This document shows, piece by piece, positions 1 through 64,000 of a stretch of 64,000 bases of DNA (the first letter of the stretch is position 1; each line of letters starts with the position of its first letter). A program made the position numbers and the translations under genes. This DNA is from Podarcis erhardii (Eukaryota), in the NCBI GenBank assembly GCA_964252035.1, contig OZ176206.1; one strand, given 5' to 3'. The notes below the pieces were generated by a model, which was given only the letters and a program-made list of their open reading frames with translations, had not been told where the DNA came from and did not search any database.

Positions 1-672
1 CCCTTCTGACTGTACTATTTTTAAACCAAATTCATTGAGATATGTTATAATTTTCCAGCTGTGAGCAGCTCAGCTAAGGTATAGGCAGTGCGAGGTCTGT
101 TTCCTCTCTGTCTCTTTTCTAATAATTAGGAACCTAGCCAAGCAATACGGTAGAAGAAAACTTAATTTCTTCCTTTAATTTAATTTGAATAGAGAACACT
201 GTTGGGAACATAGCAAAACCATCCTTTTTCATTCAGTAGTTTGGGAAGCTCTCCCAGATTCTACCGCCCAGAAACGTCTCCTAGTCAACGCAAGGGATGA
301 AAAAGGAACATTCTCCAATTAGCATCCTACAGCAAAGCAGCAGTGCGTGTTGCTGACGAAACCCACGCGTTGGAGCTTGTGCGGCTCGGATGCCGTCTTC
401 CAAGCAGTGCTTTTGATATTAGAACAGAGGGTGCAATGTTGAGCAATTAATGGATAGACTGGGTGCTTAATTGACGAAGAAATAAATTTGAGCACCCGAA
501 GATTTGAGCATTGTACACAGCGCGTAACATGACAGAACCTGCCCAACAGTTTAAGGCTGGAACGGGAGACCTGTTTCAGTCCAAAGGCTAAATTCTCCTT
601 AGAGCAGCCTTCTGGGGGCCCAGTGGCAGGAATGGGTGTGGCCTGCCCAAAAATAGGTAGAGCAGCACAGTC

Positions 673-805
673 AGCTGGATAGCTCAGTTGATTAGAGTGT
701 GGGGCTGATAATGGCAAGGTTGAAGGTTCAGTTCCCATAAGGGACAGCTGCATATTCCTGGACTAAGGTGATCCTCAGGATCCCTTCCAGGTCTATGAAT
801 CTATG
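673..805 (+). mobile_element. SINE with tRNA-Ile-derived head and CR1-type 3' tail
   Basis: 673-746 resembles vertebrate tRNA-Ile (TAGCTCAGTTG..AGAG..GCTGATAA..CAAGGT..GGTTC; anticodon-position GAT at 707-709). It is followed by an internally deleted CR1 tail (..GATCCTCAGGATCCCTTCCAGGTCTATGAATCTATG). Confidence 0.8.
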
Positions 806-1169
806 TGGCTCTTGCCATTATACAGTAGGCTTTAAATGCCACAGAAACACGTTGTTTCTGGGCACAACCCCTCCATCTTCTATCTAGGCAAGCAAGGGGC
901 ATCTTGTTCCCATTCATCAGTTCTCATAAGGATGGTTGTGGTGTCTCTTGAACCAGTGGACTAAAGTAGCAGCAAATTCGTGTGTCTGGCTGCCTGCTGT
1001 TGCTCCATCCGTGTACAAGGTGCTTTACAAAGAACAACAGAGCACAGAGGAGGAAAGAAGAGGAGAGAAACATGATATCAGGCTCAGCAGAAAGTGAAGA
1101 AGAGATAGCTGGAATGGAGTGAAAGCTGGAAGGGCGAGGGGGGGGGGAGGAAAGACAAAAGATGTGAGA

Positions 1170-1300
1170 GGTTGGTCCATGTAGCCCAATACTGTCCACA
1201 CTGACTAGCAGTGGCTCTCCAGGAGGTTTCCTGAGACTTACCTGAAGATGCAGACGAATGAACCTGAGACCTTCTGTATGCTAAGTTGTATCACTGAGTT
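1170..1300 (-). mobile_element. Degenerate squamate tRNA-derived SINE (CCTATGTT-tail family)
   Basis: Reverse complement of the family core GAACCTG..CTTCTG / CCAGTCAGTGT.GACA.TA.TG.GCTA.ATGGACCA shared with about 15 other copies in the window. Confidence 0.65.
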
Positions 1301-1800
1301 GAATATTCAGTGACTGAAAGGAAATTCTCAGGAGAATAGTGCTTGAATTTGTTTTTACCCTAGTAGCAGCAAATCCAGGTTTTGAGGGGTACTTGGGCAA
1401 GACACCATCTATGGAAGTCCCCTCTCTCCATGAGTCTTCCACCTCAATGTCCTCTTTCCCTGCTGCTGACGTGCCTCACTGTTGCTTGCATGCCGGACAG
1501 TGCCAATGTGAAAATAGGCAGGTCCAGGTCCTCCCCGCCATTGTTGTTTGTTTGCTCCTCCACTCTGGGCCAGAGCCAGAGGCAAGTGAACAGGCTGTTT
1601 GAAGTGGTCACCTGTCAGTACACCCAATGCTGGTCTGGAGGTCCTCAGCTGGTGCCGAATGATGCCTTGACATCCGTCTTGCACTGTAGCCAAGACAAAA
1701 TGTAGTACAATTGCAGCTTATGCGCATTTAACTTCCACAATTTCAACCATGCACGGCTGAAGACTGGTTGAAATTCAAGAAGTTATATGCAAGCTTATAA

Positions 1801-2150
1801 AGGTAAAGGGACCCCTGACCATTAGGTCCAGTCGTGACCGACTCTGGGGTTGCGGCACTCATCTCGCTTTATTGGCCGAGGGAGCCGGCATACAGCTTCC
1901 GGGTCATGTGGCCAGCATGACCAAGCCGCTTCTGGCGAACCAGAGCAGCGCACAGAAATGCCGTTTACCTTCCCGCCAGAGCAGTACCTACTTATCTACT
2001 TGCACTTTGACGTGCTTTTGAACTGCTAGGTTGGCAGGAGCAGGGACTGAGCAACGGAAGCTCACCCCATCATGGGGATTCAAACCGCCGACATTCTGAT
2101 TGGCAAGTCCTAGGCTCTGTGGTTTAACCCACAGCGCCACCCGCGTCCCT
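1801..2150 (-). mobile_element. Sauria SINE, full length, with 15-bp TSD
   Basis: Minus strand starts GGGACGCGGGTGGCGCTGTGGGTTAAACCACAGAGCCTAGG and ends GGGGTCCCTTTACCT. Exact TSD TATGCAAGCTTATAA at 1786-1800 and 2151-2165. Confidence 0.95.
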
Positions 2151-3509
2151 TATGCAAGCTTATAAGAGAGGTTAAAAGCTCATTTTGCTTCATGTTTTCC
2201 CGGCGTGGAAAGGGCTTTTAAGCTCTTTGCCTTTCTTAGGAGAAAAGACCTACTCTGCATGTGAGTTCAGGGATGCTCTTGCGAGATCTCAGACTGTGTG
2301 AGTTCCCATGGGAACTGCTGGCACCAGGTGTCTTATTGTACCAGGTATTCCCAGCACAGAAAGAGCTTTTAAGCTGTCTGCCTTGCTTGCTGGACAAGGC
2401 CCTGTTAGTGTGCCGGCTCCAGAAGGCAAGGGGTGTTTACGTGGTGGTGGTTACAAGGGGGCAGTTTGAGTATGCACATTTTTCTGTATACGTATATTCT
2501 GTATATATGTATATTCTGTATATTTCTATATGCCCCCTTGGAACTAGACCTGCACATAAGATGCACTCATACTGTAGTGAGTTCATGGTTAGAACTTGGG
2601 TCTCTCTGCTCCAATTCCAGTACTATATGCATCCAGCAAACTATGCATCAAGAGAAACCTTTCCTTCCAAAATGCCTATGTCTTTACAGAAGACAAAGAA
2701 GCGACCTTAGTTTTGTGCAGCTTAATGATGTATTTTACCAGCCAAGCAGGTCTATTGTTATTTCCTAAGAGGTTCCCTTTCAGCTTGCGCTGAATGTGTT
2801 CATTTAAGCTGCAATTGCGCTTTTTATACATTATTCTTGGGCCCCATTATTTTGCTTTTTGAGAAGAACAAGCCATTCTACTTCCCTGTTCTCTTGATGA
2901 TAGATTTTAAGGCTCCTGCCCTGTTCAAGAATGAATAGCGACATGAATTTGATGACTGTTTCTGGGATATAACTTATTGAATTGCAGTCATAGGAAATTC
3001 TGCTTACCCAGGAAAAACCCACAATATGCGCTCAGCTTGGAAGCAGGTTTTAAGTGACTTGGATTGTTAAAATTATTATTGAGGTACAGGGAAGGACGGC
3101 TTCATTGGTAGACTGGTAAAGTTTCATAGCAATTTTGCATGCTGGTAATTTTTTTTTTCATTCAGTGGGCATATGACTCAAGCACCAGGGCTGTGCACCA
3201 TAATTATGCCAAGAAGGGTTTATTTGCAGCCGTATTTCTGCCCTGCATGTAAGAGTACCAAGAAGAAAATCAGGCCTTAAAAGTTCTGAGAATACAGCTT
3301 AAGGGAGCATACACGTGTTTAAGTTGTTGCAGAAAATATGAAAAGTATAGAGGTAGATTCAGGCCCCTCCTCCTATCCTAAAAGCCCCACCTTGATTGAT
3401 TGTAAACAGCTTGATGCCATGCATGTTTCCTTCAAAGAAAAGGTTCAATGAGACTTGCGGAGATGAAGAGCTTGTGAATCTTAAAGCACTGCAGAAAGCC
3501 ATTGGTTAG

Positions 3510-3610
3510 TAGACTATAATCAAAGTGTCAGAAAGGATTTCAAGGGCCATCTAGTCCACCCCCTGCGAATGTAAACAATCTGCAGCTGCCGGTAGATGGC
3601 CATTTCGGTC
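3510..3610 (-). mobile_element. CR1 LINE 3' end fragment
   Basis: Reverse complement reads ATGGCCATCT..GCAGGGGGTGGACTAGATGGCCCTTGAAATCCTTTCTGAC, a CR1 3' UTR. Confidence 0.7.
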
Positions 3611-4997
3611 CTGTTCTGGGCTTGTCACATTCAGTGCTGCCTCTGCTCTGCCATAATTCAGCTTTCACTAAAACCCGTGTTGTTCATCTTGCGATCCACT
3701 ATGACTGAAACTCACTAAATTAATTATGTAATCAATAATATAATTGATTTCATGGCATCTCCATGGAAGAAAAACATTAAAAACAATGCCAAAAAACCCC
3801 ACCTATTTAAGGAGCATTTGCAGACTAAAGAAACGATAGCAAATACTATTTTGCATTCGTTACCATGATTTCCATTCCTAACCTCCAACAAACATGCAAA
3901 TTGCAGCATTTTCCACTCCCATTTTCATTTCTAATGGAATTCTCCAACATCCCTAGTGGCCATCAAAAATAGAAAGAACCACCTTCTGTCAGCCTATTTG
4001 CTGCATCTATAATGCAATTTGCAAAAGCAAGCCTGCCCTACACTAGTAGCATAAGGGTCTTACACCATACTTAAGATGCTTCCAATATTTAATAATGTAT
4101 TTATATATAAACCACCCTTCCCCCTCAGGAGCCCAGGATGCTCTTCCCCTCCTATATGATCCTCACAACTATCCTAAAGACGGTGACTTGCCTAAACAGC
4201 ACCTAGTGCATGGGCAGCCAATCTGGTGCCCTCTATGTGGGCTGCAAAACCAACTTGGGCAGATTCACCCATCCCTCTGGGTGGATGTTCACCACTAATG
4301 TTTGTAATTATTTGGTCCAGATTACAGATTTGTCCAACTCTTATGTTCCAGTGTATTATGAATCAAGCATTTATTCCCCACAAAGTACTTCTCTGGCTTG
4401 AACTTTTCAAAAACATGTTTCTGCAAAATATGCCAGCAATGACTTTTCAGGTGTCCCTTAAGATTTCATTTATTTATTGTCCAAGACCTGGACATGAAGT
4501 ACAGTCGTTGCTCATACACAGCTGTGAAAAAGCCTTCTAAAGCTTATATATCTTCATGCTCCAGGGAAATGTGCTCAGCTCTCTAACTCCCAAGGCTCAG
4601 AAGTCTTTCCTGATCTGTGTCCTGTATCAGTAGTTCAGGAAGTGCACAGTTCCCTGGAGAAAGAGAAAGAGAAAGAGAAAGAGATGCATCTGGGACAGAT
4701 CAGGGGTCTGTTTCACCTGCAATTACTGTCCAGAACTTAGGCAACTCTCTCTCTCTCTCTCCTCCTCCTCCCATATCCCTGTATATTTTCATTGGAAAAT
4801 TGAGGTGTTTCAGCAACAACAAGGAGAGCAAAATGAGTCTCACAACACTACACAGCTGGAGATAGCTCTCAGAAAAGATGTGAACTTTTGGCTCTTAATC
4901 ACCAAGCAAATTCCAAATTTATCTGAGTGGTTTCCACCCATCACAGGTTGAACTGTGTTGTCAGGGCAGATGCTGAGAAGGGCATATGTGTTTCTTT

Positions 4998-5154
4998 TAG
5001 CTCAGTGATAGAGTCCATACCTTGTGAGCAAAAGCTCCCAGATCCAATCCCCAAGATCTCCAGACGAGGCTGAAAAAGTCCCCTGCCTGAAACCATGGAG
5101 AGCAGCTGCCAGTCAGTGTAGACAATACTGAGCTAGATGGACCTCTAGTCTGAC
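4998..5154 (+). mobile_element. Squamate tRNA-derived SINE (CCTATGTT-tail family)
   Basis: A-box TAGCTCAGTGATAGAG, degenerate B-box, body CCTGCCTGAAACC.TGGAGAGC.GCTGCCAGTCAGTGTAGACAATACTGAGCTAGATGGACC. Confidence 0.85.
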
Positions 5155-6745
5155 AATGGACAATAGAACTACTAAGAGGCCCCCTCTGGCAGTCCTTGCA
5201 CCTGAGGGGTTCTGTAGGGAAGGAGGCAGTTTTTCAGCTCTTTGGAGTCTAAGTTGTTTGGGGTTTAAATGCTAATGGGAGCGCCTTGAATTGGGCCTAG
5301 AAACAAACTGGCAATCGGTGCATCTATTTTAGAATAAGGGTTATACAAGTTCTAAACGGAACACCAGCTGCATTTTGGACTCTTCTTATAAAGGATGTGC
5401 TACCAACTAGAGCCACTTTGCTTGTGTCTTGATATTGGCAGAGACTTTTTGCTAAACATCTCCCATTGGCGTGTCCTCCCATTTCTCGAGACTACTGCCT
5501 CCTTCATTTTACTGAGGAGAGCACTGTTTTATTTATCTGCTTGGACATTCCGGTTGCTAAATTTAGGGGTAGGGAGAAAAACTTTAAAATGCAAATATTT
5601 GGCTGTCCAGCTACAGCGTTCTGCTTCTCAAATGTGTCTTTTAGGATTTTTTTAAATATATATTTTGAATGCAGTGGAAATGTATAAAGAGTGGTCTCTC
5701 TTGCGGTGTCCTGTTAGGACAATGTTCTTCTATCAAGTATAGGTAACTTTAACTGTGCAAACTCTGCTCCACAGAGGAAACAGTGAGCAAAACACAGGAA
5801 AGGATGGACTCTTTGAGCTGATATGCCCTGCAGTAGGGATGTGCACTGACCACAGGATTTGTTTTGGATCCTGGTTTGGTGCTTTGGGAAACAATTAAAA
5901 ATAATCAAAATTATATTTCATTTAATAATGTGAATAACTTTGATTTAAACGTATTAGGCTACCTGGGTGTGATCGAGCCAAAGTGAAGCACCGAATGTGT
6001 GGTTTTCAATGGGGCTCTGCTTAGAAGAACTAGTATCTTGATCATGCTCTCTGAATTTAAGTATTGTCCCCATCTTAATCCCTACACCCCGTTCTAGATA
6101 GATGACCAGACCAAGCTCTCTGAAATAAATTGGAACTGGGCAAGGATGGGTCACGCATCCAGCTAGCTCCTCAAAAATATTGTGAGCAGCAGCTTACAGG
6201 AATCCTTCCTACACCTTTGGGGCAGGGAGGGGAAATGTTTTTGTTTTGATCCAGTTGTACAAAGAATGCCTTCATATTTTCACATGGAGAATAAAACTGG
6301 TCTCTGACACTCCCCAGAATATCTTTATCGTGGCCCAGCCTGTGAGCATGGGCAGTTTGTATGGAAACCCAAGCAGGAGGTTGAATCAGGAGCCAAGGGA
6401 GTTTATTTCTAAGAAAGAGGTTTGTTCCAAGCAGAGGCAGGCACATGTATGTGAACAGCATGAACAGCACCTTGGGCCGCTCCATGGGAGATCAGGATGG
6501 TTGCTAACACATGAGCAGGATAGCCTTGGATGTTGCTTCAACAGCAGTGTGGAATTCATTGAGGCTGTGTGCTGAGATATCAGCACGATAATCTAAGATG
6601 TTGCTTCAGCAACAGCCTGAATTTGAATAGGCTGCATCTCTGCCCCCACAAGCAGAACCCTCTTGTATTTAAAGAGGGTTTTTTTTGTTTTGTTTTTACA
6701 GCAGTGGCTCTGATTGTATTGAGGAGGGGAATTGTATTGAGGAGG

Positions 6746-7083
6746 GGAGCATCTCCACCCCCATCGTTCAGCCTGGACACTGAGGTCCAGCTCTGAGGGC
6801 CTTCTGGCAGTTCCCTCACTGAGAGAAGTGAGGTTGCAAGGAACCAGGCAGAGGGCCTTCTCGATGGTGGCACCCACCCTGTGGAATGCCCTCTCATCAG
6901 ATGTCAAGGAAATAAACAACTATCTGACTTTTAGAAGACATCTGAAGGCAGCCCTGTTTAGGGAAGTTTTTAATGTGTGATGTTTTGTTGTGTTTTTAAT
7001 ATTCTGTTGGGAGCCGCCCAGAGTGGCTGGGGAAACCCAGCCAGATGGGCGGGGTATAATTATTGTTGTTGTTGTTGTTGTTG
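6746..7083 (+). mobile_element. L2 LINE 3' end, 5'-truncated
   Basis: The + frame encodes a lizard L2 ORF2 C-terminus (TLRSSSEGLLAVPSLREVRLQGTRQRAFSMVAPTLWNALSSDVKEINNYLTFRRHLKAALFREVFNV), then GGGAGCCGCCCAGAGTGGCTGGGG and a (GTT)n tail. Confidence 0.9.
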
Positions 7084-7331
7084 TGGCTTGGTCATGGTTT
7101 CTGGGGTGGAGCTTGAGAACCAGAAGATGATGTCAATGTGATCTCTTCAGGTCATAGGATGAACTACCTTGGGGAAGGCGTATTTGGGGTTTGCACTGCG
7201 TGTGAATCCTTCCCTCACTCAGCCAGTCCATTAGAGTCTATAGTCTTATCACTGAATGTGGAAAGCTTAACCACAGGATCACTAAAATCCTTAGGGAACC
7301 AACTTGAAAGATGTTGGGACAGAGCTGGGGA

Positions 7332-7487
7332 AGGGCTGTAGCTGAGTGGAAGAGCATATGATTTGCAAGCAAAAGATTGCAGGTTCAATCCCTGCCATCT
7401 CCAGGTTGGGCTGAGAAGCCCTAGAGAACCACTGCCCCTTATTGTTGACAATATTATCCAGATTGACCAATGCTCTGACTCAGTATA
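7332..7487 (+). mobile_element. Squamate tRNA-derived SINE (CCTATGTT-tail family)
   Basis: GGGCTGTAGCTGAGTGG..AGAGCA..GGTTCAATCCCTGCCATCTCCAGGT..CTGACTCAGTATA. Confidence 0.8.
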
Positions 7488-7929
7488 TGTTCTGATGACA
7501 AAAAGTCCATGAGACCTACAATCTTCTGGAAGCACCCTTAATGCCATTTTTTTTTTCCAAAGCAAGGGTGCTGTTTCTTTTGCAATCCCCAGTATTAACC
7601 CAATGAAAAATCAAAGGTGTGTAGTTTGCTTTCACAAAGAAGGCTTTGGGAAATCCAGGGCATTTTCTCTTGAGAACTAGATTACATTCTCCAGCTTTTC
7701 ACTGCTTGTGTATGAATGCGTGCCCTTGCTTTGAAATGTCCTGTGAGGCATGGAACGAGTTCATCAAGAAAAACCCACAAAATCTCCGCCCACCCCTGTT
7801 TCTTGTTGCCTGGCAAATGTCCAGTTGAGGAACCTGGACAATCTCAGGCAGAATCATGTCTCTCTGCCTAGCATCTCCTACATTCCTCTCTGGTTATTGC
7901 TACTATAGGAGTGTGCAAATCAAGTACAG

Positions 7930-8103
7930 TAACTCCATGGGAGAGCATCTAGCTTTGTAAGCAGGAGATCCCAAGTTCGATCCCTGGCATCTCCAGGTAG
8001 GGCTGGGAGAGATCCCTTGTCAAAAACCTGGGGGAGCCCTGCCAGTCAGTGTAAACAGTACTGGGCTAGATGGGACAATAGTATAAGGCAGCTTCCTACA
8101 TTC
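7930..8103 (+). mobile_element. Squamate tRNA-derived SINE (CCTATGTT-tail family)
   Basis: B-box AGTTCGATCCC, body CCAGTCAGTGTAAACAGTACTGGGCTAGATGG, tail TATAAGGCAGCTTCCTACATTC. Confidence 0.85.
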
Positions 8104-9479
8104 AAGTCCTGATTTCAGTCCTGCTATGTTTGTGTATCCGTACTTGGGGTAAAATGCTTTGGCAGCCTTTTTCTCAGATACTTGAAAGAGTCTAGGCAGA
8201 AACACTTGGAGGGGCTGTGAGTGACTTCTGCTATATGTACTGTAGCTTGATTCCCCCTTGCTGACTGCAGCCAATTTCCATCCTCATCACAATCTGTAAA
8301 TGTGCAAATCTAGCTTTTCACGAAAAGTTCTGGTGCTGACTTCCTCTGAAAGACACCAACATTGGCAATTGTGCAGTGAACTTCCAGCAGCTTGACAGAA
8401 ATTATTCAGCAGAGGGAGGGGGGGAGTATTTTCACACATCAACATAGTTTCTTTGTCTAAAACAAAACAAAACAAAAATCAATAGCAATTCTTGCTGCTG
8501 AACCAACAGGGGGAATATCTGTTTACAGTCCTTACTGCCTCATAACTCTTGGATTTGATTCTACCTGGTCCATGGAGGGAAACTTTAACACTTAGCCAGC
8601 CGACGGAGTCACTCCTGAGGGTTCTGCTCTCTTAAAGGCTGTAGCCATATCAGAATTAGAAAAGGGAACCGATGTAACTCCACACCCATCGATTAAACCG
8701 AGGATGGAGCACTGGTGTATTTTCACTGGGAGAAAGTGGGCAGGAGAGATTCCCCTGTGGTTGAGGCTAGGGAACTATGTATGAGTTTATGTATCGGTGT
8801 ATATGCCATCAGAATCACTTAAGAATGCATTTCCCCTATTTGCCATTTTTAAATGATTTTAAATATATATTTATATTATATAAAATATATTTATTGTTCC
8901 TAATAATATGCAGAGATGATTAGTAGAATGTTATACAACACTGCAATAATGTACAGTTATATTGAATAGCCTATGAATTCTAAAAAATGCAAGTTTAATA
9001 TTTTATTAAAAAGCCACATCTTCAGTCATTTAAATATATTTCAATATTAATCTTCTTCTTCATCATCATTTCCCAAGTTATTTTACTATTTCATCTACAT
9101 TCCCTACTATTAGACTCCCCCCAGCAGAGACTATGGGTTCACTGAGTCTTGTTCTTTGTTGTGCCAATGTAAAATAAACAAACTCATTTTTTTTTTAACT
9201 ACAACCCCCCCCCCCATTGTTCCCCTATGTGTGTTGCTAAATTTTCTCTTGCTGATTTCACTCCCCATACGGTGATGACATGGCTAGGTGGCAGAGCATA
9301 TGCTTTACCTGCAGAAAGTCCCCAGTGCAATCCTTGGCATCTCTGGTTTACAAAAGGGAGCATGGAGTAGGTGATCATGAGGGCAGGATTTGGGAGGGGG
9401 GACTCCTGCATGAGAGCGTGGAGAGCAAGGGTGGGTGAACCTGCCAATTGTGGTCTGCATGCCCAGGCGTCTCCCCACC

Positions 9480-9650
9480 CTACGGTCTGCCAAAATTCCA
9501 TGAATAATGAGACATGACACTAGTGTTTGGGTCAAATCAGACCACAACTTTTATTGACCACAGATGTAAGACATTTGGCATAGGCATTGGGGCCTCCGTC
9601 ATTGGATTGCGAAAGGCAGGGGGAGTCCTGGCCTGCAATGGTATCACCAG
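9480..9650 (-). mobile_element. Possible LTR fragment
   Basis: Minus strand has CAATAAAGTTGTGGTCTGATTTGACCC..GTGTCATGTCTCATTATTC, resembling the polyA-signal region of lizard LTRs. No termini found. Confidence 0.35.
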
Positions 9651-9651
9651 G

Positions 9652-10032
9652 AAGGGTGAACGGACTTCTCCCAGTTTCTTACTTTCCAGATTTCTAGATT
9701 AGTTTGCATTTTTTCAAGTTCTCATGAAAACACATCAGCATTTAAGTGCAAATTTCTCCTTCTATGCACATTTTAAATGTAATCTGCTCTAATATACATA
9801 TTTTGCAAAGCAAATTTGCCTAATATCATGTCTTTTTTCCATTATATTTTATGTGCACTTTAGCCTAATATAATGTATTTCTGTACACAGAATTTGGAGA
9901 AGTGTGAGTTGGAAAGGCTGGCTGTGTTTTGGTTCCCATTGTTTTGGAAAGTGTGAATTAGATAGGTTTAAATGCAGAGTGGGTAGCTTTGTCTTTAAAT
10001 GTGAACTGACTCCAATTTATCCCTCATCCCTA
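9652..10032 (-). mobile_element. Old AT-rich non-autonomous DNA transposon (TAGGGATG-type terminus, hAT-Ac-like)
   Basis: Ends in CTCATCCCTA. Internal blocks (TCATGAAAA..CAGCATT, TGCACATTTT, TTTTGGAAAGTG.GAATTAG) recur at 20225-20620, 23775-24097, 25405-25720, 33227-33670 and 33700-33888. Confidence 0.65.
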
Positions 10033-11171
10033 GCGGAGTGTTCCATCCAATTCTGGTGTAGCCTATGCACAGGTACGCTGACCAGCCATAAGACACATGG
10101 GTGTCCCTTTCTAGCTCTGCATTATCTTTTTGAGTTGGAACATATTATTTCATCCTTGTATCATTTAACAAACTCATAATATAAATCGTAGAAATCTTAT
10201 GCTCTGATTTTGATAGGTCAAAGTCATTTATTTTGAACTTGGCTATTTATTTTTTGTCCACTGTAGGCAATTTTTTCTTATAAATTCCTTGTGTAATCTT
10301 CCTACCTTCCTTCCTTCCTTCCTTCCTTTTCCTCTCTTTCTTCCTCGCTCCTTGTGCGTCCCTTGATTCCATGCATGTCAGATTTGCCCATATGAATCAG
10401 ACTCGCATATTAAATCAGCATTGAAAAAACCAAACAACAATAACAGTGATGCACAATTTTAGCAATGTTTTCCAGAAATAACTGAAATGTGGCTGAGACA
10501 GTGTTCAAAATAAAATGGAAACTGTGCAAGTTACACAGACATATTTTTTTTCAGGCCGAGAAATAAATACAGCCATGGATAACAAAAGGTCTCACAAAGA
10601 AGCACATAATGATTTTACATTTCACGCTGGGACATAATCCAGCATGATCGTAACTCAGAGAGGGAGAGAGACGTCTTGCTCATTCCCAAATCTTCACAAG
10701 TAACATTGAATTATATTCATTTTATTTCAGGAAAGGAACCCGACTTTAACAAGCTTATGGTACAGAAGGAAAGGCTGAATGAATCTTGAAACAGGGAGCC
10801 CAAGACAGTAGCAGGTCTTTTTCAGGTGAGTCACATGTTTCTATAGTTTATCAGAATTTCAAAATGTACCCTTAGAAATGATCTATAACAGCCTAGAATA
10901 AATGACATGGGGCTTCAGGCTCATCATTATTACGACTACTGTTTAGGGAGTTAAGTTCACCTTAGAACTTACATACCTGGGGTACTAATTTTGTCTGTCC
11001 AGGTGGCTATTATATTCCAGGGGAGCATTCAGGTTGTGCAGTTCCACTCCCAATCCCATGCTGAAGTGGTCCAGCACAAAAGCTGTGGCGTTTCTATGGA
11101 AAATCAAAGGAAACCAAGATAAGCACAGTGACAATTTGCAGAGTTGGGAACAACATAATCCAATCAATAAT

Positions 11172-11445
11172 TTCACATCTGTAGTGGGAAAGGAAACCTT
11201 GGTTTCGACTGAGCTCTAAGCAATCAAATCAAACTTGCTGATAAATTCTAATTCAACAGTTTTTGCCGTAGACACTCCCTTTGAAATATTTTTTGTTGGA
11301 ATTTGATGACTCTGAGGCCAACTGCAGAGTATCCTGGGTGACTGAAATTTTATCCCTCTGGATTCTGAATGTTGCCATTTTTTATGTCTAAATTGGGTCC
11401 ATTTTATGCCCTTGCATGGAGATTGGCCCTGTTTGTGGTATAGGA
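11172..11445 (-). mobile_element. Penelope-like retroelement relic, GIY-YIG endonuclease C-terminus
   Basis: Minus-strand translation across frameshifts gives GQS..NGPNLDIKNGNIQNPEG*NFSHPGYSAVGLRVI..FKG..TVELEFISKFD..GFLSHYRC, matching the reptile Penelope ORF end (..INGHKSDIRNGNIQKPVGEHFNLPGHS..ELEFI.KF..GFLSHY). Confidence 0.8.
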
Positions 11446-11657
11446 GGAGGTCAGTAGGCCATGAAATCTCAGTGACTCAGGAGAAAGTATTTCTTTTTAA
11501 TTACATGGACTCTCTTTATACAGTTAATATGTGAAGGTGACTCACATCACGAAAACATGGTACCAGTGTTCCTGCCTCAAATCTGCAACATTGGCTCTGG
11601 TTTTGGAATTACAGAAAAAAAATTCTAAGGGACTTTTACCTAGTCCAACCCCTATAG

Positions 11658-11976
11658 CAGGGATGGGGAATCTCAGGCCCCAGGTTGTTTGTGGCCCTCT
11701 AGGCTTCTCTATCTGGCCCTCAGAACTCTTCCCAGGCCACACCCCTCACTGGCCCTGCTTCACATCCCAAGTTTTTCCTTGGCTTGAACTCTGGTAATGC
11801 CTCTTGCAAGTCAAGATGGTGACTAGAGAGGGGTGTGCTTGTGTATGCCGTAGGTAAAATGTACACGTGTTGCTCCACCCACTTTTGCCTCTAGCCCCAC
11901 CCACCACTGGCATGTGGCTCTGGGAAGTTTTCCCAAAGGGAATGTGGCCCTTGAGCTGAAAAGGACCTCATCTCTG
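11658..11976 (+). mobile_element. Old non-autonomous hAT element
   Basis: Starts CAGGGATGGGGAATCTC, ends AATGTGGCCCTTGAGCTGAAAAGG.CCTCATCTCTG. Related copies or fragments at 13088-13312, 16440-16610 (-), 18219-18316, 41753-41830 and 56830-57110. Confidence 0.7.
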
Positions 11977-13087
11977 AGATATGGGAAACACCCAATAGAT
12001 GTCTGCCTCCTTTCTCTTTGAAGTCTTCCAGCAAGGGAAGGTCCTTCAGGCAACACCAGAGAGCAAGGCTTTGGATGAAGGTGCACTATGATGATGTCAC
12101 AATGACATGGAGAGAAACCATTGTGGGGATGCCATTTTCAGTGGCCTCCCTGTGTTGCCCCAAGTTTGTAGATCTTACTCGGGCAGGGAATGATGCTTGG
12201 CTCCTGCGTTTTCTCGGGCTTTTGAATGCATTTTTTTTAAAGCTTTCGGTTGTAGTATTTCATCTCTTATTGCTTGTGAATTGTATTTTAAGATATGTGG
12301 TTTTCATTAGCCAATCTGACCCTCAGGGGAAAGTGCCTTGCATTTTACAGGATTGTATTCTGCACAGAGAAAGGTAGCTCACGGACATTGGGTGCTTATT
12401 CTTTCCTTTGCTCTCCGTACAGAACGTGCGAGGTTATGATTTCCAGCCTCTGCCAGTGAAGGAAACCAGGCCATGTGTGAAAGAACAAATCTTGCTCGCT
12501 GTTAGCATTTGACCTTTTAGAAAACTGATTTCCCCAATTTCCTGATCCAGGCATTGAGGAAGTCTTACCAAGGGAACATTCACAGAGTATTCGGGGAGGA
12601 AAGAAAAAAAAAAAGAATCATTAATAATTCAAATTGCCTGAATTAAGGCAGCAGGTCCATTCTTTATGCAGTGTTTGAATTAGTATAATCTTATTTCCTT
12701 TATTTCCTGTGCAACCTTTTATTAAATCCCATTTTGTCACTGCACAGCATTAGGTCTCCTCCCTCCCACCACTCTCTGAAAGAGGAGATATGGTAGGTGG
12801 AAGAGCTTCCAAAATACTCCTCATCCAAATTTCTCCCCAGATAAATTGCTTATTTTAACATTTACCGTTCCTCAACAAGTCCAGTGTAGCTAACAATATA
12901 ATTTAAAACAATAGCTCAACAGGGTTTTTTTTAAAAAAAGATTGACAACAGCAATAAAGCAGACAAAAATGAAGCTTTATTCAAAGCACACCCATTGAAA
13001 TTAATGGAGTTTACCTAGTCATATCCATTAATTTCTATGGGTCTATCCCGAATAAACTCTGTTGAATACCACCCTATGGTTCCAAGG

Positions 13088-13312
13088 CAGGAATAGGGAA
13101 CCTCCAGGTGGGGGGTTGAATGTGGCCCTCCAGGCCTCAATATCTGGCCCTTAGAACTCTCCCCAGACCACACTGCCTCTCTAGCAAACACACTCTTTAC
13201 TGGCCGCTGCTTTGTACCATCCTTGATTGCTTATGCCTTTGAACATAGTGCCTTTGAACATAGGTTTGCTCACAAGGTGATGCTGTCCTTGGGCTGAAAA
13301 GGTTTCCACCCT
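13088..13312 (+). mobile_element. Old non-autonomous hAT element (same family as 11658-11976)
   Basis: CAGGAATAGGGAACCTCC..GAATGTGGCCCTCCAGGCCTC..TATCTGGCCCT.AGAACTCTCCCCAG.CCACAC..GGGCTGAAAAGGTT. Confidence 0.7.
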
Positions 13313-13764
13313 CACCCTCCTTGAACAAATGATTAAAATGAACACCCATCAACACTCACCCACCCCCCAGTCCTCAAATCAGTCATTAACCCACCCTACG
13401 TGCACTTAGGTTGTCAAAAGGTACTTGCCTTCTGCCTCCAGAACATGCTATTAGGGCAGCCTCAGCCACCTTATCCTCCAAGTTTGCCCTTCAAATATTG
13501 ATTTGCCTTCGTTGCTCACACCTTAATTACATTGATCTCGTTTGCACATACTTGTCATTCAAACTGCTTAGCAATTAGAGGAGGGTGACTAAGGAAGGTA
13601 TTCATTTACATGCAGCCAGGTAACGCTTTTATTTAATAAAGTTTTCAATCTTCGAATGTGTTTTAATATGGCATTGCATGCTTTCCCCTTCAAATTGTAT
13701 GTTGCTTTGAGGCCAAAAAAAAAGAAATAAAAACGCAGCAAGCAACTATAAATAAATAAAGTAA

Positions 13765-14245
13765 GTAAGGTCTATTCATGGAGGAGAGGTCCATTGATGC
13801 CTATTAGCCAAAATGCCTATGCTCTGACTCCACAGTTAGAGGCAGCCATGGTTCCAAATACCGTACCTGTTGCTGGAAACCACTGGAGGAGAGAGCGCTC
13901 TTGTGGTCAAATCCTGCTTGCAGGTTTCCCACAAACATCTGGTTTGTCAGTGTGAGAATGGGATGCTGGACTAGATAGGCCATTGAACCGATCTAGCAGC
14001 CTCTTCTTCATGTGTTGTTAATGTTCTTGTGTTCTTAAGGTAGATGTAATCTGTCTCCCAGCCTCATCTCTGTCTCCCAGCCTTTGAATACCAATTGCTG
14101 GAGAATAGCGTGGGAGAGGGGGAAATTGGGACCATGCCCTGATTGTGGGCTTCTGATTGGCATCTGCTTGGCCACAGTGTGAAATAAGGTGCTGGGCTAG
14201 ATAGGCTTTTGTTCTGATCCAGCAGGCAACAAAAGAAGTGCCCTG
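13765..14245 (+). mobile_element. Two adjacent CR1 3'-end fragments (CTTATGTT-tail subfamily)
   Basis: 13765-14015 and 14090-14245 each contain (A)TACC.GTTGCTGG..CTGCTTG..CA.TGTGA.AA..GG.TGCTGG.CTAGAT.GG..CTGATC.AGCAG. Confidence 0.75.
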
Positions 14246-14548
14246 GAGGATCAGACCCAAGGTGCAAGCATAAATAGAGGGTGCCTCTGGGGAGTTTCCA
14301 TGCAGGCCATGAAGACAGCCCTTCCTCCCTTACGTGGTCCCAAGGTGTTTTAAATCTAAACTGACACAGAGAAAGGAAAAGGAATGGAGGAGGAGAAGAC
14401 AGGAGAAGAACATGGATTTTTAAAATTACAGTAACACATATTTTGGCTTGAATACAGCAGGGAGTGGAGAATATGGGAACCTGCGGTGGGGATGACCTAC
14501 CTCACAGGACTATGACTATGAGATAACATATGTGAAATACCTTGAACC

Positions 14549-14685
14549 NNNNNNNNNNNNNNNNNNNNNNNNNNNNNNNNNNNNNNNNNNNNNNNNNNNN
14601 NNNNNNNNNNNNNNNNNNNNNNNNNNNNNNNNNNNNNNNNNNNNNNNNNNNNNNNNNNNNNNNNNNNNNNNNNNNNNNNNNNNNN
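14549..14685. other. Assembly gap (137 N)
   Basis: Run of N, flanked by a MIR-like tail on the left and an L2-like tail on the right. Confidence 1.
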
Positions 14686-14689
14686 ATTG

Positions 14690-15020
14690 GCTGAAATGGC
14701 TTCTAAGCGGTTTCCAAGTATAAAATGAATTAGAAAAAAATAGCCACACACATTTAAAATGCACAATAAAAATAATAATCAAAACATTAAAATGAAACAC
14801 TCATAATTAAAATGTACATTAAACAAGCCAATCAAAACAGCATAATAGTTAAAACCGCAATTAAAACAATTTACAGAGGAGGTTCAAGTGGATCAGGGGA
14901 ATGCTTGTCTAAAGAGGTGTGTCTTCAAGAACAAGCAGAATACCAATACTGATGGAGCCTCTCATATTTCAGCATGTTGAGCACCCCACAACACTGATGC
15001 TGTTAGTGAAAAAGCCCACC
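14690..15020 (-). mobile_element. Old L2 3' fragment
   Basis: A-rich tail (AAAACA..TAAAA) followed by GAATGCTTGTCTAAAGAGGTGTGTCTTCA..GATGGAGCCTCTC..GAAAAAGCCC, the reverse complement of an L2 ORF2 end. Confidence 0.6.
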
Positions 15021-15269
15021 TTTGTGTTACCACAACCCAGTAATCACCAGGCTGTTGCAAAACTAACTAGGTTCCATCTGTTGATCCTTATGGCCCTACT
15101 GGGTAGTAGATGAGAAGGTGGTCTATTGCTACTTATTAGATCATACTTCTACAGTCAGCAACCATGTGGGATGAGGGCTACTTTACATTAGCACAATCCC
15201 CAGAAGCCTCTGAAACCACAGTCACAACTGTATGTGACGAAGATTGCTCAGGACAGATTTTTGATGGAT

Positions 15270-15548
15270 AAGAGAATTCGTGAATAGGCATTAAACTGGC
15301 TGAAACTGGGCAAAAAGCGCTCCTAACTTTTATATATCAGGGTCTGCACAGTGGTGACTGATCAGGAAAGAGGTTTGGGGGTTGTGGTAGATCAGTCAAT
15401 GAAAATACTGTGTTTGGCTGTGTTGAAAAAGGTGAATTCCATATTAGGGATCATTAGGAAAGGAATTAATAGTAAAACTACCAATATCATAATTCTGCTA
15501 TATAAATCTATGGTTTTTTGAATACTATACGCAGTTCTGGTTGCCCCA
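15270..15548 (+). mobile_element. CR1 ORF2 relic
   Basis: Translates (frameshifted) to VTDQERGLGVVVD.SMK..AVLKKVNSILGIIRKGINSKT.NII.LLYKS..EY..QFW.P, the CR1 RT C-terminal region. Confidence 0.85.
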
Positions 15549-15937
15549 TGTAACACAAGCAATGCACAAAGGAGGGGGGGGCAGTGTTACTGCCAATAGT
15601 ATTCCCACACATGTTTCTTATGAGGCAAGATATTACACACACACACCTTCAATATGTTTCCTATATTAAATTTGATTAATTAAGAAATAAAATTTATGCT
15701 TTTAACCGCCCCCTCTGAAATACCAGGTTTGAAAAAAAAGCAAAAAAAGCAATGTGCCTCATTCTAGAGAGCAAAGTGGAAAGAATCAGATGACTGTTTA
15801 AAGAAGCAAAGAGTCAACCATTCATAAGAGCTCACGGTTTCCATGCCAACACAGTTCCCTAGGGGATATCTAAGGAGAGAGAAATGCCGTGAAATTTCTA
15901 AAAAGCATGCTTAGCTTGGGAAGCCTTCTCCAGAAGG

Positions 15938-15938
<1 letters not shown>

Positions 15939-15982
<44 letters not shown>
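15939..15982. repeat. (TG)22 microsatellite
   Basis: Perfect dinucleotide run. Confidence 0.98.
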
Positions 15983-15985
<3 letters not shown>

Positions 15986-17629
15986 ACGCATCCCACCTGT
16001 CTCCCAAATTGATTTTGTAACGCCACGATTTGTATGTTAGTGTTCAGTCACTTTGTTCTTGTCATATCCCCCATCACCAGACCCTTAATCCTACCACCGT
16101 CTCCATAATATGCAAGAGCAGACGCCAAGGGTCAGGCTTCAGGGCAAACAAACTCTCCATGGAAAGTTATGAAAGAATATCTGAATGACTGCAGAGATAT
16201 CACCTGGTGTATGATTTCATTTTACAGATTTATAAACCACTTCACAGCTTGAGGCCACCCAAGTGGTGCCTGATGTATCCAGACACAGAGATGTTGGTGT
16301 GTTTTACTATTAATTTTAATTATCTTTTAATATTTTTAACTGTTTTAACATTTCTTCTTAGAGGTCTGATGAAAATCATGCAGTATGAAATGTTGTTAAA
16401 TAAAATAACTCACAGAAACATGTCCACAGCTCTGCATCCCGCAACCATACAAGCGAGATGAATCATCGCAGTCCAAGGGGCACATTCCAGCCAGATTAAA
16501 GCACTTGAGAAAAGTGACAGCAAGGCCAGTGAACAATCGAGACTCCCAGGGGCGAGGTAAAGAGGCCCGTGGTTGCATTTGGACCCCTGGGTCTGAAGTT
16601 CCCCACACCAGCTCTATAATCTCCTAGTGGCTCAAACAGGCTAATCCCCACCCCTCGCTCTCCCAATTTTTCTTTTCTCTCTGTCTTCAGGTTAATACTT
16701 TTGACATTCCATAGCTTAGCTGTCTCCACCATAGACTTTATTGCTGGGCTTGTTCTAGTCCACTTTATGGGGTTCTCTCCATGAATCGACACCCACATCT
16801 TCCATTATAGGAAATGATGATAATAAAACAGGACTAACAGATAGATACACATCTTTGACTGTCAGGTCTGTAGCTGGGTGCAATCCACTTGAAGCAGAAT
16901 CTGCTGCCATCCCTAACAACCTACTCCTTTGGGTGCCTAAGGTGAGGGCCGCCACTTTGAGGTTTTTTGTTTACAATCAAGTGGTATATAATTTTTTTAC
17001 GAAACGAAATAAATGAATAGGTGCTCGTTTTCTGATATGGAGATTTCTCAGCTGCTTCCTCAGCCGATCTGGCATTCCATTTTGTTAGGTCTGCATTGAA
17101 GATCCCCTCATTTCAGTATCCATTTGGAAAGTAGCACGTATGTGATTCAGCTGAACATCTTACCAGGTTTGTTTATTGCAGCTCTCTTGGAAATTAGAAG
17201 ATTTAGTACATAAAGGGAAACACTGTGAAGTTTATTTCCCCTTCCTGGTGCTTTTTCAAACACTCTAGAGAGGTTTTTGAACATCCTTCAAAAAGCCATC
17301 GCAGCTGCAAAACTTACCAATCCTCTTGCATTCATCTAAATTAAGCAGAACTTTCCTCCCTGCTCACATAAAGGTTCTTTATTCACATTGGTCTTCTGTT
17401 GCTGGAAACAGTGAGATTATCATGTAGTCAATGAGATTTGGCTATGTAAACTGTGGTCAAACAAACCTAATTCAGAGCGAGGGCAAAATCTTTACTCTGC
17501 AACAGTTTTAATTGCCCTCTGTGGACAGTTTTGGGACCAGTTCTTTTTAACTTGATCATCGGTGATTTGAAGTTAGGAGAAAGCAGTAAGGTGGTCAAGT
17601 TTCTTGATAATCCCACAGTTTGAGGTGTG

Positions 17630-17630
<1 letters not shown>

Positions 17631-17696
<66 letters not shown>
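17631..17696. repeat. Compound (TG)14(AG)19 microsatellite
   Basis: Adjacent perfect runs. Confidence 0.97.
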
Positions 17697-17699
<3 letters not shown>

Positions 17700-17701
17700 T
17701 G

Positions 17702-17881
17702 ATGCACATTGGGACAAAAGCTCTCAATTTCACATACACACCCTTGGAGTCTGAATTGGTGGTGACTGACCAGGAAAAGAATATTTTGGTTTTGGTCAAT
17801 AAATTGATGAAAATGTTAACCCAGTATGCAGTTGTTGTTCAATATGCAAATTTCATGCTAGGTATCATAAGGGATGGAATT
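17702..17881 (+). mobile_element. CR1 ORF2 relic
   Basis: ORF MHIGTKALNFTYTPLESELVVTDQEKNILVLVNKLMKMLTQYAVVVQYANFMLGIIRDGI matches CR1 ORF2 (MHIG.KN.NFTYTL.GSEL..TDQERDLGV..SMKMS.QC..AVKKAN.MLGIIRKGI). Confidence 0.85.
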
Positions 17882-18477
17882 CCTTGGCTGAAATCTGATT
17901 GGCTCCACTCTTTAAAATAATGGTTTTTGATATGATGGGAATTCTATATGTGGTGTTATAGCAAAAACGGACCATTCACATTTATTTATTTTTATGATTT
18001 TATTAAATTTCCTGGCCATCATTAGATTTTACAGTGATGGAAAAATAAACTTGCATGTGTGAACCAGCTACAAATAAGCCCTTAGTCAGGCCTTTTACAG
18101 TGAGGGAATCTAATAGCTCTCTTCATGCATTGAGAGAGAATGCAGGCAGGCTGAAAGTGGAAGGGGGCCTTGCATCCAAGTCTCCTTCCAACACCCCTTT
18201 TCATGTAATATTTACATTACCCACCCACTTTTGCCTTTGGCCCCATTGACCACTAGCATGTTGGAAGGTTGCCCAATCAAGAATGTGGCCCTTAGGCTAA
18301 GCAAAATCCCCCACCTGGACTTTAGTCCAGATCCATGGAAATGGGTGTGAAGGGAATCCAGATCCCAAATGCAGGCTGGTCAATTTAATGCTGTTGAATA
18401 TTAATAACAGAAAAAAACAAAAAATGGGGATTTGACACTTGTCAGTCATCCTAGCATTACCCAACCTAGTGCTCTCC

Positions 18478-18590
18478 TGCAGTTTCTGGACTGTAACTCC
18501 CATAATCCCTGGCCATTCGCCATGCTGGCTGAGGCAGATGGGAGCCAGATGTTCTACAACATCTTTAGGGCACCAGGTTGCTTATCCCTC
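18478..18590 (+). mobile_element. Short palindromic hAT-type MITE (GGACTACAACTCCCATCATCCC family)
   Basis: GGACTGTAACTCCCATAATCCC..GATGGGAGC..TTCTACAACATCT. Related copies at 30850-30980, 51935-52025 and 56760-56840. Confidence 0.7.
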
Positions 18591-19036
18591 CTTTGTCACC
18601 CATTGTTCAGGCAGCCCAGTTGACGGCGCCAGATTGGAACGGTAAATTCTGTTCCTGCCTCTTGCTAAAGCAGGAAACAAACATTGCCTTCTGGTATACA
18701 TGTTAGAGCTGCCTTTTGGTAATAACGTGTCCAACTGCCTGAAAGCGGAAATTAGCCACCTGATTGAAAGCGTGCCTTATAAATATTAACTATGACTTGC
18801 CTCCTAAATATAGAAAGCATATTAAAGCATCTCGCTAATAAGCAGATGGCCTCTCTTTCCCACTTGCCATCATTATCCACTCCAGACCTCTGCTGTGACA
18901 CTGAGGAGAGGAACTCATCACTTGACCTTTTTTCCTCTCTCCAATGGATTACTTGGGTAAATGCGGACAAGGTGTGGAGTCTTGTGTTTACAGCTGGTGC
19001 CTACCCCACCCCCGCCCCCCACAACCAAGTCTTGCA

Positions 19037-19592
19037 TAGGTAGCTGCTTAATACCACTGGCCCACCTAGTTCAGCCTTGTCTACAGTGACTGGAAGAGGG
19101 TTCAGCAGTCCTAACAGGAGATGGTTGGCATTGAACCTGAGGCCTTCTGCATGCCAAACACATGTTCCACTTCTATAGCTCTATGCTTCCAAATAGGAAG
19201 AAAATGGGAGGCTGCCTCAAACAGAGTCAGACCATTGGCCCATGTAAATCAGGAGGGTCTGCACTGACTGCCAGCATCTCTCTAAGGTTTAAGACAATGG
19301 AGATCTCCAGTCCTACCTGAAGATGCTGGGTGCTGAATCAGGGACTGTCTCCTTGCAAAGCAGGTGCTCCGCCACATCTTCCTATCAAGATAGGGATATA
19401 GGAAGCTGCCTTATATTGGGTCAGACTGTTGGGCCATATAGATCTGTGTGGTCTACATTAACTGACAGGAGCTCTCCAGGGTTTCGGGTGGGGTCATTCC
19501 AGTCCCTAACTGGAAGGATTTAACCTGGGACCTTCTGCATGCAAAGCAGATGGTCTACCACTGAGCTAGGACTTTCCCCACTGAGCTACAGT
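19037..19592 (-). mobile_element. Three head-to-tail copies of the squamate tRNA-derived SINE
   Basis: Copies at about 19037-19187, 19207-19375 and 19390-19592. Each has a tail (A)TAGG.AGCTGC.T, a body CTACA.TGACTG and a head GAAC/AACCTG.GAC..TCTGCATG. Confidence 0.8.
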
Positions 19593-19813
19593 GGGTTAAG
19601 CTGATCGCCAACAAAAGCAGCTCTGTATCATCATGCATATGATCCAAAGAAGGTTTTTTTCTTTTTCTTTTGCACAATACCTTGTCGATGCTTGCCTATG
19701 CATTTTTAGTTTGGGAAGGAAAAGTCATGAAGGAACCAAAGAAAGTGACAGCTGCATCAAATTGCTCAGGCTTAGGGCTCTGTGAAAACATTAAGAACAG
19801 AGGGATGGACACA

Positions 19814-19849
<36 letters not shown>

Positions 19850-20224
19850 CTGCCATTGAGAAATTGAGGATTCCTAAGGTATTGGTTCTGCTTTGGTATA
19901 CGAGGTTAGTCAATTCAGAAATCCAAAATCCAGGAAGAAATTTCAGTGAGGACAATTTCAGAAGCATCCAAAAGGCGTGTTCAAAATGTAGCCTTCTGCA
20001 AAGAAAGGAATATGAAGTTCACAACAGATGGCAATGATAAAAGTGGCCTTTCTGACTTTAATTATGGTAGTTTCTGGTTTCAAAAATAATACTTTATACT
20101 GTGTCACCTTAATTCAGGATCACCCAATAACCTCTTTACTTTGATGCTTCAATGTAAGTTGTTATTATTGTTTGTTTTTATTTCATTTTTCACAATTTGT
20201 ATTATGTTTGCTTATATTATAGTT

Positions 20225-20620
20225 AGCCTGCTTCACACTTCCTTCAGCAATTTGGGAACTGAAATGTAACTTCCCTTCAAAATTTGCTAACAAAAAAAGT
20301 GTCTACAAAAATGTGAATATCAGGGGAAAGTGTGCATGAAAATGCACATTTTAGTGAAAATAACATTATAATGGATCAAATTATAAACATTTCATGCCAA
20401 AGTGCATTTATTAGGGGAAATGGCATGCAAATAAATGTGCATATCAGGAAGCATGCACACTGAAATGCTAATAAATTTTCATGGTGACTTAAAAAATAAT
20501 AATTCAGAAACTGATGCAAAAATCAGATGAAACTGGTCTTAAGATTGGATTAAGATTCCCTTAAGATTGGAAAAGTGAGAAGTTGCAAGATACCAAAACT
20601 GACAGATCCATCCATTCATA
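20225..20620 (+). mobile_element. AT-rich non-autonomous DNA transposon copy
   Basis: AAAGTGTGCATGAAAATGCACATT..GAAATGCTAATAAATTTTCATG..AAGATTGGAAAAGTGAGA, shared with 33227-33670. Confidence 0.6.
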
Positions 20621-21544
20621 GTCATGGATTGTACTGGAGTGAGTGGGGCACAAACTGTCCAGGCCTAATCTAGGGATAATTAAGACAAGAGATGGTTGTT
20701 CGGTAACACAAACCATTTTCATTCTTCTCCCCCGTTGTCTCAACTTTTAAATCAGCTTGCATTCCAGCAGAGCTCCAGATTATGTTGTTCTTGTCGAGAC
20801 TTTCCCCTGTCTCTCTGCTGGATGCTGAAAGCTTTTGATCAATATAGTGTAGAAATCTTCTGACTGACTCTGCCAAAAGCAGCCTGCAATGAGCACCGGT
20901 GACTGAAATATTTAACAGTTGAATCTTACCTATAAATCACTTGGAAAAGGTGGTGAAGAGATACATAAATACTTAACGATTGCTGGCAAACTGATGAGCT
21001 GGAATTGTAGCTGACGTCACTGAAAATTTGTTGCCACCACAATCTTCATTTATTTTCAAAGCCTCAATACCTAAGGAAATGGAGTGTTCTTTCCCTTTCA
21101 TTAACTACTGGTGGCCTACAGCTAGAATAATAGAAAACTCAATATTGCCATGTCCAGGGTTGCGTGGCATTAAGAGAGATAGAGATCTAGAGTGGGGGTG
21201 GGGCAGAATCTATAAGGCTTGCCAGGGAACCATAAAAACCTCTAGAACAACTTTGCAAACTTGGTGCTCTCCAGATCTTTTGCAATCTGACTCCCACCAG
21301 TAAACCGCCATCCTAACCAGTACAGAGCTAAGGGACAAAGATGGATCCAGGAGCACCCGAAATTACATCCCTCCTCCTTTGGAGGGAGTGCAACCCTGAC
21401 ATTTATTATGACATAACCTTTCTAATTCTTTCTAACACTTGCTCCCCAATAAACCATTTAGTCTTTCAAAATTAAGCAGGAAGCAAGTTTAATATGCAAT
21501 AGATCTTGCCCCCCCCCCCAGTTTATGTCACCATGTGGAGGCTC

Positions 21545-21765
21545 CATGAGAGGCCTTGCTGGATCAGACCAAGGGCCCATCTCGTCCATCATCCTTTTCT
21601 CACAGTGGTCAACGAGATGCTGATAAGAAACCCATAAGCAGGACAATGGCACCACAGCTCTCTTCCCAGCAACTGGTATTCAGAAACATTCTGCCTCCAA
21701 CACCAGAGACAACCTTTGCTGTTCATAGCGATAGATAGCCTTATCCTCCAAAAATTTGTCGAGCC
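21545..21765 (-). mobile_element. CR1 3' end (CTTATGTT-tail subfamily)
   Basis: GCTGGATCAGACCAAGGGCCCATCT.GTCCA..CTCACAGTGG..CCCAGCAACTGGTATTCAGA..GCCTTATCCTCCA. Confidence 0.85.
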
Positions 21766-22989
21766 CCACATTTAAAGGCAACCATCTTGAAATAAATGCA
21801 TTGAAATAAATATGGGAGGATTGGAGAATATTTCCCCGTAAAACATTCTACTGCAAAATGCCCCTAACGATACTAGCTTTTTTCACATCTCTGAGGGTGT
21901 GAGGCTAGCCTTTAAAGCATCATTTTTGTACAGGACTAGTAAAAAAAAGCACCCAACATTGCTGCATAATTAAGCCTTGATCAACAGCTTGCTTTTATAA
22001 TGTTGCAGAAGGGATTGCCTCAGTTTATGGTTCACTTCACTGGGAATTTTTGCTTGCTGGACACATTTTGTGTTATTTTTAAGTGGTATTGGGGGGGGGG
22101 GGGAGGCAGGAGTGAAGAAGCAATGTTACAGTAGCCCCAAATAATGAAACAGTGAGGATCCTATTTTCCATCCTGTGCATAACCCAGATCCACAAATCCC
22201 TTGGCACCCACAGCTCGAATGGCAGGATTTTATGCAAAACTTCCAAGTGGCGTGCCAACATTGCCTTCTTAAGTATTAATAATCGGCATAGAGCTGGCAC
22301 TGTTATTCTTTGCAATAGTAAAGACATTTAAGAAAAGGAACAGCTTGTGTTGCTAATTTTAAATACTTAGTCTGGGGAATGTTGATCTTAATTTTATTCC
22401 CAGTAAGAAAATATTACTGAGCAGGAAAGGAGCAGTCATAAGAAAGAGAAGGATATCACCTATGAATAAGCAAGACCCATCTCCCCTTTACAAAGGAAAA
22501 ATAGCAAAATTGCTATTTTTGTTGAAAATTGCTGCATCCTGGAATGAATTCTCATTCACCTGTTTTTGCCCTGTGGCAAGATAATTCAAATGGGTATGTG
22601 GTCAGCAATGTTTAAGCCATACATGGAGTCTAGCTGAAAAGAGAGCGGTGCCCAATTTTTCCTTCGTTGCATCAGGATTGCATGGGATGAAATTCTATGT
22701 GTGTTTAAACCGTACCTGAAAATAAAATATAAAGTATTGGAGGCTTATTTCTTCTTTTCTTTCTTCACTGGAAGAAAAACCCAGAGCTGCTACAATAAGT
22801 CAACGCAATGAGATTCACTTCCCCAGCAGACTGCCCTGTGGGAAGGGCATATAATGTAGCATCACTACTCCCAAAAAATATTCTGCACTTTACATTTTTA
22901 TAGTATGTAGACCCCACCTACTAGCCAAAGTTCACTTGGCATCTTGCAACAGATTGCAAATACATCAGAATAGACAAGAGTTACTAGGG

Positions 22990-23102
22990 TAGGGCTGCCA
23001 TACATCTGGAATTTCCTGGAAATATCCTGGATTCATCCGTCAGAAATAGCATTCAGTCAGAATGTCCCAAAATTGGTAAAAATGTCCAGCTATGGCAACC
23101 CA
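22990..23102. mobile_element. hAT (Blackjack-like) MITE
   Basis: Inverted termini TAGGGCTGCCATA / TATGGCAACCCA with internal (A)TGTCC/GGA motifs. Related element at 38214-38387. Confidence 0.65.
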
Positions 23103-23774
23103 TATCTGAAGTGCTGCTTTTGGGGCAAGTTGCCTCAAAAACTTCCATTTTAGGGGGAAATTTTGCAAAAAAGAAGAAGCTTTGGCTCGGGTTGTAATTC
23201 AAGGCTTAGAGAAGACCAATAAGCCATGCTTGGAATGCTAGTACAGATTATAACTAGGCCAAATTCATATATTCCAATTCAAACTGGGTAATTCTGAAGC
23301 TTGGCAACAGTATTAGTTCGCAGCAGTTCAGCTCTCTTTCTGAGCTGGGTGAAACCCCAACTTTGGGGCTTCTTCTTTTTTCCAGCCTATAGGATGGAAA
23401 AGTCTCTTGACTACGCAACCTTGAATGACCTGTGGGGGTGTGGAGAAGCATCCTGCTGGCTGCACACTGGCTCTTTGGTCAAGCAGCCAAGCCCTGTGGC
23501 TGCCAAAGCAGACAGGAGGTGCTTGTGCACAGAATATCTCTGCCCCCTGAGAGTGGCTGTTTGCAGAGGCTGACCTCTCCCTCGCTACCTCACAAAGACA
23601 TTTGGTGTGCGTCGGCCTAGCAGTGTTCGCTTATGGGCGATAAATGCCTGCATGATTTCCATAGCTGAGGTATATTCTGAGCGACTGTTTTTGGAACACC
23701 AGAAACACTCACAGAGCCTCCTGTATGCATTTTTGTACACATTACTTGGCTGGAGAACGGCACTGCAAAATGTG

Positions 23775-24097
23775 GAAAAATTCCCAATCTTAAATTCAGT
23801 TCACACTTCCACATCAGTTTGTGGGTTTTTCTTAAGTCCTCATGAAAATCCATAAGCATTTTAATGCAAATTATGCCCGATATACATTTTTAAATATGCA
23901 CATTTGCCCAATGCATTTTTGCATGTTATTTTCATTAATGTATTCTGTTTTATGTACACTTTTCCCCAATATATACATTTTTGTATACAATTCACCATTA
24001 GAGAGGTGTATTGCAAAATTCAAGTAAGTAAGAAATTTAAAGGATTTTTGGTTCTTCTATTGTTTTGGAAAGTGCATAATTAGGAAGCTTTGCCTTT
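23775..24097 (-). mobile_element. AT-rich non-autonomous DNA transposon copy, abutted by a SINE
   Basis: CCACATCAGTTTG..TCCTCATGAAAATCC..GCATTTT..TTGTTTTGGAAAGTGCATAATTAGG.AGCTTTGCCTT, as in 9652-10032. Confidence 0.65.
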
Positions 24098-24233
24098 TAG
24101 CTCAGTTGGTAGACCATGAGACTCTTAATCTTAAGGTTGTGGGTTCAAGCCCTACATTGGGCAAAAGATTCCTGCATTGCAGGGGGTAGGACTAGATGAC
24201 CCTCGAGGTTCCTTCCAACTCTACAATTCTATG
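24098..24233 (+). mobile_element. SINE with tRNA-Lys(CTT)-derived head and CR1 3' tail
   Basis: TAGCTCAGTTGGTAGACCATGAGACTCTTAATCTTAAGGTTGTGGGTTCAAGCCCTACATTGGGC follows tRNA-Lys-CTT (CTT at 24124-24126). It is followed by GATTCCTGCATTGCAGGGGGT.GGACTAGATGACCCTC..CCTTCCAACTCTACAATTCTATG. Confidence 0.9.
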
Positions 24234-25404
24234 TGTGCTAACTGGTTGCACAACCATCTTTAACGGTTGCACAACAATCTCTGGTAATGTCTTCTCTCAT
24301 GCAACAATGTTCCACCAGCCGAAGTCTACCACTTAGTGAATGGATAGGCCCCTATTTATTTCTCCGCAATGTCCACTTCAGCGCCAGTCTCCTCTCTGAA
24401 GGCTTTTGGAGCCTTTAGGTCTGGCTTTTGAAAGCTTTGGCTGGCTTTTCTCTTGGACATAAATCCTTGCTTGTAATGCCCTCTTGGAACACAGGATGGG
24501 CATCCTAGGACTTCCTGTTCCACTCTCATTTTCTTCAGGTCCATCCAATCAAGTCTGAGTGGTTTTGAGTTATTTCGGCCAAAGACATCTGGCCTTTTCA
24601 CTTTTATTACCTTGTTGGTCCCTCTTTGGGCCTTCGTATTGGCAAGGGCACACACTGATCCCATCACAGGAACAGTCTCCCCAGCATGGAGCCTGCAATT
24701 TCACTTTTGTCTCCTTGCTTCTGAGGCCACATCAAGCTTCTTGAGAGGAAGTGTGTTTTTCTGCCACAGACAGGGATAAATACTGCTTTCTCTCGGCCCT
24801 CATCTGTGATCTCAGCTGTTAGTAAACAGTGGCCCATCTTTCTACAAGTCCTATTTTTCTTCATTATACTCCTTGATTTCCTGACAAGACACTTTTGTTA
24901 CGTTTCCTCATGTTGCCTTTCTATATACTGGCCCCCTTTGGATAATATAAACCACACTCCTACTCACTGTTACTCCAGACCAAAGAATATGTAGTGTCAT
25001 TACTGGAAAGAGCACCAAAGAGAAATGAAAAATAACAAGAAAGAAATGCCCAAGGGTGCTCCAGTCCATAATAATAGGGGTTTCTAAATTTATATCTATA
25101 ACAGTTACTTGATTGCATAAAAAGGGACATGAGCAAAAGTCTTTTTTCCCTTCCATGCATGGTTCCTGACCATATTTTTGCACTACAGATCATATTCTGC
25201 ACATCATGCTTTCCAGTCTGTGCATATTTTTCATGTCCTTCCAGCTGGGGATTGCTTCTTCCTTTCATAATGAAGAGCTGCTGGTTTGTTTTGAACAGCA
25301 GGGAGTTTTCTAGAAGAAAATATGAGCTCAGCTTCATTCCCAGGCATTTGATTAATAGCAGGAGGCCAGGTTTTCAACAGATATCCAACTCTATAGGTTA
25401 CTTA

Positions 25405-25720
25405 TAGGGGCGGATGAAACTGCCCATTTTGGTTCTCTCTGTTTCTTATTTTCCCAGTCTTTAGTTCAATTTGCCAAATTTCCACATCAGTTGGCAAACT
25501 TTTTAAAAATGTCTTTGTGAAAATTCATCAGCATTCTAGTGCATATTTCTCCTAATGATACACATTGTTGTGTGTAACATTATCTAATATAAACATTTCT
25601 ACCAGTAACAATTTCCCCCAATATAATTCATGATTGTATGTTATTTTCACTAACATTTGCATTTTTGTGCACACTTTCCCATAATAGGGACATTTTTTGT
25701 GTATCACAATTTTCAGAGAT
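25405..25720 (-). mobile_element. AT-rich non-autonomous DNA transposon copy
   Basis: Starts TAGGGGCGGATG. Internal CCACATCAGTT..GAAAATTCATCAGCATT..TGTGCACACTTTCCC. Confidence 0.6.
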
Positions 25721-26054
25721 GGATAGATGTGTTTTGATCCTGGAAGTGCAACCACCACCACCACCACAACAACAACGTTTATTATTCATTCATTTCTTAC
25801 CCATCCTTCACCATCAGGTCTCAGGGCAGGTTACAGTAATTTTAAAATACAACATTAAAATCAGTTAAAACAAAATACAGTCAAGAGACTAGGATGAATA
25901 CTGAGATATATGCCCCAGGTCTTAGAGGCCAGGAGGTACACATTCAGCATATGACAAAAGTTACATAATCAAGGTACCAGACACCTAAGCAGAGAGGAAA
26001 TTACACAATTTAAGGGCTGCCACATATATTACACTCTTCCAAGCCCCAATCACT

Positions 26055-26216
26055 CAGAATTCCTCAGAAAGTGGTGGACTCTCCTTGGTTGAAGGTTTTT
26101 GAACAAAGGTTGGATGGCCATATCTCCAGGATTCTTAAAACTGTAATTCCTGCATTGCAGGGGGTCAGACTAGATGACCTGTGTGTCCCTTCCAACTCTA
26201 CAATTCTATGATTCTG
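26055..26216 (+). mobile_element. CR1 LINE 3' end (ORF2 end, 3' UTR and ATTCTATG tail)
   Basis: ..VVDSPWLKVFEQRLDGH.. followed by ATTCCTGCATTGCAGGGGGTCAGACTAGATGACC..CCCTTCCAACTCTACAATTCTATGATTCT. Confidence 0.9.
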
Positions 26217-28443
26217 AGAGAGGTGAAATATAAAGTGGTGGGGTCAAACTGAGCCAAATTTATCCTCCATTTTTCATTATTTAACACAGTGACTGATTCA
26301 TCCCGGGACCTCCAAAAACAGCACGCTGTATAGATTCCTTAGCACAATGGTTAGCTCAGCCTTGACCCTGCTGAAGCACCACATTGGGCAAGGTTGTATG
26401 TGAAGATTGGTTGCATATCTCCTCTATGGGTGAGATGACTTGCTAGGAAAATATCGCAATGATTGTCAGCGAGAGCTAAATCAAGGAAGGAGAGGAGAAA
26501 ATAGGCTTGAAGGCTAAGATCTCAGGGGATGAGTTGGAGGCAGCTCAAGATGGGATCCATCCTAATGAATTCCCAGGATATTATTTCAAAGTGCCTCTAG
26601 TACTGTCCAAACCAGGAAACCGTAATACAGCCTTGCAGAAATCATTTCTTTTCTGCCAGTTCTGAAAGTACTATGGAAAGTGTAAATTTTCAAAGCAAAC
26701 CACCAGAAGCAGAATGGTATAGCAGAGCTTGCAGGTGGCAAAGGCAAGGGGGAAATAAAAGGCAAATGTTCCTTTTTTAAAATGTCTCTTTCCTCCATTC
26801 CACATTCATGCCCTCGAAGGAAATCAGTGGTTAATGGGACTGATGGAAAGAGGCACATTGAAATATAATGTGAGCTCATATCCTTGCGGCTGTATCCAAA
26901 AGCAGCAACCACCAATTTTGGTCTTCATAAAGGCCCTGGTCTATATGGTCTGCCTGCTGGTGTTTTGCTTTTATTTGTTGCATGGCAAACTTGTTCCATA
27001 GGGCTTCTGGCAATCTGTCTATCTAGACAAATTTTGTCATCTATTCTGGCTGGCAGGGTCTCTCCAGGGTCTCAGTCAATGAACTGCCTGGTCCCTGCTC
27101 CCCTTTTCAAAGGGAATTCAAACTGGTATCTAGTCTCTTCAGCATTCTAAGCTACGGGTCCCACCCTCCAGCTGCTGAATTGGTGGCCAGGTGTTCACAG
27201 GGGTTTCTCAGTTATAGGGTATGCTTAGGGCTGCATGTCAGATGTTGCTGGGGCCAGAGACAAAAGCTGGTTGAGCCACAAATACAGATGTTACTATTGC
27301 ACAGTAGGTTAGTTCCTACACACCTTCCCAGTTGTCCATCTAGGCAAACAAGAGACATCAGAGTTGAAGAACACATGGATAGCTCAGTTGATAAGAGCAT
27401 GAGACTCTGAGTCTTCCAGGAAATGCACAAGCAGACCATAAAAGCCGATACCCCACCATCATTTGCTTTCAGTATCTGGTATTCAGGATCATATACACTG
27501 ACTCAGGAAATAGAGGATGTATTCAGTGTAGCTAATAGCTACCAATGAATTTACCTATTTTTAAAAAAGTTATATGAAGCCCCTTTCAGCTGTTCTTCTG
27601 TGTACAATGAATAGGGGAGGGCTGCATGCTTCAGAACCCAGCCTAAACACATTCATTCAGATGTCTGTAGGGGTCTCCTGTGCATATGCAGGGGCTCCCT
27701 ACAGATATTTGAATGAACCTTTGGAGATCAGGTATAGAGCAGCAGTGAGCCCCCTTCCTCTACACATGCATTGTACACATAAGAACACCTGGAAGGAGAT
27801 TAAGAGGTTAGTTCTGCACAATGTAGCAGTGAGTTCCATAAGCTTATTAGACATTGCACTAGATGACTTCTGAGGTCCCTTTCAAATCAATGATTAGTCT
27901 TGATTGCATTTGTGTTTTATTTGCTGCATTTGTGTTTTATTAAGGACAGACTCTGCACCTGAAGAGTGGGTTCACATTTGGGAACAGGCAGATGCATGCA
28001 TAAAAACATACTGAATGGAAAATTATGTATTTTCCCTGCTTTATAACAGAAGCCTTATGTGGCTATGGCTATCAGATTGCGACCGCCTTTTCCTTTGGGG
28101 GAGAGGAGGAGGGAACGTCCTGCGATCATCATAAATCATTATCCCTATGATCCAAAGCACACTGCGCTTTCATTTACCTGCTACCAAGATCTCAGCAGGC
28201 TCCCATTTATCATTCTATTCTGGCTCTTTCACCTTGAATATAAATTTAAAATTGCCCTGAATCTCTTCAGCTTGGAAAGTAAACTGTTCTCGTTCACCGC
28301 ATGTCTTGTCCAACCCTGCCATGACAGATCAGTTCACATGTTATCAGAACACAGCAAGCTTCCTAGAGCTGCTGCAGAGGCCCTTCCAGCTCTTTGGAAA
28401 ATGTGCTTCCAAGTCCCAACCCAGGAAGATGAGCTGCTGTAGC

Positions 28444-28679
28444 CATTGCTGGTGCCAGACTATTTTGCACCCTGGGCAAGCCTAACTACTTGCACTGCCA
28501 CAATTTATTTATTTTTAGCTAACTTCAAATTTCAAAAACAGGTGTCCTGTAGAAAAAAAGAAAGGCACAAAACTATATAACAAAAACTAATCTGTGACCC
28601 TCAAAGGTCAGTATTGTATTCCTCTGAGGTCTGTGCCCTAGGCAGCTGCCTAGCTGGCCTAATGATCACACCAGCCATG
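28444..28679. mobile_element. Possible old hAT-like non-autonomous element
   Basis: Imperfect TIR CATTGCTGGTG / CACCAGCCATG, with subterminal GCACCCTGGGCA and GTGCCCTAGGCA. No TSD retained. Confidence 0.45.
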
Positions 28680-29064
28680 ACAGAGTAGCTAAGAGGCCAA
28701 ACAGGGAATTATGCTGCTCTGCACTATCTGTCTTTGAGGCTGAGATTGCTAAAAACTGGATGTTTCTAGGGATGGGTGAATTGTCAGTTTCTTTTTCTTT
28801 CAGTTCCCCATTTTCCCACTCCAAACTTGTGATTCCTATCAGAAGGTTGAACTCTATGACCGCTGTGGATACCTTCCAACTCTACAGTTCTATTATTCCA
28901 CAGCTGCAAGTGAATGAGATGATAACAAGGCTTTCAGGTTTGTTTAATGACAGGTTAGCATAGAGGAAAGCAGAGAATAATGGGAAATAGTTAAGTAGAT
29001 GCTGGGTGCTTCTTTTCTTTGATGGGGTTCCTACCTCATGCTAGTTAAAACCTATTGGCAAGAT

Positions 29065-29324
29065 CAGGGGTCAGCAGGGGTCAGCAACCTTTTTCAGCCG
29101 TGGGCCGGTCCACTGTCTCTCAGACCACGTGGTGGGTCAGACTATATTTTTTGGGGGGAAATGAACAAATTCCTATGCCCCATAAATAACCCAGAGATGC
29201 ATTTTAAATAAAAGGACACATTCAACTCATGTAAAAACACTCTGATTCCCGGACCATCCGTGGGCTGGATTGAGAATGTGATTGGGCCCCATCCGGCCCA
29301 CGGGCCTTAGGTTGCCTACCCCTG
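29065..29324. mobile_element. hAT MITE with exact 8-bp TSD
   Basis: TIR CAGGGGTCAGCAACC / GGTTGCCTACCCCTG. TSD GGCAAGAT at 29057-29064 and 29325-29332. The first 10 bp are tandemly duplicated. Confidence 0.93.
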
Positions 29325-29717
29325 GGCAAGATGCTTTGCATTTGTATTCAGAGTGTATAAGTTGCATTTCAGCTGTCTGAATATCTTCTGTTACAAGCTG
29401 AACAGCTCCTTGATTTTAATGTGGGTTGTTGACTGGTTGTTTGTTTGTTTGGTTGGTTGGTTGTAAGTTGCTTTGGGCAAGATAAATGACTAACAAATGC
29501 AAATAAATAGATAAACAAATAAACAAACAAACTAAACATATTTCCTAAATATTAAGCAATATTAAGCACCATTGAGTTCAGCGGAGCTTACTCCTAGGGA
29601 ACTATGCGTAAGATTGCAATCATGCTGATATTCATGAACAGGGTATTATGGTGTGTGAGAGTGAGTGTGTGTATCAACATTGCTGCCTGCACTTTTGGAC
29701 TTTCTTGGAGGCATGGC

Positions 29718-29761
29718 TATTATTATTATTATTAGTAGTAGTAGTAGTAGTAGTAGTAGTA
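29718..29761. repeat. Compound (TTA)n(GTA)n microsatellite
   Basis: TATTATTATTATTA followed by nine GTA units. Confidence 0.95.
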
Positions 29762-29805
29762 TGCTGCCTTTTCCCCTGCTGTGGGGACTGCGATAATGAG
29801 CTCTT

Positions 29806-30070
29806 GCCCTTAAACATTCACCAGATGCTGGGGATTGAACCTGGGACTTCCTGCATGCAAAACAGTAAAATAATGTCCTTTCCCCAGCATATGCTGAATT
29901 GGCCAATTTTGTTTAAGATTCCTCAGAATTGTCTCTACTCCAGCTAGAAATGGTTTCCCAGGTTTCCAAGCAGAAGCCTTCCTCAACCCTATCTGAAGTC
30001 CCCAGGAACTGAACCTGGAACCTTCTGCACACAAAGCAGGTGTTGCACCCCTGAGCTATGCCCCTTCCCC
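29806..30070 (-). mobile_element. Two degenerate copies of the squamate tRNA-derived SINE
   Basis: GATGCTGGGGATTGAACCTGGGAC..CTGCATGCAAA (29806-29870) and GAACCTGGAACCTTCTGCACACAAAGCAG..CTGAGCTATGCCCCTTCCCC (29932-30070). Confidence 0.75.
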
Positions 30071-31574
30071 ATCATTCTGTATCCCTTTGGCTACAGATTC
30101 TTATGAACTGCCGTGTACAAGGAAGGATCCCTAGGAGAAAGCCCTCCAAACAGATATTCCCCTCCAGGGGTGAAAGTTGGTTCATCTGTTGTCAAAACAG
30201 CCTCACGGTTCTTTACAGCTCTGATAGTTTCCCCTTGCCTTTCACTGTAGAATTGTGCTTTCAGTGCTCAGAGTCTCCATCTTGATGCTGTTTGGTTCCT
30301 CCTATGGGTATTACCCAGAGTTCATTGCAAATGTTCTGTAGGAACTGGGCAGAATCCCCCCACTCCCAGCACTGTTTATTTCCATTGATACCGCTGAACT
30401 AGGTCAGTGCCTGTCCCAGAGGAGGTCTCCATAACGTCACTGCAGTGAGATGCTGAGAACTGTTCAATGGAATCCGTGCTTCCTGGTCATGGATGCCAAA
30501 GGGAAGGTTGAACCACTTGACTTTGGAGGGGGGGATGAGTTGGTATAGAAGCCAGGGACTGACAGCAACATTAATGCAGCAGAGGTTCAGATAGCAATTG
30601 CTGCCTTCCCTTCGAGCTTCTTTGTCAATCCGTTATCTTCTCTTCCCCACCCCACGTTTTCCAGGAGAGATTCCTACATAATGCTTTGCAAGAATACAAG
30701 AGCACTAGCTTGTTTTTAAAGACCACACACAATGCTGGCATGTTAAAGAATGCTTAGCAGGAAGAAAGGAACCAGTTCATACAATAATAGGTTTGGCTGG
30801 AAATTGTCGAGAGGTAGAAGCATTCAGTTGCCAGATCAGTTAGATGGGGCAGCCAACATGGTACCTTCCAGGTCATGTGGACTACAACCTCCAGCATCCC
30901 TCAGCATTGACCATGCTGGCTGGGACCGATGGGCATTGTAGTCCAAAACAGCTGGAGGGCACCAGGGTGGCAAAGGCTGGCTAAATTGATTAGAAATATT
31001 TTCATACACTCAGAAAGCATCCCTGATTAATCAGGCAGCAGTTTTTATTATTATTATTTTAGCAAATATTTTAAATACAATACATATATAAATTGCAAGG
31101 GGAAAGTGACATTTTAAAAGGCTCATTCCCTCCTTCATGGGAAAGAAGCGGGGATCATGTCTCTAAAAACAATGGATATTATAATTTCATAACTTCAGGC
31201 CTTCCCCATCACCACCACCCCCATTTACATTGGTAGGATGCTGACTGAATGAGGCTTCCCTCATTGTCCTGGTTGCTGAACTGATCTGTTAGTCACCCAG
31301 CCATCCGCCGCTGCCTTCTGTGTGCACATACTGGGTATTCAAAGTGTCCCCAAGAGAGGCCTTGCTGTGACTTCTGCAATCTAAGAGGGAAAGCGTTTTT
31401 GGTGGCTTGCCATGAAATCACTGGGATAAATTTGGCACTTCAGAATGCCTGCCGGCAAATGTCTCAAAGTGGACGTCCCCAGAGGATGCTGTACTGTGCC
31501 AAAACTGGTGTTGCTAAGAGCCCCTGGTTCCAATATCATCTGAAGCATTATATTTTTCATTCATTCACTCATTA

Positions 31575-31778
31575 TTGCATTTATATCCCACCCTTCCTCC
31601 AAGGAACTCAAGGTGGCATGCTTGGCTCTCTTCCTCTCCATATTATTCTCACAACAACCCTGTCAGATGGGTTAGGCTGGGATTCGGTGACTTTGCCCAA
31701 GGTCATCTACTGAGTTTCATGGCTGAGTGGGGATTTGCATCCTGGTCTTCCAGGTCTGACATTCAGAACCACACTGCC
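31575..31778 (-). mobile_element. MIR/Ther1-like (Squam3-like) SINE
   Basis: ATTTATATCCCACC..CTCACAACAACCCTGT.AG.TGGGTTAGGCTG..GACTTTGCCCAAGGTCATC.ACTGAGTTTCATGGCTGAGTGGGGATTTG. Confidence 0.85.
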
Positions 31779-31808
31779 TGTCACGATGAGCGCATCGGGC
31801 AAGCCACT

Positions 31809-32339
31809 TGTCAGGCACCCAGTTTTGATTGTGGTCCACCACCATCCCACTTTCCAGTCCTGGTGAGGTTGAGCTGACAGAGTGAGGGTGGATTGTGGCT
31901 CCGCTGAAAGGAGTGTGGTCAAAGAAAGGTGCTTCAGGACCTTGGACAGGTCCAATGGAGCAAAAAACCTGTTCAGACTAGTAGTTGGTCTTAAAATGAG
32001 TCTACTATGGCCTGGGCCTGTCTATTAGGCCTCACCTCCTTGCTGGTGTCATAGAGAGCCTTAAAGGGGCATCACCTTTTGCTGGGTACACTTGCCTGTG
32101 GGAGTGAATAGGCTCTGTGGAATGTGAGGCTCTTAGCGATGAGGAGCCTGGCAGCTCAGTGATGTCTAACTCAAGGATTGCCATCACTGGGGGGTCTTAG
32201 ATCTGGAGTTCTTGGTTCAGGGGTCTCAGGTTCAGGGGGCTCTGGATTGGGCTTAGTGTCAGGGGACCTGATTCAATGCGCCTATGCTCCTGGCTCTCCT
32301 GGTCCAGCTGGTTTCCAGATCACTGCCTGGATCCTGACA
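31809..32339. mobile_element. Putative solo LTR (531 bp)
   Basis: GC-rich island bounded by a perfect 7-bp inverted repeat TGTCAGG...CCTGACA (TG..CA rule). No matching TSD seen. Confidence 0.5.
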
Positions 32340-33226
32340 TGAACAACTGGGCAGGCAAATCCTCTGCAATAGGTGTATTCAGGGCTTTTTTCAGAGCTGT
32401 GTGTCGGAGGCATTGGGCTGCATGCTTCTCGTGGCTTTGTGTCGGAGGCTGTGGGACATCGCATCTGAGGCGATGTTGTAAGGCGTCCCCCCAAAAAAAG
32501 TTGTTCTCCCCCTAAAAAAAAGCAACAAAAGGGTTGTCTGTAAAAAAAAAAGTGGGAGTTCCTGCACCTCTTTTTCTAGAAAAAAAAAGCTTTGGGTGTA
32601 ATGTTACAGAAATTCAATCTGTGTTGTATGTATACCATTTCATCAAAGCCTGGGGCAATTTCAGTCTGGTTTTGCACAACAGGTTTCTAGTGGGTGGTTG
32701 TTGTTGTTGTCTTTGTCACATGTTTGTTCTCGGTAAAGAGGTTTGGTCACCATCATTTGCCTGAACACGACACCTTACAGCAGGGATAGCCCATTTTAAT
32801 TTCACAAAGCAAAAGTGGCGTATTGATAGCTGTGAATGGTGTCCTGGAAAATATCACAGTTTTCATAAAACAGCAAAGGAGTGGAGAGGAAAAAGGAGTG
32901 ATGTTTCAGGAGTGTCCTTTCAGGGAAGTATTTTGAGGCCTAATGTGGTTCTGCCTCTGGAGCACTGTTGCCTCTCCTTATGATAGGATTTTAAAAACAA
33001 ACCCATAACTGTTTACTTGCAATTTAATTCTGAATATATCCTAGGCAGGCTGTTTAACATTGTTGTGAATCTTGGCTTCCCTGTGCAAATATCCTTGCCC
33101 CCCCCCCCCCACAAACCCACACCACCCTTGCTATAAACCCTTCTGAGGCAGCTGACAAAACAACCAGCAACTAATCAGCACAATGTATCAAATGAACAAT
33201 GAAATAAATGGAGCAGGACTTCTGAG

Positions 33227-33888
33227 TAGGGGTGGGGTTGACCTTTGATTTCGTTCTCCTTTAAATGTAAACCTCCCTAATTAGCATTTTCCAGTATGAT
33301 ACAAAAACTGAAGCATAGCAATCCTCCAAAATTTGCACTTTCTCAAATTTTGCATTGCAGCTCTCCCTTCAGGCAATGGATACAATATATATATATATAT
33401 GCTGCAGTAAAGTGTGCATAAAAATGCATATATTAGTGGATATATTAAGTATATAATAGCATGCATTAAAATTCATTATATTAAGAAAAAATGTTTTGCA
33501 AAAATGTTATATTAGGCCAAATTGCATATAAGCATGTGTATATTGTGAGAAAGTCAACAAAAATGCTGGTGAAATTTCATGAGGACTTCATTTTTTAAAA
33601 AGTGGAGGACTGAAATGTGGAAAAATGGGAAACTCAGAGAAATAGAAATTGACAATTTCACCCATCGCTAAAAACATCCAGTCAGTTTCAGAGAGGGATG
33701 TGCAAAACAGTCTGTTTCTTACAAAATCTATTTCATTATACAGATCAGTATAATACTGATGAATTTTCAGGAGGACTTTGTGCGGGGACGGACGACTGAA
33801 GACTGATGTGGCAATCTGGAGAACTGAAATTAAGATTGGAAAATGGAAAACTGAGAGAAACTGAAATCGACAGATTCCTCTCATCCCT
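33227..33888 (+). mobile_element. Two adjacent copies of the AT-rich TAGGG-terminal DNA transposon
   Basis: 33227-33670 runs TAGGGGTGGGG...CACCCATCGCTA. 33700-33888 runs AGGGATGTG...CTCATCCCTG. Both share AATTT(T)CA(T/G)GAGGACTT and GAGAAA..GAAAT.GACA. Confidence 0.65.
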
Positions 33889-34581
33889 GGTTCTTAGTTA
33901 CAGGGCCTGGCTTGTGTTGGCACCTCTCATGAAAGAATGCACACAGAAGGTTTCAGCTTCATTCTCCAACATCTCCAGCTAAAGGAGAAAATAGCAGACC
34001 TTGGGAAAGACCCGCATCTGAAACCGCAGTGAGGCACCGCTAGCTAGAACAAGCAATCCTGAGTTAGAGGGAGCTGCGTTCTGGCTCCGTATGAGGCTGC
34101 TTCATATATTCAACTCAGTCCCTTTCTCTGCTTCTTTTAGAACAGCCTGTCTCATATCAGCCAGCCACTGCCTATTTCAGCATTGCCCCTTGGGGATTCC
34201 TAATCGGTCCCTCTTCTCCCTTGTTTAATTACTTCAGTGTGATAGACTTGCTTTAAAATACGACGGCGTCTCTTGTCCAAGTTTGCACTTATGTAAGAGG
34301 CGTGTGAAGGGCGACTGTGGAAAGGAAAATGCTCCAGCAGCTCCACAGTCATGGTTCTGCACATTACTCACACAGCGATACATCACCCCTGTGAGCCCTC
34401 TGGCCAGGCTGCCTCCAGGGTGCCAGCTTAGGCACCTTATTTAATTGCAAGTCGAGTGATTTAAAGCCGACTTTCCCCTCAGGATCAAAATGAGAAAGCT
34501 TTGGTTTTCTCTGGAAAAAAGACGAAAGAGAGAAGGAGGAAAGCATCTACCCCCCCCCCCGCCTACATAGCTGTTAGGGAT

Positions 34582-34583
<2 letters not shown>

Positions 34584-34629
<46 letters not shown>
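34584..34629. repeat. (AT)23 microsatellite
   Basis: Perfect run. Confidence 0.98.
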
Positions 34630-34632
<3 letters not shown>

Positions 34633-34854
34633 TGTCTATATCGGCATATATGTGAATGACTGCAAATCATGCCTCAAAGGCTTCGCAACTGGGGAGCAAA
34701 TGAGGGAAGGGCAGAGAGGCAAATGTTTTATTTCTAAAGCAAATAATATTTATTCATTTGAGAAGCCATTCGTTTGCCTTCAGGGGTTGGGAATCCTGGG
34801 TTTTACCTTCGTTTATATTGCTTGAAATGTTTGCCTGTTGTAGAGACAGGGGAT

Positions 34855-35025
34855 TAGGACATCAGAAGGAACTTGCTGGAGACCCATCTAGCATCCTGTT
34901 CTGACAGACCAGATGCCTCCAAGGGAAGCCTGCAAGTAGGATCTGAGTACAAGACCACTCTTCCTTCTTTGGATTCCTAGCAACTGGTATTCAGACACAC
35001 ACTGCCTCTCACACTGAAGGTAGTA
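34855..35025 (-). mobile_element. CR1 3' end (CTTATGTT-tail subfamily)
   Basis: CCCATCTAGCATCCTGTTCT..CCAGATGCCTC..AGCAACTGGTATTCAGA..CTGCCTCT. Confidence 0.75.
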
Positions 35026-35308
35026 TTCTCCTTGAATTTGGCCAATCCTCTAAGAACACTGGCATAGGAACGTTGATTGGCAGGAACTACGGTGTGGGCT
35101 AGCTCTGTGTTTCCCACCCTGGTCAAACCACCTGGCCGAAAGAGTTCTGGCAGCTTGGGACGTGTCTCCGTGAAGAGGCCCACCTCTCGTTTTGAGAAGC
35201 AAATCTGCAAATCGTAATTAAAAGAAGCAGCAGCACAATGCGATGCCCCAAACTTGACTCCAGTGGAAAAAGCAAGCATTAGATCTGAAGGCCATTTGCT
35301 GCTGCAAT

Positions 35309-35385
35309 GAATCATAGAATCGTAGAAATGCAGAGTTGGAAGGGACCCAAAGCACCATCTAGTCTAACCCCCTGCAATGAGATCA
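35309..35385 (-). mobile_element. CR1 tail fragment
   Basis: GAATCATAGAATCGTAGA..GAGTTGGAAGGGACCC..CATCTAGTC.AACCCCCTGCAATG. Confidence 0.8.
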
Positions 35386-36313
35386 TTTACAGCCATGTCA
35401 TGATGGGGTTTCTGGCCTGAAGCATGACATTCCAGTGGCTCCAGGCCCAGTTGTGGCTGAAGGATGAAGTTTCTCCTCCCATGCCCTTTAATTTCTCAGC
35501 ATCGCCATGATTTGGAGGAGGACCAGGCAAACAGCTGCTTCTGTTGCTGACCTTCAATGAGTGCTCACTTCGCCAGGCTCAGCAGCTCAAAAGTGGGGTT
35601 GGAAATGGCACTTTGCTTGGAAGAATCAGTTGTGGATCCTCTCCAGCCTTGTGGGCAAAAGGTGGACACTGACCAAATGCAATGGCACTTAGTTTCACAC
35701 CATTTGCCTGTTATTTTCATTGATGTACTGGATGCCAAACTTCAGCTGATTAACAAATTGCCCTTATCCAGCAAGGTAAAATGACTAGACCATCATTCAC
35801 AAAATCATGATTGATGCACGTTCTTAAAATACATACAAACTGAAATTTCTCACCAATAATTTCCCTTCACTCTTGCCATCCTCTTTCTGCATTTTAGATT
35901 GCAACCTCCTGGGGCAGGGACCTGTCGGGGGCTTTTTTGGTTCTGAACTGCTGTTAAGCACCTAATACCTTGGTGAAGCTGTATACATAAACAGTAAACA
36001 GATAAAGGTGCTGATCCGAGGCATACGTAAATGAAAATGAATTCCTTAAAAATGACAATCCATTCATATACATTAATGTGTTTCTGACTGGAGTGGCAGA
36101 AATTATGAAAGCTTCCCCAACATTTTGTTAACAGTATTTTCCCCATTACATTCTCAAATCTATCTTATAAAGGCTAAAAAGTTGTGATTCTAAGGCTATA
36201 GCCACTTATCTGGGATGAATCTACATATTTCAGAGTACACACATACAGGATTTAAAGACTTTGAAGTAGATCCTACAGTAAACCACACCAGATTCTTACA
36301 ACAGTTTTCAAAA

Positions 36314-36450
36314 GGGTAACATGTTAGCCTGCTGCAGCCAAAACAATACAGGATCTTATGACACCTTAAACATTAACTGATTTATTGAGTCCATGAAAGT
36401 TTATGCCACAATAAACCTGCAACTCTTTATAGCGCTATAAGTTTTGCTGC
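36314..36450. mobile_element. Degenerate Penelope-type terminal (pLTR) element with inverted halves
   Basis: GGGTAACATGTTAGCCTG..GCAGCCAAAAC..CACCTTAAA..TTTATTG, then GTCCATGAAAGTTTATGCCACAATAAA..GTTTTGCTGC, so the arms are mutually inverted. Confidence 0.6.
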
Positions 36451-36524
36451 TTGGGGAAGACTCTTCACTGCCTATTGATCTACTGTTGAATTTGCTTTAG
36501 AGGTAGTCAACATAAAAAGAAGCC

Positions 36525-36965
36525 TGCAGCTGGATCAGGCCAAAGCTGATCTAGTCCAGAATCATGTTCTCACAGTCACCAACCAGATCATGGAATCGTA
36601 GAGTTGGAAGGGCCCCCAAGGGTCATCTAGTACAACTCTCTTCAATGTAGGAATCTCAACACAAAGTCCCCCATCCAGTTTGAAACCATACTGGACCCTG
36701 CTTAGCTTTGCAAATGTGCCAGCAGTTTTTCTGCTGCCCACAAGTAGGACCTATGTGCAATAGCACACATTTCATTTATGATTCCCACCAACTGGTGTTT
36801 GGAGACCTGCTACCTCTGACAGTGGAGGGAGAACATAGTCATCATGGCAAGTGGCCATTAATAGCATTATCCTCCATGAAATTTATCTATTCCTCCTTTA
36901 AAGCATCCAAGCTGCTGGTCATCACTACATCTCATGAGAGTGAACGCCAGAGCTTAACTATGCAC
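36525..36965 (-). mobile_element. CR1 3' region interrupted by a SINE at 36587-36708
   Basis: Left part GCTGGATCAGGCCAAA..ATCTAGTCCAG..CTCACAGT..AACCAGAT. It resumes after 36708 with GCCCACAAGTAGGACCT..CCAACTGGTGTT..ATCCTCCATGAA..TTTAAAGCATCCAAG. Confidence 0.75.
36587..36708 (-). mobile_element. 5S rRNA-headed (SINE3-type) element with CR1 3' tail
   Basis: The reverse complement of 36666-36708 (AAGCTAAGCAGGGTCCAGTATGGTTTCAAACTGGATGGGGGAC) aligns ungapped at 33/43 to vertebrate 5S rRNA nt 49-91. It is followed by GAGATTCCTACATTG..ACTAGATGACCCTT..CCCTTCCAACTCTACGATTCCATGAT. Confidence 0.8.
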
Positions 36966-37719
36966 CATGAGAACAAGCCACTTTGCATCCTGAGTGAGAA
37001 CCATCCATGAAATCTCTATGCTGAAGTCTCTGTAGTTGCCTGAATTGCTCTGTGCATTTCTCCAGCAAGCCTCTTTCATAACACTCCCATCACAGCTCTT
37101 GATGAACAACATTCATCCAGTGATTATCATGGGGAACTTGCATTATGAAATGGTAATGCCAGGAAGCATCCTTCGGTATTCAAGCTGAAATTCAAAGCAG
37201 AGGTCTCCTTGATTCTTGAAAGCAAACATCATTGAGATGCATGTGGGTCTCCTGCTCCTCCTAAAGAACCCATCCCCCGATCAAGGTTGGCTTGCTATCC
37301 AGAGGACATTTAATATCCAGCTCAAGGCAAGCAGACCTCTGGCCAGAAATGACATACTAAGGATATTATGACTGACATCCAGATGCAAAGCAACCTGATT
37401 GAGAAGGCAGCACTCTTGCTTTGCCAGCTCCACTTCCATATGAAAAGTGGATGCATTGAGCTGTAATTGCATAGGTGCGGGTAGATGAATAGAATGTTAA
37501 TGGGCTGAGGCTGAGGGTGGGTGGGTGGAATACAAAGCTGCTGCTACAGAAAGCAGGCATTCAAATGCAGTAGAGCAAGAGGATCTCAGGAAGGCGCAGC
37601 TGTGACGGGGCTCTGCAAACACTCATGTTCCACGTTTCCGTCAGGGAAATATGTGCGCAACCGGTGCTTCCGAGGGAGAGGTGGCCTGTGGTAAATGACA
37701 GGATAGCGCTTGCTGGAGA

Positions 37720-38155
37720 AACTGGATAGAGAAAATTTTTCTCCCTCTCCTGTAATGCTAGAACTCAAGGCTGTCCAATGGAGGTGAACGTTGGGAGATT
37801 CAGGGCAGGCAAAAGGAAGAACTTGGTCACACGGTTAAACGTTGGACTTGGCCACCACAAGATGCAGTGATGGCCATTATCATAGATGGCTTTAAAATTC
37901 ATGGAGGATTAGGCTATCAAAGGCTTCAAGTCCAGGTGTCCTTTGCATGGTATGGAGAACGTAGCTAGAGAAGAGGTTCTTCTCTCTCTCCCATAATGCT
38001 AGAATTTTGGACATCCAACAGAGCTGAATGTTGCAAAGTTCAGGACAGATAAAAAAAGTACTTATCCACACAATGCATAATTCCCACAAGAGATAGTGAT
38101 CGCCCCCAACTTGGATCACTTTAAGAGGGTGATCCATGCAGTATCCTGCTTCCAA
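37720..38155 (+). mobile_element. Two tandem diverged CR1 ORF2-end fragments
   Basis: 37720-37930 and 37965-38155 both begin GAGAA..TTCTC.CTCTCC..TAATGCTAGAA..(G)GCTG/CATCCAA..GAA.GTTG..AG.TTCAGG.CAG..AAAA..AAG.ACTT..CACAC. Confidence 0.7.
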
Positions 38156-38213
38156 ACCATTTAGGGCTTTATAATAACCAGCACCTTAATTTGTGCCTAG
38201 AAGGGAACTATAA

Positions 38214-38387
38214 TAGAGCTACCATAAATCCAGAATTTTCTGGACATTCAGCCATCGAGTGGAAATTGCTGAAATGTCTGGGAAAATCCGGACATTTGAC
38301 AACCCATGTTGGAAGTGTAGATTTCCTTAAAAATAGCTCAAAAACTTTTGTGTCCAGATTTTCGCTTCTTGAAATAAGGTGACCCTA
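38214..38387. mobile_element. hAT (Blackjack-like) MITE
   Basis: TAGAGCTACCATA...ATAAGGTGACCCTA, with internal TCCGGACATTTG / TGTCCAG motifs. Confidence 0.6.
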
Positions 38388-39864
38388 ACTAAAAGTCAGT
38401 GTAACTTGCACACAACACTTGGAATAAATGTACTGTGATTAGTGTTACTTGCAGGTGTTTCGCAACCCGCTTGTGCCTGTGCTCACACACAGGGTGTGTA
38501 TATTTTTTCCCCATTTGCAATCCAAAACAGGCACAAAATCAGGAGGTTTTTTTCAAGCCCCTAGGGAGTGGCTGTATGCGATTGGTGGGCAGTTTTGTAG
38601 TTCACAAGGTGTTCTATTCCCTGCTATCATGATGATGACAGTAATGTATTTTAATGTTAACTGGGCTCTGTCGATTAATCAAAATAAGACACCAGCTTTG
38701 CCCTCATACTTACAATCTTTGAGCCAAACTAGACATGACACACAGTCCTGTCTCTCTTTCCCCAGACAGTTATTATATATACTGTATACGAGAAAAGCAG
38801 CCTTGGAGGCTGCAGTGAGGACCAGAAAAGCAGCAGGTGGAAAAAGAGGCTGCTTAACATAGGAACAAAAGAAGATGCCATGTATTGAGTCAACCCATTG
38901 GTCCTTCTAGCTTAGTTTGTCAAGGGCAGTTTTATTCCTCTCTCCAAGTTATGGTTGTGGCCATTCAGTGGGGATTAATTCTATGATATCAATTTTTGTG
39001 TCGTGTGTTGTGTGACTGGATCTGTTTGGAGCGAGGGCATAAACCAGGAAATGGCCTTTCCTCCCCAAGAGATAGGAAACTGCTCCTCTTCCCCAAGAGG
39101 GGGCCCTTACAGGGTTCTTAACAAAATGTGTGTCTTAAACTTGTGCATTAAACATCCTTTGTCCCTGGAGAGTTGTGTAGTGGATGAATAATGCCTGTCC
39201 CAAAGTGAGATATAGACTAAGCACTGGTTTAATCACACACATTAATCTCACACCTAGCCCATGTTCAGCAGCTCAGATAAATGACTCACAGCAGATTAAA
39301 CTTGCAGATAAGCAGGTAGATGAAGATGGGTTTACCTGGTCTTTGCCCCCACCATGAGATCGTATTTTGTAGCTCGGCCTCCTCCCCCCAACCTGATACC
39401 CTCCAGAACAGCCAGCACAGCTGGAAATATGAATGTCAGTCTTATCTCGGCAGATTTTTTCTAATACCAATCTCGCCCTTTAAGCTAGGAGAGAAGCAAG
39501 CCCCCCCCCCACTTTCTGGTTCTGCTAAAAATACAGACAGTTCTTGTTTATTATAGGTATAATATTAAATACAAATACACTCCATGTTTGCTAAAGGAAC
39601 CAGCATATAAACAGATGCATACAACAATGCATATCACTGTAGAAAAATGTGTAGGTATGAATATATGTATAAAATTATGCCGTAAGAATATACTGCTGCC
39701 TGGGGTATGACTATTTTACACATATAATACACTTTTTCAGATAGTTTTGCATACAGTTAGTTGGTTTTTAAAAAACCTGCATGAGTGGCGTTCATACGTA
39801 GGCGCTCAATGCAAGGGGCAGGACAATGCAAGCAAAACTCATTCAAGTCAGAACCACCCAATCT

Positions 39865-40040
39865 GTTTTTAAAGGATGGCCTCCAACTTGGATGGCTTCA
39901 GAAGACAAATTAATCGCGAAGACTATTGGTGGCTACTAGCCATGGTGGCTATGCTTTGTCTCCACCATCAGAGGCAGTAATGGGCTTCCCCAAGTAACTT
40001 GGTTGGCCGCTGTGAGAACAGGATGCTGGACTAGATGGGC
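39865..40040 (+). mobile_element. Internally deleted CR1 3' fragment
   Basis: GGCCTCCAACTTGGATGGCTT..GGCTACTAGCCATG..GAGGCAGTA..TTGGCCGCTGTGAGAACAGGATGCTGGACTAGATGGGCC. Confidence 0.75.
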
Positions 40041-40707
40041 CAAATCGCTCATTAAAAGTCTCCTAAATCCCCATGTTGCTCCCAAGACAAGCCAAAGTTT
40101 GCTTTCATGCAATCAGAGCTGGAACCTTGTTCTTTGAAACAGCCCTCTGCGCTAGAGAGGTTTGGTACTATACTGGCAAAAATTGTCTAAGTTGCTTGGT
40201 CCTAAGTGGGTGATAAGGGCAGTTATACAGCATGTACTTTTTCAAGCCTTGAACCCCGTGATATTTGTTTTAAAATATACTCCTGGCAATGAAGGCTCTT
40301 TGCCTGCATTTTCAAAGCTACTCTCTCTTGCTTATGAAGTCCGGCCTCGTTATGAGCCTCACAGGGATGGCATATCAGTAGATGAGTTAGTAAGAAGACA
40401 GTGCAAAATTCATTTCTATTAAAGCTTTCCCACCCCCACTCTGTGGCAAGCCCTTAAGCCTCCCTGTTGCTTCAGCATTCCAAATTAGGGTCTGAAAGCA
40501 ATTCAAGGGGGGAAAGATTTTAATCTGAATTCTACATTGTGAGATAATCAGCGGTTAAAGTGCTGAAAGAGCGATATTGAGGCTGATGTTCCCTCCTCAC
40601 CCCAACTAAACTTTCCTTTTCTTTTTTGCATCTTAGTGTTTCATCACACCCTGCTGATGCCAGATAGAGGGGCTGTTTATTTTTTTATTTTTTTGGAGTG
40701 GGTAGGA

Positions 40708-40738
40708 GTTGCTATGGAAACCAGTCTTGAGTGACGTC
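40708..40738. promoter_or_regulatory. Candidate RFX X-box plus CRE-like motif
   Basis: GTTGCTATGGAAAC (40708-40721) fits the 14-bp X-box consensus. TGACGTC lies at 40732-40738. The site is in non-repetitive sequence; this is a motif match only. Confidence 0.4.
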
Positions 40739-41044
40739 CCCTGCAGAATTACTCAGTGGGCTGTGTGATTTAATTGAAGTCATCAAGCTTGGAAAGCACT
40801 GCATTTAGGCCCCATTACATTTATTGGTTGCTAATCAGTTTTCTGGGCAAATTAGACACCACTTCTCTTCACCCACCACAAGTCTAATCAGGCAAATATC
40901 TGTGGCTGGATCAGGATCTGTGCTAAGGGACCTGGTGTTTCTTCTTTTAAAAGTGCAGATTGGATTGTACAGACAGGATAGGCAATTCCATACTTATGGG
41001 TCACTATAGAACTGAGATGAAATGCCATCCCACCTATTTTCGCA

Positions 41045-41345
41045 GCCCCCGACCTGAAATCCCAAAGAGCTGCTGCCAGGCCGCGTAGACAATACTAGGT
41101 TGGATGGACCAAGGTCTCTCCTACTTGAATGGGAGACCATTGCCTTTAGTTGCTTGCCGAAAGAGTCACGGCTCAGTGATAGAGCATCTGCTCTGTGTGG
41201 AGATGGTCCCAGGTTCAATCCCTGACATGTCCAGGTAGGACCGATGAAGACACCTGCCTGAAACCTTGGAGAGCTACTACTAGTCAGTGTAGGAATTAAA
41301 CGTTGTGAAGGAGCTGAGGAACCCTTCCAGCTCTATGATTCTATG
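41045..41345 (+). mobile_element. Cluster of SINE fragments (two tRNA-SINE pieces and a CR1 tail)
   Basis: 41045-41125 SINE body; 41165-41293 GGCTCAGTGATAGAGCATCTGCT..CCCAGGTTCAATCCCTG; 41310-41345 CCCTTCCAGCTCTATGATTCTATG. Confidence 0.75.
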
Positions 41346-41989
41346 ACTCCCCCCCCCTCAAGGATTTCCCCTGAGTTCTTTGGGGATTTTCTGTGCCTAG
41401 CTGTAGGTCTTCCCTTGAGCTGTGGGGGAGTTTGTCCCAGATCTTCTGTGCTGAAGGATCGGTCTCCCAGGCAACAGCTGAACTGCTGTACTATCAAACA
41501 CTCATCCCTGTTGCCAGCAGTCATTTAAGAGCATCCTCCAGTCTACAGAACAATGACAATACATACCTTTGAGCCATTAAAAGGCACCACGCAGCCTACA
41601 AAGCAGGAAAGGAGGAGGAGAGCACTGCTGGATCAGACCAAAGGTCCATCTAGCCAAGTGTTCTGGTCAAGCAGGTGCCTCAGAAGCTCACAGGCTAGAC
41701 ATGATATAATGATTATCATGCTCCTGTAAAAGCATAGCAAGCTGCATTTTAACAGGCCAGATCATTGGTCCACTAACTCACATATTTTGCTCCCCCCACA
41801 TTTTGCCTCTGGCTCTGCCCACCACTGGCACCCCCACCCCAGAAGCTTACCCTTGAGGGAATGAGGTCCTTGGGCTGGAAAAATAATTCTCCACCCCCGC
41901 CCTACATACCACTCCTTGTAGCTGTAGCCTCCTAACCTACTTCGCAGGGTTGTGAGGATCAAATGAAGAGGGAAAGTACTGGCACACTT

Positions 41990-42340
41990 GGTGGGGGCAT
42001 GGGGGAGGGCCTTCTTGGTGGCTGCTCCCAAACTTTGGAGCTCCCTTCCTAGAGAAGCTAGACTGGCTCCTTCCTTGCATTTCCACCAACTGGTGAAACT
42101 TGTTCCAACAGGCTTTGGGGACTTGACTGCTTTTAAAGGAATGAGTTTTAATAGTGCTGTGGTGTTTTATTATATGTATTTTAATAGATATGTTTTTATA
42201 TTTTAAAAAATTATATTAGGGTTTATTTACTTTTTAATGATTTTCTCCTTCCTGCTTTTAGCTTTTTTGTATTTTATCTGTGATTTGTATTTTTACGCGT
42301 AAGCTGCCTTGAGCTCCCGTCAGGGGAAAAGGCAGCATCT
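41990..42340 (+). mobile_element. Old L2 3' end
   Basis: RAFLVAAPKLWSSLPREARLAPSL (L2 ORF2 end), a T-rich 3' UTR, then GTAAGCTGCCTTGAG..GGGGAAAAGGCAG. Confidence 0.75.
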
Positions 42341-43751
42341 GTTAATGCCCCAGCCATGGCCCACCTCCAATGTCTGATGCAATTTTGGCATGACCACCAC
42401 CATCTTTAATTACTTTTTTTTTCTGGCCCAGTCCCCAAGAAGTTTCAAGAGGTATTAGTTAGCATGAAGAATCAAGCAGGAGTAATATATAAAAAAAGAA
42501 CTTATTGTAAGCAAGCTTGCATTATTTCTGTTTTAGACGGTTCTTAACATTGTGTTTTCAATTGCTGTAAGCCTGCCCTGGGATCCTAGGGTGAAGGGCA
42601 ACTACTAATTTTGATAAGGGTAATGATAATAGTCTTCTCCAGTCTCTCACTGATATGCACCCAGGTAAAATTCTAGATCATTATCAAAGGTAGAAATCTC
42701 CTTGTACTCTGGAACCTATTGATAATTAAGCACATTAGGCTCCCCATTATACTCTTGTACACCTCATTAAACACTTCACAAGCAAGGCATCTGGGGATAC
42801 AAAATCTCGCTGATCAGGGTGGAATTAAGGAAAGTGTTATTGCCATGTTACTTTCCCTTAGCACCCGACCCCCTAAGAAAACTAATCATGTTTGAGTTGT
42901 ACAACAACCACCACCCTTCTATCAACAATGCTGGCCTCAGATGTTTGCTCAATGTGCATTTAATTCAGTTCAATTTCTAACAAAGCACTGTTTCTGTCGG
43001 GACCAAGAGCCCTCTTAGAATCCATGGACTTGTGAGGAAAGTGCAGAGCTTTTTTGTCTTCACCCCCGACATCCCATCCTCTTTTGCTGCCATTGACCCA
43101 GAGCACCAACGCAAACATCCCTTCTGCCTCCATGCAGATCAGTTAAACAAAATGCCCACAGAGATGAGATTTATTGAAATATAAACTAAATTACAATAGC
43201 TGCTGTGAAGCAGGAGACTAAACCAGACCCAGCAGTGTTTTGCAAAAACAGCCAGTTCCATTGCTCCTCTATAAACAAGGCTCTGTGTGGATTCACTTGC
43301 CTGTCCTACTGATCCCCTGTGCCAAATAAGGACATGAAGGTGAGATTTGTCTACTTTCAAAATATTTAATAGGGTGGGTGAATGAGGCTTTCCACACACA
43401 CACACACACACTATTGCCATGATGTTGTTTAATAGAGCATACATACTCGTGTGCTACCAGAGGTCTTGCCATTTGTGACATGGTGGCAAGCTCCAATTTG
43501 CCACAAAAAAATTTAATTTTGCTAGCCAAGGGGACTAAGGAGACAGTGTGTTCTGCTGGGCCCCTTTCCTGGTGCTCTGCTAGGTGAGTTCCATTTAAAT
43601 TTTCCAAAACATCTCTAATCCAATGCTACTGTAGGGCATTGTGGGTAATTTAAATGGTGGCTGTCTGACACCAAGTCCTGGGCAGCAGTGGGTTGGGTGG
43701 GTGGGGGTAACACCATTACAAATCTTTCTCCCTTCCTCTCATCTTCAACTG

Positions 43752-43826
43752 TGCATTTATATCCCACCTTTTCTCTAAAGAGTTCAATGTGACATACATG
43801 GCTCTCTCCCTCCCCATTATTTTCTC
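43752..43826 (-). mobile_element. 3' half of a MIR/Ther1-like SINE split by the L1
   Basis: TGCATTTATATCCCACC..AGAGTTCAA.GTG.CATACATGGCTCTC..CCCCATTATTTTCTC, collinear with 31575-31650. Confidence 0.8.
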
Positions 43827-44040
43827 TTTTTTTAATAATAATTTTTTATTCATTTTCCAAACATTTTTATACAATCAATTCATATTAACTCTCACATTCA
43901 TCAATTTTTTACTTCCCTCAGTTTCTCTGCAAATCTTTCGTTAAAATTTCTATTGTTAACGCATTTCTGAACTTATTATTGCCTTTTAACCATTCCTCTT
44001 CCTTTCTCCTACTTTCTTTTTTACAATATTTCTTAATTTT

Positions 44041-47000
44041 TCACAGAGACTCTTCAAAACCAACAAGCGTTGTCTATACATCACATATGCTTTTCAGATA
44101 ATCTGTAAATTTTCCCCAGTCCTCGATAAACTTTTGGTCTTTCTGATATCGAATCTTCCCAGTCAATTTATCCAGTTCCGCATATTCAGTCAGTTTCATT
44201 CTCCATTCTTCCACACTTGGAATTTATTCCTGCTTCCATCTTTGCGCCAGAAGTATTCTTGCAGCTGTTACAGCGTATTGGAAAAGTTTACAATCTTTTC
44301 TATTAATTTCATTACCTACCAATCCTAGTAAAAAGGCTTCTGGTTTTCTAACAAATGTATATCTCAACATCTTTTTCAATTCCTTATATATCATTTCCCA
44401 GAAGCCTTTCACCTTTTTGCATTCCCACCACATATGATAGAAAGTTCCTTCTTTTTCTTTACATTTCCAACACTTGTTACATGTTTTATACATTTTAGCT
44501 AATTTAACTGGCGTTATGTACCATCTATATACCATTTTCATTACATTTTCCTTCAACGCGGTACACGCCGTAAATTTTAACCTTTCATTCCATAATTTCG
44601 TCCAATCATCATATTGTATATTATAACCAAAGTCTCTAGCCCAGTGTATCATTACTGATTTCACCTCTTCATCTTTTGTATGCCATTCCAACAACATTCT
44701 ATACATTTTAGACAAATTTTTATACTCATTATTCAATACCTCTATTTGAAATTTTGATTCTTTTCCTTCATATCCACACATTTTACAGTCTTTTTTAAAC
44801 ATTTCACTAATCTGGTAGTAGTGCAACCAATCATAAACAAATTCTTTCACCTCTTCATAAGTCTTCATTTTCCATTCCCCCCCCCTCTCTTACTATCAAT
44901 TCTCCATAAGTTATCTACATCCCCCTCATGTTTATCTTTTTCACACTCATCACTTCCAATGGTGAAAGCCAATGGGGGAATCTTGGTTCCAACAAATTTT
45001 TATACCTCTCCCACACATCTATCAATGATCTTCAGAAGATGTGGTTTTCAAAGCCTTTATGAATTTTTTTCTTTTCATACCACAGATATGCACGCCACCC
45101 GAATCTATTATCAAATCCTTCTAAATCTAACAACTCTCCATTCACTAATTTAATCCATTCCTTTAACCAACAGAGGCATGATGCTTCATAATATAGTTTC
45201 AAGTCTGGCAGGGCGAAGCCACCTCTTTCTCTCGCATCTGTTAATAACTTAAACTGAATCCTTGGTTTCTTGCCCTGCCAGATGTATCTTGAAACCATTT
45301 TTTGCCATTCTTTGAAAATTGATGCCCCTTTAATTATCGGAAGTGATTGGAATAGAAATAACATCCTTGGCAGCACACTCATCTTTATCGTAGATATCCT
45401 TCCCCAAAAAGATAGCTTCAATCTTCCCCACACCTCCAGATCCCTTTTTATCCTATTCCAAACAGGTACATAATTATTTTGAAACAAATCAATATTCTTG
45501 GGGGTTAACCATACTCCTAAATATTTCACTTTGTTCACCACTTCCAGCCCTGTACTTTGTTGCATTTCCTCTATTAATTCTTGGTCCATATTTTTCGCAA
45601 TAATTTTTGTCTTTCTTTTGTTTAAATAAAAACCTGCAACTTGACCAAATTGTTCTATTTCTTCTAAAATCCTTTAAACACTTCCCGCTAGCTCTTCTAT
45701 CATCATTACAAGATCGTCCGCAAATGCTTTGACTTTATACTCATTTTTCCCTACAGACACCCCTTTTATTTCTTCATTTTTTCTTATTGATTTTAGCAAA
45801 ACCTCCAGCACCAAGATGAATAATAATGGTGATAATGGGCATCCTTGTCTTGTACCCTTTGTTATTTTGATGTCTTCCGTTGTATAATTGTTTACTATCA
45901 ACTTCGCTTTTTGCTCTGTATATATTGCCTTTATTCCATTAAAAAATTCCGTACCTACGTCCATATGTTCCAAATTTTTTAACATAAAATTCCATGATAT
46001 ATTGCCAAAGGCCTTTTCCGCATCCACAAAGATTAACATGGCTTGTTTCTCATTCCTGGCATTCAGATATTCTATTATATTTCTTATATTTCTTATATTA
46101 TCTTTCATCTGTCTGCCAGGAAGGAAACCCGCCTGATCCTTATGTATAAGAGCTTGTAGTACTTTTTTCATTCTCTTTGCTAATATTCTTGCAAAGATTT
46201 TGTAGTCAGTGTTCAACAGCGAAATAGGCCTATAATTTTTAACTTGCATTAAGTCCGATTCTTGTTTTGGGATAAGTGTAATAAAGGCTTCTTTCCAAGT
46301 TTCCGGTATTTCTCTATTCTTCAAGATATTGTTTACAACTTCTTTCAGTGGTACAAGTAGGGTACTTCTCATTTCCTTATAGTATCTAGCTGTGAATCCA
46401 TCTGGTCCTGGGGCTTTCCCCTTTTTCAATTCGTTTATCGCCTCTTTAATTTCTTCAATTTCAATTGGGGCATTCAAGTTGTCTTTTTTCTCCGTCGGGA
46501 TCTTCTGCACTTCTTTTTCCTTTAAGAATCTTTCTATCTTCCTCATATTATTCTTTTCTTTGTTTTTATACAGTTGTCTATAAAAGTCCAGGAATCCTTT
46601 TCTAATTTCTTTCGGGTCTTCTATTTCCGTACCTTCAATGATGATTTTGTTTACTGTATTCTGCTCTTTTCTTTTCTTTTCTTTTCTTTATCTGCCACGC
46701 CAGCCATTTTCCTGATTTATTCGCGAATTCAAAATTTCTTTGTTTCATTCTTTTTATATTCCCTTCTACTTCCTTATTTATTATCATTGCAAACTGTGTT
46801 TGTAAGATCTTTATGTTTTGTCTTATCTTTTCGTTATTTGGGTTTTTTTTATCAATTTTTGTTCATTCTCCATTATTTGTCTCAATAATTCCTTTTTGTT
46901 CTTTTCCCTATTTTTATTTTTCAGGGCATTTTGTTGAATGAAAAAGCCCCTCATCACAGCTTTGCTGGCGTCCCAGACCATACTCATTTTTGTTCCCTTA

Positions 47001-47917
47001 TTGCAGTTATTTACAAAATATTCCGACAGGTTCTTTTGAGCATTTTCTACTACTTTCTGATTGTCTAGAAGATAGTCGTTTATTCTCCATCTAAACGTTC
47101 TTTCTTCAAAACCTTTTAGTTCAAATTTTATTGCACTATGGTCCGAAATCACTCTTGGTTGAATTTCAATTTTTGAGATTCTTGGAGTTAATTCATTTGA
47201 GACCCACACCTGGTCTATTCTTGACATGGATTGGTTTGGTTCTGAATAAAGCGTGAATTGTTTCTCCAGTGGGTGTCTAAGTCTCCAAATGTCAATCAGA
47301 TTACAATTCTTAGTCATTGAGAAAAAAGTCTTAGGTAATTTCCCATCTTTGCTCACCCCTGTTGTTCTCAGTCTGTCCATTTCCATTGTCACCACTCCGT
47401 TCAGGTCTCCCATTATTATAATTTTCTGATCCATATATTCGAACAGTCTTTCTTCTAAATTTTTATAAAATTCTGTCTTGTTTCCATTTGGTGCATAGAT
47501 CCCGACAATTATTATTTTTTCTCCTTGCCGCTTAATTTGAACTGCCATAACTTCTTCATCTTTAAAAATTTGTTGAGCTTCATTTTTTTTCTGATGTACA
47601 AAACTACTCCTCTTTTTTTACTCCTATCCGAAGATATAAATTCATTTCCCAGTCTTTTATTAATTAAAATTTTTTTATGTCTTCTTGCCACGTTAGTTTC
47701 TTGTAGACAAATGATATCCAAATTCAAAACAAAATGACAAATGATATCCAAATTCAAAACAAAATGGTCAAAAGTTTTGACCATGGCAGACCAACACGGC
47801 TACCTATCTGTAACTGATATCCAAATTCTTCTTTTTTAAATGTTGTTCGACTTTCATTTTTTTATCGTTAATCCCATTAATATTCCAAGTCCATAACTTT
47901 AGCTCCGTTTTCGCCAT
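44041..47917 (-). pseudogene. L1 ORF2 (APE endonuclease and reverse transcriptase), broken
   Basis: ATG at 47917 (MAKTELKLWTWNINGIN). EN motifs DIICLQET, GDLN and SDH; RT motifs KAPGPDGF, YRPISLLN, GTRQGCPLSPLLF and FADD; C-terminal CWKC..HMWWEC. Several stops and frameshifts plus a 103-bp insertion. The end is extrapolated through two premature stops. Confidence 0.92.
47726..47815 (+). mobile_element. Rearranged mini-Penelope insertion in the L1 endonuclease domain
   Basis: 47774-47814 GTTTTGACCATGGCAGACCAACACGGCTACCTATCTGTAAC resembles the lacertid Penelope pLTR end. The 13-bp target GATATCCAAATTC occurs at 47713, 47743 and 47816. Confidence 0.8.
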
Positions 47918-47939
47918 TTTGAATTCTTTATTACAAATT

Positions 47940-48897
47940 TTATAATTCGCCTACCTCTTCTTCTTCCCTCTTTCTTCCTTCCTCTAATTCATCCGGGTCC
48001 ACTCCTCCTGACGCCTCCATTCCTGGCTCCACTTCTCTTGTTTCTTCCTCATCACTTCACAGCTCTTTATATTTTCTTAGAAATTTTCCTATTTCTTCCG
48101 GGCTCGTAAGTCTATGTCTTTTACTTTTGTAAATAAAAGAGATTCCTTCCGGGTATTCCCATCTGAATTCTATATTATTCTTCCTTAAAATCTGAACTGT
48201 TGGTTTATATGGGTCTCTCTGTTTAAGTAACCTGATCGGGATGTCTTTAAAGATGATTATGTAGTTTCCTTCAATGTTCAACCTGTTCTCTCTATTTTTC
48301 TGGAGTATCAAATTTCTCATCTCTCTGTCCTTAAAGGTAATCAGGCAGTCCCCCGGAAATTTTCTTGCCTTAGCCGATCTTATCTTCATTCGAAAAGCAC
48401 TTTGCACCGATCTTGCCACCTCATCTACATTCATCTCCATCCATTGTGCAATCTCTTTTATTAACTTCTCTTTAATATTTTCTCCTTGCACCTCTGGAAC
48501 CATCCTCAATCTTAAATTCACTTCTCTCTGCCTGAGTTCGTTCATAGAAATCGCATCCCAGACTTCCTCTTGTGTTTTTTTAATTTCCAACATTCCCGTC
48601 CTTATTTTTTCTTCCTCCATCTTCACTTCCCTCATTTCCAATCTTGTCTTTTTCAACCCCTCTTCCAAATTCTGTGTCCTTTTACTCACATCCTTCAATT
48701 GCCCTTTTGTCCATTTGGCCCATTCTCTTATCCATTTGCTCTAATTTTGCTTCTATATTTTTTTCACTCTGCTTAATATTGGAATTGATCTCTGCAAACA
48801 TTTTCAAAATCTCTCCTTTAAAGTCCGCTTCTTGTTTTGATCCTCTCCTCTCTACCGGTGTTCCTCCCTCCCCCCCTTTCTTTTGTGTATGAGACAT
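47940..48897 (-). pseudogene. L1 ORF1 (coiled coil, RRM and CTD), broken
   Basis: MSHTQKK.. coiled coil, frameshift near 48700, NLRLRMVPE, IIIFKDIP..LKQR, FRWEYP. TGA at 48057 is followed in frame by a 38-aa acidic tail ending at TAA 47940-47942. Confidence 0.9.
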
Positions 48898-50239
48898 TGT
48901 AATTAATTTCCGAACACCTGATATGATATACAGTCAAAGACAATCAGTATATATACGGTCAATAACAATCAGTATTCAATCTTAATGTAAATCATTAAAT
49001 CACTTGTTTTTTTAAAAAAAAGGCGTCGGGGAAAAAAAATAAGAATTTTTACCCTTCCCAATTGTCATACACTTAAACCTAAATATTACTCAATTTATGT
49101 AAATCAGTTTTTCCAAAATAGTTTTCACAAATATATACTTATAGGGGGGAACACCAATAAATTTTTAAAATTCACACTTTTGAAAGATAAATCTCCCACT
49201 GCATAAAAGAAATTAACTTCCTGTCTTCTTTCTTCTTGCCACCACTTAGGCTATATCCATACCGTCTTCTTATTGAGGAAATGCCCTCCAAATAATGCTG
49301 CTGTACTGTAAATTTTTGTAATCCAATGGTTATATATTGTATTCCCAAAATTATAATCCAATTATGTGGCCAAAGTTATTAAAAATGCTGATAGGTATTC
49401 CAATTTTATCCAGAAATGTCCAAGGGGCACCAAGTGTATCCAGAGGTAGGAAATAAAAAAAGAAGTATCTAAAGGAATCTGACCACCAATAATTGTAAAG
49501 GCTGCCAGCCTCCTTATTTTGGAGTGATATTTGAGTTCAAATGTAAAAACAATAATATTTTTAAGTTCAGATATAAAAACAGAGGGAGAAGAGAAGAAGC
49601 AGAGTGATCTTTAATTTGACAGTCCAGACTAATCCGATAATGGGAAATGAAAAATAAAAATGAAAATGAAACACGGAGGAGTGGTTAGTTCAGCTCCAAT
49701 TTTCCTTAGCTCCAAATAAAAATATAGTACTGAAGACAGACAACTAAGCTGTTCTTTTCTCAGTTTATTCCGCGGACTCACACAAAAAACAACAAAAAAA
49801 AAAGCAAAAACAACTTGGGTAGATAGCCTCATTCCAACATAGTCCCTTTTTCTTTCCTTTTATATTTAAACGTTCGAGTTTAATTAAATTAAATGCAGAG
49901 GTATCCAATCATATAAGAAAAAAATAATTTACTGTTCAATATTGTCTTTCCATCCCTTTATTATATTTTTTGTCGCTGGATGACTTCCTTCAACTTAAAA
50001 TGGAGAAACAAAAGTTCTATTTCGTTGCGCAGTTTTTTTCCAAAACCGAAAGTACCAAGAAGTGACTTTCTTTCTAACTTCGTTCAGACCGTTCATTGTA
50101 TCAAAGACCTTTTAAAGTCACAAAGTAGTTACCCTCTGCTCCCTCTTTTAGTTATCCTCTTTTTCTGCAACTTTTTGTTACTTTTGCAACAATTTATCTC
50201 ACTTTTAACAAGTTCTCTAAGAGGGAGAAGTTCAAACCG

Positions 50240-50691
50240 CTTGCCGTTTTACCAACCTCCACTCCACGCTCCGCTCGTAGTCTTGCGCTCCTCTCGGATT
50301 GCAGTCAAAACTGACCTCTTTTTTATCTCCTTTTTTTTTTCAAAGCCTTTCTTTCATACTCCAATTGTAATCCAAATTAGGCTCTGATTGATTGCTTTTG
50401 AGAATCGGTCATTCGCCCTGCAAGCCTGGGGCTGCGTTCTCGAGGGTGAGACAATGGCTTCCCGGTGCCTGCTTTCTCCGCCCGCCGCTCTCCTCGCTCC
50501 TATTACGGAGTTACCTGGCAGCTGGGCGATCTGCAAACGGCTCCGCTGGGATCCTGACCCTCTGGTTTCCCTCCAGAGGGGTTTTGGGAGGCTATCGCGC
50601 CCTGTAGCACCCCCTTTTACCCTCGAGAACCCGGACTTTCTCTTACTGAGAAAATCCCGCTTGCAACGGGTCCGTGGCTCGACCAGAAGTC
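50240..50691 (-). promoter_or_regulatory. CpG-rich L1 5' UTR (internal promoter region)
   Basis: Visibly the most CpG-dense non-exonic block in the window, at the L1 5' tip. Function is inferred from L1 biology. Confidence 0.6.
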
Positions 50692-50827
50692 TCATTCTCA
50701 CACCAACCTGATGAGATAGGTAAAGCTGAGAGATGGTGATTGGCCCAATGTCATCCACTGAATGCCGTGGCCAAATAGGGAGCTGAACCCTGACCTCCTA
50801 GACCAATGCTCCAACCATTATGCCACA
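50692..50827 (-). mobile_element. 5' half of the MIR/Ther1-like SINE split by the L1
   Basis: CTCACACCAACCTG.TGAGATAGGT.AAGCTGAGAG.TGGTGATTGGCCCAA.GTCATCCACTGA continues the consensus exactly where 43826 stops. Confidence 0.8.
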
Positions 50828-52737
50828 TTATCTCTTTGTGATCAGAAGAGAATTGAAGATCCTTCTCCCCTGCTGTCTTTCCTACATTCAGATCGTTGCA
50901 TAAGGAATTCCCTCTTCGTCTTCTTATTCACATGGATGTAGGTTGTTTCAGTGAATGCAAAAAACATCGCCCTCAGTTGCACTGAGAGGCTGGTGGAATT
51001 ATTTCACACACTGGAAGGGGGTTAGTGTGCTCGTGTGCGAAACGAAAACATCTTTGATTGGGCTTTTGTGGTTGTTGTTGTTTTTATCAGGACATGTGGA
51101 GTCCAGAGAAAAGCAGTTCCTCAAAAGGCCTCACCACAGATTTCACTCTCCCATTGTGGCTTCAGCAGATCACTTGCACAGCTCCGTGTTTTACTTAAAA
51201 AGAGATTGCCTTCTTTCCACTGGGACAGTTTAGCACAGAAGAAAGAAGGAATGTAAACATCTCCATTTTACGCTAAATAAACCTTCTGTGTTGCCCCTAG
51301 CAAAAAAATAAAAAAAATACTGCAGAGATTCATGATCTGGCCCTCCTGGCTGTGATGTCCAATGCAAAACACAATCCTTGGCAAAGAATATCTTGTGGTC
51401 ACAAGGCATCATGAGGAACTGTTTGGCCTCTCTGTGCAAGCAGCCGAAGCAAATAGTGAATGGTTATTTGCTTTGCAATGTATATCCCACTTTCTCTGGT
51501 TAAAACAACAAGACGCAATGTTTAGCTTTTAAATGGAATAATCTAAAGTTCTAGTATGAAGTAGGAACCCCATCAAAGGAAAGAAATGCTCAACCTCTAC
51601 TAGATGGTTTTCTTTTTTCCCTGCCTTCCCCTATGCTAAACTGTTTTTTTAAAAAATGTAAAATTTGAAAGCTTCATTATCATCAGATTCACCCGCCATT
51701 GTAAGGAGAGTCTGTCAATTAACCCTGGTTCTCTGAGAGATAATGTCATCAGTTCTGCTCTGAAAAATGGCCTGGAGCTGTCCTCCCTACTCCCATTCTC
51801 ATTCCTCTTCCACTATATAGCTGGGGTCAAGTTTCTTCAAACTGAATCTGCCAGACATTTCTCAGGTTCAGGGCCCACTGCTGATCTGATTCCTAACATC
51901 ACTGTAAAAGAGGGATAGGGAATCCGTGCTCACCCTAGCAATGTTGTTAGACTACAATTCCCATCATCCCTGACCATTAGCCATGCTGGCAGAAGCTAAG
52001 GGCAAAAATGTCTTCAGGGTCCCTGCTGCTCCATCTATGCTGTAAGAAATATGCTGGGCTTGAAGTGGTCTTGAGAGGAAGAGACATTCGCTGAAAACAG
52101 CCCAGGCATGCTGGCAGCCAAAAGAGAAACTGAATCCAGCTTGACAAAGTAAAAATCTAATGAAGCACTGGCCCAAAGAGGTTTGTGTTCATAGTCGCAT
52201 TGCTTGGCCAGAAAACGCTTGCGTTTGAAATGTCCCCAGTGCGTGTATAAATAGGTCCAGAGCATGAAGCTCTGAGTTTCATTTAATACTGGACATGTGG
52301 CTCAGCCTTCCTGGCTTCATTCCATTCAGCAAAGAATGATTCGACTATTTGGGGATTTTCGTTCAGAGATGAGCCTGGCAGCAACAATCCATGGGAGAGC
52401 ATCTCCTGTAACTTTATGAACACATATTTGAAATACATTTTTATAGCAGCACTCAATTAAATTGACAGCTTGTTTACTGTTGACTCTGGTAGCTTATGGG
52501 CTGCCCGAGTGGCATATTTGGAGAGGGCTGGAAATTGTTTGATTTAGCTCTTAAGGGCTGAAAGGAAAGGAGTAAACTCTGAGAGCAAAGTAGTGTTTGA
52601 TAGCTTCCACGCTTCTTCCCTGGCGTGACAGTAAGTGAGTGACAAGGTAGGCAACCAGGCAGTCTTGGCTATGATGGCGACATCTAAGTTTAACCTGGAT
52701 CAGGCAGTATATTAGGTCATTTAGTAAATATAGCTCA

Positions 52738-52918
52738 ACATAGGAAGCTGCCTTATACTGAGTCAGACCATTGGTCCATCTCACTAAGTAGTGTCTACAC
52801 TGATCCGCAGTAGCTCTAAGGCAAGCACTGTTCTCAGCCTTACCTGAAGATGCCAAGGGTTGAACATAGGACTTTCTGCATGTAATACAGATGCCCTTCA
52901 ACTGAGCTAAGGCTGCCC
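52738..52918 (-). mobile_element. Squamate tRNA-derived SINE (CCTATGTT-tail family)
   Basis: AACATAGGAAGCTGCCTTATACTGAGTCAGACCATTGGTCCATCT..GTCTACACTGA..ACCTGAAGATGCC..CTGAGCTA. Confidence 0.88.
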
Positions 52919-53084
52919 CCCCCACATTTTCCCCCCTCTGGGGAAGGTGGGAAGAGGTGGGACAGATTTCCATGACTTCCGACCTTCATCAAAGGCACAC
53001 AGGAAGTGAAACTAGGCCCCCACCATCGCCCAAGAACCAAAATGGGGGACTTTGTTCACGCCAAGCATTTAAGAAACACCTGAT

Positions 53085-53222
53085 ACACATATAAAGCACA
53101 TCACTTCCCCCAAAAAACCGGGGGGACTGTAGTTTGTTAAGGGTGCTGGGAATTGTAGCTCTGTGAGGGGAAATTACAGTTCCCAGGACTCTTTGGAGAA
53201 GGTTTTGTGCTTTAAAAGTGTG
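53085..53222. mobile_element. Foldback MITE with ~50-bp inverted arms
   Basis: Left arm CACATATAAAGCACATCACTTCCCCCAAA..GGGACTGTAGTTT pairs with right arm AAATTACAGTTCCCAGG..TTTGGAGAAG..TGTGCTTTAAAAGTG. Confidence 0.75.
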
Positions 53223-54684
53223 TTGAACGTTCTTTCAGTGTACAATGTGAACATGTTCTAAGTAATATCTATCTGTTTAAAGAATGGGAAAATTGCCTAC
53301 CATTTGAAAATATTGTGGCGGTGTACAAAAAAAGAAATAAAAACATAACAGAAAGTTAAAACAGTAAAAATATATATTAAATCCATCAATAAAACCAAAC
53401 AGGAACAATATCCAACAATGCTCATAGCGGCTTACAACAAAGGAAACAGGAAGACATTTTAAGCAGCACAAAAACAATTTCATAATAGCATAACAATAAC
53501 ATAGCAAATACAAGAACACAAAAAACACATTTCAGTACTGTAAATATAAAAGATTACTTCAGATTACTTAAGCAACATGCAGCATCCAAAAGCTTAAAGA
53601 TAAAACAGAAACAGGTAAAAACGTAGAAGAAACAATCATTAAGCTGAGATATAAATTTAATAAACAATGTAATGTATTTCTATTTAAATTATAGTAATTT
53701 CAAAATTTGCACCGATGCATATACACTAGCCTATGCAATCTTTTCTGCTGTTTTGGGTGGCCAATGAGCAAGTAGATACCCTGAAACATCTGGAGGGCCC
53801 CACAGATTCCCCACTTGATGGTTGGCTAGGAATCATGTTCTCCTCCCACTGAAATCTCCTTGTCTCTGTCCTCCTGAGATCTGAAATTGTGCCCTAGATT
53901 GGGGGTGGGGGTCATTTAAGAAATCTCATTTTTTGCCACGTCACCCTATACTGAGCCAAGCCATCCAGTACAGAAACTAAGATTGTAACCAGAAGTCAGA
54001 CTCTTTTGGGATTGCTTTGATCTCTATTCCATCCTAAAAGCTTTTCTCAAACGGATACTTATGGATCTTTTTAATGTGGAGGGAATAACCCTGGAATCTG
54101 TCTTTGGCTGCTGTGGCTTATCTTATGTGGGTAGTTTAAAATAAAAATAAAGAGTGGGAAAGGGAACCTAGCTATTACATGCAAATCAAAGCTCTTATAT
54201 TGCATTCAACTATTCCCACTGGAAGCAAATGCCATCTTTTTGCAAGGGGTGCATGATGAGTCCCTTCTCTATTTGGTATCTCCACACCCTGAAGGACCGT
54301 ATGTTGTTTACCCCAGAGACCAATTACCCCTGTTCTGCTGGGTAATTACACAATCAGGCTGGGGTTTCTTCAAAGCATGCTAAGTACCCAGCAGACTGCT
54401 GAGAGTTCTTCATGGTTGTTCCCTTCTCTTGGATAATTATGGGATCATGTTACCTTGGTACACTGGACCAAGAAGCCTACATTTAGTTCAATTTCATTAC
54501 TGAATCCCTCTGCCATCTCTAAAATTCAAATCTACCATTCCTAGACCCTCTGGCATTATTTCTTAAGCTGAATCTATATTTTAATTGGGTTTTGTTTTTT
54601 GTTTTTTAAAAAGCACCCATAGGTCTTCACAGTCTACCAAGCAGAGCCAGGTGTAAACTCCATGCAGGACTCTTCCAGGTGACC

Positions 54685-54686
<2 letters not shown>

Positions 54687-54730
<44 letters not shown>

Positions 54731-54953
54731 TAAAATAATAATAATAATAATTTATTTTTCCCCAGCCACTCTGGGTGAGTCCCAACAGAATATTAAAAAC
54801 ACGATAAAACATCCAACATTAAAAACTTCCCTAAACAGGGTTGCCTTCAGATGTCTTCTAAAAGTCAGATAGTTGTTTATTTCCTTGACATCTGAAGGGA
54901 GGGCTTTCCACAAGGCAGGCACCATTACTGAGAAGGCCCTCTGCCTGGTTCCT
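54687..54953 (-). mobile_element. L2 3' end with long (TAA)n tail
   Basis: Reverse complement of the same L2 family as 6746-7083 (AAAACTTCCCTAAACAGGG..CTTCAGATGTCTTCTAAAAGTCAGATAGTTG). (TAA)n at 54687-54751. Confidence 0.9.
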
Positions 54954-55614
54954 ATTTATGGAGCATTTGCAGTATCGTGCCCAGCATTACTTAGGCATTC
55001 TAAGAAACCAAAAACATCAACGCAGTTTCAAAATCATTAGTTAAAATCCATGCAGGTTTGAAAGGTTCAGTCTAGCACCTTGGTTCAAAATGGCTCCAAA
55101 CTGTAACAAAACCTAAATGAAAACCTGCTCCTTGATCTCAGGAACCATCATGCTACATTTGGCTAGGTTATCTTCAGATGCAGAGTGAACGGACAAACAA
55201 ACAACTTTCCAAACTATTGCTGGGTTATAGTCAACTAACTTCTAGTTGGAGTAGACCCAACAAAATAAATGGACCTAAGTTAGTTGTAGTCATTAATTTC
55301 CAAGTAAAGTCTTGGTTGAATACAACCCCTAGTAGATTCATCCTGATTTACTTGCGCAGAGTTTAGATTATATCTGGTATTTACTGGTGCCCACAGTTAG
55401 AATTAAAAACAGAGGTACATTCTTAGCCTTGGGAGTTTGTTCCACAGTCCTTTAACACCAGTGTCCCCTCCTGGTTATTTCCAAGGGGGCCTTCATTTCC
55501 ACAGCCAAATTTAAAAGGGGAGGGGGCACATTTTTGTTGCCATCATTAAACTATTGGGGAACAGAAATAAACTGATGCTGATAGACTGTAGGAAGATCCC
55601 AACCTACCATGCCT

Positions 55615-55745
55615 GCCTCCATTTTATCTGCGCAGCAACCCAGTGAGGTAGGGCTTGGCTGAGTGTAGCTAAGATTAATCAATAAGCTTTGAGGTTGGGT
55701 AGGGATTGAAACTTAGTCCAAGTGGAACACTCCATTTATCACAAC
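55615..55745 (-). mobile_element. Degenerate MIR/Ther1-like SINE
   Basis: CTCCATTTTATC..GCAACCCAGTGAGGTAGG..GGCTGAG..GGGATTGAAAC. Confidence 0.6.
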
Positions 55746-56063
55746 CAGTGCCGGATTTACGTATAAGCTAAACAAGCTATAGCTTAGGGCCCCACTCTCT
55801 TGGGGGCCCCAAAAAAATTAAATGAAAAAAACCTGGGTGTACATTTCCAAAATATAAGATAAAAAACAAATTACTTTGATAAAATACATATTTTGTTATG
55901 TGCAAAGGGCTTTAGATACCTATTAGGTCCATATATTACCATATAGCATATATTCAGCACAAAAAACAGCGACAGTTTGTTGTTGGCAAAGGACAGCTGG
56001 ACATATAAAGGGCCCTATTACCTTCAGTAGCTTAGGGCCTCATCAAACCTAAATCTGGCCCTG
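55746..56063. mobile_element. hAT MITE (318 bp) with 8-bp TSD
   Basis: TIR CAGTGCCGGATTT / AAATCTGGCCCTG. TSD ATCACAAC (55738-55745) and GTCACAAC (56064-56071), 7/8 match. Subterminal GCTTAGGGCC at both ends. Confidence 0.88.
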
Positions 56064-56542
56064 GTCACAACATGTGGTTTGTGGAGCAAGATGTGCTGGA
56101 CTGTGCTGTGCCACATCAGAACAGTCCCCCTTGTAAGATATAAATAAAGCTATCTTCCCAACCTTCTTCCCACTATGTTCATTTTCTACTTGTGGGGAGT
56201 GTTTTGCGTTGCTTGCCAGATTGGCTTTTTCATCCTCCACAGCAAACTGCTGTTTTGCTCCACTGAGTTTTAGTTTAACTTCTTAGAGAAAGTTGTCTTA
56301 ACATACATTCTCATTCAATAGCATTTAAAGCTGTTTGCAAACACATTAATTTCCAAAGTCAGGCACATAATAGCTTAGCTTCTGAGCGATGAACCACAGG
56401 CAGAAGCTCAATTAGTGGCATTACATTCCTTAGCCATTGGCCGTAGCAAATCTAGAAATATACAAATGTATAAACCATGTCACAGAAGATTTGGCCAATT
56501 TGTTACGCATTTAAACAACCCACACACCATATGAAAAAACTT

Positions 56543-56745
56543 AATCCTATGCATTTCTGCTCAAAAAGAAGCATTCCTGAATTTCGTGAGACTTACTTCT
56601 AGGTAAGTGTCTTCATAGGGTTGCAGCCTCAGACATTTCCCCCCCAAACAACTAAATGTTTCCAGTGCAATCCTAGACACGTCTACTCAGAAGTAAGTCC
56701 CATTCAGTTCAGTGGGATCTCCTCCCCGGTAAGTGTATATAGGAC
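56543..56745. repeat. Two tandem ~80-bp hairpin MITE-like repeats
   Basis: (C)AATCCTA..ACTCAGAAGTAAG..CC.ATT/GAA..GG.ACTTACT.C..GGTAAGTG..TAGG.TTG. Related relics near 12980-13070 and 29570-29620. Confidence 0.6.
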
Positions 56746-57599
56746 TTACATCAGCCACAGACAGGATAGCCAATGGCCAAGGGTGACAGGGATTGTACTC
56801 CAAAAACATCTAGAGGGCCGCAGGTTCCTCACCTTGACACCAGAGGCTTCCAGGGGCCAGATTTGGCCCTCAATGCCTCTCTATCCATCCCTTGTGATTC
56901 TCCCCAGGCCACACACACACACCCCAGCCTTGCTTTGCAGCCTGCATCTTTTGCTTGAACTGTGATCGTTCCTCTTGCTCTCGCCTGGATGGAGGATGCT
57001 GCAGTCTGTGTGTAGAAAGCAACTTCTGGCTTTTGTGTTTCTGTACAAAGGTAACCCCACCCACTTTCCCCTCTGGCCCCACCCTCCACTGGCACACAGC
57101 CCCCATTTGGGGGATGTGTTGTGTGCTCCGCAATGCAACTTGCACCCATGTCAGTGGCCAGAAGACCCTCAAGTACTGCTTGATTTACCTTGTTCTGCAC
57201 AAAGAGAATTCTCACAATAGTACATTTTACAGTTCCTTGGGGGGGGGGGGACATTTTCACCAGCACTCCACAATGTCTCAGGACCACAGTATATGCTGCT
57301 TCCTGGAATTATGCCTCTTTCCATCCTTTTCTTGTCCAGTCCCTAGATTTCTCTGCTGTTTCAAGCCTGATTAGCTTAAGTGATAAAATGCAAGACACGC
57401 ATAATGCTGTCTAAGAAGAACCTGCAGATAACTGGCAAGTTGCCTTTGCTAAGAGGTAGGCAGAGCTGAGATAAGAAGCAGTGGTGGCCCAAGCAGAGAC
57501 GGCGAGAGAAAGAGATTATAAAATCCCCTCCAAGCTGCCAATGCAGTCTGACCACCACACTTTTAAAAAATTGAGGCAAAGGTTATGCACAATAAGAAC

Positions 57600-57750
57600 T
57601 CTGTGGCCAGAGTAGAATCTGGAAAACCTGGCATCAAGTCCCCACTAAGCCCCCGTGAAGCTCACTGGGTGACCAGTTTTCCCCCTTGAGTATTTCAGCC
57701 TAAACCTACCTCAAAGTGTTGCTGTGAGGATAAATAGGAAGGAGAAAATC
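57600..57750 (+). mobile_element. MIR/Ther1-like (Squam3-like) SINE
   Basis: CAAGTCCCCACT.AGCC..GTGAAGCTCACTGGGTGACC..TCAGCCTAAACCTACCTCA.AGTGTTGCTGTGAGGATAAA. Confidence 0.8.
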
Positions 57751-59151
57751 TCAGAGTGGGGTGCAGCTTCATCACCTCCTGCTTGCCAGTGCTGGCATAC
57801 CCCAAGGTGACAGTCAGCAATAGCAAGGAAGAGCAGATTCGGCCCCAGGGGGCTGTGGAGGTAGGCAGGGGGCACGTTCTTAGGGCCATGGGCCTCAGCA
57901 AGTGCCTGATGATGCCCAACCCTGTGCTGGCCTGGGACTTGCTGATTTATTTGTTATCACATTTCCATCCCACCTAAGAAGCTGCACTGGACAGAAGGAA
58001 AAGAAAGAAAAACCATGTAAAGATGTAACCGTTTCAGAGATTTCAAAGTTCCAAGGACATGTTCTGATCAGGATACAGCTCACAGTTCCTTGCAGGAATT
58101 CTCTGCTTCATCCCACAACTATATCTGGTGGTAGATCAGGAACCCAGATAAATCTGTAACTCTTGACAACAAGCGTAAATATCCAGGCCTCTTCCAAACT
58201 CCTGTGGAACAACCCCTCTGCCTCCTTTTCCAAACCGACTTCTGGAAGAGCAGGTTACTGAGTATGCTTCACTATTGTGGAGAGAAGGGCAGGAGGGGCT
58301 CTGTTGCTTTTGCAATGTCTTCTCTTCTTAATCACGAGGTTAACAGCATGGGTTATCTTTGCACTCATTGGCCAAAACACAAGAAGGCAGAATGAGGTGT
58401 GCTACTTTGCATGGACTTGGGTAGAACACTGCCTACATGTTTTCCTTTATACCTCTATAAAAAGCTTACATTTTTTTCATGAAAGCTGAATATTCAGGGA
58501 GGGGCATGAAATATTATTGAGGGGGTCAGGACCGCATAGAACCTTTATGGCTGCAGCCCTCAGTTTGTATGGTTTAGTGCAGGTATCGCCAACCTTTTTG
58601 GGCCAGTAGGATGTTTGAGAAAGTGCCCTTGGCACCAGTCAGAATATGGCTGCCATAGGGTGTTTGGCAAGATACATTTCTTAAAAAGCAGAAAAAGAGA
58701 CAGGACCACAAAAAGTTGTGAGCATGCTTCCCCACCCAATCCTTGGAGAAAAGGCACCTATGTCAACCACCATCACACTCACTAAGTGCTTTGCATTGCT
58801 CCTCTGTCCAAAACTGGTGGGAAGGTGGGTGTCCAATCCTGACATCCAATGAAGTGTGGGGATGCCTGAGGGTGCATGTGCAATGGAGGAGAGGCTGAAC
58901 CAGTGTAAACAGGTACTTGTCAGGAAGAGCAAAGTGTTACTCATGCATTGTGGATTTCTGAAGAGATACTTAATGAGACCTTTTGCAGGTGCCATAGGAG
59001 ATGCTGGTGGCCAGACTGGTGTGTGGAGGTATCATCCTGGAACCCTTGGTTGACTGTTTGTGGGGAATATTACAGCTTTAAAATTCTGATAGCTCTTCCC
59101 TTCCGTGGACACCTCTGAATATGAGCATTCTTGTTCTTTTTGTCTTCGCAG

Positions 59152-59428
59152 GTGAACTTCTGCCATGGCTTCTTGTGATGAGCAATGATACACTCTGAAG
59201 TCTACAGAGGCCAAACATCCAAAGGAATGGTTGCTTCGCTTCCTTCTCACTATCGCGAAATGAAATGGTGTTCCTAAGGTGATAACTGCTTCTTGCAGTC
59301 TAGAAGACACAACTTCGCTAGGACATTTTGTTTTTATTTTTTTTGTCTGCAAACGCACATTCTGATGGCTGGTGGGCGGTGATGACACCATGTAGAAGGT
59401 CCTGAAAGGGTGTCCTAACTGAGTTGCA
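59152..59428 (+). other. SMPD3: Putative 5' UTR part of the SMPD3 first coding exon
   Basis: Best upstream acceptor is TTCTTGTTCTTTTTGTCTTCGCAG|G (AG at 59150-59151). A weaker alternative is TGCTTCTTGCAG| ending at 59298. Confidence 0.55.
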
Positions 59429-60775
59429 ATGGTTTTATACACTTCCCCATTTCCAAACGGCTTTCTGTCAGCACTGCACTCTTTCTCCTGGGGCTTGATC
59501 TTCCCATGTTATTGGCTTGGAGACAGGCTTATAGCCTCCTTTGTGCCTACCACCTATGAGAAGCGCCAAAGGGGAGATGATCCGTGCTACTTTCACGCTC
59601 TGTGCATCATCATCACCACTCCAATTTACCTGGCACTGCTGGTGGTCTCTCTGCCTTTTGCCCTGATTGGCTTCCTGCTCTGGTCCCCTCTCCAGTCTGC
59701 TAGGCGACCGTACGTCTACTCTAGGCTGCAAGACAAGAGCCAGATCCATGGAAGCACGTTGCTCACGGAGTGGAAGGCCGCCAGCAACGGGAAAAGCTTC
59801 TGCTTTGGCAGCGCCAATGTCTGCCTGCTCCCAGACTCCTTGGCAAGATTGAACAATGTTTTCAACACACAGGCCCGTGCTAAGGAGGTTGGGCGACGGA
59901 TACGGAATGGGGCTAGCAGGCCACAGATCAAAATCTACATCGATTCCCCCACAAACACGTCCATCAGCGCAGCAAGCTTCAGCAGCCTGGTCTCTCCTCA
60001 GGGCGGAGATAGTAATAACCGCGCAGTCAATGTGGGCATCAAGAGGACAACCTCGATGGAGTACAAAGGGGACAACTCCGGCTTGAACAACAGCGAAGAT
60101 GGTAGAGATGGCAAAGCTGGAGGAGATACCAATGAGGGCGAAGATGGCAACACGTGCATTGTGCGCATAGGTGGAGAGGACAATGGGCACATTTCAGACC
60201 TGGAAGCAGATGGCACTGGTGGCCAAGTCAATAACAGCAAGGGGCCAGCAGACCGATCACCAGAATCTGAAGCCGAGAGCCTGAAAGGACAGACTCCGAA
60301 CCATAAGCAGAAAGAGGGGGATTCTGGGAGCCTAGATAGCTACACTGCCTCGCGAGAGTCCCTAGTGAAGGTGCGTGCCGCAGACGGCCCTGTGGACCAG
60401 AGCACTGTCAACAGCAAGCTCCTTTACAAGGCCTCACTGATGAAGAAGACCTCCTTGAGAAAAAAGAGAAACACAGATGAGCTCTTTGACCACGAGATCT
60501 CCGCTTTCTTCCCTGCCAATTTGGACTTCCTGTGCTTGCAGGAAGTGTTTGACAAAAGGGCGGCTGAGAAATTGAAAGAGGAGCTCCACCATTACTTTGA
60601 ATACATTCTGTACGATGTTGGGGTCTACAGCTGCCACGGCTGCTGTACCTTTAAGTTTGTGAACAGTGGCCTGCTTTTTGCCAGCCGCTATCCAGTTATG
60701 GATGCTGCTTATCACTGTTATCCCAATGGAAAAGGAACAGACGCCTTGTCTTCTAAGGGGGCCCTGTTTCTCAAG
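59429..60775 (+). CDS. SMPD3: Neutral sphingomyelinase 2, first coding exon (449 codons; gene continues beyond the window)
   Basis: MVLYTSPFPN..two hydrophobic segments..GSANVCLLPDSLAR (N130), calcineurin motif PQIKIY, IDS(173)P, disordered insert, LDFLCLQEVFD, GCC..NSGL.FASRYP, SKGALFLK. Ends at the donor AAG|GTAGGT (phase 0), at the same protein position as the mammalian exon boundary. Confidence 0.97.
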
Positions 60776-60921
60776 GTAGGTCTCTTTCTATATAAACTGA
60801 TTCAGGGACCTTCTGGTCTGCAAGCAGGACAAGTGCATATATGTGTGTGTACTTTGCATGTCTAGGCCACTATGCAAATACAAAATTTGTGGTGTGCAAT
60901 AAAGAACACCCTGCTTCATTG

Positions 60922-60975
60922 GAACATAGAAAGCTGCCTTATACCGAGTCAGACCATTAGTCCATCTAACACAGC
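60922..60975 (-). mobile_element. SINE 3' tail fragment
   Basis: GAACATAGAAAGCTGCCTTATACCGAGTCAGACCATT.GTCCATCTA. Confidence 0.75.
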
Positions 60976-61092
60976 ATCAAAATGAATGGGACCTGTCCCA
61001 AGTCCTGGGAGTGGCCCTTATCCATTTTGATATGGCCTGCAAACGAGAACATCCTTATGGGCCATGATTTTCGCTCTCCTCCTCTCTAGCTC

Positions 61093-61136
61093 TTTTATAT
61101 CATTTCTTTGACATTTTTATATCATTTCTTTGACAT
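61093..61136. repeat. Exact 22-bp tandem duplication
   Basis: TTTTATATCATTTCTTTGACAT x2. Confidence 0.95.
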
Positions 61137-61424
61137 TTTACAATCCTTAGCTCAGTGAACTTTGCAGCCCTGGGGAGGTGGGTCGTGGTGGCTCCCACAT
61201 GGAGAGCCGAGTGTTCCTTATGTGACCCTTGCCAAGATGCTTGCCAGAATTGCCTTGCTAATTGGCAACCGTAATCATTTTGCTTTTATTGTCTGCTCTT
61301 TTTGCATTTCATTGGCCACTAAGCTCACTCCCTTACCTGCCCAGCAACCACACGGACAGATAGATGCTTGCTAACTGAGGATGACATGCCATGCATCTGA
61401 TGAAGTGGAAACTTCCATTGTGAC

Positions 61425-62930
61425 CTTTTTTATTTTTTATTTGGATTTTTAATACAGAGACAAAACACACACACATCCCACCCACCTCTTCCCTCCTCCC
61501 CCCAGTTGTACAACTTTCATGCCAATCTCAACATATAACTAAATACCAGGTGACTCCCCCCTTCCACCCTTTTTCTGGTTTCTTTATTTATCTATTAAAT
61601 CACGTATTCCAAATTTTTAATCTTTGAATTTCTCCCTTTGTTAAATTCTATTAACTCCTATTCTGCTGGATTAACTCAAGACTTGTTTATGCTGGTTCTT
61701 AAAATATTCAATAAACATTTCCCAATCCTTGTATTCTTTATCGTCCTTTTCTCTTACCCTATTCATTATGCCTGCCAATTCAGCATATTCAAGCATTTAA
61801 AACTGCCACTCTTCCTTGGTGGGTACCGTCTTCGTTCTCCACCTTTGTGCCAATAAGATTCTAGCCACAGTGGTGGCATATAATAATTTTTGTTTTTTGT
61901 TTTTTAGGGATTTCTGTTGTTACCATTCCCAAAAGGAATGTCTTGGACTTTTTTGGGAAGGTTTTCTTTTTAATATCTTTTTTAATTCATTATAAATTAA
62001 TTCTCAGAATTCCCTGATTACTTTACAGGACCACCACATGTGGAAAAAGGGTCCCTCTAACTTCATTGCATTTCCAACATTTACCTTTTTCTTTTTTAAA
62101 ACATTTTCACTAGTTTGGTAGGTGTTAAATACCATCTGTGGGTCATTTTCATCATATTTTCCTTTAATGTATAACACACCATAAAAATGATATTTACTGT
62201 CCATAAATTATCCCACAGCTCATAATCAGTGTTATGACCCACATCCTGTGCCCATTTAATCATATTTGATTTCACAAATTCCTCTTTTGTATCCCACTCT
62301 AGCAGCAGTTCGTACATTTTTGATAATACTTTTTCTTTTGTATCTAATAAATTTTTTGCAAATTGGGATTTTTGTTCTGCAAATCCATTTTTTATCAATC
62401 TTATAAAGTTTGCTAATCTGATGTATCTGTAACCAATCTGTTAGTAATTTTTTTAGTTCCTTGGGGTTTTTCAACCTTGGTTTCTGTCCTGTAAGATCTA
62501 AGATTTCTTTATATGTTAATCATTGTTTGTCCATATTTGTTCTTAATTTGACTTAGTGCCCTTTGCATTTCCATCATTGATATTGGAGTATTTAATATCT
62601 TTGCATTTTCTTCTGATATTTGTCCAATTTACATTCTTCCAAATACTCCAATATCAATTCTGCGTTTTCTTGCTCTTTCTTAGAAAGGTCTATGTAGAAT
62701 TTAACAAATGTGTGTCTTATCTCTTTTTGATTGATTATGGAGGTTCCATTTTTTAGCGGACTATGGATTATCCTTTTTTTCTTTTTCTTTCTTCAGTTGC
62801 CAGGCTAATAACTTTCCTGGTTTATTTTGCAAATTCAAATCTCTTTTGTTTCATCGCTTTAATTTTCCTTTCTATATCTTGGTTAATTAGCATAGAGTAT
62901 TGCGCTTGTAATATTTAATTCCTTGTAATA
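61425..62930 (-). mobile_element. Degenerate, internally deleted L1 3' fragment
   Basis: T-rich tail at ~61425. ORF2 C-terminal relics (LSKMYELLLEWDTKEE..W..D.G, LKENMMKM..RWYLTP.KL, GPFFHMWWSC). EN-RT linker relic (KQKRFEFANKPG.LLAWQLKK) at ~62790-62880. The RT core is absent. Confidence 0.85.
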
Positions 62931-63277
62931 GGGTGGTGCTGTGGTCAAACCACAGAGCCTAGGGTTTGCCAATCAGAAGGTCAGCAGTTTGAATCCCCGC
63001 AACAGGGTGAGCTCCCGTTGCTCAGTCCCTGCTCCTGTCAACCTAGCAGTTCGAAAGCACGTCAAAGTGCAAGTAGATAAATAGGTACCGCTCCAGCAGG
63101 AAGGTAAACGGCATTTCCGTGTGCTGCTCTGGTTCACCAGAAGTGGCTTAGTCATGCTGGCCACATGACCTGGAAGCTGTCTGTGGACAAACGCCAGCTC
63201 CCTCGGCCATTAAAGCGAGATGAGCGCCGCAACCCCAGAGTCGTCCGCGACTAGACTTAACGGTCAGGGGTCCCTTT
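62931..63277 (+). mobile_element. Sauria SINE
   Basis: GGGTGGTGCTGTGGTCAAACCACAGAGCCTAGG..TCAGGGGTCCCTTT, collinear with the 1801-2150 copy. No TSD seen. Confidence 0.93.
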
Positions 63278-63327
63278 GTTGTTGCTATGGAATGAAACAC
63301 AGACCTGCCCAGGAGAAGCATGTTTTA

Positions 63328-63500
63328 GGAACATAGGAAACCATTACATTGGACCATTGGTCCATTTAGCTCAGTATTGTCTACATTGACAGGCAGGAAC
63401 TCAGACAGTGATCACTTGCAGCCCTACTCAGAGATGTCAAGGATTGAACCTTTGCCCTTCTGCATGCAAGATCCTTTATCACTGAGCTACACTCCCTCCC
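63328..63500 (-). mobile_element. Squamate tRNA-derived SINE (CCTATGTT-tail family)
   Basis: GGAACATAGGAA..GACCATTGGTCCAT.TAGCTCAGTATTGTCTACA.TGAC..GGATTGAACC..TTCTGCATGCAAG..CACTGAGCTAC. Confidence 0.82.
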
Positions 63501-64000
63501 CAATCAGGTTTATGTTGCCAAAATTCCACACACATATCTTTTCATTTAGGCCTTTCCCAGCTCTAATTGCTTGGTTGAACTGCTTAGTAGTTGCCTTTTT
63601 AAAAAGTTTCTTGAGCATTTTGACTTTCTGCTATATGGGATATTTTTAGTTGATATTATCCATAGTTATTTTCATCAATGTTATGTTTTAATGTATTATT
63701 TAGAATTTTGACTTTTTTAATGGAAATGGTATTGAGATTTTTTTAAAAATAGTAAATTGATTAAATAAATAAATAGTCCAGAATGTGTGAATTAGGGCAG
63801 CTTGCTTTAAAGTGCAGACTGAACAAAATTCTGAGTGGTGACCATCTATTTAGAAGGGAATTTTTTTTTCCTGGAGCAGTGTGAGAATAGACGAAGAGTT
63901 GTAGCATTAAAAACCTTTTTTGGAAAAATATTCTAAGAGTTTGAAATCTCTGTATTCAACCTGAGCTGTTTGCAAATCAAAGGGGCGGAGCTATTTGCTG

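What the first reader, a model, noticed from the sequence alone, without database searches (positions are those of the whole stretch)
36587..36708. 5S rRNA-headed SINE on a CR1 tail: third head of a modular SINE system
Seen: ungapped 33/43 match to 5S rRNA nt 49-91, covering box A, the intermediate element and most of box C of the type-1 Pol III promoter. It is joined to the same CR1 tail carried by the tRNA-Lys (24098) and tRNA-Ile (673) SINEs, and is nested in an older CR1. Known: 5S-derived SINEs are rare; the lizard example I recall (5S-Sauria in Anolis) uses a Sauria/Bov-B body, not CR1. Inference: one CR1 partner repeatedly captured different Pol III heads, including a type-1 promoter, in this lineage. 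This may be an undescribed SINE3 family or a one-off template-switch chimera.
Basis: partly seen in the sequence, partly recalled or inferred. Interest (0 to 1): 0.72.

Follow-up and report, generated by a model that had tools for sequence, protein, structure and literature searches.

The report
5S-headed, CR1-tailed lizard SINE copy
This is an old copy of a multi-copy lizard "jumping" element that joins the promoter part of the 5S ribosomal RNA gene to the tail of a CR1 retrotransposon; the design is already known from other vertebrates, so it is real but fairly ordinary.

Summary
On the minus strand, 36708-36663 matches 5S rRNA nt 49-94 at 33/46 ungapped (33/43 for nt 49-91). The next best match in the window is 25 and the best shuffle is 28. 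It abuts a CR1-type 3' tail (36662-36587) that is the same module as in the tRNA-Lys SINE at 24091-24236.

It is not a one-off chimera. Contigs of four congeneric lizards, probably Podarcis, hold many separate copies that span the same head-tail junction at 81-86% identity. The letters most copies carry move this copy towards 5S (36-38/46).

The unit is longer than reported, about 36587-36737. The extra 29 nt at its 5' end are not 5S-like. The insertion lies in an older repeat and is shared by at least three sister species, so it is old.

My reading is a SINE3-type element: a 5S promoter-derived head mobilised through a CR1 tail. Published reviews say vertebrate SINE3 families are normally CR1-mobilised, so the design is known. 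At most this is a new, short family without a Deu domain, in lacertid lizards. I could not query Dfam or Repbase, and the true 5' end of the family and Pol III transcription remain untested.

The scan noted the same CR1 tail on three tRNA heads elsewhere in this genome (s1-232493). It holds no other note of a 5S head.

The parts
36709..36737 (-). 5' leader of the repeated unit. It contains a GCAGCAG...CUGCUGG hairpin. By eye it matches 5S nt 20-48 at only 8/29.
   Evidence: Contig pieces of other copies align contiguously up to 36729-36737. At 36730, 92% of the laid depth (98 contigs in X15) shares one alternative letter, so this stretch is family sequence and not flank. The 8/29 count is by eye against the canonical vertebrate 5S sequence from my own knowledge.
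36663..36708 (-). Segment derived from the 5S rRNA internal control region (5S nt 49-94). Box A lies at 36707-36693, the intermediate element at 36690-36685, and box C from 36677 downward.
   Evidence: 33/46 ungapped, against a next best of 25 in the window and a shuffle maximum of 28. Family-majority letters at 36692, 36678, 36664 and 36665, and the 25% variant at 36669, all change towards 5S, giving 36-38/46.
36587..36662 (-). CR1-type 3' tail: GATTCCT.CATTG...CTAGATGACCC...CCTTCCAACTCTAC, ending in one octamer ATTCCATG (36596-36589).
   Evidence: 68 nt at 82% to the tail of the tRNA-Lys SINE (I4). It aligns with two CR1 3' ends in the window. Other copies continue with (ATTCTATG)n, as shown by the loose-end consensus. 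This is the most repeated part of the stretch.
36738..36900 (-). Upstream half of the older host repeat into which the element inserted.
   Evidence: Uninterrupted copies lie at 13740-14040 and 39983-40042. Depth falls to single-copy level at 36740-36773.
36470..36586 (-). Downstream half of the same host repeat (TGGTTGGTGACTGTGAGAAC...CTGGACTAGAT...).
   Evidence: Alignment A1 with the uninterrupted copies and repeat family D17. About 14-18 nt of the host repeat are missing at the insertion site, and there is no clear target-site duplication.
24091..24236 (+). Sister SINE: a tRNA-Lys(CTT) head on the same CR1 tail module.
   Evidence: ARAGORN, Rfam tRNA at 41.2 bits, tail identity (I4) and alignment A2.

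Best explanation
Window 36587-36737 (minus strand) is an old, inactive copy of a multi-copy SINE of lacertid lizards (probably Podarcis). Its head derives from the internal control region of the 5S rRNA gene, the part bound by TFIIIA (box A, intermediate element, box C). This head is fused almost directly to the last ~75 nt of a CR1 LINE. Inferred mechanism: source copies were transcribed by RNA polymerase III from the internal promoter, the CR1 reverse transcriptase recognised the shared 3' hairpin and octamer-repeat tail, and it copied the RNA into new sites by target-primed reverse transcription. Here the new site was an older repeat, and a small target deletion occurred. Shown: the sequence similarity, the repetition of the junction in four species, and the shared tail. 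Inferred: Pol III transcription, CR1 mobilisation, and where the full-length 5' end lies.
For: The 5S similarity is far beyond chance. It falls exactly on the 46-nt TFIIIA-binding probe quoted in PMC13345412. Every place in this segment where most or many other copies differ from this copy changes towards 5S, raising 33 to 36-38 of 46. Identity is concentrated in box A (14/15) and box C (up to 14/15), while the 73-79 spacer is only 2-3/7, as expected if the promoter was kept in source copies. The junction is repeated: 28 listed contig pieces from four species span 36587/36605 to 36716/36737 contiguously at 81-86% identity. Summed contig depth at the junction bin is roughly 550-990 times the single-copy flank, and at the head roughly 3,300-5,300 times; this is a rough proxy only. 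Several short contigs of 128-161 nt end within about 10 nt of both ends of the unit, which fits a defined short element. The tail equals that of the tRNA-Lys SINE (I4). Two CR1 3' ends in the window share only the terminal ~60 nt and not the head. Orthologous contigs of three sister species run into the element with 0-4 differences. By my own count the family meets the SINEBase working criteria quoted: at least 100 copies and at least 60% identity to 5S over 60 nt (about 63% for this copy, about 68-70% for the majority sequence).
Against: The Rfam 5S covariance model finds nothing, even on a 121-nt slice. Only 46 nt are 5S-like, and the 29 nt upstream are not. A canonical type-1 gene has 49 nt before box A, so either the copy is 5'-truncated or the promoter geometry is not canonical. 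No full-length copy, no transcript and no clear target-site duplication were seen. Contig depth is not a true copy number. The depth dip at 36655-36671 leaves open that many head-like sequences sit in another context. Dfam and Repbase could not be queried.
Confidence: 0.75

Rival explanations
1. The stretch is a 5'-truncated copy of a CR1 LINE subfamily whose 3' UTR happens to contain a 5S-like segment. It would then be a LINE fragment and not a SINE.
For: CR1 copies are mostly severely 5'-truncated. Alignments of other copies necessarily stop where this copy ends, so cannot show directly what lies upstream in them. No defined full-length 5' end was demonstrated.
Against: Depth rises again over the head (about 15k at the junction to about 80k at 36689-36722 in X15) instead of falling steadily away from the 3' end as in truncated LINEs. 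Short contigs of 128-161 nt end within a few nt of 36737. Two CR1 3' ends in the window have unrelated sequence upstream of the tail. The conservation pattern follows the 5S promoter boxes.
Confidence: 0.12
2. The head is not 5S-derived. It is a degenerate tRNA-like or unknown head that resembles 5S by chance or convergence. It contains box A-like TGGCACATTTG and box B-like GGTTTCAAAT motifs.
For: The Rfam 5S model is silent. The upstream 29 nt show no 5S similarity. Box A-like and box B-like motifs lie at roughly tRNA-like spacing (by eye).
Against: There is an exact 15-mer and 33/46 identity, against a shuffle maximum of 28. Family-majority letters move towards 5S at four of four places. ARAGORN and Rfam tRNA also find nothing here. 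SINEBase warns that box motifs alone are not proof.
Confidence: 0.08
3. The stretch is a one-off template-switch chimera: the CR1 reverse transcriptase jumped from a CR1 RNA to 5S rRNA during a single insertion.
For: Such chimeras are known for L1 in mammals (my own knowledge). Only one copy lies in this 64-kb window.
Against: Many separate contigs in four species carry the same junction. The 5S part is about 28% diverged from 5S, but the whole unit differs from the letters most copies carry at only about 7% of its positions, so the head had diverged before this copy was made.
Confidence: 0.02

Closest known systems
SINE3 / AmnSINE1 (5S rRNA-derived DeuSINEs of zebrafish, catfish and amniotes; Kapitonov & Jurka 2003; Nishihara 2006)
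   Same: A 5S-derived head with a type-1 promoter and a 3' tail shared with CR1-clade LINEs (PMC3747384 table; PMC7245038).
   Different: There is no room for a Deu domain or any body, because the 5S segment abuts the tail within about 10 nt. Only nt 49-94 of 5S are recognisable. The unit is about 150-160 nt. The tail is a squamate CR1 tail with ATTCTRTG repeats.
5S-Sauria (Anolis) and SINE-1_Pmo (python)
   Same: They are 5S-derived SINEs of squamate reptiles.
   Different: Those are 348 and 241 bp long and carry Bov-B/RTE-derived parts. Here the 3' part is a CR1 tail.
Tortoise Pol III/SINE (tRNA-Lys + PsCR1) and TguSINE1 (tRNA-Ile + CR1-X)
   Same: Short SINEs made of a Pol III head joined directly to a CR1 3' end. 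The window's own tRNA-Lys SINE at 24091-24236 is of this type and shares the tail module with the 5S element.
   Different: Their head is a tRNA (type-2 promoter), not 5S.
Head-swapped SINE pairs on one tail (HaSE1/HaSE3, CoeSINE4/CoeSINE5, Ped-1/Ped-2)
   Same: A tRNA head and a 5S head occur on the same LINE-derived 3' part within one genome.
   Different: Those use RTE/Bov-B partners, and this one uses CR1.

Membership tests
SINE3 (5S rRNA-derived SINE) | The head is derived from 5S rRNA (SINEBase: at least 60% identity over at least 60 nt) | tested here: met
   33/46 for this copy and 36-38/46 for the family-majority letters over nt 49-94. Extended to 60 nt by eye, this gives about 63% (copy) and about 68-70% (majority). 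The match rests on the 46-nt core. The Rfam 5S model is silent.
SINE3 (5S rRNA-derived SINE) | Complete type-1 internal promoter at the canonical distance (~50 nt) from the 5' end | tested here: inconclusive
   Box A is 14/15, the intermediate element 4/6 and box C 11-14/15. Only 29 nt shared among copies lie upstream of box A, and they are not 5S-like (by eye).
SINE3 (5S rRNA-derived SINE) | Interspersed, at least 100 copies, with a uniform chimeric structure among copies | tested here: met
   28 listed contig pieces from four species span the junction. Summed depth at the junction is about 550-990 times the single-copy flank, a rough proxy.
SINE3 (5S rRNA-derived SINE) | 3' tail shared with a partner LINE | tested here: met
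   The tail aligns with CR1 3' ends at 35310-35480 and 3500-3670 and with the tRNA-Lys SINE tail (I4 and I11). Other copies carry the (ATTCTATG)n terminal repeat. The exact partner subfamily was not identified.
SINE3 (5S rRNA-derived SINE) | Transcribed by RNA polymerase III | not testable with these tools
   No RNA run was laid.
DeuSINE (AmnSINE1 / zebrafish SINE3) | Central Deu domain between head and tail | tested here: not met
   The 5S-like segment ends at about 36663 and the CR1-like sequence starts by about 36660, leaving no space for a domain. I made no alignment to a Deu consensus because none was on hand.
5S-Sauria | Bov-B/RTE-derived 3' part, about 348 bp | tested here: not met
   The 3' part is a CR1-type tail and the unit is about 150 nt. 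The 5S-Sauria description comes from PMC5786205.
5S rRNA gene or pseudogene | Full-length match to the 5S covariance model | tested here: not met
   No RF00001 hit at E<=10 on 701-nt and 121-nt slices.

The most novel reading that the evidence does not exclude
This could be an uncatalogued lacertid SINE3 family that keeps only the TFIIIA-binding core of 5S behind a shortened, unrelated ~30-nt leader. It would belong to a head-swapping set (tRNA-Lys, tRNA-Ile, tRNA-Asn, 5S) that shares one ~72-nt CR1 module. Its promoter geometry would then be non-canonical. One possibility is a hybrid in which the mutated 5S spacer (GGTTTCAAAT) acts as a box B together with an upstream box A-like motif.
Probability: 0.2. 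Interest if true: 0.5.

Novelty: new member of a known kind. Interest (0 to 1): 0.35.

Why it matters
The finding adds a 5S-headed, CR1-mobilised SINE to squamates. In the papers I could read, the only 5S SINEs on record for squamates (5S-Sauria, SINE-1_Pmo) carry Bov-B/RTE parts. Together with the tRNA-headed SINEs on the same tail, it gives a compact natural example of head exchange on one LINE-recognition module. Its copies, shared among congeneric lizards, could serve as phylogenetic presence/absence markers. It does not change how we think SINEs work.

Tried and rejected
- Rfam at gathering threshold and in E-value mode on two slices gave no 5S hit.
- Exact-pattern scans for the head plus tail, or for the family-specific head, found nothing in viral contigs, metagenome contigs or prokaryote genome contigs.
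- I used the one open reading frame through the element as a protein query to fish other copies out of the protein collection. No candidate was found.
- I sampled Podarcis lilfordi DNA through a LINE protein. One 21-kb locus (L001) holds no copy, a second locus was withheld, and the window's own RT ORF is not on record. Further sampling was dropped because the expected yield was about one copy per 300 kb.
- An alternative parse puts the insert start at 36718 with a CTGG target duplication, and treats GGGCAGCAGAAAAACTGCTGG as host repeat. I rejected it because about 98 contigs share family sequence across 36719-36737, while the host repeat beside it is at single-copy depth. Similarity to the two uninterrupted host copies there is only 10/18 and 7/18 by eye.
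- RNA folding of the tail and of the whole unit was not more stable than shuffles.
- Literature searches for a lacertid or squamate 5S/CR1 SINE found none.
- One script call returned nothing and was rerun.

Full report
**What is there.** The element reads on the minus strand. From 5' to 3' it has three parts.
- A 29-nt leader at 36737-36709 that contains a small hairpin.
- A 46-nt stretch at 36708-36663 that resembles the 5S rRNA gene.
- A CR1-type tail at 36662-36587, which ends in ...CCTTCCAACTCTACGATTCCATGAT.

It sits inside an older interspersed repeat. Uninterrupted copies of that repeat lie at 13740-14040 and 39983-40042. About 14-18 nt of the host repeat are missing at the site, and there is no clear target-site duplication. 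Small target truncations are known for non-LTR insertions (PMC4494074).

**Is the 5S match real?** My reference was the 46-nt 5S rRNA oligonucleotide (nt 49-94) quoted as a TFIIIA gel-shift probe in PMC13345412.
- Across both strands of the window the mean is 11.2, the next best is 25, and the best of 60 shuffles is 28.
- The first 15 nt are an exact match that occurs once in the window.
- By 5S numbering, box A is 14/15, the intermediate element 4/6, box C (80-94) 11/15, and the 73-79 spacer only 2/7.
- The Rfam 5S model finds nothing. This is a promoter-sized fragment of 5S, not a 5S gene or pseudogene.
- By eye, the 29 nt upstream match 5S nt 20-48 at only 8/29, using the canonical sequence from my own knowledge.

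**Is it one chimera or a family?** The stretch 34500-39500 is held by runs of seven coded organisms. Organism F holds 0.92 of its words and is probably the source. I laid the contigs of four of them (F, G, A, D) on 36400-36900 at 80% likeness.
- In each species many separate contigs align contiguously from 36587-36605 to 36716-36737, so they cross the head-tail junction. Seven such pieces per species are listed, 127-145 nt long, with 18-27 differences and 0-6 gaps.
- Summed contig depth is single-copy in the flanks (15.7 in X15). It is about 15,500 at the junction bin, about 80,000 over the head and about 680,000 over the tail core.
- The tool warns that this depth is not a copy number. As a rough proxy it points to the order of 10^3 copies with the junction, with similar ratios in all four species.
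- The alignments and depth run to about 36737, and 92% of the depth at 36730 shares one alternative letter. The unit is therefore about 150 nt, not 122.
- Several short contigs (128-161 nt) end within about 10 nt of both ends of the unit. This fits a short element with defined ends better than a LINE 3' UTR.

**Independent support for a 5S origin.** In the 5S-like segment there are five places where many or most other copies differ from this copy:
- 36692: 51% of the laid depth carries the alternative letter.
- 36678: 72%.
- 36664: 57%.
- 36665: 44%.
- 36669: 25%.

Every one of these changes is towards the 5S letter, which raises the match to 36-38/46 and box C to 14/15. This copy differs from the letters most copies carry at about 11 of 151 places, while its head is about 28% from 5S. 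The head had therefore diverged within a SINE lineage before this copy was made, which argues against a fresh template switch onto 5S rRNA.

**Tail and sister elements.**
- The tail matches the tail of the tRNA-Lys(CTT) SINE at 24091-24236 over 68 nt at 82% (I4). In both SINEs the tail starts at about the same place, AGATTCCT.CATTG.
- Two CR1 3' ends in the window (35310-35480, 3500-3670) share only the last ~60 nt and have unrelated sequence upstream.
- Other tails in the genome continue with (ATTCTATG)n, as shown by the loose ends. This is the CR1 octamer repeat (my own knowledge).
- The 'tRNA-Ile' element at 673 is tRNA-like by eye, but ARAGORN and Rfam do not call it. Its tail is older and carries a deletion.
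- An earlier scan note (s1-232493) reports the same tail on Lys, Ile and Asn heads elsewhere in this genome. I confirmed only the Lys case here.

**Age and host.**
- Orthologous contigs of organisms G, D and A run into the element from the unique flanks: 36700-36842 with 0 differences, 36690-36900 with 4, and 36400-36608 with 3. The insertion therefore predates their split.
- Pairwise identity among copies is 81-86%, and I saw no sign of recent activity.
- An L1-type reverse transcriptase ORF in the window is closest to Podarcis muralis and P. lilfordi proteins, at 73-81% identity. The genome is therefore a lacertid lizard, probably Podarcis.

**Comparison with what is known.**
- Vertebrate SINE3 families are mobilised by the CR1 clade (PMC7245038).
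- SINE3/AmnSINE1 are listed with a 5S head and CR1 partners, the tortoise SINE with tRNA-Lys and CR1, and TguSINE1 with tRNA-Ile and CR1 (PMC3747384).
- tRNA and 5S heads on one tail are known for HaSE1/HaSE3, CoeSINE4/5 and Ped-1/2.
- The squamate 5S SINEs I found on record, 5S-Sauria and SINE-1_Pmo, carry Bov-B/RTE parts.
- The architecture is therefore known. What may be new is a short, body-less 5S/CR1 family in lacertids.
- I found no paper describing such a family. One lacertid genome paper notes that half of the repeats are unclassified. I could not query Dfam, Repbase or SINEBase.

**Open points.**
- The true 5' end of the family is unknown. A canonical 5S gene has 49 nt before box A, and here only 29 nt are shared among copies. 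Either this copy and many others are 5'-truncated, or the promoter geometry differs.
- Attempts to fetch other copies failed.
- Pol III transcription and the exact CR1 partner are inferred, not shown.

**Verdict.** Its kind is known, so interest is modest.

**Housekeeping.** The only human-derived letters I used were the 46-nt conserved 5S probe quoted from a paper.

Noticed in passing
window 44224-48698 (minus): A degraded L1-type LINE with endonuclease and reverse transcriptase ORFs. Its closest proteins are from Podarcis muralis and P. lilfordi (73-81% identity). It coincides with a strong GC and AT skew at 44-52 kb.
   Followed up: partly
window 24091-24236 (+): A well-preserved tRNA-Lys(CTT) head joined directly to the CR1 tail. 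It has the same design as the tortoise Pol III/SINE.
   Followed up: partly
window 5000-5121, 7341-7414, 7933-8006, 9283-9356, 41171-41292: Five copies of a different tRNA-derived SINE. One of them (7332-7403) passes the Rfam tRNA threshold. The body ...CAGTCAGTGTAGACAATACTGAGCTAGATGGACC follows the head.
   Followed up: no
window 13740-14040, 36470-36900, 39983-40042: An older interspersed repeat ending ...CTGTGAGAACAGGATGCTGGACTAGATGGGCC... It hosts the 5S element. Its depth suggests hundreds of copies in the genome. Its class was not determined.
   Followed up: partly
window 59429-60865 (+): A 478-aa ORF with a weak endonuclease match at its C-terminal end, probably the 5' part of another LINE.
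   Followed up: no
window 36675-36687 and 36710-36720 (minus): The diverged 5S spacer reads GGTTTCAAAY, which is box B-like. TGGCACATTTG, 34 nt upstream, is box A-like. The spacing is roughly tRNA-like. These are seen by eye only.
   Followed up: no
Look-up of encoding contigs look-up of P0025: The P. lilfordi locus on a 103-Mb record was returned as 'withheld' with no DNA.
   Followed up: no
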